Shown: piece after piece, positions 1 to 64,000 of the stretch
How the letters are laid out: the number at the start of each line of letters is the position of its first letter
Numbering within the stretch: position 1 is the first letter of the stretch
DNA from: Terriglobia bacterium
GTDB taxonomy: Bacteria; Acidobacteriota; Terriglobia; 2-12-FULL-54-10
Reading direction: 5' to 3'
Assembly: GCA_963666975.2 (NCBI GenBank)
Contig: CAXVYR010000004.1
Coordinates: 1,056,001-1,120,000, forward strand
DNA length: 64,000 nucleotides
Translations under genes and position numbers: made by a program
Notes under the pieces: model-generated
Databases searched by the model: none
Seen by the model: the letters and a program-made list of their open reading frames with translations, nothing else
What the model was told of the DNA's origin: nothing

Positions 1-91
1 CTTCCTGACGCCGCTTGCCGGGCCGAAGCCCGATGCCTATAATGGAGTCCGCCTATCCAATCCATCGGTGGGAGACGAGACCTAGCACCTC

Positions 92-739
92 ATGATTTTC
101 GAGCAGATTCACGCCGGCGGCGACAGGAATTTTGCCTACCTTGTCGGAGACCCCGACACACGCGAGGCGGCGATCATCGATCCTTCCTACGCTCCCGAAC
201 GCGCCCTCGCCGAGGCCGAGCGCCACGGGTTGAGGGTGCGCTACGTCATCAGCACGCACTCCCACAAGGATCACATCGCCGGAAACGCCCATATCATCGA
301 GAAGACTCAGGCCGTCGAGGTGCTGCACGAAAGCACCCCGCACCCGTGTAGTCTGCGCGTCACCGACAACGAAGAACTGGCCGTGGGCAGCCTGAAGATG
401 CGGTTCCTGCACACGCCGGGACATATCCCCGACCACCTCTGTATCCAGACGGAGGGGAATTTGCTGACCGGAGATATTCTCTTTGTCGGCAAGGTCGGCG
501 GCACCGGCCCTTACTTCCCCGGCAGCGACCCGAAACAGCAATGGGAAAGCCTCCAGCGCTTGAAAAAGCTGGACCCGGCGCTCGTGGTGTGGCCGGGACA
601 TGATTACGGCGCGAAGCCCTCCTCTACAATCGGTTACGAGGCCGCCAGCAATCCTTTTCTGCTCTGCAATAGCTTCGATGAGTTCCAACACCTGAAGGGC
701 CACTGGGCCGAATACAAAAAGGCCCATAACATTGCATGA
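92..739 (+). CDS. MBL-fold metallo-hydrolase (glyoxalase II / persulfide dioxygenase-like)
   Basis: THSHKDH metal motif, HTPGH, TGD, WPGHDY and NPFL. Confidence 0.88.
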   Translation: MIFEQIHAGGDRNFAYLVGDPDTREAAIIDPSYAPERALAEAERHGLRVRYVISTHSHKDHIAGNAHIIEKTQAVEVLHESTPHPCSLRVTDNEELAVGSLKMRFLHTPGHIPDHLCIQTEGNLLTGDILFVGKVGGTGPYFPGSDPKQQWESLQRLKKLDPALVVWPGHDYGAKPSSTIGYEAASNPFLLCNSFDEFQHLKGHWAEYKKAHNIA

Positions 740-925
740 GGACACGACCAGGGCTTAGTCCAAACAACCTGGGCCGGCCCCGGCGAAATGGGTCAAATCG
801 GATGCAAAGCAATTCCCCATCTCAAATACGTGCAAGACTAGATGGACCGGTGTATACTATCGGTCCCCCGGGAATCCAAAACGGAAATCCCGGTCAAAAC
901 GTCGTCAATGAAAGGGAGAAAATTT

Positions 926-1492
926 ATGGCTCAAGTGGCTCGGGAAATGGTGCAGAAAGCTGGCATTGATATTGACAAACTGCTGGACATGCTCGTGAGG
1001 AACGCAGCGGCGGAACTGACTACCTACTATTACTACACCATCCTGCGAGTTAACCTGATCGGGATGGATGGTGAAGGCCTCAAAGAAATCACGGAAGATG
1101 CCCGGATCGAAGACCGGAATCACTTTGAGGCGCTGGTACCGCGCATCTACGAATTGGGTGGTAAGCTGCCGGGCGACATGAAGGCGTTTCACGACATTTC
1201 GGCCTGCCCGCCTGCATCGCTGCCCCCCAAACCTACCGACATCAAAGCCATGCTCAATGTACTCGTCAAAGCGGAGCGATGCGCAGTGAATGGTTACACG
1301 GCTGTCTGCAACTATACAGCAGGAAAGGACCACCGGACGTACGACCTTTCGCTCGCGATCTTGCACGAGGAGATCGAGCACGAAGCCTGGTTCTCGGAAT
1401 TCCTGGGTGAAGGCCCCTCCGGTCATTTTCGGCGGTCGGGGACGGGAATGGAGCGCAATTCGCCCTACGTCTCGAAGTTCCTTCATCCCTGA
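926..1492 (+). CDS. DPS-like (DPSL/thioferritin) ferritin-family protein
   Basis: [29 protein letters not shown] and EEIEHE di-iron ligands plus Cys pair; start placed at MAQVAREM after a GGGAG RBS. Confidence 0.85.
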
Positions 1493-1509
1493 TGACGGGA
1501 AGCGCGTCC

Positions 1510-1660
1510 TTTTGGCAACTTCTTTTGGTGTGGGCCTTCAGCACCTCGGAGACTAACGAGTAGCTGGGAACAGGCAACAGTTCGCCATCTAGTTCAACCC
1601 GTGGTTGTTCGTAAGAGCGGCCCGGATTGTACAGAACCCGTAGCGGGTCGTTGTCTGTTT
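1510..1660 (-). other. structured non-coding segment, possible IS110-family non-coding end remnant
   Basis: No ORF. Minus strand shows an ACCCG-cta-CGGGT hairpin, a TACAAT -10-like box, and ends in AAGAAGTTGCC (RBS-like context with no ATG). Resemblance is from memory only. Confidence 0.3.
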
Positions 1661-1760
1661 CTGCCCCTCCCTCCGTTTTAGGGTTTCTTCTCGCCTCCCG
1701 AAATAAACAGCAGTCTCCAGTGCCAAGAAGGTGCTGACCATCAATCCGACATGCTCCTAG

Positions 1761-2059
1761 CTAATTGAATACTCCTCAGCCGAGGAGCGGGATGTGAAGC
1801 TGCGGGAGTTTTGCTCGGCCTGGAAGACCACATCCGGCTGGTGGTGGCCGATACGCCTCCCATCCCGGCTCGTTTCGACAACCGGCAAATCGCAAGCGAC
1901 TGCATCAGCTCGGTCCAGTACCTCAAATTCCAGCTTTCACCGGAACAAATCCGCCGGTGGAGGGAGGGTGCGAAACTGGCAGCCGACCACCCCAGCTATC
2001 GCGCCGAGAGGGCGCTCCGCGAAGCCGAACTCGAAGAACTCGCCGCCGATTTGGCCTGA
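1761..2059 (+). pseudogene. DUF3501-family protein, 5'-truncated and frameshifted
   Basis: LIEYSSAEERDVKLRE, then a frameshift near 1809 into LLGLEDHI...ISSVQYLKFQL...DHPSY...LAADLA; preceded by the stub AKKVLTINPTCS*. Confidence 0.65.
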
Positions 2060-2177
2060 GAGGCTACCCCCCTAACGCCTCCATTGAAACCACGGAATCC
2101 TGTGTGATACCATCTGCATCTCTCATCGCCTATCCTGCACTGCGCTTCTGCCCCCAGGGGGAGAAAGGAGCTTTGTT

Positions 2178-4280
2178 TTGAAGGTTTATCCCGGAAAAGA
2201 CATTCGCAACGTCGGCGTGGTTGGCCACGGCGACAGCGGCAAGACTTCTCTGGTGGCCGGGTTCCTGCACGCTGCCGGCCTGACCAACCGTCTGGGCCGC
2301 GTGGACGAGGGCACCACCACCACCGACTACGATGAGGAAGAGATCGAACGAAAGGTCACCATCTCCACCGCGCTAGCATATCTAGAATGGAATCAAACCA
2401 AGATCAACCTTTTGGACACGCCGGGCTACAACATCTTTATTAACGACACCCTGGCCAGCCTGGTGGCTGCCGACGCGAGCCTGGTGGTCGTGGACGGCGT
2501 AGCCGGAGTCGAGGTGCAAACCGAGAAGGTGTGGGATTACTCCAACCGCTTCAACCTTCCCCGCGCGTTGGTGGTCAACAAGCTCGACCGGGAGCGCGCC
2601 AGCTTTGAGCGCGCCGTGGAGTCCATCCAGCAGAGCTTTGGCCGCACCGCCATCCCCATTCAGTGGCCGCTGGGAGAGGAGAAAAGTTTTCGCGGCGTAG
2701 TGGACCTCCTGAGCATGAAAGCCCACACCTACGAATCCAATGGCAACGGGAAGGGAAAGGCCGGCGAGGTCCCGCAGGAGGTTTCCGCCGCAGCGGAGGC
2801 GGCCCGCGAAAAGCTGATCGAGGCGATTGCGGAAGGCAATGACGCCTACATGGAAGAGTTTTTCGACAAGGGGACCCTGGAGCCGGAACATGCCGTCCAG
2901 GGTTTGCAGGAGGCCATTGCAGGCGGAAAACTGTTTCCGATTCTTTGCGCCTCCGCCTATCACATGGCGGGAATTGACCTGTTGTTGAATTTTCTGACGG
3001 AATTTTTCCCCTCTCCGGTTGCCCGGAACACTGCCCAGGGAACCCTGCCCGAAGGCGGGACGGTGGAACGCAAAATCTCCGATGAAGAACCCATCTCTCT
3101 TTTCATTTTCAAGACGATAGCGGATGCGTTTGCGGGTCGCGTCACCTGCTATAAGGTCCTTTCCGGCGTCCTGACAAACGATGCCCATCTGGTCAATTTC
3201 AACAAAGAGGGCTCCGAGCGGCTGGCGCACATCTCCCTGTTGCAGGGCCGGACGGCGACCGCCGTGCCGGAGTTGCATGCCGGGGACCTCGGTTCCGTAG
3301 CGAAGCTGAAAGAATCTTTGACCGGAGATACCCTGGGAGACAAGGCCTCGCCCATTCTCTATCCGCCCGTGAAGCTGCCGGAGCCAGCGATCAGTTTTGC
3401 CATCGCGCCGAATTCGCGGGGAGACGAGGACCGCCTCAGCACCGCCCTGCACAAGATTCTCGAAGAGGACATCTCCTTGCGGTTTTACCGGAACCCCCAA
3501 ACCAAGGAATTCCTGCTGGCGGGAGCCGGGCAGCAGCACGTGGAGGTTATCGTCTCCCGTCTCAAGAAACGCTATAACGTGGATGTCACCCTGCAGGCTC
3601 CGAAGGTGCCCTACCTGGAAACGGTCCGCGGCAAGGCCGACGTCCAGGGAAGATACAAGAAACAAACCGGGGGGCACGGCCAGTTCGGCGATTGCAGGAT
3701 CAAGCTCGAACCGCTCCCGCGAGGAGGGAAGTTTGAGTTCGTCAATGAAATCCATGGCGGCGCGGTCCCCAAACAATATATCCCGGCCATTGAAAAAGGG
3801 ATCGTGGACACAGCCGAGAAGGGATTTCTGGCAGGTTTTCCGGTTGTCGATTTCCGCGTGATCCTCTACGACGGCTCCTACCACACGGTGGATTCCTCGG
3901 AGATGGCTTTTAAGATCGCCGGTTCGATGGCGTTCAAAAAAGCCATGGAACAGGCCAAGCCGGTTCTGCTGGAACCCATCATGACTGTGGATGTCTACGC
4001 TCCCAGCGCCTATTCCGGCGATTTGATCGGTGACTTGAATGGCCGCCGCGGGCGCATTCAGGGAATGGACTCCCAAGGCGACCGGCAGGTGATCAAATCG
4101 CAGGTGCCCATGGCTGAGATGCTGAGCTACGCGTCGGATTTGACCTCCATGACTCAGGGACGAGGCAGTTTCTCCATGGAGTTCTCCCACTACGACGTTG
4201 TTCCGCAACAGACCAGCGAAAAAATCGTCGCTGCCGCCAAAGCAGCCCGCAGCGGAGAAGAAACGCCGGCAGAGGAGTGA
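2178..4280 (+). CDS. fusA: elongation factor G paralog (EF-G2-like)
   Basis: GHGDSGKT, DTPGY, NKLD, KKQTGGHGQ and YHTVDSSEMAF; not in an str operon and G-motifs are non-canonical. Confidence 0.92.
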   Translation: MKVYPGKDIRNVGVVGHGDSGKTSLVAGFLHAAGLTNRLGRVDEGTTTTDYDEEEIERKVTISTALAYLEWNQTKINLLDTPGYNIFINDTLASLVAADASLVVVDGVAGVEVQTEKVWDYSNRFNLPRALVVNKLDRERASFERAVESIQQSFGRTAIPIQWPLGEEKSFRGVVDLLSMKAHTYESNGNGKGKAGEVPQEVSAAAEAAREKLIEAIAEGNDAYMEEFFDKGTLEPEHAVQGLQEAIAGGKLFPILCASAYHMAGIDLLLNFLTEFFPSPVARNTAQGTLPEGGTVERKISDEEPISLFIFKTIADAFAGRVTCYKVLSGVLTNDAHLVNFNKEGSERLAHISLLQGRTATAVPELHAGDLGSVAKLKESLTGDTLGDKASPILYPPVKLPEPAISFAIAPNSRGDEDRLSTALHKILEEDISLRFYRNPQTKEFLLAGAGQQHVEVIVSRLKKRYNVDVTLQAPKVPYLETVRGKADVQGRYKKQTGGHGQFGDCRIKLEPLPRGGKFEFVNEIHGGAVPKQYIPAIEKGIVDTAEKGFLAGFPVVDFRVILYDGSYHTVDSSEMAFKIAGSMAFKKAMEQAKPVLLEPIMTVDVYAPSAYSGDLIGDLNGRRGRIQGMDSQGDRQVIKSQVPMAEMLSYASDLTSMTQGRGSFSMEFSHYDVVPQQTSEKIVAAAKAARSGEETPAEE

Positions 4281-4654
4281 GGACAATTCTGCACCAGCAA
4301 GCTTCAAAAACCTGGAAGAACGAAATCCTGGGGATATAGCAAGCCTGTCTTCGGGAAAGGCACGCCCGGCAGATGAAACCCGATTCGGGCCTGGGCTCCC
4401 TTGCCCGCCGGGATGTGCCTGTGCCCGTGTAGGTTATCGCTCCCCGTTTTTTCCGGTAGCTACGGTAATCCTTTCATAAGAATAAGGTTAGACAAAATTA
4501 ACTTGACCCGGTGCAGATTCTTAGGGTACCCTGGGAGGGTTTTGTACAGGATTGCCGCCCGGAGGATGGCGACCAGCAAGCTCAGAACTAAAGCTAAGAA
4601 CTAAAGATCAAAACTAGGGACCTACGGCAGATCAACTCAAGGCAGACTCCAAGC

Positions 4655-6721
4655 ATGCCGATTAAAAATGTTGTAAAGTCTTTGCTGCTGGTAATCGCCC
4701 TTCTGGGTATCTCGGGTTGCTCCATCATACGGAAACCTGTAGCTGTCGTTCCGCCCACGCCCCGAGAAGCGCCCTCCCTGGCGCAGAATCTCCCGCTGTC
4801 TCACACCGCCATTCCCCCGGCCATAAAAGGCCTATCGCAGGCAAAGCTGGACCCGGTAGTCCAGGTGATCGTCCAGGCGGAAGCTGCTTTTCACAGGGGA
4901 GAAAGAGAATATAACGCCGGCCATATGGAGGCGGCCAAAGAGGAATTCAATCAGGCCATTCAGGGGCTCTTGCAGGCTCCCGATCCCGTAGTCGCAGACA
5001 AGCGGCTGCTCAAGAAGCTCGACTTTTTAGTGGCCCGTATTCATGCCTACGAACTGGAAGCCCTCAAACAGGGCGATGGGTTCACTGAGCAGTTCTACGA
5101 ACCGGCGCCGCTCGATGAGATGGCGACGATTACTATTCCTGAAGATATCAGCGCTGCAGAGCTGCAAAAAATCGCTCAGGAAGACCTCGCCAACACCGTC
5201 TCCGATCTGCCGCTGGTCGTCAACAGACGCGTAGCCGCGCTCATCAAATATTTCTGTTGTACCCGCCGTGGTCGGGAAACCCTCGAAGGGGGGCTGCGGC
5301 GTTCCGGGCGCTACCGCGATATGATTCTGCGGATCCTCAAAGAGGAGGGAGTTCCGCAGGACCTGATCTACCTGGCTCAGGCTGAATCGAGCTTTCATCC
5401 CACAGCCCGCTCCCGCGCCGCAGCCGTCGGCCTCTGGCAGTTCATACGGTCCACCGGGAAGCTGTATGGGCTGGAACGCACATGGTGGGTAGATAACCGC
5501 CTCGACCCGGAAAAAGCCACACGGGCGGCCGCCAAGCATTTGAAAGACCTCTACGAGATGTTCGGGGATTGGTATCTGGCCATGGCAGCCTACAACACTG
5601 GGCCGAGGAACGTTAAACGGGCTATTCGACGCACTGGATCGAGGGATTTCTGGAAGCTTGCCGCCCGCCGCGCATTGTTCCGGGAGACACGGACCTATGT
5701 TCCGATCATTCTGGCCCTCACCATCATCAATAAAAACCCCGAGAAATACGGGCTGGGCGATATCTTGCCGGAACCTCCCCTGGCATATGACACGATTGCC
5801 GTGGAACATCCCGTGGACCTCCGCTTGGTGTCGGAGATCGTAGGGTCGAGCCTGAAGACCATCCGGGAACTGAATTCCAGTTTGCTGCGCATGACCACGC
5901 CCAACGTTCCGAAGTTCAATCTGCAGATCCCGCTCGCCACCCAGAGCCTTTTCCAGAGGCGGATCGCCATGGTGCCTCCGGATAAGCGTGTGTGGTGGCG
6001 CTGGCACACGGTTCATTATGGGGAGACGCTTACCGGCATCGCCAAGAAATTCAAAACCTCCGTCAAGGCCATCGCCGAGGTCAACAACCTGGACGCCGAC
6101 GAGCGGCTCCAGGAAGCAGCCGAGTTGGTGATCCCGGTTACGCGGCAGCAGCCGCCCGGAGGAACCCACCAGATCCGCCCGAGAGAAACGCTTTCCGTCC
6201 TTGCCCGCCGGTACAACGTATCGGTCGCCCAGCTAATGATGTGGAATCAACTGGACAGCACCGTCATCCGGGCGGGCAGCATGTTGCACGTGGGGCCGCC
6301 CACTGCGCCTCCACCCGGATCGGGAACCTATCGGGTTCGCCGGGGCGATTCTCTTTCTCGCATTGCCGGGCGTTACAGGGTAAACGTCCCGCAGCTCATG
6401 GCATGGAATCAACTGAGCAGCGCGCTCATCCATCCTGGGCAGACTCTGCGCGTGGGGACCTCGACTCCTGCCTCGGCTTCTTCTCCCTCCAGCACTATCT
6501 CCAGCACTACGGCGCGCAGCGCCCAGCCCAACGCCTTGAGGAACAACTCTGCCACGTCGCGGTCGCGGGGAAGGGTGGTGCATCGAGTCCGCAAGGGAGA
6601 GTCCTTGTGGATCATCGCTACCAACTACAACACCTCAGTGAAAGTTTTGAAGCGCACCAACAGCCATTTGGGACGTGTTCTGCAGATTGGTGACCGGGTC
6701 GTGATCCCTGCCTCCAGATAG
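4655..6721 (+). CDS. mltD: MltD-like lytic transglycosylase lipoprotein with multiple LysM domains
   Basis: Lipobox ISGC; SLT motifs AESSF, GLWQF and AAYNTG; four LysM-like repeats. Confidence 0.9.
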   Translation: MPIKNVVKSLLLVIALLGISGCSIIRKPVAVVPPTPREAPSLAQNLPLSHTAIPPAIKGLSQAKLDPVVQVIVQAEAAFHRGEREYNAGHMEAAKEEFNQAIQGLLQAPDPVVADKRLLKKLDFLVARIHAYELEALKQGDGFTEQFYEPAPLDEMATITIPEDISAAELQKIAQEDLANTVSDLPLVVNRRVAALIKYFCCTRRGRETLEGGLRRSGRYRDMILRILKEEGVPQDLIYLAQAESSFHPTARSRAAAVGLWQFIRSTGKLYGLERTWWVDNRLDPEKATRAAAKHLKDLYEMFGDWYLAMAAYNTGPRNVKRAIRRTGSRDFWKLAARRALFRETRTYVPIILALTIINKNPEKYGLGDILPEPPLAYDTIAVEHPVDLRLVSEIVGSSLKTIRELNSSLLRMTTPNVPKFNLQIPLATQSLFQRRIAMVPPDKRVWWRWHTVHYGETLTGIAKKFKTSVKAIAEVNNLDADERLQEAAELVIPVTRQQPPGGTHQIRPRETLSVLARRYNVSVAQLMMWNQLDSTVIRAGSMLHVGPPTAPPPGSGTYRVRRGDSLSRIAGRYRVNVPQLMAWNQLSSALIHPGQTLRVGTSTPASASSPSSTISSTTARSAQPNALRNNSATSRSRGRVVHRVRKGESLWIIATNYNTSVKVLKRTNSHLGRVLQIGDRVVIPASR

Positions 6722-6849
6722 CGTGTTCCACCGTGGGAGGACGCCTTTCCCTCGTAATGATTTCAAAACACCCGCAAACAGGAACTGTCCCTAAGTGCCA
6801 TAGTTTGCCAGGGTGGAACCGCACCCGGCGGAGAGGAGAAACAAGCTTC

Positions 6850-7737
6850 ATGAAACGAAAAGTCCGCAAGGCAGTGTTCCCCGCAGCCGGGCTGGGGACG
6901 CGTTTCCTGCCGGCCACCAAAGCCCAGCCCAAGGAGATGCTGCCGCTGGTGGACAAGCCCCTCATCCAATACGTCATCGAAGAGGCCGTGGACTCGGGTA
7001 TCGAGAGCATCATCATCATCACCGGGCGCGGCAAAAATGCCATCGAAGATCACTTTGATGTTTCCTATGAACTCGAAGACCTGTTAAGCAAGCGCGGCAA
7101 ACAAGACCTGCTGGAGACGGTTCATAAGGTCTCCAGCCTGGCCCATATCAGTTTTGTAAGGCAGAAAGAGGCGCTGGGACTGGGCCACGCCGTCCTGATG
7201 GCGCGGGAGTTGGTGGGGGATGAACCCTTCGTTGTGATGCTCGGGGATGATATTATCCATGCACAAACCCCTTGCCTGCGGCAGATGCTGGACGTTTATG
7301 AAGCATACTCCGCTCCTATCGTGGCAATTGAAGAAATACCCCTTGAATCCATCTCCCAATACGGTGTGATTAGCGGGAATCCGGTCGCTTACAATGGAAC
7401 CGAAGACCGGTTGTACAAATTGGACGGCTTGGTGGAAAAGCCTCCCAAGGAAGCCGCCCCTTCCAACCTGGCCATCATCGGGCGTTACATCCTGGAACCG
7501 GAGATTTTTGAGGTGCTGGCAGCCACGCAGGCCGGTGCTGGAGGTGAAATTCAACTCACCGACGGCCTCCGAACGCTTCTCCAACAGAAAGAAATATACG
7601 GATGGCGTTTTGAGGGAAAACGCTACGACACCGGCAATAAGCTGGGGTTCCTGGAAGCCACTGTTGATTTTGCACTGCGTCATCCGGACCTGGGCGACGC
7701 TTTTCGGAAATATCTGAAAAGCCTGCGTTTCGAATGA
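6850..7737 (+). CDS. galU: UTP-glucose-1-phosphate uridylyltransferase
   Basis: KAVFPAAGLGTRFLPATKAQPKEMLP, VEKP and GEIQLTD. Confidence 0.97.
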   Translation: MKRKVRKAVFPAAGLGTRFLPATKAQPKEMLPLVDKPLIQYVIEEAVDSGIESIIIITGRGKNAIEDHFDVSYELEDLLSKRGKQDLLETVHKVSSLAHISFVRQKEALGLGHAVLMARELVGDEPFVVMLGDDIIHAQTPCLRQMLDVYEAYSAPIVAIEEIPLESISQYGVISGNPVAYNGTEDRLYKLDGLVEKPPKEAAPSNLAIIGRYILEPEIFEVLAATQAGAGGEIQLTDGLRTLLQQKEIYGWRFEGKRYDTGNKLGFLEATVDFALRHPDLGDAFRKYLKSLRFE

Positions 7738-7843
7738 ATTGTAGCACCCTGTTCCGGCAACCTGCCTTGACGCGCCAAAAGCAACAACTTAAAATAAAAA
7801 TATTAGTTTGGCGGCTTATTCCGAGCCGGAGACGAGGTAAGAT

Positions 7844-8182
7844 TTGCCACTGTATGAGTACGAGTGCTCCGATTGCAAAAAGCGATTTGAAGTCCTGCAA
7901 AAATTTTCCGACGATCCTGTAACCGTCTGCACCCATTGCGGCGGGCCCGTGACCCGTTTAGTCTCTCCTCCTGCTATCCATTTCAAAGGCACCGGATGGT
8001 ATGTAACCGATTATGCCAAGAAATCCCCGTCGGCGGCTGAAACCAAAGCTGACGGAAAAGGGGAAGATGGAAAAGGAGAAGGAGAAAAGAAACCCGCAGC
8101 AACTTCGCAGGAAACCAAGCCGAGCAAGGAAGCCTCCTCCACGCCCTCCAGCACGCCTGCAGCAAAATCCACCACGGATTAG
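7844..8182 (+). CDS. FmdB-family zinc-ribbon protein
   Basis: MPLYEYECSDC...CTHCGG...FKGTGWYVTDY with a low-complexity tail; TTG start. Confidence 0.9.
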   Translation: MPLYEYECSDCKKRFEVLQKFSDDPVTVCTHCGGPVTRLVSPPAIHFKGTGWYVTDYAKKSPSAAETKADGKGEDGKGEGEKKPAATSQETKPSKEASSTPSSTPAAKSTTD

Positions 8183-8228
8183 CGTAACCTTTCACAGTTT
8201 GTGCATAGTCAGAGCCGCTCGCGCCTCT

Positions 8229-8264
8229 CCCGCCTGCCCTGCCTGCCCTGAGCGAAGCCGAGGG
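8229..8264. repeat. short CCTGCCCTGAGCGAAGCCGAGGG repeat unit
   Basis: Same unit recurs at about 45011-45046 (reverse), 59678-59749 and 63259-63281 (reverse). Confidence 0.7.
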
Positions 8265-8294
8265 ATTAGACCGGTTTTATGAATTGTGTATCCC

Positions 8295-8459
8295 GTCAGG
8301 GCACGGCTTCAGCCGTGCCGAAACACTCTCCAGCCAAGTGCGCTTTAGCGCCTGAGGTGAGTCTTGAACTCTGCTTGTTCCAGCGACTTAACCCCGACCT
8401 CAGCGGCTGAAGCCGCTGTCGTGATCCGGGTGGCGGCACGGTTAAAACCGTGCCCTGAC
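8295..8459. repeat. REP/BIME-like palindromic element
   Basis: Terminal IR GTCAGGGCACGG/CCGTGCCCTGAC and four internal hairpins (GGCACGGCTTCAGCCGTGCC, GCGCTTTAGCGC, CAGCGGCTGAAGCCGCTG, GGCACGGTTAAAACCGTGCC). Confidence 0.8.
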
Positions 8460-8641
8460 AAGAATTCAATATGGGATACATGAACTCTAAAACAGGTCTA
8501 GCAAGCGGACCCCGAACGCCAAGTGGCCACAGGTTTGCTACATGGTGGTTGCAGCAGTCCGCCAAGCACTGCAAAAAGCAAGGTTGCTGGGCAGCTTCTG
8601 CCCATTGGAGAAACGAAATTGCCGCCGGAGGGGGATTGAGG

Positions 8642-9850
8642 ATGCCGCAAGAAAATGCACACGAGCGGGGACGCCGGCTATATGACGAAGGTAAATTTCC
8701 GGAGGCCGTCCGCATGCTCGCTTTTGCCATCGGGGAGCAGGAGAGCAGCGAGGCCTGGAATGATTGGGCGACCGCCCAACTCCACTGTGGCAACCCGGCG
8801 GAAGCGGAGCAAGGTTACACGCGCGCGCTGGAACTGAACGAGAAGAATGGCCATGCTCTCGTCAATCTGGGGAATCTGCTTGTGAACATGGACAGGTTGG
8901 AAGAGGCGATTGGACTACTCGAAATGGGAATACCTTCCATGAATGAGCCGGAGCAAGAACCACTGAAGCAGCTCGTGGCCGAGTGCCGCCGGAAGCAGAG
9001 CGAGCACGGGGAGCCGACCCTACAGACCATGGCAAACTATCTAGGTGACTTTGTTGCTGAGGAGGAACAGTCTCAACGGTACTTTCAGAATCAGTTGAGC
9101 CGTTATCTCGTCACCCTGGAGTTGTTGCCGCCCGCCGTTCCGGGTGAGCGGCTATTGGAGGTGGGCGCTTCCTACCATCACCAAACACCTGCTTTGAAGC
9201 GCTGGAAGGGTTACGACGTACGCTGCACGGACCTCTGGGATGGACCGCAGCAGTTGAACCAAACTGTGGTAAACCGCAACGGAGACGAATCACACATCTT
9301 CCCCGTGGACAATTTCGATGTCCAGCAGACTCCCTGGCCTTATCCCGACGCATCCTTTGACGTGGTAATGTTCTGCGAGTTGCTGGAGCACTTGAGCACG
9401 GACCCGATGCGCGTCATGGGAGAGATCAACCGTGTGCTGAAAAAAGGCGGCCGCTTGCTGCTGAGCACCCCAAACATTATCAGCGCACAAAGCGTTGAGG
9501 CCGTCCTGCGAGGCGAGAGCCCTTACTTCTGGGGACAATACGAAGTGGGCGGACTGCCCACCGACCACCACAACCGGGAATACACCCCCGGCGAAGTGGT
9601 GCGGCTGGCGCAGGCTGCCGGGTTCGGCATCCTCACGCTGCGAACAGCAGGAGGCATCGGCGCTCCTAACCGCTCGGTCCTGCGGGAGTTAGTGAGGTCC
9701 GGCCACTCGATCGCCTGGCGAGGCGACTGCATATTGGCTCTGGCACAAAAGGAAGGGCCCGTTCGGGACCGCTATCCTGCCGAGTTCTACGCGCGTACCG
9801 GCACTCAGGAAGCATGCCGCCGGCAACGCGCCGGGCGGCCAGCGGAATGA
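8642..9850 (+). CDS. TPR + class I SAM-dependent methyltransferase
   Basis: N-terminal TPR helices; LLEVGAS, FDVVMFCELLEHL, RVLKKGGRLLLSTPN and HNREYT. Confidence 0.85.
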   Translation: MPQENAHERGRRLYDEGKFPEAVRMLAFAIGEQESSEAWNDWATAQLHCGNPAEAEQGYTRALELNEKNGHALVNLGNLLVNMDRLEEAIGLLEMGIPSMNEPEQEPLKQLVAECRRKQSEHGEPTLQTMANYLGDFVAEEEQSQRYFQNQLSRYLVTLELLPPAVPGERLLEVGASYHHQTPALKRWKGYDVRCTDLWDGPQQLNQTVVNRNGDESHIFPVDNFDVQQTPWPYPDASFDVVMFCELLEHLSTDPMRVMGEINRVLKKGGRLLLSTPNIISAQSVEAVLRGESPYFWGQYEVGGLPTDHHNREYTPGEVVRLAQAAGFGILTLRTAGGIGAPNRSVLRELVRSGHSIAWRGDCILALAQKEGPVRDRYPAEFYARTGTQEACRRQRAGRPAE

Positions 9851-9988
9851 GAAGCATCTCCGGCACTATCCCCCGCCTCCGCTTAACCGGCGCTGACTCC
9901 GTCACCCTTTGAAAGCTGCCCGCTTTCCGTTTCTGTCCTTTTCCTTTAGTATTGGATCATGCGGTATTCCGCCGTCAGGTGATGGGTC

Positions 9989-10885
9989 ATGAAGAGACCA
10001 GATGATTTGGATGAAACTCCTCTATCAACCCCAGACAGGCCCGCGAAGCGGTTGTCTGCGCTGCGAATTGTCCTGCTCATAACCTTCGGGCTCGCCTTCT
10101 TCGGTATCGCCGGCTACTTTTTTTTGAGCCGTCTCGAAGATATAGAGCAACAGATGGCTCGGCTCAACAGACAAGTCGAAGAAACCGTGCAGAAGGCCGC
10201 AGACGCCGCCGAACGGTCGGATACCGCTCTCTCCCGTGCCTCCCAGGCCGAAGAGAACGCGCTGCAGGCGGCTCGCGGAAGGATTCAGGCCGAACAAGCC
10301 GAAGTGGCAGCCCAAACAGAGGCAGAGCTTGCTCGGCAGGAATCGGCGGTGGCGGCTCAGGAGGCGGAACGGGCTCGCGAAGAAACCAGGCTGGCTCAGG
10401 AGGAAACCGCGCGCATCCGCAAGCAGAGGGAAGAGGAAATGGCCCGCTTGCAGAAGGCCCTGGGCCGAATCGCGGAAACACGCAGGACCGCCCTGGGATT
10501 GGTGATGAACCTGGACAGCGACTCGATTCAGTTCGATTTCAACAAGGCAGCCCTGCGGCCTGCGAATCGCGAGCTGCTGAGCAGAATCGCCGGCGTCTTG
10601 CTCACTTCCAACGGGTACAAGGTTCAGGTCTTCGGCCACACCGATGACGTCGGCTCAGAGAAATACAATTTGGAGTTGTCAGAAAGACGCGCTCAGTCCG
10701 TCCGTGATTACTTGATCGAAGCCGGCATTGACCCGGACATTTTCACCACCAAAGGGTTTGGGAAATCCAGCCCTGTGGCGCCGGGAACCGATCCGCAGGC
10801 GCGAACAAAAAACCGCCGTGTGGAGATCGGCATCATCGATTCCGTGATCGGCTATCAGGGAGCTGTGGCGCGCCGGGAAGAATGA
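9989..10885 (+). CDS. membrane-anchored coiled-coil OmpA/MotB-domain protein
   Basis: TM helix, coiled coil, FDFNKAAL, GHTD, NLELSERRA and NRRVE. Confidence 0.9.
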   Translation: MKRPDDLDETPLSTPDRPAKRLSALRIVLLITFGLAFFGIAGYFFLSRLEDIEQQMARLNRQVEETVQKAADAAERSDTALSRASQAEENALQAARGRIQAEQAEVAAQTEAELARQESAVAAQEAERAREETRLAQEETARIRKQREEEMARLQKALGRIAETRRTALGLVMNLDSDSIQFDFNKAALRPANRELLSRIAGVLLTSNGYKVQVFGHTDDVGSEKYNLELSERRAQSVRDYLIEAGIDPDIFTTKGFGKSSPVAPGTDPQARTKNRRVEIGIIDSVIGYQGAVARREE

Positions 10886-10968
10886 GAGAGGGCGTGTCGC
10901 GGGCTAGACATCGGCAACGGGCTATATCTGAAGAACCCACTGGATAAGAACTCGCAGCGTCACGCCGA

Positions 10969-11031
10969 ACTGATCGCCGCAATTCGGAAGATCGGGTTGA
11001 AACGTAATCCGTGAAAACCGAAGGCGCAGAA
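10969..11031 (+). repeat. 63-bp direct repeat, copy 1 (copy 2 at 16013-16075)
   Basis: ACTGATCGCCGCAATTCGGAAG...GGCGCAGAA with 3 mismatches; encodes LIAAIRKIGLKRNP*. Confidence 0.9.
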
Positions 11032-11164
11032 TGCGACACCGAGTATTATTTCTGGACCAGCCATTCAACGATGGCCTGCCCGTTCTGCAACGTCGAAGGG
11101 CAGCGATAGCCGAGGTTTGCAAGAATTGCCGAGCAGCGGGATAGCCACAGCTTGGCGGATAGAA

Positions 11165-11185
11165 TGGTGCGGGAGGGGGGATTCG
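11165..11185. repeat. att-like duplication of the tRNA-Leu 3' end
   Basis: TGGTGCGGGAGGGGGGATTCG is identical to 18868-18888. Confidence 0.9.
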
Positions 11186-11735
11186 GTCTTTTCCATATAT
11201 TGAAGCCCTGTAACTTACTGATTCTCGGTAGGCACTGTGTGCATGGAACGCACCAAGCACCATACCTGTGTTACACGGGTGTTACGCGGGATTTGGGTGC
11301 TGGCAGCAAAAACCACCCTGCCTGAGAGCTTCCACGGTTGACCCAGCGTAGATTGACACAACAGGCAAGACGGGAGATTTCACTTTCTTCTTCTGGCGGG
11401 CAGACCCGGCTGTTGGCTCCAATCCGGCACCTGTAGCAAACGCCACCGGCAGGGGAGTCCTAAAAAGGTAAGAAATTTCTCAAAAAACGCTTGCTTTCCA
11501 ATTGGAGACTGTTATTCTTATGAACTTAGTAGCCGGTTCGGCTGTTTGAATCACATTGATTACATGGAAACATATTGCCATTTGCATACCGTTGTTGTAA
11601 TATAGCTTTCAACCCTGGAAGGTTCCCCTCTTCTATGTTTCAGGACGAAAAGGTGAACAAGCGCCCAGCTTTTTTTCCTAGAAAAATATGGAGTCTAGTC
11701 CACACGCCCATGCAGTGATATGGGGGGGGGGTGTC

Positions 11736-12371
11736 GTGAAGGTTTGGCTTATCGTCGTTTTAGCAACCGCAATCATTAGCTTCGGTTTGAGCGCAGGGTT
11801 CGTAAGAGCCGCAGAAAAAGGCAGCCAGGAAGTTGTTGTGGGAGTAGAGAGGAAAGAGATCGTACTCATCCAGAAAGACGTTATTCTGACTTTGTCTGGC
11901 TTGCCTACAGAAAGTGTTATTGCCCCATTCGATCTCGAAAATGCGACCTTCCATAGTGTGGCTCTATCACCACAAGGGAACCTTGTCGCATTCTCAGTGA
12001 AGGGAAAGACACACGACTGGCTGGGGCTCTACGATATTCAAAAAAAGAATGTGACGGAGATAAGCTTCCTTTATGGAGGCGATGCTGGAGAGCTTTCTTG
12101 GTCTCCAGACGGTCACTACCTGGCCGCCGAGGCCATTCCGGCAAGCGGTATCCGCACTATCCTCGTTATAGATTCAACGGACCAGAAAATCATAGCGACG
12201 CTACCACAGGTGTCCGGCGATGGTGAAAAGATTGCTGAGGTGTTTCAGCCTTGGTGGAGCAAGGACGGAGAAATACTGCATTTCAAAGCAACTCGAACTG
12301 CCAATGAAGCCCCTTTCAATCATCAACTTCTCTTGAATTCTATAGAGGTTCCTGGGCCTCACAAGAAGTAA
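11736..12371 (+). CDS. secreted TolB/PD40-like beta-propeller protein
   Basis: Signal peptide; LSPQG, WSPDG and WSKDG repeats; AT-rich; GTG start follows a G10 tract. Confidence 0.7.
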   Translation: MKVWLIVVLATAIISFGLSAGFVRAAEKGSQEVVVGVERKEIVLIQKDVILTLSGLPTESVIAPFDLENATFHSVALSPQGNLVAFSVKGKTHDWLGLYDIQKKNVTEISFLYGGDAGELSWSPDGHYLAAEAIPASGIRTILVIDSTDQKIIATLPQVSGDGEKIAEVFQPWWSKDGEILHFKATRTANEAPFNHQLLLNSIEVPGPHKK

Positions 12372-12670
12372 AGAAGTGAAAGTAAACGTATACGCACGGC
12401 GAGTTAACAGTGATCCCTGTCCTCCTGCTCACTTACCTCTTGCTCGGAAGTCTTGTTTATGGTCAAGACTGCCTAAATAACTGTAGCCTCGAGTGCATCC
12501 CTTTTATACCTGCTCATGATCCCGGAAAATTATGAACAGAATCAAGGCGAGAGGGATCACCTTGTTAGTATAAAGGCCATCATGATGACAATAAGGTCAA
12601 GCATCATAAATTGGCGTGATCCACAGGTTGGCCACTCGTCGGGTAGCACTGCAGGACAGGAAGCATATAA

Positions 12671-14119
12671 GAGGGTGTCCCATACATAGTTGAAGGTTGA
12701 ACGGCGGTTCGGCCCGAATCGAATAGAATCGGGCCAAGCCTAAATCCTATAGAAGGAGAACCGCCGAATGAAGGGAAAATATCACGTTTTGGAACTGGGT
12801 TCCAAGGGAGCCGAAGAAACCATCCAGAAGTTTTGCCAAACCAACGGACAGATGCTGTTGCCGGTGGTGGATCTGATCACGGAGGCGCGTCTGGCGGTGG
12901 ATGAGGTGATTGATCGGGCCGGGCGAGGTTTGATTGAAACGATTCTGAGCATGAGCGCAGAGCAAATCGCGGGGCCAAAGAGTCCCGGGAAGGCGAGCGG
13001 AGAGGTGCGCTGGCATGGCCGGCAATTGGGGAGGGTGAAACTGGCCGATCGCCAGCTGCGGGTGGAGCGGCCGAGGCTGCGCCGGAAGGGCGGAGGGGAA
13101 GAAGCGGTGCCGGCCTACGAAGCGCTGCGGAAAAGCGAGAAGACGGGCGAGGAGATGTTCGAGGCACTGTTGAAAGGGGTTTCGACGCGGAACTACCGCG
13201 AGGTGATCCCGGAGATGGCCAACAGCGCTGGGGTGTCGAAGTCTCAGGTGAGCCGGGAAGCGGCCGAGCAAGGAGCGCGGCGGCTGGAAGAACTGTTGGC
13301 GCGGCGCTGGGAGGAGGTCGAGATTCTGGTGATTTACCTGGACGGAATGCGGTTCGGCTCCCACCACGTCATCAGCGCCGTGGGCGTGGACATCGAGGGC
13401 CGCAAGCATGTGCTGGGGATTCAACTGGGCGCGACCGAAAACGCCGCTGCGGTGAAAGACCTTCTCACCCGCCTGCGCCAGCAAGGTTTGCGCACGGATC
13501 AGCGCTATCTGTTTGTGATCGACGGCGCCAAAGCGCTCCGCGCGGGGATCGAGGAAGTATTCGGCAGCAATCAGCTGGTGCAGCGTTGCCGTACTCATAA
13601 GCTGCGCAACGTGGCTGAGCGGTTACCAAAGGGCGACAAAATGCTGGCGAATCAGGTGCGGTCGCTGATGCGCGCCGCCTGGCGATTGCCCCAAGCCGAG
13701 GAAGGCATCGTGCGCATAAAAAAGCTCGCTGGGATGATCGAGTGCGATCATCCGGCAGCAGCCGCCAGCTTGCGCGAAGGGTTGGAGGAGACCTTTACGA
13801 TCAATCGAGCCGACGTTCCTCCCAGCCTCCACCGCTGCCTGGCAACCACGAACCTCATCGAGAGCCCGCAGTCGGGCGTGCGGAAAAAGACTGGCAATGT
13901 TTGCCGCTGGCGCGACGGCGAGATGACGTTGCGCTGGGTGGCAGGAGCGTTTCTGCTGACCGAGAAGAATTTCCGGAAGATCATGGGTTATCACGATCTC
14001 TGGGCTTTGGCATCGATTCTCGGCCGAAGTCCAAACGCTGCTTCCTCTCACAAGGAGAAAGTGGCGTAATATGAACTCAACCCGCCGTCCCAACCTGCAA
14101 CTGAGTTTGGGACACCTTC
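12671..14119 (+). mobile_element. IS256-family insertion sequence, copy 1 (1449 bp)
   Basis: Imperfect IRs GAGGGTGTCCCA.../...TGGGACACCTTC; nearly identical to 41037-42485; no target duplication. Confidence 0.95.
12768..14069 (+). CDS. IS256-family transposase
   Basis: GVSTR, YLDG, VIDGAKAL, QRCRTHK and TTNLIES (DDE mutator-type). Confidence 0.95.
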   Translation: MKGKYHVLELGSKGAEETIQKFCQTNGQMLLPVVDLITEARLAVDEVIDRAGRGLIETILSMSAEQIAGPKSPGKASGEVRWHGRQLGRVKLADRQLRVERPRLRRKGGGEEAVPAYEALRKSEKTGEEMFEALLKGVSTRNYREVIPEMANSAGVSKSQVSREAAEQGARRLEELLARRWEEVEILVIYLDGMRFGSHHVISAVGVDIEGRKHVLGIQLGATENAAAVKDLLTRLRQQGLRTDQRYLFVIDGAKALRAGIEEVFGSNQLVQRCRTHKLRNVAERLPKGDKMLANQVRSLMRAAWRLPQAEEGIVRIKKLAGMIECDHPAAAASLREGLEETFTINRADVPPSLHRCLATTNLIESPQSGVRKKTGNVCRWRDGEMTLRWVAGAFLLTEKNFRKIMGYHDLWALASILGRSPNAASSHKEKVA

Positions 14120-14512
14120 GAAGGAACTATCGAATGGTTCAAGGATCCCGAGAGTAAGGCCAGTGCGCACTTTCTTGTTAGTAGTAAAGGCGAAATCATC
14201 ATGATGGTTTCCCTTGACAACGTTGCCTACCATGCTGGTGGTGATTTTAGCAACAACCAATCAAGCATCGGTATAGAACTTGAAGATGGCGCTTCGCAAG
14301 CCTATCTAGATGCTGATTCAGGTTGGCCGACTCGACTCCAATATGAAGCGACAGCCAAATTGGTCAGATGCTTAGCAGCGCTGCACGACGATATATACCT
14401 AGACAGGAAGCATATAATTGGGCATAGTGAAGTCCCACGCAGTAAAAAGACAGATCCTGGTCTGAACTGGGATTGGGATTATTTCATGCAATTGGTTATT
14501 AATACTAACTAG
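14120..14512 (+). pseudogene. N-acetylmuramoyl-L-alanine amidase (Amidase_2), N-terminus lost at the IS256
   Basis: EGTIEWF...SAHFLV...AYHAG...SIGIELE...IIGHSEV...KTDPG starts exactly at the IS end; first Zn-binding His segment missing. Confidence 0.85.
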
Positions 14513-14540
14513 AGCGGTTCTCCAGTTGCTATCTATCGTG

Positions 14541-14627
14541 TCCGAGCCGCGACCGTGAGGGAGCGGTTCCAAAAATGGCTCAATCGACCAGCGTTTGGTG
14601 TCCGCTTGCTTACGCGCGCGGCTCGGA
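14541..14627. repeat. REP-like inverted pair
   Basis: TCCGAGCCGCGACCGTGAGGGAGCGG ... CCGCTTGCTTACGCGCGCGGCTCGGA. Confidence 0.7.
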
Positions 14628-14938
14628 TTGGCTTGGCTCCCGGTGAACTGGGGTCTACACTATCACGAGAACTGCTCTAGTGCTCTCCGTTCGGATCAGA
14701 AGCGCAGCGGTTCCACGCCCCCCCAAGATAGCAGTCTCAAATCACCCCCACCGCAATCAGAAACCCCACCACCGGCATGGCAGCAAATATGGCGTTCATT
14801 TGCAATAGCCATGGGATGATCCTCTTGATCCGTCTCAGCCGTCATTCCACTACCTGATCAGAAGTTTGGATTTCCGCTTTTTGGGTTCATAATGCGAGTA
14901 GCTGTGCGGTAGCGAAACTACAGGGCGGTTGCGAGAGC

Positions 14939-15481
14939 ATGAGCGAGGATTTCCATTCAGCGCCGGTCCCGATCCGGATGAGTTGCCGATACTCGAACGG
15001 AATGACCGTCAGTTACGGCGCGCGCGCTTTGGCTTACGACGATTCTTCCCTGCGGGTCTTGTCGTCCGAGGACTTTGAAAGGGGGCTTCAGTTGAATATC
15101 TTTGCTCCCTTTTTGAAAGGCATCACCGCCTGCAGGGTCGTGGCCTCGGCTCGGAACCGGAAGCAACCCGCCTACTTTGAGCTGGAGTTGAGCTTTTTGA
15201 AAAAGCAGCTCCCGGCCGCGCAGTCGGAGGAAAAACCAGCCGTTGAGCAAACCCGCAAAGCGATCCCCGAAGAAGTAGCTTTCGCTGCGGAGCGGATGGC
15301 CGCTGCATTGGAATTGGCCACTGACCAAGGGGTATCCCAGGTGTGGCGGCAGTTCCCTCCCTCCCGGCGTCCTTTACTTCTGACGGTGGGCGCAGCCGCA
15401 GTTTTGCTGCTTCTGCAGGAGAAAGGGCTCCTGGATGTGCAGAATTTGCTCGCCGGGGTCAAGGAAAAGCTCAGCAGATGA
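14939..15481 (+). CDS. hypothetical protein with degenerate PilZ-like N-terminal domain
   Basis: Beta-rich N-terminus (CRVV...FELELSF); stop overlaps the next ATG (ATGA). Confidence 0.6.
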   Translation: MSEDFHSAPVPIRMSCRYSNGMTVSYGARALAYDDSSLRVLSSEDFERGLQLNIFAPFLKGITACRVVASARNRKQPAYFELELSFLKKQLPAAQSEEKPAVEQTRKAIPEEVAFAAERMAAALELATDQGVSQVWRQFPPSRRPLLLTVGAAAVLLLLQEKGLLDVQNLLAGVKEKLSR

Positions 15482-16017
15482 GAACCTCGCGGAAAGACCG
15501 CCGGAGCGAGCGCGTTCCGACAACGCACAAGTTGCTGCTGACCATTCTTGGGCCCAGCGGAGCCGTAATATTGAAAGAAATCGTCACCTCTGTTGAAATC
15601 TCCCAGCACGGGGCCCGGCTCAGGGGACGGCGGACCCTCGAAGCGGACTGGAAGGGGGTCCTGGTCCAGTTGGGTTCCGGCCAGCAGGCTCCTTGCCGGG
15701 TCGTCTGGCAAACCAAGTCCGTCTCCGTGCCGGCGTCTCTGGAAACCGGCGTCGAAATTTTGTCGGTCCATGATTTCTGGAGACGAAACTTTTCCAATCC
15801 CGATGCTGAGCCGGAGTCCGCTGAGATCGTCATCGAAGACGCTTCGGTGACTCCGGAAATGTTGCTGCGGAAACTCGGTGAAGCTTCCAATTCTCACGCC
15901 AAGGGAGATATGCAAGTTCTGGAAGCTGTCTGGTGCGGTTTGGTAGAGCAATTGGAAGAGCGCAACCTATTTACTCGGTTTGGTAGAGCAATTGGAAGAG
16001 CGCAACCTATTTACTGA
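15478..16017 (+). CDS. PilZ-domain protein, C-terminus disrupted by a 40-bp tandem duplication
   Basis: RRSER, EISQHGARL, CRVVW, GVE and FW; 15936-15975 repeated at 15976-16015. Confidence 0.75.
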   Translation: MRTSRKDRRSERVPTTHKLLLTILGPSGAVILKEIVTSVEISQHGARLRGRRTLEADWKGVLVQLGSGQQAPCRVVWQTKSVSVPASLETGVEILSVHDFWRRNFSNPDAEPESAEIVIEDASVTPEMLLRKLGEASNSHAKGDMQVLEAVWCGLVEQLEERNLFTRFGRAIGRAQPIY

Positions 16018-16145
16018 TCGCCGCAATTCGGAAGCTCGGGTTGAAACGTGATCCGTGAAAACCGCAGGCGCAGAAGTTCCCGGTTAGCAAGCGGACCCAT
16101 ACACCCGTTTTCCCACAACCTCTTAGGATGGCAACGGGACATCCT

Positions 16146-18416
16146 TCACTGGTTGGAGCTTTTTCGGACCGGCACCAGAAGAACCGGGCAGGGAGTGGAG
16201 CGAACCACGCTGTAGGCGACGCTGCCGATCATCATGCGCCGGGTAAAGCTGCCCTGTCCCATCGTAGCCATCACAATCAAATCCGCGCCCTCGGTTTCGG
16301 CAACAGACACAATGGTCTGGGCGGCGCCCGAGCCCCTCACCAGGGTATCGGTCTTCACGCCTCTCTCGCGGAGGGCAGCTCCTACCTTGTCCAGATATGC
16401 TTTTAGCACGGGAGCGTCTTGTTCTCTGTCCGGCACTGCTAAAAGCAGAACCTGGCTCTCGAACCGTGGGGCTAGCTGCCTAACATAACGGAGCGCCCGT
16501 TCAGCGTTTTCCGAGCCATCCAGCGGCACCAACAGCCGCTTAAACTGCGACATTCGGCTCTTCCATTCCTCCGTGGGCCGCAACAGCAACACCGGCGTGC
16601 TGGTCAACCGTGTGAGATCGTACGCCACGCTCCCGAGAAATAATCGTTTGACTCCGGACCGCGCGCGGGTGCTCATCACGATCAGATCTGCTTCCAAATC
16701 CTGGGCCATCGCGTTGATTCCCTGTGCGACCGGGCCAGAACCGAAGACGAAGTCAACATTCAACCCCGCCTCCTGCAACTGTCCCGTGTGATGGTTCAAA
16801 TAGGCTTCCAGGTCCTTATTGTCCCCAACCAGCTGATTTTCCTGAGACCGCTCGCGGCTCTGTTTCCGCCCGACAGAAACAAGCGCCAACTCGGCATCGC
16901 AAGCACGGGAGAGCGCCCCCGCAGTGGGAAGCGCATACTCGCTCAGTTGGGAGCCATCCAGCGGAATGGCGATCTTTCCAAAAGTGGCTTCGTCCTCCGG
17001 CAGCCCTTCTCTCTCGTAGGGCAGCAAATACCTGCCGACAAACATTCGCCCCAACTGATCCTCGAGAGATGTAGGCTCTCCCATCGCTGAACGAGTCACA
17101 CTAAAAGCTGCGTAGAGAACTGGGATGAAAAGGAAATACATCCAGGCGCCCTCCACGAAGCGTTCCTCAAAGATGAGCACCGTGGCCCCGGAAGTCAATA
17201 TAGCCGCCACAATCGTCCCGGTCAGGGAGAGCAAACAGGCCACAGAGAACTTCGCCCTCAGTTCCCGCAGGAGCCGTTTGCTAACCGCCCAACCGGTGAG
17301 ACTCAATAAGACAAACACCCCTGCGGCGTAAATTGCTAAATAGGTTTCCTCGCTGGTTCCAAAAGCCAAAAAACAAAAGGAAACTACCGTAACTTGAATC
17401 CAAACCGGTATATCCGCCACGTCAAAATGGTTCCGCTGGCCGATCCGGCTGGGAAGATAGTGGCGGTATCTCAGTCCTAGCGCCAGGTTCTGCAACCCCT
17501 GGGCACTCGCCGCCGCCGCTGACAGCAACACAGCAATCCCGACCAGAGTGCCCAAGTAGGCTAGCGGTTGCGGCAGCAATTGATCCATTGTTTGGGTAAA
17601 TACGGAGACATGCTCGTTGGATGGGTCTGAGAGCTGCAAGATGGCCGGTCCAACGATTAGCATCGTTATGGAGGTGGTTCCCATGATAATCAGAAGACTG
17701 CCAAATGACTTTTTGCTTTTCTGCTGAGGTGTTCCCCCATAGGCCGCTACAAGATTGGCAAAGATTTCAATGCCGGTCATGAGAGCCAAAATACGGGCAT
17801 ACCCTCCCAAGGTGAAGGGCAGATATTCCGGGCTAAAAGCGCGCAGGTCCAGCGGTGGCAATTGAAAACCCAGCTTCCAAACGCTTGCAATCACCATGGC
17901 CCAAAGCAATAGCAGGACTCCGGCTGTAGCTGGACCGAAAGTCCGCGCTGCCATCTTCGGACCCCGATTGACCAGCCAGCCGGTTACAAGGCTCAGAAAG
18001 ATAGCCACGTAGGTCCGCAACTGAAATCCCAGGAACGTTTGGTTAAATACCGGAAACCGGTCCGCCAGGAAGGTAACCAATGCGGCTATGCTCACCAGGA
18101 AGGTGAGAGTGTACTCGACGAATGTGATCCCCGCATTGATCTTTACGGCCCAGCTTCCAAACTCCTCTTCGTTCAATCCGCTGCCGCCGCTGCCGTCGGT
18201 CACCCAGTTCATCACTAGGCGATACATGGTTGATACCACAACAACGGTCAGTACGACGAGCCAGATGCTCGCCCCAAAGGTCACATTGGCTACGCCAGCG
18301 ACCACAATCAGCTTCAGAAAAGGACCGAAAACGTACAAAGGAGACGTGGCTGGATCGCCACCGCCGGCGAGCGCGCCTTCAAACGAGTTGTTCAGCTTAT
18401 GAGAGACGTGTGACAT
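16146..18416 (-). CDS. APC-superfamily permease fused to two universal stress protein domains
   Basis: About 12 TM helices, then two PLDGS...ADLIVM...GSVA...PVLL repeats. Confidence 0.88.
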   Translation of the reverse strand: MSHVSHKLNNSFEGALAGGGDPATSPLYVFGPFLKLIVVAGVANVTFGASIWLVVLTVVVVSTMYRLVMNWVTDGSGGSGLNEEEFGSWAVKINAGITFVEYTLTFLVSIAALVTFLADRFPVFNQTFLGFQLRTYVAIFLSLVTGWLVNRGPKMAARTFGPATAGVLLLLWAMVIASVWKLGFQLPPLDLRAFSPEYLPFTLGGYARILALMTGIEIFANLVAAYGGTPQQKSKKSFGSLLIIMGTTSITMLIVGPAILQLSDPSNEHVSVFTQTMDQLLPQPLAYLGTLVGIAVLLSAAAASAQGLQNLALGLRYRHYLPSRIGQRNHFDVADIPVWIQVTVVSFCFLAFGTSEETYLAIYAAGVFVLLSLTGWAVSKRLLRELRAKFSVACLLSLTGTIVAAILTSGATVLIFEERFVEGAWMYFLFIPVLYAAFSVTRSAMGEPTSLEDQLGRMFVGRYLLPYEREGLPEDEATFGKIAIPLDGSQLSEYALPTAGALSRACDAELALVSVGRKQSRERSQENQLVGDNKDLEAYLNHHTGQLQEAGLNVDFVFGSGPVAQGINAMAQDLEADLIVMSTRARSGVKRLFLGSVAYDLTRLTSTPVLLLRPTEEWKSRMSQFKRLLVPLDGSENAERALRYVRQLAPRFESQVLLLAVPDREQDAPVLKAYLDKVGAALRERGVKTDTLVRGSGAAQTIVSVAETEGADLIVMATMGQGSFTRRMMIGSVAYSVVRSTPCPVLLVPVRKSSNQ

Positions 18417-18867
18417 GGAAAAATTTCTACCGCAGTACCATGAATGTAGCCGCAGCTTATTCTACCCAGAATCTCCTTTTTGAACTCCTGGCGGAAAGAA
18501 TTATACGCCAACTGCTTCTGTTGCGATCTCCAGTCCACCCAACCTCAGATCGCCAAAGCCTCAGCTTTCGCTGCCGGTCAGGCAGTCCGGCTGGAGATAG
18601 CAACGACAGCGTTGTCCTGAAATGGTTAGAAGAGCTGAAACGGCAGTCAGCCAGCCCGCGAAGCGTTAACCCGGATGCGCGAGCAAGCGCAGCTTCCGCC
18701 TGGACCGCTTACGATGGATGCAGTGTTGCAGGCACTGGAGGGACTCGAACGCCGGTGGCCCGGTCAATTGCTGTTGCGCCGGGAACTCCGGCATGTCGTA
18801 TCTTGGTATGTATTTTGTACGCGGAGCATTTCCTGCCTGTAGGTCTCTGATAATTAAAAATGATAAT

Positions 18868-18952
18868 TGGTGCGGGAGGGGGGATTCGAACCCCCAAGCC
18901 TTGCGGCGCCACCCCCTCAAGATGGTGTGTCTGCCAGTTCCACCACTCCCGC
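18868..18952 (-). tRNA. tRNA-Leu(GAG)
   Basis: GCGGGAG acceptor stem, anticodon arm CCATC-TTGAGGG-GGTGG, long variable arm, GGTTCGAATCC, encoded CCA; downstream of secG. Confidence 0.97.
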
Positions 18953-18964
18953 AGCGGGCGATGA

Positions 18965-19408
18965 TTATTGACTTGGAGCTTCCGGCGGTGTCGTCTCTGT
19001 CCGTGCTGGAGAGTCTGTTTGTGCCTCGTTCGGGTTTGGGGCTGGTATGATCTCAGTCTGCACTCCAACGCCCGCTGGCAGCCCTTCGACTCCTATGCCT
19101 ATTGGCGCCGGTGCTGTCGCCGGTGCCGCCTCCTGGGTCTCCTGCTGGTTGCCCAGGATGGACTCTCCCCCTCCCCTGGCTCGATTGGAGAGAACAGACA
19201 GCGACATCGAAGTCAGCATGAAAAGGATGGCCAGTACAGTGGTCGACTTGGACAATAAGGTGGCCGTGCCGCGGGGGCCGAAGGCCGCCTGGCTGCCCAT
19301 TCCTCCGAAAGCCGCCGCGACATCGGCCCCGCGCGCGCTTTGCACCAGGACGATCAAGATCAAGACCACCGCAACCAGCACATGAATTGTTGTCAGCAAA
19401 GTTAGCAT
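18965..19408 (-). CDS. secG: preprotein translocase subunit SecG
   Basis: VLVQ...AAFGGMGSQAAFG with two TM helices; tpiA-secG-tRNA-Leu synteny. Confidence 0.95.
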   Translation of the reverse strand: MLTLLTTIHVLVAVVLILIVLVQSARGADVAAAFGGMGSQAAFGPRGTATLLSKSTTVLAILFMLTSMSLSVLSNRARGGGESILGNQQETQEAAPATAPAPIGIGVEGLPAGVGVQTEIIPAPNPNEAQTDSPARTETTPPEAPSQ

Positions 19409-19438
19409 GGGGATCGACTCACTCAGGCTTCCGGCAAT

Positions 19439-20206
19439 TCACGCCGGAAAGTTGACGATGGCGGCGAAGGATTTTGCCTCCAGGCTGGCTCCTCCCACCA
19501 AAGCTCCGTCTATATCCGGCTGCGCCATCAATCCTTGAATATTGCAGGGCTTCACGCTTCCGCCGTAGAGAATGCGCATCCGGGCGGCTGCCTCAGGCGG
19601 ACCTACCTGGCCCAGGCTTGACCGAATGAATTGGTGGGCCTGCTGAGCAATTTCCGGTGTCGCCGTGCGGCCCGTTCCAATCGCCCAAACGGGCTCGTAC
19701 GCCATTATGATACGGGAGAAGTCCTGCCCGGTCAAGCCGGCCAAACTGCCGCTCAACTGCCGTTCGAGCACTTTTTCTGTCTCGCCCGCCTCGCGTTCCG
19801 ACAAGCTCTCCCCCACGCAAACAATGGCTTGGAGGCCCGCATCCAAAGCCGCGCGAATCTTCTTGCTGACTCCCTCGTCGGTTTCGCCGAAAAACTGCCG
19901 CCGCTCGGAGTGGCCGATCAGCGTCAAGCGGCACCCGGCGTCGCGAATCATCGCGGCAGAGACTTCCCCCGTCCATGCCCCTTCGCTTTCCCAGTGCAGA
20001 TTCTGGGCGCTGATGGCGATGCCGCTCTCCTCCGCCGCCTCCACCGCGCGGCGCAGCAGAGTGAAGGGAGAGGCGATCACCATGTCGCAGTGCGCGGAGC
20101 CGGCCACCAAAGGGCGTATCTCCGCGAAAAACGATTCCGTCTCGGCTATCGTTTTGTACATCTTCCAATTCCCGGCGATCACCGGTTTGCGAGCACTCGG
20201 ATTCAT
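19439..20206 (-). CDS. tpiA: triosephosphate isomerase
   Basis: AGNWKM, GHSERR, AYEPVWAIGTG, LYGGSV and LVGGASL. Confidence 0.98.
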   Translation of the reverse strand: MNPSARKPVIAGNWKMYKTIAETESFFAEIRPLVAGSAHCDMVIASPFTLLRRAVEAAEESGIAISAQNLHWESEGAWTGEVSAAMIRDAGCRLTLIGHSERRQFFGETDEGVSKKIRAALDAGLQAIVCVGESLSEREAGETEKVLERQLSGSLAGLTGQDFSRIIMAYEPVWAIGTGRTATPEIAQQAHQFIRSSLGQVGPPEAAARMRILYGGSVKPCNIQGLMAQPDIDGALVGGASLEAKSFAAIVNFPA

Positions 20207-20284
20207 ATCGTCACCTCCCTGGGAAGCAGGAAACTGAGAAAGCGGCTTCCGGCCGAAGTCCCGATGTTCCGCAGGATGTATTTC

Positions 20285-20629
20285 TCAGGATCCCGAAGAT
20301 TCTTCCGCGGCGGACATCTTGGCGCGTACTTGCTTGTAGGCGCGGGCCGCGCCCACGCCCAGGAAGGTAAATACGATGGCGTAAACATACCACGCCAAGT
20401 CCCGGCCGAACAGAACCAGATATAAATAGGCCGAGCAAAAAAAGAAACCAGCCAGGCTGGCCGGCAGCGCGAGCGACTTTTTCTGCCGATAGCTGCGAAC
20501 GATCCAATACACGCTGGCAAAGAAGAACGGAATCGCTCCCACATAAATCCCGTCAAAAATCAGCGGATTGACCCCGTGCCGGGCCCCCAATTCCATTGCT
20601 TGTTGGTAATAATCAACCAGCCAGCCCAA
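20285..20629 (-). CDS. small membrane protein, hypothetical
   Basis: Three hydrophobic helices; GAGGAGG RBS before TTG. Confidence 0.7.
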   Translation of the reverse strand: MGWLVDYYQQAMELGARHGVNPLIFDGIYVGAIPFFFASVYWIVRSYRQKKSLALPASLAGFFFCSAYLYLVLFGRDLAWYVYAIVFTFLGVGAARAYKQVRAKMSAAEESSGS

Positions 20630-20882
20630 TGATCCTCCTCAAAAAAGACGGGCTTTGAAAGAACAGACTTTGCAAAACAGGTTTCCCCTGCCTAGATTTT
20701 AGATGCAGACACGCGTCCGATGACTCAGATTTCGGAGAGAATCGTCGCCCTCGCCGGCCACGCCATGCTATGGACGATTACGGAGAAACGCGTTTCCCAG
20801 CCGGCCCCTGCCAGCAAACATGCTTGACAACCGGGAAACCCTTCGATAGTGTCGCTACTGATTCTCCCAGCGAGGTATTGAT

Positions 20883-21680
20883 TTGGCAGGCAGTATTGTA
20901 ACTCTGACAACGGATTTTGGCCACTCCGATCATTATGTCGGCGCCATGAAAGGCGCCATCCTGAACGTGAATCCGGAAGCGAAGCTGGTGGATATCTGCC
21001 ATGACGTCCGGCCCTACGACGTTTTGGATGGAGCCTTCGCGATCGCTCAGGCATATCCGTACTTCCCCCCCCGGACGATTCACCTGGTGCTGGTGGACCC
21101 GGGCGTGGGCTCTTCGCGGCGGCCCTTGCTCGTCACCACCGTCAAGCAAATCTTCGTAGCGCCCGACAACGGCGTGCTCTCGCTCATCTTCGCCCGCGAG
21201 GAGGTGACGGTCTATCACATCACCGCGACCCATTACTTCCTGGAGTCGGTCAGCAACACCTTCCATGGAAGAGACGTGTTTGCGCCCGTCGCAGGCTGGC
21301 TGAGCCGCCACGTGGAGCCGGGCAAGTTCGGAGAGCCCATCACCGACTTCGCGCGCTTCAGCGCGCCGCAGCCCAAGAAGGTCAACGAGCGGCTCCTCAA
21401 AGGGGTGGTTCTGCGGGTGGACCGGTTTGGCACTCTTTTGACGAACCTGACGCCTGACGACCTGCCGCAACTGTCGGCAGAGAATCCTCCGCCCATCAAG
21501 ATTCTGGTGGGAAAGTCCGAAATTACCGAGCTGAACGCAAGCTATTCGGAAGGCGCGCCGGGCGAGGTTTTCGCCATCATAGGAAGCACCGGATACCTGG
21601 AAATCGCGGCCAACCGGGCCTCGGCCTCGCAGTCGTTGGGCGTGGGCAAAGGCGCCGAGGTGGGAGTCATTCTCGGCTGA
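20883..21680 (+). CDS. SAM hydroxide adenosyltransferase / halogenase family (DUF62)
   Basis: LTTDFG, VDPGVG, PDNG, TFHGRDVF and VDRFG. Confidence 0.95.
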   Translation: MAGSIVTLTTDFGHSDHYVGAMKGAILNVNPEAKLVDICHDVRPYDVLDGAFAIAQAYPYFPPRTIHLVLVDPGVGSSRRPLLVTTVKQIFVAPDNGVLSLIFAREEVTVYHITATHYFLESVSNTFHGRDVFAPVAGWLSRHVEPGKFGEPITDFARFSAPQPKKVNERLLKGVVLRVDRFGTLLTNLTPDDLPQLSAENPPPIKILVGKSEITELNASYSEGAPGEVFAIIGSTGYLEIAANRASASQSLGVGKGAEVGVILG

Positions 21681-21709
21681 AATTCGGAAGTCCGGTATAA
21701 TAGTCCAGC

Positions 21710-21982
21710 ATGGAAGAGAAAGATTTTTTCACAGAAAAAGAAGAACTCCGCCCGGCAACGCTCCAGTGCCCCTCCTGCCGGGAGCAAGCGAGCTATGATC
21801 TCCGCTGGGTCGTCCGGCGGAAAAAAGAGTCGTTGCCGCCCCGGGCCACCGAACAGGACCGCCAGAAGTTCGCCCGCGCCCAGCCCTACATGGTTCGCAA
21901 GGACGACCTTGTTTCCTGCAAAAATATCCGCTGCCGCAAACGCATTGAGGTCTCCGGGGTGCAATCGGTGGTTTTCTTGTAA
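21710..21982 (+). CDS. small Zn-ribbon hypothetical protein
   Basis: CPSC...CKNIRC. Confidence 0.7.
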   Translation: MEEKDFFTEKEELRPATLQCPSCREQASYDLRWVVRRKKESLPPRATEQDRQKFARAQPYMVRKDDLVSCKNIRCRKRIEVSGVQSVVFL

Positions 21983-22005
21983 GGCCCGGAAGCTTTGCCC
22001 AATGG

Positions 22006-22257
22006 TCACAGGGAAGAAGAATCCGCTTCCCGGCGCAGGCGTTTTTCGAGCGCCCGCATCTCGACTCCCCATTTCAAAAAACGCCCAATACTCTTCCGTT
22101 CTCTCCAGAGGAATTTGCAGAAAACGCTGCGGGTAATCGTTTCCGCCGGGATGCCGGAGAAGGTCTCCAGACGCCACCGCAGATAGGGACTTTCCCAGGG
22201 CCGCAGCCGGTATCCGGCCGACGCCGTCCAGAGGAACCGCAGAGCATAGAGGATCAT
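22006..22257 (-). CDS. small basic hypothetical protein
   Basis: RLRPWESPYLRWRLETFSG; co-oriented with the upstream phosphatase. Confidence 0.65.
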   Translation of the reverse strand: MILYALRFLWTASAGYRLRPWESPYLRWRLETFSGIPAETITRSVFCKFLWRERKSIGRFLKWGVEMRALEKRLRREADSSSL

Positions 22258-22314
22258 AGAAGCACTGTTTGGAGCCGCCTCGAACCCGGCTCCCGGACTT
22301 GCCTTCACTGCTAT

Positions 22315-23601
22315 TTACATGTGTTTCAGAATGCAGATCGTCAGGTCATCGTGGAAGTTGTATCCACTAAAGGCCGCAACTTCCTCCTGCAAGGAGCGGC
22401 AAATGGCAGCTGCAGACTTCTCCCTGTTTTTTTCCACCACTCCGAGAATCTTTTCGGCATCGAAAGCATCTCCTGCCTGGTTCTCCGACTCACTCAGGCC
22501 GTCACTGAAAAAAACCAAAATGTCATTGGGGCGGAGCACAATGGAGTCTTCATGGAATGATGCTTCCGGCAGAACTCCCAGCACCGGGCCGCCCGTCTCC
22601 AGCCGGCGGGGCTTCTTCCCCGGGCGGTAGAGAAGCGGCGCCACGTTCCCTCCGTTCACATAGATCAGCCGCCGCGTGCTGCAGTCCAGCGCCGCATAGA
22701 AGGCCGTCACGAATTGGTGGGTGGCGGTGCTTTCCACAAGCTGCTGGTTGGCCTTGCGAAAGACTGAACGGATGTTGAAATCGTTTTGAATCAGCCCGCG
22801 AAACAGTGCGCGGAATCCGGTCATCAACAGGGCGGAAGGAATGCCCTTTCCGGAAGCGTCCGCCACCAGAAACCCGTAATGATCATCGGGCAGCACGATG
22901 AAATCCAGCAAATCGCCGCCCACCATCTTGGCGGGAATGGTGATACTGCCCAAGTCAAAACAGGGGATATTGGGAGGGGTTCGGGGCATCAAGCGGGCCA
23001 TGATCTCTTTGGCCATGACCAAATCCCGTTCCATCTCCCCATCTCCTTCCCGGAGCATCCTTTGATGGATCAGGGCGCTTTCGATAAGGCCCGAGGCCTG
23101 GATGGCAAACGCGGAGAGCGCTTCCCCATCCTGCTCGGAATACGCGCCCGTTTGGGAGGACCTCAAAACCAGCGCGCCCCGCACCTGCGGCGAGGCCCGG
23201 AAGGGGACGGCCATCTGCGAACGGACGTTCTCCGTTGCGTCGGTCTTCCTTCGGTTGCCGGACAGGTTTGAAATCATAAAGGAGGAGGTGGCATGCAGGG
23301 CGGCTTGCAAGGCTCCCTCGCCGGTGCTCAGCTCCTGATCAAACAGATCGGTTACCTGGCCTTGGATGGTTCGTGTCTGCTCATCGAGAAGAAAGATTCC
23401 CGCCGCATGATCCGGAGCCACTTTCTGCAACAGGCTCAGCAAATGCTGCAATACCCGGACCAGATCCAACGAACCGCTGCCTGCTCTGAGCTCGCCTCGC
23501 AGTCCGCTCCACCGCGAATCCCTTTCCGTTGAGGGGGCTTGTCCGCTTTCTTGTTTTGTCACGTTGATTTCCGAAGTTGAATTCTGAGTTGAACTGCACA
23601 A
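22315..23601 (-). CDS. GAF + SpoIIE/RsbU PP2C phosphatase
   Basis: VGGDLLD, ADASGKG, FVTAFY, FSDGLSE and DDLT; start uncertain. Confidence 0.92.
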   Translation of the reverse strand: MCSSTQNSTSEINVTKQESGQAPSTERDSRWSGLRGELRAGSGSLDLVRVLQHLLSLLQKVAPDHAAGIFLLDEQTRTIQGQVTDLFDQELSTGEGALQAALHATSSFMISNLSGNRRKTDATENVRSQMAVPFRASPQVRGALVLRSSQTGAYSEQDGEALSAFAIQASGLIESALIHQRMLREGDGEMERDLVMAKEIMARLMPRTPPNIPCFDLGSITIPAKMVGGDLLDFIVLPDDHYGFLVADASGKGIPSALLMTGFRALFRGLIQNDFNIRSVFRKANQQLVESTATHQFVTAFYAALDCSTRRLIYVNGGNVAPLLYRPGKKPRRLETGGPVLGVLPEASFHEDSIVLRPNDILVFFSDGLSESENQAGDAFDAEKILGVVEKNREKSAAAICRSLQEEVAAFSGYNFHDDLTICILKHM

Positions 23602-23637
23602 CTAACCATAGCACTCATATTTGTGCTCCATAGAAAC

Positions 23638-24741
23638 TCAATACTGGAAACCCACGGGAAGCCAGATGACGTCCAGCGTGCGGTTGCTCAGTCCTCCCCG
23701 CCCTCCGCCGATTCCTACCAGCACCCGGAGGCGCGATTCATCCGCGCCTTTTTCCAAAAGATACCGCTTCACAGTCTCCCCTCTCGCGGCAGACAGAGCT
23801 TGCGGGTTTTGCTCTTCCGGCCCGGAATAGGATTCGATGGAGACGATCCCCTCAGGCTCCTCCCGCAATCGAACGAGAACCTTTTCCAGTTGAGCTTTCG
23901 CGCCGGGCTCAAGAGTCTGGTGATTCACGCCAAAAATTATCTGTGCCATGCTCTGCGGCGTGGGAGGGGGCGGAGGGGGAGGCGGAATTTCCACCTTTAC
24001 CGACGTGATGCAGTCCGAGGCCCCGCCCCAGCCATCCTCTACGCGGCCGGTGACCGTATAGACGCCCGGCAAAAGCCCCTCGGTATGGAGCCGTACTGCC
24101 TGACCTTCGGCTCCTTCTGCTCGACCTTCTCCTTGTTCTTGTCCCTGTCCTTGCAACCGGCCTGCATTGGAAAACCAATGGTAGCGGAGCGAATGGCCCA
24201 AGCTGTCGGTGGCCTCCGCCGTGATGGCGGCTTCCTCTCCCGGCGCGACCACGGACGGATCGGAAGCGCAGGACATGGTGAGGATGTCCGCCGGTCGCAC
24301 GACTTGAAAATGCGCCACGCAACTGGCCGAATGGCTGTAGGCATCCTGCACTACCGCCCGGACGCTATAGACACCAGGGTTTACACCGCTGAGATCAACC
24401 TTCACTTCCGGAACATTGCTTTCATCACCCACAATACGCCCCCCGTTCACCGACCACGCATAAGCAAGGTCGTGTTCCCGTAAGTCGGCGGCCTCTGCCT
24501 TCACGCCCAGCAACTCCTCCGAACCCTGCTCGATCTTCTCTTGCTCCAGCGTGCACTGGACGCTGACCTCATCGGGTTTGCTCCAGGGCCAATCCGCTGC
24601 GAACAAGCCAGCCGGATGCGCCAACCCTGCAAAACAAACCAAGAAGATCAGAAAACTGAGAACGCCCATGCGGCCACCGGGGCGACGGCGGGCTTTTCGC
24701 CGGATGCCTCCCTCATTTTTTGCTGCAACTTCCACCTGCAT
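23638..24741 (-). CDS. Ig/PKD-like repeat + OmpA-domain envelope protein
   Basis: Two Ig-like repeats (YxW...G.I...PGVY.V), Pro linker, LSAARGETVKRYL; start uncertain. Confidence 0.8.
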   Translation of the reverse strand: MQVEVAAKNEGGIRRKARRRPGGRMGVLSFLIFLVCFAGLAHPAGLFAADWPWSKPDEVSVQCTLEQEKIEQGSEELLGVKAEAADLREHDLAYAWSVNGGRIVGDESNVPEVKVDLSGVNPGVYSVRAVVQDAYSHSASCVAHFQVVRPADILTMSCASDPSVVAPGEEAAITAEATDSLGHSLRYHWFSNAGRLQGQGQEQGEGRAEGAEGQAVRLHTEGLLPGVYTVTGRVEDGWGGASDCITSVKVEIPPPPPPPPTPQSMAQIIFGVNHQTLEPGAKAQLEKVLVRLREEPEGIVSIESYSGPEEQNPQALSAARGETVKRYLLEKGADESRLRVLVGIGGGRGGLSNRTLDVIWLPVGFQY

Positions 24742-25064
24742 TCCGTGTCTCCAATGAATAAGACGTACGTTTCGGCAGTCAGCGTAGACTCCAACCTGCC
24801 AAAAGCGAATTCGCCCGGCTTCGTCCAGCCGGACTAAACATTCATTCGGCGATCCATTCGGCGATGCACTCAAGACCCTGTAGTAAACCCTCATTATACG
24901 CAAGCGGAAAGGAAAGTGGTCCCTCGGAAAGCAGATATGCCCCCAGATGAGATGGAAAGGGATGAGCCGGGAAGGAATAAGGAATGTCGTCGGCAGAAGG
25001 AGATCATGGGCGAGAGCCGCGCAGATCTGTCAGCCGGCAAAGAGCATGCCGAGCGGTCCGTCGC

Positions 25065-26210
25065 TTAGCCATTCGTTTTCTGCTGGGCAGACACAGGAAC
25101 CGGCATGAAACCAGCGAGGGTTTTCAGAAACGGTTTTCGTTTGGCCATCACGCGGTTCTTGCCGCGCTTTTTTCCCTCATAGAGCGCCTCGTCGGCCTGC
25201 CGGATGACATCCTCCGGGCTCTGCCTGGGAGTAAACTCCGCCAGCCCACAAGTAACCGTGAACCGCACCAGGCTGGCTTGTTCGCCTTCCCCGTACTGGT
25301 AACCGGGAGCGCAAACTTTCTCCAGCAAATCCGACAATCGGGGTTTCACCTCGGCGAGCCTCGCATTGCCCATCAGGAAGACAAACTCGTCGCCGCCGTA
25401 GCGCCCCAAGAAATCGGTATCGCGAAGCCATCCGCCGAGATGCTCCATCAGAGTAACCAGAACACGGTCGCCGACTTGGTGTCCGTGCGTGTCATTCAAG
25501 CGCTTGAAATCGTCCACGTCCATCATGGCGAGAACAAAGAATTTTCCGTTTTCCCCGTAAGCTTTTACCCAGTGCCGGAGCGTCCTGTCGAAACTCCCCC
25601 GGTTGGCGACGCCTGTCAAGGAGTCTAATGTTGCCTCTTCCCGAACTTGGTTGAGCTCCGAGTGGAGTCCCTCGATCGTTTGCGAGAGCTTGGAGCAGAG
25701 AGCTTCATCCTGCTTTCTCTTTTCCGTCACCAAATCCTGGAGACCGGAGACCTCCTGGGCGATTTGTTTTTTCAACTCCCGGATGTCCTCAATTTCGCTC
25801 AGCCGGGTGAAGCGTTCCGAGGCGCCCAGCAAACGCGTGTGGAAGGTATTCGCCTCCCCTGCGACCTCTGCCACGGCCTTTCTCAAGATGTCGATGACCT
25901 CCCCATATTCCGCTTCCCGCTCGGACTGGAACATCCGAACTTGTTTGAAATATAAGTTGCAGGCAGCCAGACACTCTTGGGCTGTTGCTTCCATGGACTC
26001 CCGGTTGCCGGCCTCAGCATCAACACCAGTGATGCGAGCCCGGTAAAGTTCCAGTTTGGACCGGAATTCCTGAATGCCAAGGTCCTTTGCTTCCAAGGGA
26101 ACCTCAGAGATGAGGGCTAACAGGCGGTCCAGGAGCCACGCCAGCACGACCGGCTCATCCCCGGAATGTCTCGTCTGAGCAAGACCTAGCTTGATTAATT
26201 GTTCACCCAT
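25065..26210 (-). CDS. diguanylate cyclase
   Basis: DSLTGVANR, DVDDFKRLNDTHGH, RDTD I-site and GGDEF. Confidence 0.93.
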   Translation of the reverse strand: MGEQLIKLGLAQTRHSGDEPVVLAWLLDRLLALISEVPLEAKDLGIQEFRSKLELYRARITGVDAEAGNRESMEATAQECLAACNLYFKQVRMFQSEREAEYGEVIDILRKAVAEVAGEANTFHTRLLGASERFTRLSEIEDIRELKKQIAQEVSGLQDLVTEKRKQDEALCSKLSQTIEGLHSELNQVREEATLDSLTGVANRGSFDRTLRHWVKAYGENGKFFVLAMMDVDDFKRLNDTHGHQVGDRVLVTLMEHLGGWLRDTDFLGRYGGDEFVFLMGNARLAEVKPRLSDLLEKVCAPGYQYGEGEQASLVRFTVTCGLAEFTPRQSPEDVIRQADEALYEGKKRGKNRVMAKRKPFLKTLAGFMPVPVSAQQKTNG

Positions 26211-26291
26211 AGGTTTACGCCGTGCAGATGAGTTCTGCAATTCAACCTAATCTATCGGCAAATGGCGGGGAAACCTGAAAGGGATTTTTCT

Positions 26292-26888
26292 TTATGAATC
26301 AGAGGTGTGGGAGAGACGGTCGAGCAGCACGCTCAGAGGTTCCGCCTTGCTTGCCTGAACCGAAACGCCGTAAAGCTGATTCCGGTCGCTTTGCGGAACC
26401 AATTGGTAGCCTCCCTGGCCGAACAGCGCGTCCAGAGCTTGCCGAATGGCGGGTTGCAGTTGCTCATCCGTGGCGGGAGTATTGGGAGTCTCCAGACGGT
26501 CATTGAAGCGGAGGTCCAGCGAGTCGGTCCGGAGACGGACGCCTGGAGGAAACTCTTTCTCCGCCACCAGGAGGTTGGACAGCGCCAGACACCACTCGAT
26601 GGCAGAGAGAATTCTTGCCGGGTGGGAGCCGGTCAAGCCTTTTTTGGCGGCGTATAAAATGCCGGGGCCGGGGTCGCCCATGTCAAAGGAAAAGTTACAG
26701 CGCTGCCCAATCAGCACAATCCCAGGCCCCCGCGAGACATGCGCGTAGTCGGCCATGTCCACCCAATCGGCGGGATGGCCCTCTTGTTTGCGCCAGCGGC
26801 CAAAGATGGTAATGAAGGAATCCAGGCTGAGCGACGCAGGCGCATCGCTGCCGATTCTGATTTGAAGCCGCTGCAAGTCTTGGATCAA
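26292..26888 (-). CDS. hypothetical protein downstream of the sulfite reductase
   Basis: Open frame with DMADYAHVSRGPGIVLIG and FNDRLETPN; TTG start chosen to avoid overlap. Confidence 0.7.
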   Translation of the reverse strand: MIQDLQRLQIRIGSDAPASLSLDSFITIFGRWRKQEGHPADWVDMADYAHVSRGPGIVLIGQRCNFSFDMGDPGPGILYAAKKGLTGSHPARILSAIEWCLALSNLLVAEKEFPPGVRLRTDSLDLRFNDRLETPNTPATDEQLQPAIRQALDALFGQGGYQLVPQSDRNQLYGVSVQASKAEPLSVLLDRLSHTSDS

Positions 26889-26994
26889 ATTCGGAATCCT
26901 AAGCTTTCCTGAGACAAGAAGTGGAGTACGCAAAGCATGGCGAATAGTACGGCGCAGAGTTGCACCCACAACCGTGAACTGCCGGTGCAGCCCC

Positions 26995-29148
26995 TCAGGC
27001 CAGCGCGCCTCCCATGCGGCTGTACACGCCGTGAGCTTCCTCAATAAACAGTGTCGCCTCTTCCACGCGCTGATGGGCTTTTTCCGCGCTCAGGTTCTCG
27101 GGTCCCTCCCGGACGGCGCGGAAAAAGTACTCGCCGATCATGGGAATGAATTTGCCATTTTCGCCGAAGTGTTTGCGGAACTCCTCGACCGTATCATAGC
27201 GGTCGGAAAGCAGCAGCCCGCGGGTGAAAAGAAGTCCATCGGCCGCCTTTTTCATGGCCTGCAAGGCGGTGCCGGCTGCCTCCCCCAGGCGTCCCGCTTC
27301 CAGGTGCAGCGAGGCCTCAAACTCCATTCGGTCGGCATCCTCCAGCAGGAACTCTGCTTGGTCCACCACCTCCCCGGCGCATTCGCCCACACCGGTTGAC
27401 ACAAAGTAATCCCAATCCTGCCGGTTGTCCCGGTAATATTCCGGGTGTTCGTCGTACTCCGGCAAGTGCTCGAACTCGGCCAGTTCCTGCTTCATGCGGG
27501 CCTTGCCCAGCCGGTTGGTGAACTCGGTGAAACCTTCTGAACCGCTCCGTTCCGCCGTGTAGAGACCCGTCAGCTTCCGGACCACCGCCGGAGCGTCCTT
27601 GCTGGCAATCTTGCCCACCGAAAGGCCGAAGGAGGCGGCATTGCCCTCCGGCTTCCCTCCCAACACAACCTGAAAAATCGGCACGACATGCTGCCCCTTA
27701 CGGCGGCTGGACCCGAAGAAGCCGATATGGGCTATGTGGTGCTGCCCGCAAGCATTAAAGCAGCCGCTGATCTTAATGCGAACATCTTTCCGCTCCGCCA
27801 GATCTCCCATCCCGTTCTGAAAATCCTGGTGCAGGACGGCTGCCAGGCCCCGCGAGGAAGTAATCCCCAGCTTGCAAGAGTCCGTGCCGGGGCATGCAGT
27901 GATGTTGGCCATGCCCTCCGCCCCCGGCTGCGCCAGATCGAGCGCCGCCAGGTCTTGATAGAGCGCCGGCAGCTCGCCCGTGGGAACCCAGCGTATCAGA
28001 AGATTCTGGTCCACAGTGGTGCGGACGGTATCGTTGACATACTTGCGGCACACCCCGGCCAGAGAGTGCAACTGGCGGGCCGTGATGTCCCCCAGAGGAA
28101 GAAACACGGTCACCATCGAGTAGCCCTCTTGCGCCTGCGGACGCACATTCATCCGCATCCACTTTTGGAATTTGTCCGATGTGCCGGTCAGTTGCAGCGG
28201 CGAGCCGGGCTTCAGCGGCTTCTCTTGATCGGCTCCGGCTTCCGATAGGTGCTCGGTCCACTGCGGATCGTGAGGGAGCTTTTTGCGTTCTTCCCGGACT
28301 TGAGCGGCGAACTCGTCCATGCCGAGCTTTGCCACCAGGAACTTCATCCTGGCCTTGGCCCGGTTTTTCTTTTCGCCCAGCCGTGCAAATACGCGGGCAA
28401 TGGCCTGGGCCACGGGAAGCATCTCCCCGGCGGGAACAAAATCGCTGTAGAGCTTGGCTTGGTGGGGAATGGCCCCGAGCCCGCCGCCGAGGTAGACTTG
28501 AAATCCTCGCTGGAGCTTTCCGCTCTCTTCCCGCACCGCCGCGATGGCTCCGATGTCGTGAATGATGGCCAGCCCGCAGGGGTGCTGGCGGCAGCCGGAA
28601 AAGGCAATCTTGAATTTGCGCCCAAAATTCTGGGCATCGGGGTGGCGCAACAGAAAATAAGCCATCGCCCGTGCGTGGGGGGTTACATCAAAGGACTCGT
28701 CCGAGCAGACGCCCGATTGCGGGCAGGCGGTGACGTTGCGCACCGCGTTGCCGCAGGCCTCGCGCGTGGTGATGCCCGCCTCCGCCAGCCGGCGCATCAG
28801 GTTCGGCGTGTCGTTGATGTCCACAAAGTGAAACTGGATGTCCTGCCGGGTGGTGATGTGGCTGATCCCGTCGGCGTACTCCTCGGAGAGGTTCGCCAGC
28901 TCTTCCATCTGCCGTGTGGTCAGTATGCCGAGCGGGATCTTGATGCGCAGCATCTGCACCCCCGCCTGTCGCTGTCCGTAAACGCCGTGGCGGAGGCGAA
29001 ACTCCAGGAAGACCTTCTCCGGCATCTGCCCTTGCTGCACGCGGCGCAACTCGGTCTCATAGATGTCAATTTCTTCCCGGACCGCCTGTGGCAGATGCTG
29101 CCACCGCTCCGCTTGCTTTGCGGGTACCGATGCAGTTTGCTCGCTCAT
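26995..29148 (-). CDS. ferredoxin-type sulfite/nitrite reductase (siroheme, 4Fe-4S) with C-terminal helical extension
   Basis: GVYGQRQ, TTRQDIQ, RKFK, CPGTDSC and SGCFNACGQH. Confidence 0.92.
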   Translation of the reverse strand: MSEQTASVPAKQAERWQHLPQAVREEIDIYETELRRVQQGQMPEKVFLEFRLRHGVYGQRQAGVQMLRIKIPLGILTTRQMEELANLSEEYADGISHITTRQDIQFHFVDINDTPNLMRRLAEAGITTREACGNAVRNVTACPQSGVCSDESFDVTPHARAMAYFLLRHPDAQNFGRKFKIAFSGCRQHPCGLAIIHDIGAIAAVREESGKLQRGFQVYLGGGLGAIPHQAKLYSDFVPAGEMLPVAQAIARVFARLGEKKNRAKARMKFLVAKLGMDEFAAQVREERKKLPHDPQWTEHLSEAGADQEKPLKPGSPLQLTGTSDKFQKWMRMNVRPQAQEGYSMVTVFLPLGDITARQLHSLAGVCRKYVNDTVRTTVDQNLLIRWVPTGELPALYQDLAALDLAQPGAEGMANITACPGTDSCKLGITSSRGLAAVLHQDFQNGMGDLAERKDVRIKISGCFNACGQHHIAHIGFFGSSRRKGQHVVPIFQVVLGGKPEGNAASFGLSVGKIASKDAPAVVRKLTGLYTAERSGSEGFTEFTNRLGKARMKQELAEFEHLPEYDEHPEYYRDNRQDWDYFVSTGVGECAGEVVDQAEFLLEDADRMEFEASLHLEAGRLGEAAGTALQAMKKAADGLLFTRGLLLSDRYDTVEEFRKHFGENGKFIPMIGEYFFRAVREGPENLSAEKAHQRVEEATLFIEEAHGVYSRMGGALA

Positions 29149-29185
29149 TTACTCCCCCCTTTTATTCCCCTTTGTGGCGAAAAAC

Positions 29186-29224
29186 AAAAAACCCACCCCG
29201 GAGCGCTCTTCCGTGGTGGGTTTT
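29186..29224 (-). terminator. attenuator intrinsic terminator
   Basis: Minus strand AAAACCCACCACGGA-agagcgc-TCCGGGGTGGGTTTTTT, between the leader ORF and the reductase RBS. Confidence 0.85.
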
Positions 29225-29285
29225 CCTTGTAAAGATTATTTCTGAATGATCTTGTTAAGGACTAGCCATCCCCCACCCGCCGGAG

Positions 29286-29345
29286 CTACACACAACAACA
29301 GCAACAGCAGCACATGATCCGGCGAAGATGGGATTTCCCGCGCAT
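29286..29345 (-). CDS. poly-cysteine leader peptide MRGKSHLRRIMCCCCCCCV
   Basis: Seven consecutive mixed TGC/TGT codons, then GTG TAG, followed by antiterminator/terminator. Confidence 0.88.
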   Translation of the reverse strand: MRGKSHLRRIMCCCCCCCV

Positions 29346-29351
29346 CTATAT

Positions 29352-29380
29352 ATTTTCCCCTTCTGCCTAAGGCCAGTCAA
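29352..29380 (-). promoter_or_regulatory. putative sigma70 promoter of the leader
   Basis: TTGACT-N17-GAAAAT, then 6 nt to the ATG. Confidence 0.55.
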
Positions 29381-29518
29381 TAGGGAATTCACTTTGCCAA
29401 TCTGTTAAAAGAGCCAGCATCGCGGGAACTTTTTTTTCAAGTATCCATTTTTTCGAGTATCCATCGAGTCCCAGCGCCGTCGACGTCATCTGAGGCAACC
29501 AAGGTTGACACCAAGAGG

Positions 29519-29902
29519 CTACTCCTTGTCCTTCAACAAGGAGGATAAATCGGCGAACGGCTTGTAAGTGGCAGGTTGCTTTTTCTCGCCGATTGGTGTT
29601 GCCTCATCAGTTCCCCCTTCATTCCAATAACGACCGTGCTCATCATCGTGACAATAGAGACACAGGAGTTCCCAGTTGCGACCGTCGGGCGGGTTGTTGT
29701 CGTGGTTGTGGTCCTTGTGATGGACCGTGAGCTCACGAAGATTCTTAGGGGTAAATTCGCGTCCGCACCTGGCACAAATCCAGGGGTAGAGCTTGAGCGC
29801 CTGCTCCCGATAGCCCTGATTTCGCTGCTCCAGGATGCGGCGGGTCTCCGCGACGACCGGGTCCAACTTGTCGGGGTCTGGGCTTGTACGTTTCAATGGC
29901 AT
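29519..29902 (-). CDS. yajD: YajD-family HNH nuclease
   Basis: YREQALKLYPWICARCGREF...LTVHHKDHNHDNNPPDG.NWELLCLYCHD. Confidence 0.92.
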   Translation of the reverse strand: MPLKRTSPDPDKLDPVVAETRRILEQRNQGYREQALKLYPWICARCGREFTPKNLRELTVHHKDHNHDNNPPDGRNWELLCLYCHDDEHGRYWNEGGTDEATPIGEKKQPATYKPFADLSSLLKDKE

Positions 29903-30173
29903 TCACGCGCCCTTCCGCTTTCCCCGGACGGGACAAGCCTAACCCTTGTCTGCGATGGACTTGTTCATGACGCCTATCCTTTATCCTTTATCCTTCACAG
30001 GAAACCCTCGCGCAGACGACAGGAATGGCTCAATTAGACTGCCTCCCAACCTGCTGGTCAAGGGCAAAGCATCCTTTGGCAAAAAACCGTGCCGGGAAAG
30101 TTGTGACTTGGTCCCCACACGTTTTAGCCGAGCCGCGAGCGACTGGTCAGTTCCAGAGCGCTTCCGTAGCTTG

Positions 30174-30680
30174 TTAGAAAAGCCGGCTTCGGGGAAACTT
30201 CTTTTTTAAGTATCCGTCGAGCCCCAGCGCACGGCCCGCCGAAACTGCCACGAAAACCAGATGCAGGATGATAAAAATGCGGTTGATCCCCACCCGCGCC
30301 CCTCCGGCCGGGATGGCGACGGCGAGGTAGATGTTGAGATTGTAGAAGGCTCCAAACGAAGAGGCGATCCGGACCAGGCATCCCGACAGAAGGGAAAAAG
30401 CGATGGCGAGCTCGCCGAAACAAACCAGATAACTGAATACATCGGCGTTGGGGACGACCACGCCCAGGATGAAATCGCGGTGCCAGGAGATGGGATCGTC
30501 TGCAACCCCAGACAGCGTGCGGACCAGCGATTCCCCGCTTAAAAAACTTCCAGTCAGCTTCCGCCAGCCGACCAACAGGAAGTGGTAACCCACCATAATG
30601 CGCAGGATCGCCACGTATCCCAGGGCCGTATTCTGCCTGAAGTTGTCGGCGAGGAACGCCCGCGCACGATTCAGCAGCAT
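30174..30680 (-). CDS. DoxX/DoxD-family membrane protein
   Basis: ILRIMVG...GWRKL, GELAIA and AGRALGLD. Confidence 0.85.
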   Translation of the reverse strand: MLLNRARAFLADNFRQNTALGYVAILRIMVGYHFLLVGWRKLTGSFLSGESLVRTLSGVADDPISWHRDFILGVVVPNADVFSYLVCFGELAIAFSLLSGCLVRIASSFGAFYNLNIYLAVAIPAGGARVGINRIFIILHLVFVAVSAGRALGLDGYLKKKFPRSRLF

Positions 30681-30768
30681 GGGAAAAGCCTCCTAGCCGT
30701 CAATTCTAAGCCATTTATTATAATCCCTATATTGTATGCAAAGCCCGGCACGTTGTGGATTCCGGCGC

Positions 30769-32238
30769 TTACTCTTCCTCATCCTGCTCTCCTTTGTAGC
30801 GTTCCGCGATGGGGCCCGAGTAGCCGAAGATGCGTTGAATCCAGCGCACCAGCCCCTCGGTGGATTTCTCCATCCAGTAGAAATCGGCCGCGTGCCGCCC
30901 GGCGAGCGAAAAAGTCGGGTAGGGATGGATGGTATCCGACAGTCCTGCGAGGCTGATTCCATGCTTCATAGCCAGGGTGTACTCCATGATCAGCTCGCCG
31001 GCGTGAGGCCCCACGATGTGCGCCCCCAGCAGCTTCCCGCCCCAGCGGGTGGCGATCAGCTTCACCAAGCCCACGCGCTCGCTGTCGGTGATGGCGCGGT
31101 CCTCAGAGCGGAATGAAACACGGTGCACCTTGACGGAGCCATGTTTCTCGCGGGCCTCGGTTTCGGTAAGGCCCACGCGCGCGACCTCCGGGTCCGAGAA
31201 AATCGCCCAGGGAACGGCCTTGTAGTTGAGCTTCATCGGAACGTGGAGGATGGCGTTGGTGATGGCCACCTTGCCTTGGTACTCGGCCGTGTGCGTGAAC
31301 AGAAAGTGCCCGGTCACGTCCCCGCAGGCGTAGATGTTGCGCGCCGTGGTGCGGCAACGGCTGTCCACGCGGATGCCCTGGCGCTCCACCGCGACGCCGG
31401 CTTTGTCCAGACCCAGCTCCTCGACATTCGGACGGCGGCCCACCGCCACGAGCAGAGTGTCCCCGGAAACGGTCTCCGGCGTCCCATGGTGATCGAGCGT
31501 CAGGGTGTGTTCCAGACCTTTATGGGTATGTTGTACGGAGTCCGCCTTAACCGCCGCATCCACATACACGCGGATACCTTCCCGCTTGAGAATGGCAGTG
31601 ACCTGCGCGGAGACCTCCTCGTCCTCGCGAGGGAGAATGCGCGGAGCCATATCGATCAGCGTGACCTCGCTGCCGAGCCGCCGGAAGGCCTGCGCCATCT
31701 CGACGCCGATCGGCCCGGCGCCCATGATCAGAAGATGCCGGGGCCGGGTGCGAATTCCGAAGAGGGTCTCGTTGGTGAGGTAATCGGTGAGTCCTTCCAG
31801 CGGCGGAACCAGTGGCCGCGATCCGGTGGCCACGACAAACTTTTTGCTGCGCAGCGTATCGCCGTTGAGGAGCAATTCGCGGGAGGAGAGGAACCGGGCC
31901 TCGCCGAAGCGCGTTTCCACCCCGTAGCGGGCCAGCTTTTCCGGGCTGTCGTGCGGCTCCACCTTGCGGATCACTCCGGCGACGCGCTCCATTACCTTGG
32001 GGAAATTCACCTCCGGCAGTGCGCCGTCTATCCCGAATTCGCCCGCGCGCGCGACCAACGCCGCCACGTTGGCCGAGCGGATCAGCGCCTTGCTCGGAAC
32101 GCAGCCCGTGTTCAGGCAATCGCCTCCCAGCTTGTGGCGCTCCACCAATAGAGTGCGAGCCCCCAATTGGGCGGCGGCCCCGGCCGCGGTCAGCCCGGCC
32201 GAGCCTCCTCCCAGCACAATCAGATCGTAGTCAGCCAT
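30769..32238 (-). CDS. pyridine nucleotide-disulfide oxidoreductase (MerA/Lpd-like)
   Basis: GGGSAG, GGDCLNTGCVPSK, GAGPIG and HPYPT; no C-terminal Cys pair. Confidence 0.9.
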   Translation of the reverse strand: MADYDLIVLGGGSAGLTAAGAAAQLGARTLLVERHKLGGDCLNTGCVPSKALIRSANVAALVARAGEFGIDGALPEVNFPKVMERVAGVIRKVEPHDSPEKLARYGVETRFGEARFLSSRELLLNGDTLRSKKFVVATGSRPLVPPLEGLTDYLTNETLFGIRTRPRHLLIMGAGPIGVEMAQAFRRLGSEVTLIDMAPRILPREDEEVSAQVTAILKREGIRVYVDAAVKADSVQHTHKGLEHTLTLDHHGTPETVSGDTLLVAVGRRPNVEELGLDKAGVAVERQGIRVDSRCRTTARNIYACGDVTGHFLFTHTAEYQGKVAITNAILHVPMKLNYKAVPWAIFSDPEVARVGLTETEAREKHGSVKVHRVSFRSEDRAITDSERVGLVKLIATRWGGKLLGAHIVGPHAGELIMEYTLAMKHGISLAGLSDTIHPYPTFSLAGRHAADFYWMEKSTEGLVRWIQRIFGYSGPIAERYKGEQDEEE

Positions 32239-32360
32239 TGCTGAACCCTCCACAACAGAACATAACAATATACTGGCAGAATATACGGGCGGAATGTACG
32301 CGCAGAATGCAGGTGCGGATGCCCGTGGGGATGTCTGCGCCGTGCCGATGCGGTCCTCTT

Positions 32361-33026
32361 CTACAACGGATCGGGCGGTGCGCCCATGAGCACAACGTTT
32401 CCTTCTTCCACGCTCATTTTGTCGATCGAGAAAGGCAGCCGAAAAGGCCGGTCGATGGAGACCTCCGGGAAGGAGGGCTTCAGATACCGCTCGATCAGAA
32501 AATCCACCACCATGCGGGGCAGAGCCACCCCATCCAGCGTGACCGTCTGGAGCGCGAACCGGGCGATTCCGCCGGAACTGGTGAAGGTCCCGTCCGCTCC
32601 CAGCGTATGCACGCCCTGCAAAAAATAATCGATCAGAGGATTTCCCGAGCCGCCAAAAGCTGCTTTCAATTTACCAAAGTCCGCCTGCAGGGACCCTTGA
32701 GTACGCGCCGGATGGAACTGGAGGCGAACCCGCGAAACACCCGGAGGATAATAAGGAAGCATTTCAAATTGTAGATAGGAATTCGCTTCCACCTCGCTGA
32801 TCCGGACCGAGCCAAAGGAACGTCCCTGACCGGCAGCCTCCCGGACCTGCTCTAACTTGCGGGCCGCTGACTGCGCCGCCTCCCAGGAAAGCCGTTGTTG
32901 CAACTCACCGTCCTGCGCACGGCCTGTTTGAGCCAGCCCCCCCCAACCAAGCAACGCAAAAACCAGGCAGTTCATTCCCGCCCGGCTTGCGAACGCGCAA
33001 ATCGCTCTCTCATTCACAATCGTCAT
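32361..33026 (-). CDS. exported hypothetical protein
   Basis: Signal-like N-terminus; ISEVEANSYL; co-oriented with asmA. Confidence 0.7.
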   Translation of the reverse strand: MTIVNERAICAFASRAGMNCLVFALLGWGGLAQTGRAQDGELQQRLSWEAAQSAARKLEQVREAAGQGRSFGSVRISEVEANSYLQFEMLPYYPPGVSRVRLQFHPARTQGSLQADFGKLKAAFGGSGNPLIDYFLQGVHTLGADGTFTSSGGIARFALQTVTLDGVALPRMVVDFLIERYLKPSFPEVSIDRPFRLPFSIDKMSVEEGNVVLMGAPPDPL

Positions 33027-33116
33027 CCCCTCCACTTTTGCTCTTACATTGCTTAGAGGCGGACATCCGCTGATTGGATGCATTAAATGACTGGATGAAC
33101 GAAATGAGTGGACACA

Positions 33117-35777
33117 TTAATTGTGAGAATCAAGCAGCAAGGCGACGGTCTCCGTGAGGCGAGGCTCGGCCAGCGTGCCCGCCCAGTGGTATTGATGCCC
33201 TCCGGATTCCCTTCTTACGTTGAGGTCCAGAGTGCGATCAAAACCAACCGAGCCGGTCACGATCAGCGCAGGCAACTCCGGCGCACTCTCCCTGCCTCGC
33301 ACTGTGCCGGCCCCCGTAACCGCCCTGAGTTCTTCCAGCAGAACTTCCCTGCCGCCTATGTGGAAGCTGGCCGATAAGGAGGCAAACCCGGTGACAGGAT
33401 TCAGATCGGCTGGCGACGGCGCGCCCGACAGGTCCAGGCCATGGAGCACCAGATCGCTCCCGGCAACTTCCCCGGACCCTTCCAGGCGGTCTAGGATTTC
33501 ATTCAAATTCCCTCCGGAGCTTTCCAGGCGGAGGCTGCCATTTAATTTTCCGGAAAAAAATCCTCCCCAACCCGCTGACGCTTCCGTGAGCCTGTCCAAA
33601 TCCATGTTCGCGTAGTGGCTCTCCAGATGAAAGGCCGGTGAATCGGAATCAAAGCGAATGGCGGCGCTGCCAATTTGAGTGCCTCCGGCGAACTCTCCTC
33701 TGAAATGCTCGATCGTGAGAAGCCGGTCGCGGAAATCAACAGCGGCATCGAAATTCTCGATTCCCGTACCGCCAAGCCCGACCCAGCCGGTATGGAGCGT
33801 GCCCCTGGCTGATAAGCCGTCGAAAAACGGGGAGCCGCGGTTGCTGCCTCTTCCAAACCCGAAGAACGCTCCAGGCCGGTGGCGCGGGTTCAGGAGCTGG
33901 TCCAGCTCGGCAATGTCAATCCCGGAAGCATGGAAGTCAAACTCGACCTCCAGCCGGTTGTTCTTTCCCGCCACACCGGGTTTCGCCAAAAAGTTTCCCG
34001 TGAGTTCCATTCCTCCGAGCACGGCGACAAAAGGGCCGGCGCGAACTTCACCCGGTTGAAACTCCAGCCGGGCGCTGGAAACCTGGACTGGCTGGTTGAC
34101 CGCCCTTGATTTCAACTCTGCGCCGGAAAGCTCGGCCCAGCCGGTGAGTTGGGGAGGCTTTCCCGCTGCCGTGGCAACGCCGATCTCGAAGGAGAGGTCC
34201 CCCCCGGCGAGGTCCGCTTCGCCCCACCGGCTTCCAAACGCCCGGGCCCATTGCAAAAAGGAAGCCGTCGGAAGCGTCTCGCCGCGAAGCTGAATGGTGC
34301 TTTCCCAATTCTCCAGGTCCCAGCGCACAGCGGCCTCAAGATCGCCGCCCTGCTCGAAGCTCACGGTCACGGGTTCGGCCCGCCCGGTTTTCCCTTCAAA
34401 AACAGCCCGAAAATCGGCGAGGCGGGCGATTTGGCCTGATCTTTTTTCCTCAAGAACTCCTTCCGACAGGCTCAAGCTGCCAACCCAGCTCCGGGCAGCG
34501 CCCTCCATGTGAAGGCGGCCGTCCACTACTCCTTCGGCAAGCAACTGCGTATCGAGATCCGGGGTGAACTGTTTGACGATGTCCACGATCACCGCCAAGG
34601 GGACCCGGCGGAATTGCGCGCTCCAGTCCGGCTGGGGATCATGAAACAGACTTTCAACCTCTCCCCGAATCACCACGGCGCCTTCCGCCAGGGGAACGGC
34701 TATGGAAGTAAGCTGCAGGGACCCTCCCTGCACATCCAGGATTCCCGCGATCTGGGCGCGGAGGGTGGAGGCGACGGCGGGCGGCAATAAATCCCAGCGA
34801 TGCAGGTCCTCGACTCCGACCTCGCCCGTCAAACGAAGCAGCGAGGTCGTGCCCGTCAGGTGGAAGCGGAGGTTGAGCTCCCCATGCATCCCGTAATCGT
34901 TTCCCGTAAAGACCTTGAGCAGGTCTCCCAGCAGAGCGTTCTCAGCGGCCAGGTCCAGGCGCAAGGGCGTGCCCGTCTCGGCATGAATCCCCGAAGCAAA
35001 ATCCAACGGGCCAAACTCCGCCTCCCCCCGGACCCTGCTGATGGGATGGAGCGGGAAGTCGGTCCGGTTCGGAGTTCCCTCAAACCACAGTTTCCAGGGC
35101 TGTCCCGAGGAGGAGGGCGGAAGCAACTCCAAATCCAGCGCATCGATGACATACACTTTTTTTTGGTTCTGGGACTTGAAGTTGATCCGGCCGGAATCCA
35201 CGCGGATTTCCGGCAACGAGCGGAACGGAGGGAATGACGGGAGAGACTCTTCTTCGCTCGCCGGCTCCACACTCCCTGTCTCTAGCCTCGCCGCCTCCAG
35301 CATGGACGAAGCCGGGCCGCCGTCAACCGCTCCGAGTGATTCCCCTAGCGATTCCCCAAGTGTTTCGAGGTTCCAATGGCCGTCTCCGTTGAGGACAACA
35401 TTCAGGCTGGGACGCACAAAGACCAGAGAGGAAAATTGCATCCGGTCTTGCCAGAGCGAACGCAGGCCGACCGTCGCCTGCAAGGTTTCCATGCGCGCAA
35501 ACGGCTCGATGCCAAAGCGAGGGTCCTCCCCGACCACCACATTCTCGATCTCAAATCCCGGTCCCCCCAGCAGCTTCAATCGGATTTGTCCCGTGCGCAC
35601 AGGCCGACCCAGCTCCCGGGAGAGAGCAGCGGTAATTTTTTCCTGCCAGGAATTGACCTCGACGACCAGGGGAAGCAGCAAGCTCAGCAACAGCAAAGCC
35701 GCCGCGGTCCAGAAGATGGTTCGAGCCCAACGCAGGCGCAGCATGCCAACTCTCGTATCGCAGCTTTCCTCTCTCAT
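33117..35777 (-). CDS. AsmA-family protein
   Basis: N-terminal TM, LSRELGRPV...PSLNVV...WNLE and a long beta-rich body. Confidence 0.88.
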   Translation of the reverse strand: MREESCDTRVGMLRLRWARTIFWTAAALLLLSLLLPLVVEVNSWQEKITAALSRELGRPVRTGQIRLKLLGGPGFEIENVVVGEDPRFGIEPFARMETLQATVGLRSLWQDRMQFSSLVFVRPSLNVVLNGDGHWNLETLGESLGESLGAVDGGPASSMLEAARLETGSVEPASEEESLPSFPPFRSLPEIRVDSGRINFKSQNQKKVYVIDALDLELLPPSSSGQPWKLWFEGTPNRTDFPLHPISRVRGEAEFGPLDFASGIHAETGTPLRLDLAAENALLGDLLKVFTGNDYGMHGELNLRFHLTGTTSLLRLTGEVGVEDLHRWDLLPPAVASTLRAQIAGILDVQGGSLQLTSIAVPLAEGAVVIRGEVESLFHDPQPDWSAQFRRVPLAVIVDIVKQFTPDLDTQLLAEGVVDGRLHMEGAARSWVGSLSLSEGVLEEKRSGQIARLADFRAVFEGKTGRAEPVTVSFEQGGDLEAAVRWDLENWESTIQLRGETLPTASFLQWARAFGSRWGEADLAGGDLSFEIGVATAAGKPPQLTGWAELSGAELKSRAVNQPVQVSSARLEFQPGEVRAGPFVAVLGGMELTGNFLAKPGVAGKNNRLEVEFDFHASGIDIAELDQLLNPRHRPGAFFGFGRGSNRGSPFFDGLSARGTLHTGWVGLGGTGIENFDAAVDFRDRLLTIEHFRGEFAGGTQIGSAAIRFDSDSPAFHLESHYANMDLDRLTEASAGWGGFFSGKLNGSLRLESSGGNLNEILDRLEGSGEVAGSDLVLHGLDLSGAPSPADLNPVTGFASLSASFHIGGREVLLEELRAVTGAGTVRGRESAPELPALIVTGSVGFDRTLDLNVRRESGGHQYHWAGTLAEPRLTETVALLLDSHN

Positions 35778-35797
35778 CCGGCCCGGCTGGCGCCGGC

Positions 35798-36574
35798 TTA
35801 CCGGATCAGATGAAACATCCGCTTCCAGCGCGTCTTCTGCGGGAAGTGGATGACTACATCGAGCAGCCTCCTCACAAAATTCACAGCGCCCGTCTGGCGG
35901 TATTCCTCGCTGGAAGACTCAAACGACCAGTAGATCAACAGCGGCTGGCCGACAATGTTTCCCCTGGGCACAAAACCCCAGTACCGGCTGTCGGAGCTGA
36001 AATCGCGGTTGTCTCCCATGACAAAATACCGGCCCGGTGGAACCACGATTTCGCCGTCCTGAACGTGCTCCTGAAAAGTGTCGGCCCATTCGGAAAACAC
36101 CGTTCCGGAAGGCGGGGAAGGGAAATTATCCCGGTACGGTTGCATGCGGGTGCTTTTGTGGATTGCGTAGGGCTCCTCCAGCGCTTCCCCGTTGCGGAAG
36201 ACCTGCTTGTCCTCCAGATGGATTCGGTCGCCCGGCACGCCGACCACCCGCTTCACAAAATAAATTTTCGGGTCCAGCGGATAGCGAAACACGATGATCC
36301 GGTCGCGCTCCACCGGGTGATAGGGGACGATTCGGTCCCAAAATGAGGCGGGCCCGTAAGCCACCTTGTCGACCATCAGATGATCCCCGATCAACAGGGA
36401 ATCTTCCATGGAGCTGGAGGGAATTTTGAACGCCTGGATGAGAAACGTGGTGCCGAACAAAGCCAGGATCACGGTGACCACCAGCGATTCCAGATATTCC
36501 CGCGCAGTCGATTTCCCGCTCCCAGGCTGGGACTCGAGGTCCTTCTCAACCGGTCTCTCTGTTTTCACTGCCAA
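35798..36574 (-). CDS. lepB: signal peptidase I
   Basis: IPSSSME, FVKRVVG and GDNRDFSSDSRYWG. Confidence 0.96.
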   Translation of the reverse strand: MAVKTERPVEKDLESQPGSGKSTAREYLESLVVTVILALFGTTFLIQAFKIPSSSMEDSLLIGDHLMVDKVAYGPASFWDRIVPYHPVERDRIIVFRYPLDPKIYFVKRVVGVPGDRIHLEDKQVFRNGEALEEPYAIHKSTRMQPYRDNFPSPPSGTVFSEWADTFQEHVQDGEIVVPPGRYFVMGDNRDFSSDSRYWGFVPRGNIVGQPLLIYWSFESSSEEYRQTGAVNFVRRLLDVVIHFPQKTRWKRMFHLIR

Positions 36575-37268
36575 ATGGGTCCTCTCGCAGTTTAGACAAT
36601 GCCATCCGTGCAGCCGCCTGCTGGGCTGCCTTCTTGGTCTCTCCCTCCGCTTCCGCCAGTTGGTCGGCTCCTACACGGACCTGGACGGTAAAGACCTTGC
36701 TGTGCTCGGGGCCTCGCTCCTGAACGACCACATAATGGGGCTGAGGCGCCCGCCGGGCTTGCAACCATTCCTGCAACTCCGACTTGTAATCGCCGGTCTG
36801 AATCTGCTCCCAGTCGATCTTGCTGAGAATCGAGCGCCGGATGAAATCCCGGGCCGCTTCTACGCCGCCATCCCAGTACAGGGCCGCCACCAAAGACTCC
36901 AGGGCGTCGACCTGCAACGTCCTTTTGGTCCGGCCTCCGCTTTCCTCTTCCCCCTTGCCCAGAAGCAGGTAACGGCCGAGATGGATCTCGCGCGCAGCCT
37001 GGTCCAGATGGGCGGCACTGACCAAATGAGCCTTGAGCTTGGAAAGCTGCCCGGCGGAATGTGTGGGATACTGCCCGACTAAAACCTCGCTCACCAGGAA
37101 ACCCAGGATGGAATCTCCTAAAAACTCCATCCGCTCGTTGGAGCATTCCTCCCCCGCCCCGGAATGTTGTGCGTGGGAGCTGTGCGTGAGAGCCTGCAGC
37201 AGCAGCTCCGGCTGGGCAAAGGAGTACCCGATTTTTTCTTCTAACTCCAGCAGCGCAGCCGACTTCAT
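36546..37268 (-). CDS. rnc: ribonuclease III
   Basis: ALTHSS, NERMEFLGD and a dsRBD (DYKSELQE...KKAAQQAAA). Confidence 0.97.
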   Translation of the reverse strand: MKSAALLELEEKIGYSFAQPELLLQALTHSSHAQHSGAGEECSNERMEFLGDSILGFLVSEVLVGQYPTHSAGQLSKLKAHLVSAAHLDQAAREIHLGRYLLLGKGEEESGGRTKRTLQVDALESLVAALYWDGGVEAARDFIRRSILSKIDWEQIQTGDYKSELQEWLQARRAPQPHYVVVQERGPEHSKVFTVQVRVGADQLAEAEGETKKAAQQAAARMALSKLREDPFGSENRETG

Positions 37269-37400
37269 GCCTCTTTCCCCATCTCCCCCGGCCCCATCTG
37301 CTGGAAGAAAGAGTGTCTCGCAAGCATCCCTGGCCGCTCTGCTGTATTTACAGAACAATAATTTGCAGAACTGCGATTAGCAGAACTACAATCTGGCAAA

Positions 37401-38351
37401 CTACAATGATCCGGCCCCGGAATCCTCACTTCTCTCCTCTTGACTGATCGGGGACTGGAACAGAACAGAGCCGGAGACAGGCACCCGGGAGACGGCCTTC
37501 GACTTGAGCGCAAATTCTTTGGCCTCCGAGACCAAGTCCCTGGTTCCTCCGCCTGGAGACGGCACCCGCACGCCTCCGGCAGTCGCCGATTGCTCCAGCG
37601 CTTCCAGAGCCAGATCGTACTTCTCTTGGTAAGAGTAGGAAAGGCCCAGCCGGTACCATGTCACCGGGTCGGGCCGGGAGGCCAGCGTCGTGGCCATCTT
37701 AAACTCCGCCTCCGCTCTGGCAAAGTCCTCGCGGATCAAAGCAATCAAACCCAGCGCCGCGCGCGGGGTTGCCTCTGCGTCTTTTTTGGTGGCAACCCAT
37801 TGCGCGATGGTGAAATGGGGCGGCTTCCGGAGATTCGAGATCTGCTGCAAGGCACGCCCGGCGTATCTCTCCACTTCAACCAGTTTTTCCTGATAGTCGA
37901 TGTCTCTCCTGCTGGTTCTTTCCGCAATCGCCGAGGCGAGAATCAACAGCGCCACCAGGTTGTTTTCATTCTCCGAGAGAGTCAATTCGCCATAGGTCAG
38001 CACCCTGGCAAAGTCATTTTTCGCCTGATAGGCTTGCGTGGCCGCTTGAAAGGCGTGTTCTTTTAACTCTGATTGGGGATACTCCAGCAGAAAGTCCTCG
38101 ACCAGGCGTATCTGCTCATCCGGGTCCTGTTCCTGCATGAACTGCTGGTAGGCTGCAAACTCCTCTTGCGACCTCGCCTCCGGGACCGGCGGCGGTCCTC
38201 CTTCCTGGGCCTGCGGTTGAGCGTCCTGTGGTTGAGAGACCTGTGGTTGAGCGGCCTGCGGCGGCGGGGCAGCCGCCTCAGCCGGAATTGGAGACAGGAC
38301 TACCATGGCGCTCAGCACCAGAATGCCAAAAGCAGACCATAATCGTTTCAT
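37401..38351 (-). CDS. secreted TPR-like protein
   Basis: Signal peptide, Q/P linker, TPR helices. Confidence 0.8.
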   Translation of the reverse strand: MKRLWSAFGILVLSAMVVLSPIPAEAAAPPPQAAQPQVSQPQDAQPQAQEGGPPPVPEARSQEEFAAYQQFMQEQDPDEQIRLVEDFLLEYPQSELKEHAFQAATQAYQAKNDFARVLTYGELTLSENENNLVALLILASAIAERTSRRDIDYQEKLVEVERYAGRALQQISNLRKPPHFTIAQWVATKKDAEATPRAALGLIALIREDFARAEAEFKMATTLASRPDPVTWYRLGLSYSYQEKYDLALEALEQSATAGGVRVPSPGGGTRDLVSEAKEFALKSKAVSRVPVSGSVLFQSPISQEERSEDSGAGSL

Positions 38352-38419
38352 GAGTACGTACTCCTTCTTGCAATACTCTATTGCTATGCTGCCGGGGGGG
38401 GAAGCTGATCTTGCCCTTC

Positions 38420-40018
38420 TTAACCCAGGGGAACACCGTGCCGGGGCTTTCTTTCCTCCCTTGGAATTTCCTGCGGCGGACTCTCTCTGCCAGCCGGTGC
38501 GAACTCTTCCTGCATGCCCTTTTCGGCTGCGGCGCGCGTTTCGGCGGAAGAATCACCGGCTGCCAGGGCGGCGGCATACTCGGCCTGCGCCGCCTCCCGG
38601 TTTCCCTCCATGTCCAGCATGCGTCCGAGATATATATGAGACCATGCTTTCAAATGAGGGTCTGCGTTCGAAGCCGCCACCTGCGTGAAGTATTGCTTTG
38701 CCATCACCGGCTTGTTCTGACGGGTGGCGACAATCGCCAGCCCGTAGAGCGTCCGCGGGCGCGAGTCATATTGTTTGGCAAGGCCCTCGAAGATGCGCAG
38801 CGCGCCCTCATAATCTCCTTGCCCAATGCTGTCCTCTCCCCGGCGGGCCATCTGTTCGTAGGAAAACCAGAGGAGTTCACTCCTCGGCTCGGCGGGCTGG
38901 GCGCGGAACTGGACCTGCGCGATGCGCTCTTGTTCCTCTTCCACAGAGATGGCTTCGATCATCTCCGGATAATACCGCCGCATGCCTACCGGTTGCTGCT
39001 CAAATACCTCCATCGCCTCGAAGAAATACGTTGTCAGAAAAAATCCTTCCTCGACGGCGTCCTCCACGGCGCGCAGCTTAGCCTTGGAATCGGCAGGGGA
39101 ACGGCGCGCTTGGACCGCCTGGATCAGCGACTCGGTCAGCAGCAGGCTGAAACTTCTTTGGAAGGCAACATCGAGCGCGGGAGCTTGCTCGGTGATCTTC
39201 AGCAGCTCCTGTTTCGCCGCCACCTCCCTGCCGTATTTCAAAAGATAGGGATCGAAATGATAGTGGAGCCACCCGTGCTGAATCTCCTGCTCGGGAATCT
39301 CCGCCGAGGGGCTTGCCACGATGAAGTAGTCGTCCCCGTAGCTGCGCGCGTGGGTCTGGTTGGGCGCTCCCAGCGGGTTGATATAAATGGCGAAGCGGCG
39401 ATTCCAGTAGCCGGGCGTGTTCACCCGCAGGTAGCTGTTGGTCTCCACGATGGTTCGCGCCAGCGCTTTTTGATACCGCTCGCTCTCCTGCTCCATTGCC
39501 GGCAGATATTTTTCCCACATAGATTGGATGCCGGCTTCCTGGTAAAAGGCGGCGATCAGAGGAACCATATCTTGCAGGTCCACCACGTCGGGAGGCAGGT
39601 TGGCGGGGCTCACTTGCAACTCGAAAGAGGGCGGACCGGACAGAAGCAAGGCCAGGGAAACATACTGGCCCAGGTCGCGGGAGGGATCAAAAAGCTGATG
39701 ATCGCCATAGAACACCCGCAACGCCGGCAGGCTGGGGATGTCCTTTGCGGCCAACTCCTTTCGCACAGCGTAGCGCATCGGCGCCAGCTCCGGCCTGCCT
39801 GCGCCCACGTCGAAACCGGCGGCGTTGACCGCGGCCAGCACCGTGAACAGTTGCAGGTTCGGCTCGGCGACGATTCCTTGTTGTTGCCCTTGTCGTTGTT
39901 GTTGCGCTTGCAGCGACACCACTCCCAGTGAGGCTGCTCCCAGCCACAACACAAAGCCATACAAGAAGATAGGAGGGAATTTTCTGAGTCTCAAAGGGCC
40001 TGTTTGCCTTTCGGCCAC
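38420..40018 (-). CDS. secreted protein with C-terminal TPRs
   Basis: Signal region, LFTVLAAVNAAGFD, HGWLH and C-terminal TPRs. Confidence 0.8.
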   Translation of the reverse strand: MAERQTGPLRLRKFPPIFLYGFVLWLGAASLGVVSLQAQQQRQGQQQGIVAEPNLQLFTVLAAVNAAGFDVGAGRPELAPMRYAVRKELAAKDIPSLPALRVFYGDHQLFDPSRDLGQYVSLALLLSGPPSFELQVSPANLPPDVVDLQDMVPLIAAFYQEAGIQSMWEKYLPAMEQESERYQKALARTIVETNSYLRVNTPGYWNRRFAIYINPLGAPNQTHARSYGDDYFIVASPSAEIPEQEIQHGWLHYHFDPYLLKYGREVAAKQELLKITEQAPALDVAFQRSFSLLLTESLIQAVQARRSPADSKAKLRAVEDAVEEGFFLTTYFFEAMEVFEQQPVGMRRYYPEMIEAISVEEEQERIAQVQFRAQPAEPRSELLWFSYEQMARRGEDSIGQGDYEGALRIFEGLAKQYDSRPRTLYGLAIVATRQNKPVMAKQYFTQVAASNADPHLKAWSHIYLGRMLDMEGNREAAQAEYAAALAAGDSSAETRAAAEKGMQEEFAPAGRESPPQEIPREERKPRHGVPLG

Positions 40019-40049
40019 CTGAATCGACGGCCATTTTCTGCCTCTTTAC

Positions 40050-40078
40050 AGTCTAGGGAAATCGGGGTCCGCAGTCAA
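40050..40078 (-). promoter_or_regulatory. sigma70-like promoter of the TPR-rnc-lepB gene run
   Basis: TTGACT-N17-TAGACT; degenerate copy (TTGCCT-N16-TAGACT) near 48946-48973. Confidence 0.7.
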
Positions 40079-41036
40079 CCGTTTGGCGGGGTGAGCACTA
40101 TACCCCCCCTGAAGTTGGCCCACCCCCCTGTGGAAAATCGAGGTTTCTCCGGCTGAGTCTATGTGGCTTCTTTGAGGGCGGCTGGTTCCCTAGACGATTG
40201 CCAGAGTGCTATATTGGTGATTAGTCTTGCTTGGTTCCAACACGTTTTAGCATGATTTTTCTACCACACTATTCACGCAATTAATGGACCATAATCGGGC
40301 TCATATTTGGATTAGGAGGTGAGCTACTATGTTGATGGTGGTATTCGGGGCTGGTGCCTCTTATGACTCAGTCCCTTCGCGTCCTCCGAATAAGTTCCCA
40401 CTTCCACACCGTCCACCGCTTGTGGATGAATTGTTTGCGGACAGGAGTGAGTTTGCTGAACCGATGTCCCTCTTTCCGAAAATCCACCCCATCATTCCCA
40501 ACCTTCGGGCTATCCCCGAAGATTCTACGTTGGAGCAAGAACTCGAAAAATTACAGAAACAGTCGAGGGAGCACCCAGCGCGACATGGACAACTGGCTTC
40601 TGTCCGTTTTTATCTCCAGTACATGCTTTCGCAGTGTCAAGACAGGTGGAATGAAGATGTTGCTAAGGGCATAACGAATTACAACGTATTATTAGACGAC
40701 ATTGAACGTTTGCGTAGAAAAGAAGAGCGAATCTGCATGGTTACTTTTAACTATGACACTTTGCTTGAAGCAGTTCTACACACTATTAACATTGAAGTAA
40801 GAGATATTCATGATTACGTTGCAGACGAGTATTATACACTGATTAAGCTGCACGGCTCCGTCAACTGGGCCCGCGAAGTCGAAACGGTAATCGATGCAAA
40901 TCACGGATTTGATGTTGCACACGAGTTGATTGCAAAGGCCGACAAACTTGTAATTAGCCAAAGATACCGCATAGTGTACGTCGTCAGATAATGTTGGACA
41001 CAGAGCATAAAAAGATAAGATGTGGCGTTCAGGCTC

Positions 41037-42485
41037 GAGGGTGTCCCATACATAGTTGAAGGTTGAACGGCGGTTCGGCCCGAATCGAATAGAATCGGGC
41101 CAAGCCTAAATCCTATAGAAGGAGAACCGCCGAATGAAGGGAAAATATCACGTTTTGGAACTGGGTTCCAAGGGAGCCGAAGAAACCATCCAGAAGTTTT
41201 GCCAAACCAACGGACAGATGCTGTTGCCGGTGGTGGATCTGATCACGGAGGCGCGTCTGGCGGTGGATGAGGTGATTGATCGGGCCGGGCGAGGTTTGAT
41301 TGAAACGATTCTGAGCATGAGCGCAGAGCAAATCGCGGGGCCAAAGAGTCCCGGGAAGGCGAGCGGAGAGGTGCGCTGGCATGGCCGGCAATTGGGGAGG
41401 GTGAAACTGGCCGATCGCCAGCTGCGGGTGGAGCGGCCCCGGCTGCGCCGGAAGGGCGGAGGGGAAGAAGCGGTGCCGGCCTACGAAGCACTGCGGAAAA
41501 GCGAGAAGACGGGCGAGGAGATGTTCGAGGCACTGTTGAAAGGGGTTTCGACGCGGAACTACCGCGAGGTGATCCCGGAGATGGCCAACAGCGCTGGGGT
41601 GTCGAAGTCTCAGGTGAGCCGGGAAGCGGCCGAGCAAGGAGCGCGGCGGCTGGAAGAACTGTTGGCGCGGCGCTGGGAGGAGGTCGAGATTCTGGTGATT
41701 TACCTGGACGGAATGCGGTTCGGCTCCCACCACGTCATCAGCGCCGTGGGCGTGGACATCGAGGGCCGCAAGCATGTGCTGGGGATTCAACTGGGCGCGA
41801 CCGAAAACGCCGCTGCGGTGAAAGACCTTCTCACCCGCCTGCGCCAGCAAGGTTTGCGCACGGATCAGCGCTATCTGTTTGTGATCGACGGCGCCAAAGC
41901 GCTCCGCGCGGGGATCGAGGAAGTATTCGGCAGCAATCAGCTGGTGCAGCGTTGCCGTACTCATAAGCTGCGCAACGTGGCTGAGCGGTTACCAAAGGGC
42001 GACAAAATGCTGGCGAATCAGGTGCGGTCGCTGATGCGCGCCGCCTGGCGATTGCCCCAAGCCGAGGAAGGCATCGTGCGCATAAAAAAGCTCGCTGGGA
42101 TGATCGAGTGCGATCATCCGGCAGCAGCCGCCAGCTTGCGCGAAGGGTTGGAGGAGACCTTTACGATCAATCGAGCCGACGTTCCTCCCAGCCTCCACCG
42201 CTGCCTGGCAACCACGAACCTCATCGAGAGCCCGCAGTCGGGCGTGCGGAAAAAGACTGGCAATGTTTGCCGCTGGCGCGACGGCGAGATGACGTTGCGC
42301 TGGGTGGCAGGAGCGTTTCTGCTGACCGAGAAGAATTTCCGGAAGATCATGGGTTATCACGATCTCTGGGCTTTGGCATCGATTCTCGGCCGAAGTCCAA
42401 ACGCTGCTTCCTCTCACAAGGAGAAAGTGGCGTAATATGAACTCAACCCGCCGTCCCAACCTGCAACTGAGTTTGGGACACCTTC
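41037..42485 (+). mobile_element. IS256-family insertion sequence, copy 2
   Basis: Same IRs as copy 1; perfect 8-bp target duplication TCAGGCTC. Confidence 0.96.
41134..42435 (+). CDS. IS256-family transposase
   Basis: Protein identical to 12768-14069. Confidence 0.95.
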   Translation: MKGKYHVLELGSKGAEETIQKFCQTNGQMLLPVVDLITEARLAVDEVIDRAGRGLIETILSMSAEQIAGPKSPGKASGEVRWHGRQLGRVKLADRQLRVERPRLRRKGGGEEAVPAYEALRKSEKTGEEMFEALLKGVSTRNYREVIPEMANSAGVSKSQVSREAAEQGARRLEELLARRWEEVEILVIYLDGMRFGSHHVISAVGVDIEGRKHVLGIQLGATENAAAVKDLLTRLRQQGLRTDQRYLFVIDGAKALRAGIEEVFGSNQLVQRCRTHKLRNVAERLPKGDKMLANQVRSLMRAAWRLPQAEEGIVRIKKLAGMIECDHPAAAASLREGLEETFTINRADVPPSLHRCLATTNLIESPQSGVRKKTGNVCRWRDGEMTLRWVAGAFLLTEKNFRKIMGYHDLWALASILGRSPNAASSHKEKVA

Positions 42486-42506
42486 TCAGGCTCCTCTGGG
42501 TTGATG

Positions 42507-43490
42507 TTAGGCTGCCCTTCTTTTGAAGTGCAACCGTTTTCTTAAGATCATAGTTTTCTCTTTGATGCGATCCCGTTTTTGCAGGATGGCACTGCCTTGG
42601 CCTGTAAAAACGTCATACGGTGTCAGGTTGTTCAGGCTTTCATGGTATCGGTTGGTGTTGTAGTGGTTGACGAAGGCATCGATCTGCCGCTCCAGCTCTT
42701 CTGGCAGGTAATAGTTGTTGAGCAGGATGCGGTCTTTCAGAGTTCGGTGCCAGCGTTCGATCTTGCCCTGCGTCATGGGGTGATAGGGCTTGCCGCGAGT
42801 ATGCGGCACGCTGTTTTCTGCCAGCCATGATTGCAGTTCGGAAGAGACGTAGCACGGCCCGTTGTCGCTCAGGAGGCGAGGTCTGTGCCGGGCGCCCACG
42901 CGGTCGAGGCCGGTGGCTTGCAAAGCATCCCGCAACGTGGCCGAGACGTCACTTGCGCTCATGGTTTTGCACAGCCGCCAGGCGATGATATAGCGCGAGA
43001 AGTCGTCCAGCACCGTGGACAGGTAGAACCAGCCCCAACCGATGACTTTCAGGTAGGTGAAGTCGGTCTGCCAGAGCTGGTTGACCGCCGTGGTCGGGTT
43101 GGCGAACCGTTCCGCCGCTTTCAGGACAATAAAGGCTGGCGCGGTAATCAGGTCATGGCTTTTCAGGACGCGGTAAACCGTCGATTCAGAAAGGTAATAC
43201 CGCCTTTCCTCGGTAAAACGCACCGCCAGCTCGCGTGACGACAGATCGGGCTCGGCCAGGGCTAACGTCACCAACTGCTGAGTTATCTCCTCCGGCACCT
43301 TGTTCCAGACAGGGCCAGGATCGGGTTTTTTGTCTTCCAGCCCATCAAAGCCTTCCGACACATAGCGGTCGTACCAGTTGTAAAACGTCGATCTGGGAAT
43401 GCCAACCTGCTGCAGCGTCCGGCGCACCCCCAGGGCAGATTGCTCCACCGTGCAGATGATCTCCAGCTTCTCCGAGGCAGGGTATCTCAT
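42507..43490 (-). CDS. IS3-family transposase OrfB (rve integrase core)
   Basis: WQTDFTY, LSDNG and QGKIERWHRTLK. Confidence 0.94.
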   Translation of the reverse strand: MRYPASEKLEIICTVEQSALGVRRTLQQVGIPRSTFYNWYDRYVSEGFDGLEDKKPDPGPVWNKVPEEITQQLVTLALAEPDLSSRELAVRFTEERRYYLSESTVYRVLKSHDLITAPAFIVLKAAERFANPTTAVNQLWQTDFTYLKVIGWGWFYLSTVLDDFSRYIIAWRLCKTMSASDVSATLRDALQATGLDRVGARHRPRLLSDNGPCYVSSELQSWLAENSVPHTRGKPYHPMTQGKIERWHRTLKDRILLNNYYLPEELERQIDAFVNHYNTNRYHESLNNLTPYDVFTGQGSAILQKRDRIKEKTMILRKRLHFKRRAA

Positions 43491-43858
43491 GTATGTTCCT
43501 CCCCATCCCCGATCACGCTTTTTTTTAGCAGGCGATTTTCCAGCATAGCCTCGGCCAGGGCCTCTTTCAGCTGTACGGCCTGCTCCCGCAGAGTCTTGAC
43601 TTCGCCACTGGTTGCCTCACGGTCTATGTCGCCCGCCAGCCGCTTGCGGCCAGCCTCCAGAAACTCCTTGCTCCAGCGGTAATACTGGTTCTGGTGCAGC
43701 CCCTCGCGGCGGCACAGCTCCGCGATGCTGTCCTCGCCGCGAAGTCCCTGCAATACAATGCGGATTTTGTCTTCCGGGCTGAACCTGCGCCGCGTCCTGC
43801 GTTTGATCTCCCGGACGGCCTTCTCGACCGCCCCCCTGTCGTCTTGTTTTTGTCTCAT
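43487..43858 (-). CDS. IS3-family transposase OrfA (HTH)
   Basis: RRFSPEDKIRIVL...ELCRREG; A8G slippery run near 43519-43527 (probable -1 frameshift). Confidence 0.92.
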   Translation of the reverse strand: MRQKQDDRGAVEKAVREIKRRTRRRFSPEDKIRIVLQGLRGEDSIAELCRREGLHQNQYYRWSKEFLEAGRKRLAGDIDREATSGEVKTLREQAVQLKEALAEAMLENRLLKKSVIGDGEEHT

Positions 43859-44685
43859 CTTCGTTCCTTTCAGTCTCTACGATGAGCCAAAAACATCACC
43901 TTAACTATTACCCTCTACCTGTCCAACAAGCCCTGACGGGGCACAACCGCATAGTACCAAGTGGTCCCAATTGGAAAACAAGGGAATATGCTCTTTTCCC
44001 CGCATTGGCTTTACCAGTCGTGACTAAAAGTGATTTTGCATGTCCAGCGGAGCACCTAGATGTATTGCAGGAATTTATTCCAAATGTAACGAAATTAATG
44101 GTGATCGGGTGGCGTGCAAGAGACGAAGCTTTTCTCCGCTTACTTGCGAGCAAAATTCAAAACAATCTACGGGTGATGGTTGTCGCGGGAAATCCAGTAT
44201 CTGCACGAGAGGTAATTCAAAATCTCAAAAATCAGGGTATAAGAGGGGATTATTCATCGACTTCTGGTGGATTTACCGAAATGATCCTCAATCACCAGGC
44301 GGAAGATTTTTTGCGAAGCGGGTAGCCACGGTGAGAGCTTTACTCGTCGTGAGCATTTCTTCAGCTTCCTTTTGGCTCGATTCCAACAAGCCCCGCAAGC
44401 GTTTGCCAATGCCGTGGATGCGGAACCCGCCTGCCAGCACGAATAGTCACGGCGTAAGGCTCAGAGACCCCAAGTGTTGATGACAAGATTGAGAGGGTGA
44501 CCCCTGCAAGACGGGGCTGTATCTGTTCGAGATATTCCTTTTCAGTAAGCCCGGCGGGGTATCCAGACTTTTTCCAGGTGCGCTGTGCGGCGGCATGGCG
44601 GCGCTGTGTGTTTGCCCGACGGGCCTGAGCCTCGGCATTTACAAACCCACGGCAAATTGAACTGCAAATTTGCCGTGGCTACCAC

Positions 44686-44892
44686 TTAAGCCGCCCCAAT
44701 CTCAACCTCGACCATGCGAACCTTTGGAGGGCGTGTGGCTTGTGGCGGCTCAAAGTACAATTCCAGCGCTTCTTGCAGGTTTGCGAGGGCTTCTTCTTCC
44801 GTCTCTCCCTGGCTCGTTACATCGACCTCCAAACACTGGGAGACAAACCAGTCTCCTTCGCGCCAGACGGTAGCAGCAAATGAACGCTTCAT
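44686..44892 (-). CDS. hicB: HicB-family antitoxin, orphan
   Basis: WREGDWFVSQCLEVDVTSQGETEEEALANLQEALELYF; AGGAGG RBS. Confidence 0.88.
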   Translation of the reverse strand: MKRSFAATVWREGDWFVSQCLEVDVTSQGETEEEALANLQEALELYFEPPQATRPPKVRMVEVEIGAA

Positions 44893-44961
44893 GCCCTCCT
44901 TTTTCGCACACCCCATCGGAGTTCGCCTAGCCCGGAAGCGACTCGGTAGCGTGGCAGCCAT

Positions 44962-45072
44962 GGCCCGCCGAACCGAAAGTCCTCTGGATCGCAGGCTGGT
45001 GAGCGTTTTTCCCTCGACTTCTCCCTCGGTTTCGCTCGGGACAAGTCTCGCCTTGGGTCTTTCGGCGGCGTT
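44962..45072. repeat. junction repeat R2, copy 1 (copy 2 at 48666-48740)
   Basis: GGCCCGCCG.ACCGAA.GTCCTCTGGA.CGCAGGCTGGTGAGCG...GGCG.CGTT; copy 1 has an insertion of about 36 bp. Confidence 0.85.
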
Positions 45073-46637
45073 TACTTTGAAGTGATCAGCAAATGTGCAT
45101 AGGTAAAACTATCCACAAGAGCTTTCCAGCTGGCGTCGACGATATTCCCATCGACTCCAACTGTTCCATAGCTTTTTTCGCCGATCACCGATTCAATCAG
45201 CACTCTTACCTTTGCCGCCGTTCCCCTTTGCTCTGGAATGATCCTGACCTTATAGTCCTCCAGCTTAATCTCCCCCAGCTCCGGATACTTGCTCACCAGC
45301 GCTGCCCTTAAGGCTAGGTCTAAGGCATTTACAGGACCATCTCCATAAGCCATTTTTGTAACTTCCTCGCCGCCGACCTTGATCCTGACGATAGCGCACG
45401 ACTCGGAGCTAACTGATTCTTTTCTGGCAACCTCAACGCGATATTCTAACAAGTTAAATATTTCCGTATGTTCGCCTTTGATGCTCCTTACGAGCAAATC
45501 CAGCGACGCATCCGCCGCCTCAAACGTGTAACCCTGGTGCTCCAGGCTTTTAATCTTGTTGACCACCTTGCGGGCAAGCGAATCTCCCTTTCGAATGCCG
45601 AATCCCTCCAAGGCTTCTATATGCGCTGTCCCAGCCAAATCAGAAACCAGAAACTGTCTTCTATTCCCTACCACTTCCGGATTGATATGCTCATATAATC
45701 CGGAGTTTTTCAGGACGGCGTCCACGTGAACTCCGCCTTTATGGGCAAAGGCGGAATCTCCAACATAAGGCTGCTGGCTGGCCGCCGGCAAATTCGCTAT
45801 CTCATAAACGAATCTTGCCAGCGCCCTTAATCCCGATACATCAATATTTCCTTTCGTTGGGGTGCCGTTTTTAAATAAATTGGCGATGGAGGTGATTAAG
45901 TCGGCATTTCCGACCCTTTCGCCAATGCCATTGATAGTGCCCTGCGCCATCTCCACGCCTTCATAAACCGCCACCAGGCTGTTTGCCACCCCGTAGCCAA
46001 TATCGTTATGCGCGTGAATTCCCAACCTCGCATCGGGCAACTCTTTTTTTACCTGCCGGATCATGTCCGCGACGGCAAGAAAGTCCGTTCCGCCGTTTGT
46101 GTCGCATAGCACTATGTGCTGGGCTCCCGACGAATGCGCAGCATGCAACGTGCTGATGGCGTAGTCCTGATCCAATTGGAAGCCATCAAAAAAATGCTCC
46201 GCATCATAAATCACGTCTTTCCCGCGGCTTCGCAGATATGCAATGGAATCGGAAATCATTCGCAGATTTTCCTCCGGCTTGGTTAGTAGAGCCTCTCTGA
46301 CATGGAATGTGGAACTCTTGCCGAAGATGGTTACAGTTTGCGTGTCAGCTTCAATGAGCAACTTCAAATTGGCATCATCTTCCGGATTAACGCCTTTTTT
46401 GCGAGTACTCCCGAAAGCCGCAACCCGAGCGTATTTTATTGGAACATCTTTTATTCGATGAAAAAACTCGATATCTTTCGGATTGGAACCGGGCCATCCG
46501 CCCTCAATATAATCGAAGCGCAAATCATCCAGCCTCTTGGCTATTTGCACCTTGTCGTCGGCGGAAAACGAGATGCCATTGCCTTGGGTTCCATCTCTCA
46601 ACGTTGTGTCATAAATTAGGATTGGTGTTTTTTGCAA
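45072..46637 (-). CDS. cimA: (R)-citramalate synthase
   Basis: DTTLRDGTQ, IEGGWPGSNPKD, YDAEHFFDG, HAHND, AHKGGVH and a LeuA-type regulatory domain. Confidence 0.92.
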   Translation of the reverse strand: MQKTPILIYDTTLRDGTQGNGISFSADDKVQIAKRLDDLRFDYIEGGWPGSNPKDIEFFHRIKDVPIKYARVAAFGSTRKKGVNPEDDANLKLLIEADTQTVTIFGKSSTFHVREALLTKPEENLRMISDSIAYLRSRGKDVIYDAEHFFDGFQLDQDYAISTLHAAHSSGAQHIVLCDTNGGTDFLAVADMIRQVKKELPDARLGIHAHNDIGYGVANSLVAVYEGVEMAQGTINGIGERVGNADLITSIANLFKNGTPTKGNIDVSGLRALARFVYEIANLPAASQQPYVGDSAFAHKGGVHVDAVLKNSGLYEHINPEVVGNRRQFLVSDLAGTAHIEALEGFGIRKGDSLARKVVNKIKSLEHQGYTFEAADASLDLLVRSIKGEHTEIFNLLEYRVEVARKESVSSESCAIVRIKVGGEEVTKMAYGDGPVNALDLALRAALVSKYPELGEIKLEDYKVRIIPEQRGTAAKVRVLIESVIGEKSYGTVGVDGNIVDASWKALVDSFTYAHLLITSK

Positions 46638-46800
46638 TGTCGTTCCTTATTTCTTATTGTAACTTCGCTTTGATGGCAAATCCCCGGCCAGGCCATTTTC
46701 GTTCATGGCCCAACCTCACCTTGCGAGGCCCACGAGTCTCAACCGGAATTAGTTTTTTGACTCTCCGGCGGTCGCCAGTATACACCCGTCTTGCTCCCGA

Positions 46801-46926
46801 GGGGGGTGTGGGCCAGAAACAGGGGGGTAGCACTTTTTCCTTTTGTATAGCCTACCCCATCAACCATTTGGCATTTGGGGGGGGGGGGGTGAGCACTATA
46901 CCCCCCGATTGTTAGCCCACCCCCCT
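46801..46926. repeat. back-to-back inverted and direct copies of junction repeat R1
   Basis: GGGGGGTGTGGGCCAGAAACAGGGGGGTAGCACT (46801-46834), then GGTGAGCACTATACCCCCCGATTGTTAGCCCACCCCCC; compare 40090-40130 and 48986-49026. Confidence 0.8.
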
Positions 46927-47147
46927 TGCAGCAGCTAAAATCAGGTCACCTATTGTCACTCGGGAGGCTTGCTTTGGGCTACGGAGGAAATGTGCTTGGG
47001 AACGCGACGGGCTGCCCATAGGAAAAACCGGATGGCAAACCGAATTGATGCTGTCCGGAGTTGCTGGCACCGTTGCAGTTTCAGTTTGTGATAAGGCAGG
47101 TGGGGAATTTTTATCCGGCGCTCTACAGATTCTCCCAATTATCTTCA

Positions 47148-47834
47148 TTATCTTCGCGGCGCTGCGGTGGTTTTGCCGAAGAGCCGGAAGCGGTAGTTTT
47201 TGGTGTCGTAGGTGATCCGCATGAGCGTCAGCAAGAGCAGCGCTGTCAGGAAAAGAAGCCCGGCATAGAGCATCTGCGGAATTCGAACCGGCAGCCAAGC
47301 CATCCAGACGAAAGCCCGTTCGAGTTTCCGGAGATCGGCAACAAAGCGGTCACGCCGTTTCGCCCAGCGGTAGCGTGTGACGTGGTTCACCCAGCGATAG
47401 CTGATTGTGTGGTAGCGCAATTCCAGGTGCGCCCGCAGGTGCGCCTGATTCTCCTGGTCGAGCCAGAACCCGTCACCATTTTCATTGAAAACAAAAAAAC
47501 GCCTGGGGCGCATCACCAGCAAAGCAAAGGCCCGGCAGAGACTTAATTTGAATTCCCCTGTGGCGAAGATCACAACCAAATCATATTCTTTTCGCGCTTT
47601 CCACTCGAGACGGAGACCGCCGAGCAAGCGTTTTACCCGGAAAGTGTTGCGGAACCCGAATCCAGACCGCGCCGTCTTTGCCAGCAGGTCGAAGGTCAGG
47701 AGCGGGAATACATCCCGCAACTTGGCGTAAGCACAGGAGGCCGTATCGGCGGAAGCAGATTCGATGATCAGGCCTTTTCCAGACCACCGGTCAAATGGCG
47801 AACCCTGGAATGTGTAGCGAAAGTTTGGAAACAT
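47148..47834 (-). CDS. basic hypothetical membrane protein
   Basis: Starts 1 nt after the methyltransferase stop; FFVFNENGDGFWL; C-terminal TM. Confidence 0.7.
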   Translation of the reverse strand: MFPNFRYTFQGSPFDRWSGKGLIIESASADTASCAYAKLRDVFPLLTFDLLAKTARSGFGFRNTFRVKRLLGGLRLEWKARKEYDLVVIFATGEFKLSLCRAFALLVMRPRRFFVFNENGDGFWLDQENQAHLRAHLELRYHTISYRWVNHVTRYRWAKRRDRFVADLRKLERAFVWMAWLPVRIPQMLYAGLLFLTALLLLTLMRITYDTKNYRFRLFGKTTAAPRR

Positions 47835-47835
47835 G

Positions 47836-48576
47836 TCAGGGCGCCACCAGAATGTTATCAAAGGAACAGACAGGGCACTTCCACAACCCATTCGATCCAG
47901 CGGAATATTCCGAAATCGGGGCGCCGCATTGGGAGCAGACAACGTGAATCTGCTGATAGCCCCGCTGTTCTCCGAGGCGGAACAGCAGAAGATAGTCGTT
48001 CGCCTCCAGCGGATTGTTTCCCGTGGCCCGGCGCCATGTCCGAAAACTTCGATAGATTAGACGCCGGATCAAGTTGCCGAGAGGAACGTCCCGCAGCCAT
48101 GTGAATCCGCCTGGCGCAAGCCCCATTCCCTCCAGCTTGAAGCTGCTTTGCTGGTAAACCAGCGAGATGAATGTATCGAACCCATATAACTGAATGTGCC
48201 CGCCGCCTTTGAAGGTAAATCGGTAAAGACGGTCCTCCAGGCTGCTGGATCGCGGGATGGCGATGTAAAGCAGACCGCCGGGCCGTATGACTCGATTCAG
48301 TTCGCGCAGTGCAGAACGCGGATCGCGGAAATGCTCGAACACATAACCGCAGATGGCCGCGTCAAAGGCGGAACTGGCCCAGGGCAGTTGTTCGGCTTCG
48401 GCCCGGACGATCCAGGCATTGGGAGGCCATGAGCCGGATTCCGTATGCGCAAACTGTTCCGTGCCGAAAAACCGCAGCTGCGGAAAGCGGGTGTAGGACA
48501 CCGTGCCGGAGCCGCATCCCAGGTCCAGCACGCACGCACCAGCGGGAAGCTGCGCCAAGGGGAGAAAATTATTCAT
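47836..48576 (-). CDS. class I SAM methyltransferase with C-terminal Zn ribbon
   Basis: VLDLGCGSG, VFEHF, RVIRPGG and CSQC...CPVC. Confidence 0.88.
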   Translation of the reverse strand: MNNFLPLAQLPAGACVLDLGCGSGTVSYTRFPQLRFFGTEQFAHTESGSWPPNAWIVRAEAEQLPWASSAFDAAICGYVFEHFRDPRSALRELNRVIRPGGLLYIAIPRSSSLEDRLYRFTFKGGGHIQLYGFDTFISLVYQQSSFKLEGMGLAPGGFTWLRDVPLGNLIRRLIYRSFRTWRRATGNNPLEANDYLLLFRLGEQRGYQQIHVVCSQCGAPISEYSAGSNGLWKCPVCSFDNILVAP

Positions 48577-48731
48577 CTGCCGGCACCTTGTCTCACCACG
48601 AAAGCAAAGAATCTGAGATTAGGCGATGGGCGTGCTTCAAGTCAACCCTGCAAGCGGATAGCAACGGCCCGCCGTACCGAAGGTCCTCTGGACCGCAGGC
48701 TGGTGAGCGCTTTTTTCGCCGTGGGCATTTA

Positions 48732-49026
48732 GGCGACGTTGCCTGCTGCCAGCACCGTGAACAGTTGCAGGTTCGGCTCGGCGACTATACCTTGTTGTTG
48801 CCCTTGCAGCGACACCACTCCCGGTGACACTGCCCCCAGCCACAACACAAAGCCATACAAGAAGATAGGAGGGAATTTGCGAATTCTCAAAGGGCCTGAT
48901 TGCCTTTCGGCCACCAGAATCGATGGCCAATTGCTACATCATTACAGTCTAGGAAATCGGGGTCCGCAGGCAACCGTTTGGCGGGGGTGAGCACAATACC
49001 TCCCCTGAAGTTACCCCACCCCCCTG
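48732..49026 (-). pseudogene. diverged duplicate of the TPR gene 5' end, its promoter and R1 (original 39818-40130)
   Basis: MAERQSGPLRIRKFPPIFLYGFVLWLG...LFTVLAAGNVA*; 18-bp deletion relative to the original. Confidence 0.92.
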
Positions 49027-49245
49027 GTCTGGGGATGCCGGTGCCAAGCGGTGAGAAATGTGGCTATAACTCAGGCCAATGGCGTACACTTGCTAGCAGC
49101 GGGAGGACACAGCGAATAATCCTGGCAAACCAACCGCCATGGCACCCCCATGGCTCATTCAATCTTGGATTGACCGATGAGCCATCTCCCAAATGTTTCG
49201 GGGACACATGAAAGTAAGATTGGACATTCCTCATTAGGAGGAACA

Positions 49246-49814
49246 ATGAACGCGATGAGAACATCCATCTTAGCCGGCTTACTCATTGCTCTGGTACCCG
49301 TTGCTTACGCTCAAGAGATTGAGCCTGATCAACAGTACTTATTACTTGCTACAACAAAAACATCCACGATGCAGAAAGAACTCGATGAGGCCTCCTCGCA
49401 AGGTTTCAGGGTCGTGGTAGGTTCGCCGACCAGTGGCAAGGAAATGGCATTGCTGCTCGAGCGGGTGACCCACCCGCACCTCCAAAAATTTACACCTACC
49501 AACTGCTCGCGACTACTCGCACGAGCACCATGCAGAAAGAACTCGATGAGGCTGCCTCAGAGGGGTTTCGCCTGCTACCAAATACCATGATTGCGAAAGA
49601 TCGGATGTTTGGCGACGAGGAAATTGTGGTCATATTGGAACGGGAGCCGAACGCAACCAAACGCTACTCCTACAAGCTTCTCGCTACAAGTAGGACTGGA
49701 ACATTGCAAAATGAAATTTCGGAAGCAGAGGCGGACGGATATGTTGTGGCAGGAATGGTCAGCCGTGGTGAGCACATGGTCATATTGGAGAAGGAATCCC
49801 CCGGGCGCGAGTGA
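49246..49814 (+). pseudogene. secreted three-repeat protein, frameshifted near 49470
   Basis: Three YxLLATxxTxT(M/L)QxE(L/I)xEAxxxG(F/Y) repeats split across two frames; GGAGG RBS. Confidence 0.75.
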
Positions 49815-49957
49815 AAACGTACGGGGATGTTCTGCTCAGCTTCCCTTCAGCGAAAGCTTTGCGACCCGGCTGGCTGCCGTGTACAATACCACCGTCAGGC
49901 GCTCAAAACCGTAAATTCCAGGCTAATTTTCCGGGACCGGCAAGTAGAGGAGGAACA

Positions 49958-50881
49958 ATGAACCTTCAGAAGATTCGCACGACAACTGTTTTCCCAGGGT
50001 ATGCTGCGGCGCTTGTGCTGGCCGTCTGCCTGCTACCGGGCTGCAACCAGCAACCGGCGCAACCGGACGCCGGCATGACGGAGGCCCAGGTCAAAACCGG
50101 GGAGGCGCGCGCCCGTTTGTCGGCCAGCGAAGGCGGCCAGATCGTGCTGCGGGCGATTGAGGCCCACGGCGGTTTGGAGGCGTGGTACAGCGCGCCGACC
50201 AGTTCCTACGCCTGGGAATACTCCAACGTCGGCTCCAACCGGCGGTTCAAGACGTTCCTGGTCGCCGACAACGCCACGCGCCGAATCTACCATGAGATTC
50301 AAACGCTCGGAACGCCCGAGAAGACCGAGCCCTTCCAGGGCAGCTTCGCCTGGGACGGCGAGAACGCATGGATCAGCCCGCCCGACGTCGAAGGAATCAA
50401 CCCCCGGTTCTGGGCCGCCACCGGCTTTTACTTCGAGCAGATGCCGTTCGTCCTCGCCGACCCGGGAATTTCCTATGAAGTGCTGCCCGACGAAGAACTG
50501 GACGGCGTTCCGCACGACATGGTGAAGTGCTCTTTCGGCTCCGGCGTGGGGGACACGCCCGGCGACAACTACACGCTGTACGTCAACAAGGACACCGGCA
50601 TGGTCGGCGCGCTTCGCTACACGGTCACTTACTACGACCGCGAGCGGCCGGGCGGTCCGCGCGCGACGTTGTTTTATTATGAGGACTACGTCGAGGTGGA
50701 CGGGCTGAAGGTCGCGACGCACTTCGATGGATACTGGTTCGAGGACGGCAAGAAAGGCGAGTTCAAGAACGAAGCATGGGCTTCGGATATTTCCTACCGA
50801 AAACCGTTTGACGAATCGCAACTCCAGATGCCGCCGGACGCGCGGATCGAGCCTCCGCCGGGGCAGGCCCAGGGAGACTAA
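49958..50881 (+). CDS. lipoprotein, DUF6503/LolA-like
   Basis: Lipobox LPGC, AIEAHGGLEAW, MPFVLADPG and GDTPGDNY. Confidence 0.8.
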   Translation: MNLQKIRTTTVFPGYAAALVLAVCLLPGCNQQPAQPDAGMTEAQVKTGEARARLSASEGGQIVLRAIEAHGGLEAWYSAPTSSYAWEYSNVGSNRRFKTFLVADNATRRIYHEIQTLGTPEKTEPFQGSFAWDGENAWISPPDVEGINPRFWAATGFYFEQMPFVLADPGISYEVLPDEELDGVPHDMVKCSFGSGVGDTPGDNYTLYVNKDTGMVGALRYTVTYYDRERPGGPRATLFYYEDYVEVDGLKVATHFDGYWFEDGKKGEFKNEAWASDISYRKPFDESQLQMPPDARIEPPPGQAQGD

Positions 50882-51845
50882 CTATACTAAGTTAAGTAAT
50901 CATGATGAGTCATCGAACCGAGTCTGACACCAGGGGCAGCGTCCCACAAGCCTAATGAGTATGACTGGCAGCCTCTTCCTCACCATCGGCAAGGTCACAC
51001 CAGAAGTTTTTTTTCAGGCGTGCCTGTTCAGAGCGAAGGAACGCATAGGCGAAACTGACCCGGCAAACGTGATGGTGCCAGCCCAGCCACTGACGGCCCT
51101 CGTAATGATCCAGTCCCAGTTCTTGTTTCAATTCGCGGTAATCCAACTCCACCCGCCAGCGAGCCTTGGCGATGCGCACCAGCCGCCTCACCCCCGGAGG
51201 CCGGGCGCCGAGCCAGCCAGTATTTCGTGGGCTCTTTGGACTGCTTTGGCCATTCCACCAGCAGCCATTCCACCACCCGGGCCGGGTGTTGCTGTTTTCG
51301 CCAACCGTGAGCCGCCCAAATGGGGATCATGGCGAAGCGCGAGCGCTGCATGCCTCGGCTTCCTGGACGCCAAGCCACGGTTCGCCAGGCCGAGGCCGGC
51401 AACTGCCCGGCCAGCGCTCGCAGGTTCTGCGGTCGCGGCAGAGTCTCCAGCGGAGGATACTGCCGTGACCGACCTCTCTGCTTCGGGATCGGCAAGGGCC
51501 GATTCGGATCCTCGGTCCAAATCACCGTCGTCGGTTCCACCTGCACTGCGTAGGACAGACGCCGCTCTCGCAGGGCCTGCCGGAAGCCAAAATCGTTGCC
51601 GTAATAGGAATCAGCCACTACCGGCAGGCAGGGCAACCCCCACCCCAGAGCCTGATCGATCCCTTCCAGGGCCAGTTCCGTCTAGCTGCGGTACCTCGTT
51701 CCGAGAGGCAACTTGACCTCCGCTGCCCGCTCGGCGTCTTCCAGCCATTCCTTCGGCAGGTAGAGCCGCCACAGGATCGGACAACCGGCCTCCGAACTGG
51801 ACCAGTGCAGGCTCACCGCTACCTGGCAGTTCGCCACCTTGCACA
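50882..51845 (-). mobile_element. IS701-family transposase remnant (5'-truncated, stops and frameshifts)
   Basis: KVANCQVAVSL, RLYLPKEW, VADSYYG and KARWRVELDYRELKQELGLDHYEGRQWLGWHHH across three frames. Confidence 0.9.
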
Positions 51846-52038
51846 GCTTCGCTTGTGCATTTTTGCTTCAGCGGATTAGGGGTTGGGGAACCTGGGTCGC
51901 ATTGGGGTCACATCGGGGCTTGAAGCGAAGGGGCGGCGGGTATAGGATTTTGGGCGCAAGGAAAATGCAAACCGGACCGCTGTAGGATGGATTACAGGTC
52001 CGCACATTCCAGCGCCGGGCCGGGAAAGGAACCATCCC

Positions 52039-52401
52039 ATGGCTAAACTGATCCAGTCCCCTACGACCATCAAAGCTTGCGGCAATAAGCCGAAGCTCAT
52101 CGAGGAGTTCGTCGGACGTGTGAACTCGGGAACACGGCAAGTAAGCATTGCAAGGATGCGCAGCACCGAAGGTTGGGAGGAGCCTGCGCAGACTCCGGAG
52201 TTCGATGAATATACCGTCGTCCTTTCCGGCACGCTGCGGGTGGAAACCGGCGGGCAAACCTTCGACGTCAAAACCGGCCAGGCGGTCGTTGCTCCGAAAG
52301 GGGAGTGGGTTCGATACAGCACGCCGCTCGAAGGCGGGGCGGAATACGTTGCTGTGTGTGTGCCGGCGTTCAGCCCCGAAATCGTGCATCGCGACGAATA
52401 G
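52039..52401 (+). CDS. cupin-domain protein
   Basis: GNKPKLIEEFVGRVNS, EPAQTPEFDEYTVVL and WVRYSTP. Confidence 0.9.
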   Translation: MAKLIQSPTTIKACGNKPKLIEEFVGRVNSGTRQVSIARMRSTEGWEEPAQTPEFDEYTVVLSGTLRVETGGQTFDVKTGQAVVAPKGEWVRYSTPLEGGAEYVAVCVPAFSPEIVHRDE

Positions 52402-52583
52402 GAAAACGGAACTGAAACATGTCAATCCGCCCGCCACCCGGAGCAGCTTACCGGATGCTTTCCTGGCTCGGCTGCGGCCGCCCAATCCGTCAATCCTTAA
52501 TCCTTGTTGTTGACCTGCCACTAGCCGATCCAATAGACTTTCGATGCAAGATGTTGAGCGCGTGAATATTCGGGAGCTTTTTT

Positions 52584-53168
52584 ATGCTGAGAATTTTCCT
52601 CTTTGTTCTTTTAGGAGCACAGTTGCCGTTGCTGGGCCCGCTGGACGGCGAAGGGCTGCCTCCGATAGATTTGGATCGCGTTCAAGCGGGCCAAATCGCC
52701 CCGGATTTCCGTCTGATTGACGATCAAGGAGTCGTCCGCCAGCTTTCCCAGTATCGGGGGGTAAAAAACGTTGTGCTGGTCGTTTACCGGGGACATTGGT
52801 GAGGAGCTTGCGCCAATCAGTTGGGACAGCTGAAAGATCTGCTGAACGGGGAGGCTGAATCCTCCACTCAAATTCTCGCGCTGAGCCCGGACAACCCTGA
52901 TGGCGGACCGAAAATGGTGGAGCGCGTCACAAAGGAATCTGGCGCGCCGCCCGGTTTCCCGCTATTGGCGGATGTGGATCACAAGGTGATCGACAGATAT
53001 GGACTGCTCAATCCGGAGCTGTTTCGGGGGAGAACGGTGCCGCACCCGGCCGTGTTCGTTATTGACCGTTCCGGGAAAGTGCGCTGGAGATTCGCCAATA
53101 CGAATGCTCGCATTCGGGCGGAGAATGCAGACATCCTGGAAGCGTTAAAGCAGCTTGAGGAAAAATAA
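52584..53168 (+). CDS. exported AhpC/TSA (peroxiredoxin-like) selenoprotein with UxxC
   Basis: Two in-frame ORFs joined by TGA 52800-52802: APDFRL...YRGHW-U-GAC...PAVFVID; hairpin at 52817-52833. Confidence 0.82.
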
Positions 53169-53337
53169 CCTTAAAAGGCCTGCTTCTGTTGCAAGCTGAA
53201 AAGAGGGAGCTGGAAAAAGGGATAAGCTAACGGCGGTAATTTCACTGCTCTCCGATGCGGCCGGACCCGCGATCGAAGTTTCGTTTCGAGCGGCTGGCAA
53301 GCACCGGGAGTGGACATAGCAATTGGGATTAAAAAAA

Positions 53338-54765
53338 ATGGCCAAGAAACCAGTTCAAGTCATGAACACTGCATTCCGGGACGGATTTCAGTCCTGCCTC
53401 GGAGCGCGAGTAATCACAAAGGACTTTCTCCCGGCGGTAGAGGCCGCCAAAGAAGCGGGCATCACCCATTTTGAATTTGGCGGCGGGGCCCGTTTTCAGT
53501 GCCTCTTTTTCTACTGCGGCGAGAGCGCCTTTGACATGATGGATGCCTTCCGCCAGGCCGCGGGTCCCGAGGCAAATCTCCAGACCCTGGGCCGCGGGAT
53601 CAACGTGGTGGCTCTGGACAGCCAGCCCTCCGACGTCATCGAGCTGCACGCCAAACTTTTCCAGAAGCACGGCGCCACGACCATCCGTAATTTCGACGCC
53701 CTGAACGACGTCAACAACCTGGTCTACTCCGGACAGATGATCCGGAAATACGGGCTGAAACATGAAATCTGCATCACGTTGATGGCATTGCCGCCCGGCT
53801 GCAACGGCTCCCATGACACGGCCTTCTACATGAAGACGCTGGATCAAATTCTTGCCGCGGACGTGGAATTCGACTCGCTGTGTTTCAAAGACGCATCGGG
53901 AACAGCGACACCGGCAACGGTCTACGAAACCATCCAGCAGGCGCGCCGGAAGCTCGGCCCGGACATGCACATCCGGATGCATACCCACGAAACCGCCGGC
54001 ACCTCCGTGCTGACCTACAAGGCGGCGCTCGATGCCGGCGTGGATGGAATCGACCTCTCCCTGGCGCCCATGTCCGGCGGCACCTGCCAGCCGGATATCG
54101 TCACCATGTGGCACGCTCTGCGCGGCACCGACTACGACCTCGGGTTCGACATCGACAAGGTGCTTGAGGTGGAGAAGGTCTTCAAGGACTGTATGAACAA
54201 GTATCATCTTTTGCCGGAAGACCGCTTGGTCGAGCCGTTGATTCCGTGGGCTCCCATGCCGGGCGGCGCTCTCACCACCAACACGCAGATGCTGCGGGAC
54301 CTCGGCATTCTCGACAAGTATCCCAAAATCTTTGCGAAGATGGGGGAATGCGTCCGTCGCGGCGGTTTCGGCACCTCCGTCACGCCGGTCTCCCAGTTCT
54401 ACTTTCAGCAAGCCTTCAACAACTTCATGTTCGGCGACTGGAAGAGAATTGCTGAAGGGTACGGCAAGATGGTGCTCGGTTACTTCGGCAGAACCCCGGT
54501 TGCCCCGGACCCGGAAATCGTGAAAATCGCAAGCGATCAACTCCATCTGGAACCGACCACGGAGGACCCGCGAGCGATCAACGACCGGAACCCGGCCAAA
54601 GGCGCCGAAGCCGCCAAAAAGAAACTGGCCGAAGCCGGCATAAGCGAATTGTCCGAGGAGAACATCTTCATCGCCGCCACCTGCAAGGAAAAGGGTATCC
54701 AGTTTCTAAAAGGCGAAGCCACGGTCAACGTACCCTACAAGAAAAAAGAAGAGACGAAGAAGTAA
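53338..54765 (+). CDS. pyruvate/oxaloacetate carboxyltransferase subunit (OadA/PycB-like, no biotinyl domain)
   Basis: FRDGFQS, RNFDALND, FKDASG, HTH, MPGG and VTPVSQ. Confidence 0.88.
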   Translation: MAKKPVQVMNTAFRDGFQSCLGARVITKDFLPAVEAAKEAGITHFEFGGGARFQCLFFYCGESAFDMMDAFRQAAGPEANLQTLGRGINVVALDSQPSDVIELHAKLFQKHGATTIRNFDALNDVNNLVYSGQMIRKYGLKHEICITLMALPPGCNGSHDTAFYMKTLDQILAADVEFDSLCFKDASGTATPATVYETIQQARRKLGPDMHIRMHTHETAGTSVLTYKAALDAGVDGIDLSLAPMSGGTCQPDIVTMWHALRGTDYDLGFDIDKVLEVEKVFKDCMNKYHLLPEDRLVEPLIPWAPMPGGALTTNTQMLRDLGILDKYPKIFAKMGECVRRGGFGTSVTPVSQFYFQQAFNNFMFGDWKRIAEGYGKMVLGYFGRTPVAPDPEIVKIASDQLHLEPTTEDPRAINDRNPAKGAEAAKKKLAEAGISELSEENIFIAATCKEKGIQFLKGEATVNVPYKKKEETKK

Positions 54766-55011
54766 GCAAGCTAAAAGTAGCCTGATTTCACAAACAAATT
54801 TCTAACATTTTGAGGGTTGCTTTCTTGCCCGGCAATTGTGTGCAAGGCATTGATTACACGGCTGTTGACCTCCTGGAGAGATTGCAGTAGGATCGTGTCC
54901 AGTTAAGCGGGGATAGTGGGTCGTTCAAACAATGGGTGATTCCAGTAATGGATGGACAGGGCGGGATGTGGTTCCGCAGCATTTCCAAACCGTTGGATTG
55001 GGGCAAACACT

Positions 55012-56940
55012 ATGAAAAAAACCGAGAAACAGGCCAAGAAAAAATCGATGGGGCGACGCAACTTCATGAAGGTGGCCGCCGGAGGCGCGGCGGCATTGGT
55101 TGCCACCGCTAAGGCGGCGAGCGCACAACAATCCACGGCTGCCGCGACTGCCGGGTCCGGCGCCGCGGCGGAGGGAGTGGAGGTCTTGACCGGAGAGCGT
55201 CCGGGCGCGGACTTCATGGTCGATGTCCTCAAGTCGCTGGATATCGAGTACATCACTTCTAATCCCGGCTCCAGCTTCCGCGGGCTTCAAGAATCGATCG
55301 TCAACTACGGCGGGAACCGGAATCCGGAGTTTCTGACCTGCTGCCATGAAGAGTCCTCAGTCGCCATGGCGCACGGCTACTTCAAGATAGAAGGCAAACC
55401 GATGGGAGTGCTGGCGCACGGGACGGTGGGGCTGCAGCACGCCTCGATGGCGATCTACAATGCGTTTGGCGACCGAGTGCCGGTTTACTTGATTCTGGGG
55501 AACTCGTTCGATGCGACGCAGCGGCGACCGGGACCGGAATGGGCGCACAGCGTGCAGGACGCAGCGGCGATGGTGCGCGACTATACGAAGTGGGATGACA
55601 TGCCGGTCTCGCTGCCGCACTTTGCCGAGTCGGCGGTGCGGGCGTATAAGATAGCGATGACGCCGCCGATGCTGCCGGTGGTGCTGGTAGCCGACAGCGA
55701 ATTGCAGGAAAAACCGATTGCGAAAGGAACCAAGCTGCGCATCCCGAAGCTGACGCTGACGTCGCCGCCGCAAGGCGACTCGGGGGCGGTGAACGAAGCA
55801 GCGCGGCTGCTGGTGGAGGCGGAAAATCCTGTTCTGATTGCCGACCGCGTCGCGCGCACCGAAGCCGGCAAGAAGTATTTCACCGAGCTAGCCGAGTTCC
55901 TTCAAGCCTCGGTCATCGACCGGGCCGGGCGGATGAACTTTCCAACGCGGCACCCACTCAACCAGTCCGAGGGCAGCAGCGCGTTCCTGGCCAATGCGGA
56001 CGTTATCTTGGGCCTGGAGCTGGGGGATTATTGGGGCAACATCAATGCCATGCGCGATCAACTGCACCGCTCATCGCGGTCTCGTACCAAGCCTGGCGTG
56101 AAGCTCATCAGCATTACAGCCCAAGACTTGTTTAGCCGGAGCAACTATCAGGACTTCCAACGCTATCCGGAAGTTGACATGGCGCTGGCAGCCGACGCAG
56201 AGGCCACGCTGCCGTCTTTGATTGAGGCCGTCAAGCGTTTGGCCAATGGCGACCGGAAGAGGGCGTTCCAGAATCGCGGGGCCAAGCTGGCAAAGGCGCA
56301 CGAGCGGTCCCAAGAGCGGTTACGGACCAACGCGACCTACGGATGGAACGCGAGTCCGGTCAGCACCGCGCGTGTCGCCGCCGAAGTTTGGGCGCAGATC
56401 AAAAATAAGGACTGGTCGCTGGTCTCCGCCTCCCGCTCGATGAGCGGATGGGCGCGGCGGCTGTGGTCGTTTGAAAAGTATTATCAATGCATCGGCGGCT
56501 CCGGGGCGGCCGGCGTGGGCTACGGCTCTCCCGCTGCGGTGGGGGCGGCGCTGGCGAACCGGAAACACGGGCGGCTGTCGGTCAACTTCCAGAACGACGG
56601 CGACCTGATGTACGCTCCGGGCGTTCTATGGACTGCCGCGCATCACCGCATCCCGCTCCTGAACATCATGCACAACAACCGTGCATATCATCAGGAGGTC
56701 ATGCACCTCCAGCGCATGGCGAACCGGTACAACCGCGGCATTAGCGACAAAAGTGTCAATATCGGCACGACGATTGACAACCCCAACATCGACTACGCCC
56801 AGCTCGCGCAGAGCATGGGCTGGTATGCCGAGGGGCCGATTTCAGACCCCAAAGACCTGGGTCCGGCCATTCGCCGCGCGATCGCCGTGGTCGAGCGAGG
56901 CGAGCCGGCTCTGCTCGACGTTGTCACGCAGCCTCGCTAA
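55012..56940 (+). CDS. ThDP-dependent enzyme with Tat signal
   Basis: GRRNFMK plus h-region ending ASA; NPGSS, CHEE and DGDLMY...HNN. Confidence 0.9.
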   Translation: MKKTEKQAKKKSMGRRNFMKVAAGGAAALVATAKAASAQQSTAAATAGSGAAAEGVEVLTGERPGADFMVDVLKSLDIEYITSNPGSSFRGLQESIVNYGGNRNPEFLTCCHEESSVAMAHGYFKIEGKPMGVLAHGTVGLQHASMAIYNAFGDRVPVYLILGNSFDATQRRPGPEWAHSVQDAAAMVRDYTKWDDMPVSLPHFAESAVRAYKIAMTPPMLPVVLVADSELQEKPIAKGTKLRIPKLTLTSPPQGDSGAVNEAARLLVEAENPVLIADRVARTEAGKKYFTELAEFLQASVIDRAGRMNFPTRHPLNQSEGSSAFLANADVILGLELGDYWGNINAMRDQLHRSSRSRTKPGVKLISITAQDLFSRSNYQDFQRYPEVDMALAADAEATLPSLIEAVKRLANGDRKRAFQNRGAKLAKAHERSQERLRTNATYGWNASPVSTARVAAEVWAQIKNKDWSLVSASRSMSGWARRLWSFEKYYQCIGGSGAAGVGYGSPAAVGAALANRKHGRLSVNFQNDGDLMYAPGVLWTAAHHRIPLLNIMHNNRAYHQEVMHLQRMANRYNRGISDKSVNIGTTIDNPNIDYAQLAQSMGWYAEGPISDPKDLGPAIRRAIAVVERGEPALLDVVTQPR

Positions 56941-56963
56941 GAGAGGACGCTAAGGAGGAAATT

Positions 56964-57368
56964 ATGAACCGGCCTGTTGCAATCCGCTGTGCAGGAAGTG
57001 TTGCTGCCCTGATGGTGGTGGCTTGCATGATGCTCGCGAGCCCGGAGGCAGGAGCCCAGTCTTCGGGCTCGGCTTCGAAAACGAACGCCGCTCCGGCGGG
57101 GAACGCCGAAAACGGGAAGCGGATATACACCAGCTACGGCTGCTATCAGTGCCACGGCCGTGTAGGACAGGGGGGGGCCGCACCACGGCTGGGCCCGAAC
57201 CCGATTTCGTTTACAGCCTTTGTCCGCTACATCCGCCATCCGAGGGGCCAGATGCCGCCCTACACGGACAAGGTGGTATCGGACTCGGAGCTGGCAGACA
57301 TCCACGCCTTTCTGCGAACGTTGCCGCAGCCGCCGGCGGTGAAAGACATTCCTTTGCTGAACGACTAA
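56964..57368 (+). CDS. monoheme cytochrome c
   Basis: Signal peptide, CYQCH and distal MPPY. Confidence 0.92.
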   Translation: MNRPVAIRCAGSVAALMVVACMMLASPEAGAQSSGSASKTNAAPAGNAENGKRIYTSYGCYQCHGRVGQGGAAPRLGPNPISFTAFVRYIRHPRGQMPPYTDKVVSDSELADIHAFLRTLPQPPAVKDIPLLND

Positions 57369-57412
57369 CAGGCCAAGCAAGAGCAGATCCATCTGACCAG
57401 TTCCCGCGGGAC

Positions 57413-57699
57413 TAGACCAATTTCAGAGTTGGTGTAGAGTGCTTCACAGCCCTGCAAGGGCGGCAGAATCTAGCCCAGGGCATAATAAGCCCTGGACAAC
57501 GGGGACCTGTATTACCCCAAGCCCCAGAGGGGCGAAAGACGCTCCGGCCCTCTTCTTTCACCCCTTCTGGCGCCCCTTCCGGGGCTGATCCGGCGTGGCC
57601 TTTCCCACCCACGGCTGGCGCCGTGGGCTAAACTCTTGCGCCCCTCTGGGGCTTCACGAGCGTTCTGGAAAGCTATACAGCAGCTATGAATTTGCTCTA
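57413..57699. mobile_element. MITE-like element with internal REP-like hairpins
   Basis: Imperfect terminal IR TAGACCAATTTCAGAGTTGGTGTAGAG / TAGAGCAAATTCATAGCTGCTGTATAG; left half repeated at 63111. Confidence 0.72.
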
Positions 57700-57864
57700 A
57701 TAGCCTGAACCCGGAAAAAGCAATATCAACGAATTCAATCCAAGATTTTCTATTCGACGCCCTTCTTGGCACAAAAGAGTACGCTAGCTACCCTGTCAAT
57801 TCAACCTCGGATCACTTCACCTCACCATGGCACCTTTGAGGCTGGCTTGCGGTTTGCAGTTTGA

Positions 57865-58374
57865 TCAATCCGGTGAGTCATCTTGTTGTTTATCCTCCTC
57901 GGATTTGCCCGGCACAGCCTGATAGAAGCCGTTGACCTGCAATAGCTGGATGGGGGTATCGAAAAGCCGGGTAAGACTCTCGGGGGTGAGAACAGCAGCC
58001 TTCTCGCCGTCGGAAACCACCTTTCCATTTTTCAGCAGCACTACGCGGGAGATCTCCGGCGGGATCTCGTGAATATGCTGGGTGACGAGGATGACGGTCT
58101 TTCCTGCCTGCATCAGCCCGCGAACAATGCCGAGATGCGAGCGCAGCTCCCACACGTTCCAGCGTTTCTGTCCGAACAACTGCACAGAGCTGCCGTCGCG
58201 CGCTACAGGGTAGAGTTCGCAGGACAGCAGCTTCAGCAGCGTGGATTTGCCGGCGCCGTTGGGGCCGAGGATGGCGGTATTGCAGCCCCGCGTTATCTCG
58301 AGCGAGAGGTTATGGAATACTTTTGTCTCCCCGCGATACACCGTGGCGTTGTTGATCTCGATCATTTTCTGCAT
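57865..58374 (-). pseudogene. ModF-like ABC ATPase with internal in-frame deletion
   Basis: Walker A GPNGAGKS present; LGIV joins directly to RGLMQAGKTVILVT; signature and Walker B absent. Confidence 0.85.
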
Positions 58375-58471
58375 GCGGAGTTCGCCGGATTCCTGCGACA
58401 ACAAACCAAGAGGTGACGCCGAACGCCCAGTAATCCAGCCTCGCCGCCCAGGAGGCGCGAGTTGCACCTTC

Positions 58472-58786
58472 TTAGAGCTTCAGCTCGTCGAAAACTTTCT
58501 TGGCGACTTGGACAGCATTGGCTGCCGTGGGCCACCCTCCATAGAAGGCCATGTGAGTGATGACCTCGCAGATCTCCTCTTTCGTTACCCCGTTCTCTAC
58601 CGCCCGGCGGATGTGGACTTGGAGTTGATCGGTCCGGTAGAGAGCAGTCAGTGCGGCTACAGTGATCAGGCTCCGGTCGCGCTTGGACAAACCAGGGCGT
58701 TCCCAAACGTCTCCGTAGAGCACCTTTGTGGTGAGGTCTGCCAGGTGGGGTGTGATTTCCTGCATGACGGGTAGCGCTCGACTCAT
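58472..58786 (-). CDS. carboxymuconolactone decarboxylase-family protein
   Basis: LYGDVWERPGLSKRDRSLITVAAL...FYGGWP. Confidence 0.93.
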   Translation of the reverse strand: MSRALPVMQEITPHLADLTTKVLYGDVWERPGLSKRDRSLITVAALTALYRTDQLQVHIRRAVENGVTKEEICEVITHMAFYGGWPTAANAVQVAKKVFDELKL

Positions 58787-59016
58787 TTTAACTCCTTACG
58801 ATGTATGGCAGAGCGGGGCCATGCGGCCCCGTGAATGATCTCCGCCAGGATAGAAGTGCTGATGATGGAAGCTGCGGTAGATTACACGATGCGCCAGGGC
58901 AAATCAAATGCCGGCCAGATACATGCCGGCAAGATGCAAGACAAGATACAAGCAGTGTGGTTGCGCAGCCTGCTTTACGGGGCGGGCTGGGCGGTTTTCT
59001 CCGCGAGCGGAACCGG

Positions 59017-59364
59017 TTAGGAGGCGCCCCAATCTTCCGGAGGGGAAAGAACTCCCCAAATGTTTTCCGCGCGCTCCATCTCCACTCCGATCTGGTAAAT
59101 GCCTCCAGCGTGGGGCCCGCCGCTGATCCAGGCCACCCTGCATCGCTGCTGCCGCTCCGTGCGCGGAACTTTGACGACGACTTCGGACCCTAAAGAAAAC
59201 TGGTGCTGCACGGAAATACAAGCCCCGTGCTTATTCACCAGGTTGGAGGTTGTTTTCTCATGAACTTCCTGCCCGCCGGCATCGAGACCGGAAACTTCAA
59301 CAGGGATGGAACACGCTACCCGCGTGCTGCGCCGTAAGTCCTTTAAGGTTGGGTTTTCCCCCAT
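59017..59364 (-). CDS. PilZ-domain protein
   Basis: RRSTR, VNKHGA, CRVAW, GVE and NIWG...PPEDW. Confidence 0.82.
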   Translation of the reverse strand: MGENPTLKDLRRSTRVACSIPVEVSGLDAGGQEVHEKTTSNLVNKHGACISVQHQFSLGSEVVVKVPRTERQQRCRVAWISGGPHAGGIYQIGVEMERAENIWGVLSPPEDWGAS

Positions 59365-59571
59365 AGTTGCTTTCCATATTAACTTTCTATAGTTAGTTTC
59401 TATAGTTACTTTACCGAATAGCTGCTCCAACCCAACAGATCGATTCTACAGGTCCCTGATGAATAATTCCAAGCTGCGTAATGCTAGCGCGAATTTCCGA
59501 TTGAAGCTTCCCCGTTGCCAAAACCCATATGCCGTCCGGTGTGACGTGGCAACTTGCTGGAGACGCCTCGC

Positions 59572-59673
59572 CTGTCCTCCCACAATAGTCAACAAAGGGT
59601 TGATCTCCACGATCTCGTCTTCCGGGACGGTCAGGTAGCCCTGGTCCAAAACCACCATGTCCGCTTCCAACCC
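59572..59673 (-). pseudogene. amidohydrolase_3 C-terminal remnant
   Basis: GLEADMVVLDQGYLTVPEDEIVEINPLLTIVGGQ. Confidence 0.75.
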
Positions 59674-59677
59674 AGCT

Positions 59678-59820
59678 GCCTGCCCCGAGCCTTGTCCCGC
59701 CTGCCCTGAGCGGAGTCGAAGGGAGCGAAGCCGAGGGAGAAACCGAGGGATCAACAAGCGGGTCCGCAGATTGCACAGATTACGCAGAACGGTATCTGTG
59801 AAATCTGCGAAATCTGCGGA
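59678..59820. repeat. nested CCTGAGCG.AG.CGA.GGG units plus a CGCAGATT/AATCTGCG inverted repeat
   Basis: Nested units at 59678-59749; TCCGCAGATTGCACAGATTACGCAGA...TCTGTGAAATCTGCGAAATCTGCGGA at 59763-59820. Confidence 0.75.
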
Positions 59821-59837
59821 TGATGTCGCGGCTCGGA

Positions 59838-59957
59838 TTACTGTGTCGGCACGCGCCGCTTCAGTTCTTCAAACCAGTTCAGCACGACGTTGATTTGCAT
59901 CGCTGCCTCCTTGCTTTCCTGAATCATAAGGAACCGCCGGCCAGCGGGCGAAAGCGC
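59838..59957 (-). pseudogene. C-terminal remnant of a kinase-PD40/TolB-like gene
   Basis: LSPAGRRFLMIQ...QINVVLNWFEELKRRVPTQ*. Confidence 0.72.
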
Positions 59958-59990
59958 GCCAACTAGTTTGGAGCGCCACGGCTGGGGTTC

Positions 59991-60917
59991 TTAGCAGGAC
60001 TTATGCTTCCTTCCGGCGCTGGAGCCGCGAGGCAGGCGGTAGTGCAGCCCCATGGCGGGCGGACCGTCGCATTCGACCTGTCCCAAGCTGACAAGCTCGA
60101 TCAGGTGAGCCTCCACAGAAAGGGCCGCCGCCCCGCGCAATCCCGCCGAAAGGCCGATATAGACGGCCTCTACGATCTCCGGGATAGTCGCATCTGCTTT
60201 GCCGAGCCGCTGCAAGATCGCCGCGGTTCGTTCCCGCCGGTGTTCGATGAAGGCGCGGACGTGCTGCTTGGGGTCGGGAATGGCCGGGCCATGGGTCGGC
60301 ATATAAATTGCTTCGTCCCGGTCGAGCAGCTTTTCCAGCGAGCGCATATAGTTGCCCATCTCCCCGTCCGGCGGGATAATCACGCTGGTCGACCATCCCA
60401 TCACATGGTCGCCGGAGAACAGCACATGCTCCCCGGGAAATGCAAAACAGAGATGGTCGGAGGTATGGCCGGGGGTGTGCACTGCCTCGATCTGCCAGCC
60501 GTGTCCGTCCAGCACGTCGCCGTCGCGCATGGATTGGTCGTGGAGGGAGCCGTAACCTGCGACTCGCCCGCCGGAGGTGGCGGGCATGTTTCGGTCGGGC
60601 CCGAAGCCATAGGTCCTCGCCCCGGTCGCCTGTTGGATCGACTCGGCTGCCGGCCAATGGTCCGGATGGGTGTGGGTGATCAGAATGTGCTCGATGGTCT
60701 CGCCGCGCAGTGCATGAAGAATCGCCTCAATGTGGCTGGAAAGCGCCGGTCCCGGGTCGATGAGAGACACTCGCCCATGGCCGATGACGTAAGTCCCTGT
60801 GCCGGGACCTGTGAAGGACCCCGGATTCCGGGCGACGATCCGCCGGATGAGAGGCGAAACGGTTTCGAGAACGCCGTATTCGAAATCGAAATCGCGGTAG
60901 AAGCGGATGTTGGTCAT
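59991..60917 (-). CDS. MBL-fold hydrolase (LACTB2-like, C-terminal winged helix)
   Basis: NPGSFTGPGT, THTHPDH, TPGHTSDH, SGDHVMGWST and PTHG. Confidence 0.92.
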   Translation of the reverse strand: MTNIRFYRDFDFEYGVLETVSPLIRRIVARNPGSFTGPGTGTYVIGHGRVSLIDPGPALSSHIEAILHALRGETIEHILITHTHPDHWPAAESIQQATGARTYGFGPDRNMPATSGGRVAGYGSLHDQSMRDGDVLDGHGWQIEAVHTPGHTSDHLCFAFPGEHVLFSGDHVMGWSTSVIIPPDGEMGNYMRSLEKLLDRDEAIYMPTHGPAIPDPKQHVRAFIEHRRERTAAILQRLGKADATIPEIVEAVYIGLSAGLRGAAALSVEAHLIELVSLGQVECDGPPAMGLHYRLPRGSSAGRKHKSC

Positions 60918-61253
60918 AGCCGGAAACTTTACGTCTGCCGAAAATAGACCGGCAGGCCGGGCCGTTGTTTGCAACTGGCAGAGTCTACACCACAGTCATT
61001 ACTCCGGGAAACCGCCATGCCGGCGCCCTTCGCCGCCTGGAAATATTGGGTAGAGATTACATGAGGGACGAGGACAAATCAATTGTGCGAGGAGACGGGC
61101 CGGCACCCCTTTCGCTGAAGTTTTTCCATTTTCACAGTCAGGGGCTATGAGGTAGACTTTCATTCCGAGTGGCACAGAAAACCCCGGTCAGATCATCCCA
61201 TAGTTGGCCCATAGTTGGCGGAAGCAACAATCCAAAGCAGAGAGGGAAACATT

Positions 61254-63113
61254 ATGAATCCCAGCGAGAAAAAGCAAAAAAGGATCAGCCGCCGGGACTT
61301 CGTCCGAGGGGCGGGCGTGGGCGCGGCGGCGATAGCCGGCGCAGGCGCTTTACCCGCTGTCGCTGTCCAGGCAGAAGCGCAGGAGCGCGCTTCCTCTGCG
61401 ATTCCAGCGGAATGGGACCTGGAGGCAGACGTTGTCATTCTCGGCTCCGGGGCCACGGGAATGCCCGCCGCTATTCGGGCGGCAGACCAAGGCGTCTCCG
61501 TTCTCGTCGTCGAAGCCAATTACGACATCGGAGGACACGGGTTGCTCAATGGAGGGCAAGTCCCTCTGGGTGGCGGGACGAGTGCTCAGAAGAAATATGA
61601 GATCAAGGATTCGCCCGACATCTTATTCAAGGATCTCACCGACTGGTCGGTAGTGGAAACCAACGGCATGCCGGAATACAGGTACAACGACCGAGGCGTC
61701 CAGCGGGCCCTGGCCGACAACGAGGCTCCGACCTTTGAATTTTTGCTGGAAAATGGGGTGGTATTCGCGGACAGAGCCCCGGGCGTAGCAGGCGGCCACG
61801 CCATTGGCATCTCCGCACCGAGAGAAAATTACGCCATCTGGAGAAAAGGACAGAGCCTCGAGAGTCCCAGGGGCGGAGGCGGAACCAGCATCTATCGTCC
61901 ACTAGAGGCCAGCGCCAGGAAGAAAGGCGTCCAGTTCCTGCTGAACTACCACATGGACGTCATTTTCCGCGAGACTTCCACATCGGGGAGGGTTGTTGGC
62001 ATCCAGGCAAGCTACACGCCCACAATCCTGCCGGGAACCAGCACTCCTCTCCAGGGCTTCCGTTCCGATGGCAACATCGAAATGGACACCCAAACCATCA
62101 CCGTCAAGGCGAAGAAGGCTGTCATCATCGCCACAGGCGGGAGCACGGGCAACGTCAACTTCCGCAGGATGTTTGATCCAAGAATGACCGAGGAGTTCCA
62201 ACTTTCCGGCGACCCCTACTCCCACCAGGACGCCAGCGGAGAGCTGGCCGCTATGGCTATTGGATCATCGCTCTGGGGCACGGCAAACCAGACGTTTGAA
62301 AGAAACGGCTTCTTCCGGAAGCGTCCCCGGATTGGAGCGCAGTATCTCTACATTGTGTGGACCCCCCAAAGCCCCGTATTCCCTCTGGCCCGCGCCACCG
62401 GCCTGGGCGTTCGCAATTGGCAGGATTTGATTTTGGTGAACCAAGTGGGCCAGCGATTCTACGATGAGACGGCAGGGAACTGGCCTTACGGGACTCATCA
62501 TGGGTTCCTGGACCCGTATGTCCAAGGGGATTGGCGCAATCCCAAACGAATCGAATACAATCCACAGAACTACCTCGACGCCGCAGTGGCTATGAACGAG
62601 GGTTCGGTTCCTCCAGACTATGGCGCCGGGCCAACCTGGGCCATCTTTGACGCCGAGGCGGTGAAGCGGGAAAGATGGAAAGTCGAGCCGCCTGCCATTG
62701 ATCCTCTCTACTTTTTCAGCGCTGACACGCTGGCGGAGCTGACGAAGAAGCTGAAGAAAAATCCGTATCAGAAAACCGAGATGCCTGCGAAAAACCTGGA
62801 AGCGACCGTGGCCAGATACAACTCCATTGTGGATTTCGGCTACGACCCTGATTTTGAGAAGCCCAAACCCCTATACAAAATCCAGACGCCGCCGTTCTAC
62901 GCTGCCTGGGCCACGCCCGTGGTGCACGACACCTATGCGGGACTCCGGATCAACATGAAGTGCCAGGTGATGGACACGAAAGGCGAGGTCATACAGGGCC
63001 TCTACTGCGGAGGAGAGTCGGCCGGCGGATGCAGCCAGCATGGCCAGGGCCGATGCACCACCCAGGGCTACATCGCCGGCAAGGAAGCCGCCTTCGAGCC
63101 CAGTTGGGACTAG
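61254..63113 (+). CDS. Tat-exported FAD-dependent oxidoreductase (FAD_binding_2; KstD/flavocytochrome-like)
   Basis: SRRDFVR, DVVILGSGATG, IIATGG, HDTYAGL and GLYCGGE. Confidence 0.9.
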   Translation: MNPSEKKQKRISRRDFVRGAGVGAAAIAGAGALPAVAVQAEAQERASSAIPAEWDLEADVVILGSGATGMPAAIRAADQGVSVLVVEANYDIGGHGLLNGGQVPLGGGTSAQKKYEIKDSPDILFKDLTDWSVVETNGMPEYRYNDRGVQRALADNEAPTFEFLLENGVVFADRAPGVAGGHAIGISAPRENYAIWRKGQSLESPRGGGGTSIYRPLEASARKKGVQFLLNYHMDVIFRETSTSGRVVGIQASYTPTILPGTSTPLQGFRSDGNIEMDTQTITVKAKKAVIIATGGSTGNVNFRRMFDPRMTEEFQLSGDPYSHQDASGELAAMAIGSSLWGTANQTFERNGFFRKRPRIGAQYLYIVWTPQSPVFPLARATGLGVRNWQDLILVNQVGQRFYDETAGNWPYGTHHGFLDPYVQGDWRNPKRIEYNPQNYLDAAVAMNEGSVPPDYGAGPTWAIFDAEAVKRERWKVEPPAIDPLYFFSADTLAELTKKLKKNPYQKTEMPAKNLEATVARYNSIVDFGYDPDFEKPKPLYKIQTPPFYAAWATPVVHDTYAGLRINMKCQVMDTKGEVIQGLYCGGESAGGCSQHGQGRCTTQGYIAGKEAAFEPSWD

Positions 63114-63298
63114 GGCTGTTTCAGAGTTGGTGTAGAGTGCTTCGCAGCCCTGCAAGGGCGGTAGAATCTAGCCCAGGGCGTAAGCCCTGGGACAACGGGG
63201 ACCGGTATTACCCCAAGCCCTAGAGGGGCGCAAGACGTTCCGGCCCTCGTCTTTCGCCCCCTTCGGCAAGCTCAGGGCAGGCTCTCAGAATGACCCTA
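63111..63298. repeat. partial second copy of the 57413 MITE-like element
   Basis: TTTCAGAGTTGGTGTAGAGTGCTTC.CAGCCCTGCAAGGGCGG... shared; begins at the TAG stop of the FAD gene. Confidence 0.8.
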
Positions 63299-63317
63299 CA
63301 CATAAAGGCTGGAAGGG

Positions 63318-64000
63318 TCACAGGCCCAGAAAACGTTCCAGCTTTTCCACGTTTTGTTCGGCTAGGTCGAGGTTTCTTTTGGCGGTGGCGGCATCTCCTG
63401 CTGCCAGAGAAGCGTCGGCTTCCCCCATCAGATATTCCACGCTTTGCTTGGCAGCGGCCATGTCCCCTCGCAGCGAGAGACCGGCCTGACGTTGCTGGTT
63501 TTCCAGGGTCGCAACGCTGCCGCGAACGGCGCTCGCCCGTGCCGCAAGAAAGAGCATCCTTTCCCGTAGTTCCTGAAGCAATGCCCGATCGACTGAGCTA
63601 GGCGATGCTTGTGCTGGAGCGGTTGCTGCCGCGGTTGCAGGCGGCTGCTGGACCGGCTGTGATTCCGTCCTGTTCTGTGGAGGAACTACCGCCGCTGGCG
63701 GGGAGGGCTGGCGCGGAGCTTCTGGAGCCGACGCTTGTGGCGCCACATCCACCGGGAACTGCTGAGGAAAGGCAGCGGAGGTTGCTGGCGTGGGCGTGGA
63801 ACCAGACGGCGGGGCCGGGGCAGTTGTGCCGGTGAGTGGGGGTGGCGGAGGGGGAGAAGAAGGTTCTGCGGGAGTCACCGCCGCCGGAATCGCTGGAGTT
63901 CGACTTTCAGGGCCCGTGTCCCTTCGGGCGAATTGAAGAACCCCCAAAACGACGATTGCGACTGCTACGAGGCCTCCCCCCAACCAGTACAGTTTGCGGC
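63318..64000 (-). CDS. C-terminal part of a membrane protein with Pro-rich linker and helical domain (possibly a Ser/Thr kinase); runs off the window
   Basis: TM helix, Pro/Ala linker and GLSLRGDM...LERFLGL. Confidence 0.65.
   Translation of the reverse strand, partial: RKLYWLGGGLVAVAIVVLGVLQFARRDTGPESRTPAIPAAVTPAEPSSPPPPPPLTGTTAPAPPSGSTPTPATSAAFPQQFPVDVAPQASAPEAPRQPSPPAAVVPPQNRTESQPVQQPPATAAATAPAQASPSSVDRALLQELRERMLFLAARASAVRGSVATLENQQRQAGLSLRGDMAAAKQSVEYLMGEADASLAAGDAATAKRNLDLAEQNVEKLERFLGL

Follow-up and report, generated by a model that had tools for sequence, protein, structure and literature searches.

Why seven consecutive cysteine codons stand a short distance in front of a sulfite/nitrite reductase gene is the question raised by this locus, which lies in a window of 64,000 nucleotides from a Terriglobia bacterium. 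The Acidobacteriota are an abundant, hard-to-culture soil phylum, and to our knowledge the regulation of sulfur assimilation among them is essentially uncharted. The region between promoter and reductase gene is very probably a transcription attenuator of the ribosome-mediated (leader-peptide) kind, with the supply of Cys-tRNA(Cys) as its signal, and, judged from its sequence, it most likely induces sulfur assimilation only under a shortage of cysteine-charged tRNA. Such a leader offers a concrete and testable mechanism for sulfur assimilation that needs no transcription factor.

All features of the leader are on the minus strand and are numbered by their positions in the window. A promoter scan of 28800..29800 returned a single promoter-like site at 29380..29352 (0.4 expected), the same TTGACT-N17-GAAAAT that a preliminary description of this DNA had pointed out. 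Its -35-like hexamer occupies 29375..29380 and its -10-like hexamer 29352..29357, and six nucleotides (ATATAG) separate the latter from the ATG (29345-29343) of a short open reading frame (sORF). Because of this spacing, transcription is predicted to start at or near the sORF, and the promoter geometry fits a +1 on the first base of the ATG or beside it. A search of sequencing runs listed no RNA run containing this DNA. No Shine-Dalgarno-like sequence is found in the six nucleotides upstream of the start codon. The sORF, MRGKSHLRRIMCCCCCCCV (29286..29345), was read from the sequence and its relatives and has 19 codons followed by a TAG (29288-29286). Its codons 12-18 (29292..29312) are TGC TGC TGT TGC TGT TGT TGT, so that the seven cysteine codons in mixed usage reported earlier are indeed there. 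This run, the proposed sensor, lies in the loop between the first two pairing segments of the leader.

Runs of TGY codons, counted over 4,234,367 bases on both strands and in all frames, number 610 at a length of three, 44 at four, two at five and one at seven. The single run of seven in the 4.23-Mb genome is that of the sORF. A chance origin of the leader is ruled out by these counts together with the conservation described below.

The leader has the layout of a classical, trp-like attenuator, with four RNA segments that can pair as 1:2, 2:3 and 3:4. Region 1 (UCCCAUC..CGCCGGA, 29318..29333) is located inside the sORF at codons 5-10, on the 5' side of the Cys codons and with 5 nt between its end and the first of them. 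It can pair with region 2, as the putative anti-antiterminator. The 1:2 pairing is present in the MFE structure of the full leader, and the duplex has a stability of -25.1 kcal/mol, equalled by 6 of 200 shuffles. Region 2 (CUCCGGCGGGUGGGG, 29271..29285) begins immediately 3' of the sORF stop, where CTCCGGCGGGTGGGG runs from 29285 to 29271, and can pair either with region 1 or, as the antiterminator, with the 5' arm of the terminator. The latter duplex, whose possibility was recognized in the preliminary description, reaches -17.1 kcal/mol, and only 1 of 300 mononucleotide shuffles is equally stable.

Between regions 2 and 3 is a central hairpin (29224..29261) that is present in every leader fold computed. 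It contains a TAA that closes the longer sORFs of relatives, and the TA of this triplet is invariant in the 14 sequences of alignment A1. Regions 3 and 4 form an intrinsic terminator (29181..29225) with a 15-pair stem, a 7-nt loop and then UUUUUUGUUUUU. The hairpin itself, GAAAACCCACCACGGA-AGAGCGC-TCCGGGGTGGGTTTTT, spans 29225..29187, is rich in G+C and is followed directly by the U-tract TGTTTTT. Its energy is -22.1 kcal/mol (z -2.9; 3 of 200 shuffles equally stable), in keeping with the strong terminator proposed ahead of the reductase ribosome-binding site. A simple terminator scan did not pick up this hairpin because of an internal A.G mismatch. The distance from hairpin to reductase start is 38 nt.

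These elements suggest the following sequence of events. Transcription would begin at or a few bases from the AUG of the sORF, and a ribosome would translate its 19 codons. When Cys-tRNA is plentiful, the ribosome would get to the UAG, where its footprint would mask region 2; the terminator hairpin would then form and RNA polymerase would halt at the U-tract, 38 nt ahead of the reductase gene. With no ribosome on the leader, region 1 would pair with region 2 and the terminator would form too. When Cys-tRNA is scarce, the ribosome would stall in the seven-codon run and mask region 1, so that region 2 could capture the terminator's 5' arm as soon as it is made. The polymerase would then continue past the U-tract and transcribe the sulfite reductase gene together with the conserved open reading frame that follows.

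Folds of the nascent RNA constrained by a ribosome footprint bear out the central part of this scheme in silico. The stalled ribosome was assumed to occupy nt 19-48, which covers region 1. Between region 2 and the terminator arm, 10 pairs form when the ribosome sits at the first Cys codon, and 6 to 8 when it sits at later ones. At the stop codon region 2 is covered and only 1 such pair is left, so the earlier proposal that a stalled ribosome frees the antiterminator and full translation covers it is matched by a change from 10 pairs to 1. Six region 2-arm pairs remain in the fold without a ribosome. Whatever the ribosome position, the MFE structure is that with the terminator, which would thus always prevail at equilibrium, and the switch would have to be kinetic; we infer that it rests on competition between the pairings as the RNA emerges.

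The leader is conserved together with the gene that it precedes. A Cys-rich sORF with a terminator-like hairpin is found upstream of the orthologous reductase in 13/13 loci of the same family, in 6/16 loci of other Terriglobia (the same class) and in at least 30 of 80 metagenome loci. By the filter used, no Cys-cluster sORF was found in 71 of the 78 closest contig orthologs, which are mostly labelled Bryobacterales or Terriglobia, with some Planctomycetota. An intrinsic terminator with a long U-tract is kept in all same-family leaders, and a terminator is found in 46 related leaders; of the 48 rows that the script gave, L135 and L162 were set aside as spurious, their hairpins being weak and their ORFs long and devoid of a Cys cluster. 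In another six Cys sORFs (L117, L129, L163, L164, L165 and L173) the script detected no terminator. The number of cysteines varies from 3 to 13, with the clusters at the same place, and the choice of TGC or TGT differs between close relatives while the residue remains Cys. An N-terminal peptide motif, MxGKxH.., is common to the sORFs of several relatives.

The spacing of the elements is conserved as well. In 43/46 related leaders the 130 nt ahead of the Cys run contain a TTGAC hexamer; the distance between the two is 60-96 nt in the 42 leaders measured, and mostly 68-74. Compared with the 6 nt between -10 box and start codon here, 14 of 42 related leaders have 5-7 nt and a further 25 have 8-13 nt. 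An AUG or GUG that shares the frame of the Cys run lies 10-12 codons ahead of it in 37/42 leaders. The sORFs of most relatives do not stop ahead of region 2 and continue through it to the conserved TAA; the nucleotide block of region 2 is kept whether it is translated (as ..RRVG..) or lies behind a stop. The picture given in the preliminary description is thus refined in three respects: there is a region 1 inside the sORF, the switch would have to be kinetic, and the sORFs of most relatives run through region 2.

A search of the orthologous upstream regions for in-frame Cys runs and covarying stems had been proposed as a check. The runs are there, in the 37 of 42 leaders and 13 of 13 same-family loci already given. 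On alignment A2, made with MAFFT from 20 leaders, 77% of the cells of the terminator stem are paired, and its covariation score of 0.141 exceeds the 0.111 of shuffles (11/500 as high). Column by column, the 2:3 helix (196/500 as high) and the 1:2 helix (107/500 as high) covary no more than shuffles do on this alignment. The cores of these helices are conserved outright, and the register of pairing shifts in diverged leaders. For the 1:2 helix, 67% of cells are paired on A2 against at most 53% when it is slid. In L018, L020 and L025/L026, regions 1, 2 and 3 differ in sequence and the three-way complementarity is kept; the 2:3 duplex has -18.5 kcal/mol in L018 (1/200 shuffles) and -23.5 kcal/mol in L020 (1/200 shuffles), and the 1:2 duplex of L018 has -28.5 (0/200).

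A swap of partners among leaders gives further support. Over 35 distinct terminator arms, region 2 is predicted to bind the arm of its own leader more stably than the arms of others (83 of 10,000 permutations as extreme), and the mean z of the cognate duplexes against shuffles is -1.59, with 31 of 35 values negative. This was the second choice of analysis. A first version, in which the inter-region was cut at the last Cys codon, was not significant (1386/5000 permutations); that cut falls inside region 2 in one subfamily, and the null result is attributed to the truncation there. In the second version the cut was moved to the end of the last run of at least two Cys codons. Support for the antiterminator is thermodynamic and positional, not classical covariation.

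The reductase leader has company elsewhere in the genome. Two more modules of Cys sORF and terminator are located upstream of the genes for ATP sulfurylase-APS/PAPS reductase (sat-cysH) and for a TauE/SafE-family membrane protein. Counting this genome, the former is kept in 3/3 same-genus loci and the latter in 6/6 same-family loci. The duplex method gave no convincing antiterminator for the sat-cysH leader (268/300 shuffles equally stable). Because the two further leaders precede these genes, the three together look like a regulon. A bolder reading, which we put forward tentatively and hold to be possible rather than probable, is that in this and related Acidobacteriota sulfate assimilation (TauE-family transporter, ATP sulfurylase-APS/PAPS reductase, and sulfite reductase with its partner) may be run as a "Cys ribulon" of leaderless or near-leaderless attenuators of the terminator type. 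The near-fixed geometry, with 68-74 nt from promoter box to Cys run and a first Cys pair 10-12 codons after the start, might then be a mechanical requirement, in that a 70S ribosome loaded at the extreme 5' end would couple to the polymerase with no need for a distinct pause signal.

Other ways of reading the leader have to be weighed against transcription attenuation. Control could be mainly translational, as in mycobacteria, with stalling at the Cys codons freeing the Shine-Dalgarno-like GGGGGGAG of the reductase (29152..29159, read from the sequence) and the hairpin and U-tract playing a minor part; it could also add to termination. Mycobacterial poly-Cys sORFs do work translationally at the locus tested (10.1101/834739), and the 206-nt MFE structure pairs the 5' part of region 1 (UCCC.UCUU) with a G-rich stretch that contains this Shine-Dalgarno sequence. 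However, the long-range pairing comes from one MFE structure of unremarkable energy (z -1.45; 17/200 shuffles equally stable), and the Cys tract folds locally, 98 nt upstream of the Shine-Dalgarno sequence and not paired with that region, with the terminator in between. A canonical intrinsic terminator is, moreover, what all same-family leaders keep, while the mycobacterial element is without one (10.1101/834739; PMC1262725). Translational control as the main mode is therefore improbable.

It is harder still to believe that the sORF is an independent gene for a Cys-rich, metal- or redox-active micropeptide with a terminator of its own, the reductase being transcribed separately. The promoter-like site and terminator around the sORF would suit such a gene, as would the N-terminal motif shared by several relatives, but only 38 nt lie between hairpin and reductase start, and 28800..29800 holds no second promoter-like site. 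Relatives have anywhere from 3 to 13 cysteines, and outside the segments that pair as RNA the remaining peptide varies freely, the block encoding ..RRVG.. being kept as nucleotides even behind a stop codon; the same design also recurs upstream of two other sulfur-assimilation operons. A third alternative is an untranslated switch, a riboswitch or a protein-binding leader that recognizes UGY repeats, in which the reading frame is incidental. A UGY repeat is a simple RNA motif too, and C/U changes at third positions cannot by themselves tell codons from a repeat. The run is nonetheless in frame with its start codon in the great majority of leaders, at a fixed distance from the TTGAC box, and an in-frame stop falls either directly ahead of region 2 or at the conserved TAA. 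An Rfam scan of 28000..30500 with E up to 10 gave chance-level matches only, the best (E 0.04) reaching 21 bits where the gathering score is 163. The untranslated switch is accordingly given as little credence as the micropeptide gene, and attenuation by a translating ribosome is the reading carried forward here.

Leader-peptide transcription attenuators of the trpL, hisL, leuL and thrL type are well known from enterobacteria. The present leader resembles them in its four RNA segments with 1:2, 2:3 and 3:4 pairings, in the intrinsic terminator before the first structural gene and in a stop codon positioned for a terminating ribosome to mask region 2. It differs in its predicted signal, cysteine, in the sulfate-assimilation genes that it precedes and in its phylum. 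The sORF, unlike those of classical attenuators, also appears from its sequence to start at or near the 5' end of the transcript without a Shine-Dalgarno sequence, and in most relatives it is predicted to be translated through region 2.

Cysteine-sensing leaders have been described in other phyla. Canestrari and colleagues (10.1101/834739) describe mycobacterial leaderless sORFs, unannotated and with consecutive Cys codons near their ends, 5' of cysteine-related operons; several such operons per genome make up a "ribulon" whose signal is the availability of Cys-tRNA as read by the ribosome. The late Cys run, the several operons and the proposed signal are shared with the present leader. At the mycobacterial locus tested, control is translational: the Cys tract pairs with the Shine-Dalgarno region, and an intrinsic terminator is not involved, whereas here the Cys tract is not predicted to sequester the Shine-Dalgarno sequence, a terminator and antiterminator are conserved, the phylum is different and there is no sequence relationship. 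Seliverstov and colleagues (PMC1262725) had earlier noted actinobacterial short ORFs with Cys runs near the stop upstream of cys operons; these resemble the sORF, but they are reported to have no terminators, Rho-dependent termination being suggested instead, and here an intrinsic one is present and conserved. Closest in type is the uORFC-8-2 motif (PMC8632094), a predicted ribosome-mediated attenuator upstream of cysS, the cysteinyl-tRNA synthetase gene, with a 3' intrinsic terminator and two tandem Cys codons at about positions 14-15, so that a Cys uORF of the terminator type is already published. It has been reported solely from Rhodobacterales, an alphaproteobacterial order, whereas the present family is from Acidobacteriota, has 3-13 Cys codons (seven here, at codons 12-18) and precedes genes for sulfite reductase, ATP sulfurylase-APS/PAPS reductase or a TauE-family protein. 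Consistent with the first impression that nothing of the kind was known from such a lineage, a search of the openly accessible literature turned up no description of such a Cys attenuator from Acidobacteriota or at a sulfite reductase gene. The principle is not new, being textbook trp attenuator logic with a published counterpart at cysS (PMC8632094). What the leader would add is an extension of Cys-sensing sORFs from the translational, terminator-less mycobacterial form to the classical terminator form, at three or more operons in one genome.

The leader also bears on the identity of the genes behind it. The first encodes a siroheme/[4Fe-4S] protein of the sulfite/nitrite reductase family (26995..29148, minus strand, 717 aa) with two stretches each of Pfam NIR_SIR and NIR_SIR_ferr. 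Its best NCBIfam match, "NirA family", is under the cut-off, and its C-terminal extension of about 160 aa belongs to no known family, with only a sub-threshold HEPN match (E 0.047). At the place of the K-W-N of tobacco nitrite reductase it carries K-F-K, a K-x-K motif of the sulfite type. This motif and the Cys leaders at sat-cysH and the TauE-family gene support sulfite over nitrite as the probable substrate, as had been suggested before, and the leader thereby gives this unusual reductase a functional label.

The second gene (26292..26891, minus strand), probably also regulated by the leader, encodes a conserved protein of about 195 aa whose start codon is not fixed. No Pfam or NCBIfam family matches it, and an Atlas search gave unnamed clusters only. 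Its structural model is confident and has no clear fold relative (best TM 0.43 by Foldseek against the PDB; best Z 7.1 in the wide VIA-align search). By tblastn, the open reading frame lies directly downstream of the reductase in 100 of 108 loci, and the leader would link this conserved gene of no known family to cysteine synthesis.

The element preceding the reductase gene is predicted from its sequence to be a conserved cysteine-sensing leader attenuator, one of a well-known kind whose mechanism would be the same as that of the trp and his leader-peptide attenuators. All of its parts lie on the minus strand. A promoter scan of 28800..29800 returns a single promoter-like site (0.4 expected), a sigma-70-like TTGACT-17 nt-GAAAAT at 29380..29352, and the ATG of the short leader reading frame (sORF) lies at 29345, 6 bases past the −10 hexamer. 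Sequence reading gives the sORF as MRGKSHLRRIMCCCCCCCV, with seven consecutive Cys codons (TGC TGC TGT TGC TGT TGT TGT) at 29312..29292 and a TAG stop at 29288..29286. Among runs of TGY codons counted in all frames on both strands of the whole 4.23-Mb genome (610 of three codons, 44 of four, two of five, and one of seven), the sole run of seven is that of this sORF. Directly 3′ of the stop is region 2, CUCCGGCGGGUGGGG (29285..29271), followed by a central hairpin and then by the terminator at 29225..29181, which folds into a hairpin of 15 pairs and ends in a UUUUUUGUUUUU tail. The terminator hairpin folds at −22.1 kcal/mol, with 3/200 shuffles equally stable, and 3′ of it come GGGGGGAG and the reductase ATG at 29148. 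Counted from the A of the AUG, region 1 spans positions 13–28, the Cys codons 34–54, the stop 58–60, region 2 61–75, and the terminator 121–159. An Rfam search of the leader matched no family.

Region 2 has two potential partners, region 1 within the sORF (1:2, the anti-antiterminator) and the 5′ arm of the terminator (2:3, the antiterminator). In the minimum free energy (MFE) structure of the full leader, region 1 (UCCCAUC..CGCCGGA, sORF codons 5–10) pairs with region 2 and the terminator is also formed; when the terminator 3′ arm is left out of the fold, the partner of region 2 becomes the 5′ arm, CCCACC.CGGA. The 2:3 duplex has an energy of −17.1 kcal/mol (shuffles equally stable: 6/200 in one test and 1/300 in another) and the 1:2 duplex −25.1 kcal/mol (6/200). 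To place the ribosome, an assumed footprint reaching from ~12 nt 5′ of the first P-site base to ~17 nt 3′ of it was forced unpaired while the nascent RNA was folded to just short of the terminator 3′ arm. When the first Cys codon occupies the A site (footprint 19–48), 10 pairs form between region 2 and the arm; at later Cys codons, where the footprint is shifted 3′, 6–8 form; with the stop codon in the A site (footprint 43–72) a single pair is left, and the RNA without a ribosome has 6. Folding of the complete leader gives the terminator as the MFE structure for every ribosome position and without a ribosome, so the attenuation decision must be kinetic, as it is in classical attenuators. The antiterminator would form ahead of the synthesis of the 3′ arm, in what would be the kinetic step. 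In a 206-nt MFE structure, a G-rich stretch holding the reductase Shine–Dalgarno sequence is the partner of the 5′ segment of region 1, UCCC.UCUU (pairing within 29153..29333, minus strand). This single fold of unremarkable energy hints that readthrough transcripts may be subject to additional control at translation.

The reductase protein was searched in 61 genomes (the source and 60 relatives), of which 49 had a match, and the upstream DNA was examined at 29 loci, with L030 excluded for its fragmented match. The Cys runs that the preliminary description proposed to look for upstream of orthologs are present as clustered-Cys sORFs at the equivalent position in 13/13 loci of the same family (L001–L011, L016, L017) and in 6/16 other loci of the same class (L018, L020, L025, L026, L028, L029), with none in the remaining 10. 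The same-family sORFs contain 3 to 11 Cys, as in MHGKSHLRRMICCCCCCCM, MSGKAHRIRRFFCCCCCCCARHRRVGRASS, and MSGKNHPGRTCCCCCCNCCCCCAQLRRVGPDST and the weaker forms ..YCSRCCSIL and ..CTCC... Among the 78 closest genome_contigs loci, a comparison whose length filter skipped L032, 7 have a Cys sORF, all of the same family; the other 71, mostly labelled Bryobacterales/Terriglobia and some Planctomycetota, have none by the filter. Metagenome loci were found with the first 250 residues of the reductase, and a script detects a Cys sORF with a terminator-like hairpin in 30/80 of them, a count that leaves out two rows judged spurious; for six more Cys sORFs the script found no terminator. Many metagenome leaders belong to a second subfamily (e.g., MNQRRKFGACMCCCRSTAPVCGENA), in which the terminator core CCCACC...GGUGGG is kept. 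The closest public loci are metagenome-assembled genomes (MAGs) labelled Acidobacteria bacterium or Terriglobia bacterium, and therefore the earlier guess of an Acidobacteria-like lineage stands. At L008, in the relative genome G003, a short remnant of the reductase start comes after the leader and terminator, the main reductase match begins ~100 nt further along and has one in-frame TGA, and a separate copy of residues 1–45 lies ~17 kb off on the opposite strand, possibly through a rearrangement or a fault of the assembly. Five metagenome orthologs that lack a Cys leader (L117, L121, L122, L123, L131) share a ~30-nt motif, ..TAGTCTATAATRTCYATC.AGATTAGGGTGAT.., located 10–45 nt 5′ of the reductase start, which suggests alternative regulation of the gene in those lineages.

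In most relatives the sORF reads through region 2 as ..RRVG.. and stops at TAA, and the T and A of the TAA ending these long sORFs are invariant in a leader alignment of 14 sequences (A1). In the window and at L002, L004, and L113, the stop precedes the region-2 nucleotide block. With the stop before it in some leaders and behind it in most, the block is therefore kept irrespective of translation. The block behind the Cys run is predicted to be an RNA signal rather than a peptide.

Three-way complementarity is retained with differing sequences in the diverged leaders L018, L020, and L025. The duplexes of L018 are −18.5 for 2:3 (1/200 shuffles equally stable) and −28.5 for 1:2 (0/200), and 2:3 is −23.5 in L020 (1/200) and −21.6 in L025 (7/200). 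Taken singly, the duplex tests of L006, L009, L011, and L017 are unconvincing, with 42 to 110 of 200 shuffles equally stable. Covariation, as counted on A2, a MAFFT alignment of 20 leaders, exceeds that of shuffles for the terminator and not for the two alternative helices. The terminator (3:4) has 77% of cells paired (best slid 55%) and a covariation of 0.141 versus a shuffled mean of 0.111 (11/500 as high), while the values are 74% (51%) and 0.111 versus 0.107 (196/500) for 2:3 and 67% (53%) and 0.195 versus 0.179 (107/500) for 1:2. Formal covariation of the leader helices is weak; their cores are conserved, and diverged leaders have register shifts that column counts do not track. In a register-free swap test, the region-2 segment of each leader was paired with its own and with others’ terminator arms. 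The result was not significant (1386/5000 permutations) with the segment cut at the last Cys codon, a point that falls inside region 2 in the second subfamily. With the cut after the last run of at least two Cys codons and one representative per distinct arm (n = 35), cognate pairs are more stable by a centred difference of −0.95 kcal/mol (83/10000 permutations as extreme) and have a mean z of −1.59 against shuffles (negative in 31/35), figures that are overstated since kin leaders are not independent.

A TTGAC box is found at most 130 nt 5′ of the Cys run in 43/46 related leaders, at a distance of 60–96 nt, mostly 68–74, in the 42 where it is measurable. Measured from the best −10 hexamer of each of 42 leaders, the gap to the first in-frame start is 5–7 nt in 14 (6 nt in the window), 8–13 nt in 25, and longer in 3, and none of them has room for a normally spaced Shine–Dalgarno sequence. 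The sORF start is 10–12 codons 5′ of the first Cys pair in 37/42. Such spacing supports the view that a leaderless or near-leaderless sORF is typical of the family, and for the window sORF a strictly leaderless start is narrowly the favored reading.

A genome scan for the terminator core with upstream Cys runs identifies two more modules, both outside the window and on the minus strand of contig C4 of the source genome (G000). The second Cys leader (L189, G000:C4 ~1,767,700–1,768,000) has the sORF MPLRLAFERGCCCPC.., a hairpin CCCGCCGG..CCGGCGGG with a U-tract, and a promoter-like TTGACG-17-TAATCT 8 nt 5′ of the ATG. It precedes ATP sulfurylase (PF01747, PF14306) and PAPS/APS reductase (PF01507), and the module occurs in 3/3 genomes of the genus. 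The sat-cysH orthologs in two other families have Cys sORFs upstream, with no terminator matched by the pattern, and the antiterminator of the sat leader is unsupported by the duplex method (268/300 shuffles equally stable). The third leader (L190, G000:C4 ~1,670,760–1,671,000), ..MACCCMCCCTSAGAGG.., has a terminator of −26.5 kcal/mol and a moderately supported antiterminator (16/300), and it precedes a membrane protein of the TauE/SafE family (PF01925) that may be the transporter of the pathway. This module is present in 6/6 same-family orthologs found, in one of which TauE and sat are adjacent behind one leader. The genome is predicted to hold at least three Cys leader attenuators, a regulon.

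The reductase (717 aa) contains two stretches of the NIR_SIR domain and two of NIR_SIR_ferr, and its best NCBIfam model, ‘NirA family protein’, is under cut-off. Among solved chains, those of tobacco nitrite reductase and of Mycobacterium tuberculosis NirA are closest to it, and the latter reportedly proved to be a sulfite reductase. RKFKIAF of the window reductase aligns with RKWNPCV in the wild-type tobacco enzyme (3b0g) versus RKWKPCV in the mutant chain 3vlx. A Lys at the position of the second K of RKFK is the sulfite-reductase state, and the tobacco N-to-K mutant is said to have been made to give sulfite-reductase-like activity. The earlier preference for sulfite over nitrite as substrate gains from these comparisons, because the Lys motif and the Cys leaders before sat-cysH support a role in assimilatory sulfite reduction. 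A C-terminal extension of ~160 aa beyond the NIR_SIR core (26995..27480, minus strand) is conserved in orthologs, with matches to residue ~711–717, and has no family match save a sub-threshold HEPN (E 0.047).

Cys-sensing sORFs occur in mycobacteria, where the tested locus uses Shine–Dalgarno sequestration without a terminator, and that study calls uORF attenuation for cysteine undescribed to its authors’ knowledge (10.1101/834739). Seliverstov et al. 2005 describe Actinobacteria Cys leader peptides ‘without obvious terminators’ (PMC1262725), and the uORFC-8-2 motif is a published terminator-type Cys uORF before cysS in Rhodobacterales (PMC8632094). A search of full-text, non-subscription literature found no Cys leader attenuator for Acidobacteriota or before sulfite reductase. 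The leader supplies a sensible functional label for an unusual reductase and ties its partner gene to cysteine synthesis.

This partner, a ~195-aa protein encoded directly behind the reductase (26292..26891, conserved part 26891..26295, minus strand), is in the same position at 100/108 loci, in MAGs labelled Acidobacteriota, Planctomycetota, and Poribacteria. It matches no Pfam or NCBIfam family, and in the Atlas it falls in unnamed clusters only, from Acidobacteriota and Planctomycetota. The AlphaFold model is confident (pLDDT 93.4, pTM 0.90); a fold search of the PDB gives no clear relative (Foldseek best TM 0.43, VIA-align best Z 7.1), and at the top of VIA-align the TBP-like and AdoMetDC-like alpha/beta rows rank equal. 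Invariant residues, numbered in the aligned part, include W33, D45, D48, Y49, H51, R93, D131, and R132. Elsewhere in the source genome, a 35-residue stop-to-stop frame, RENITFWNWVPREPKKPSRSFAKPTDRCCCRWWI, is found in many identical copies on several contigs (e.g., C2:1306-1314), suggesting a repeat or insertion element present in multiple copies.
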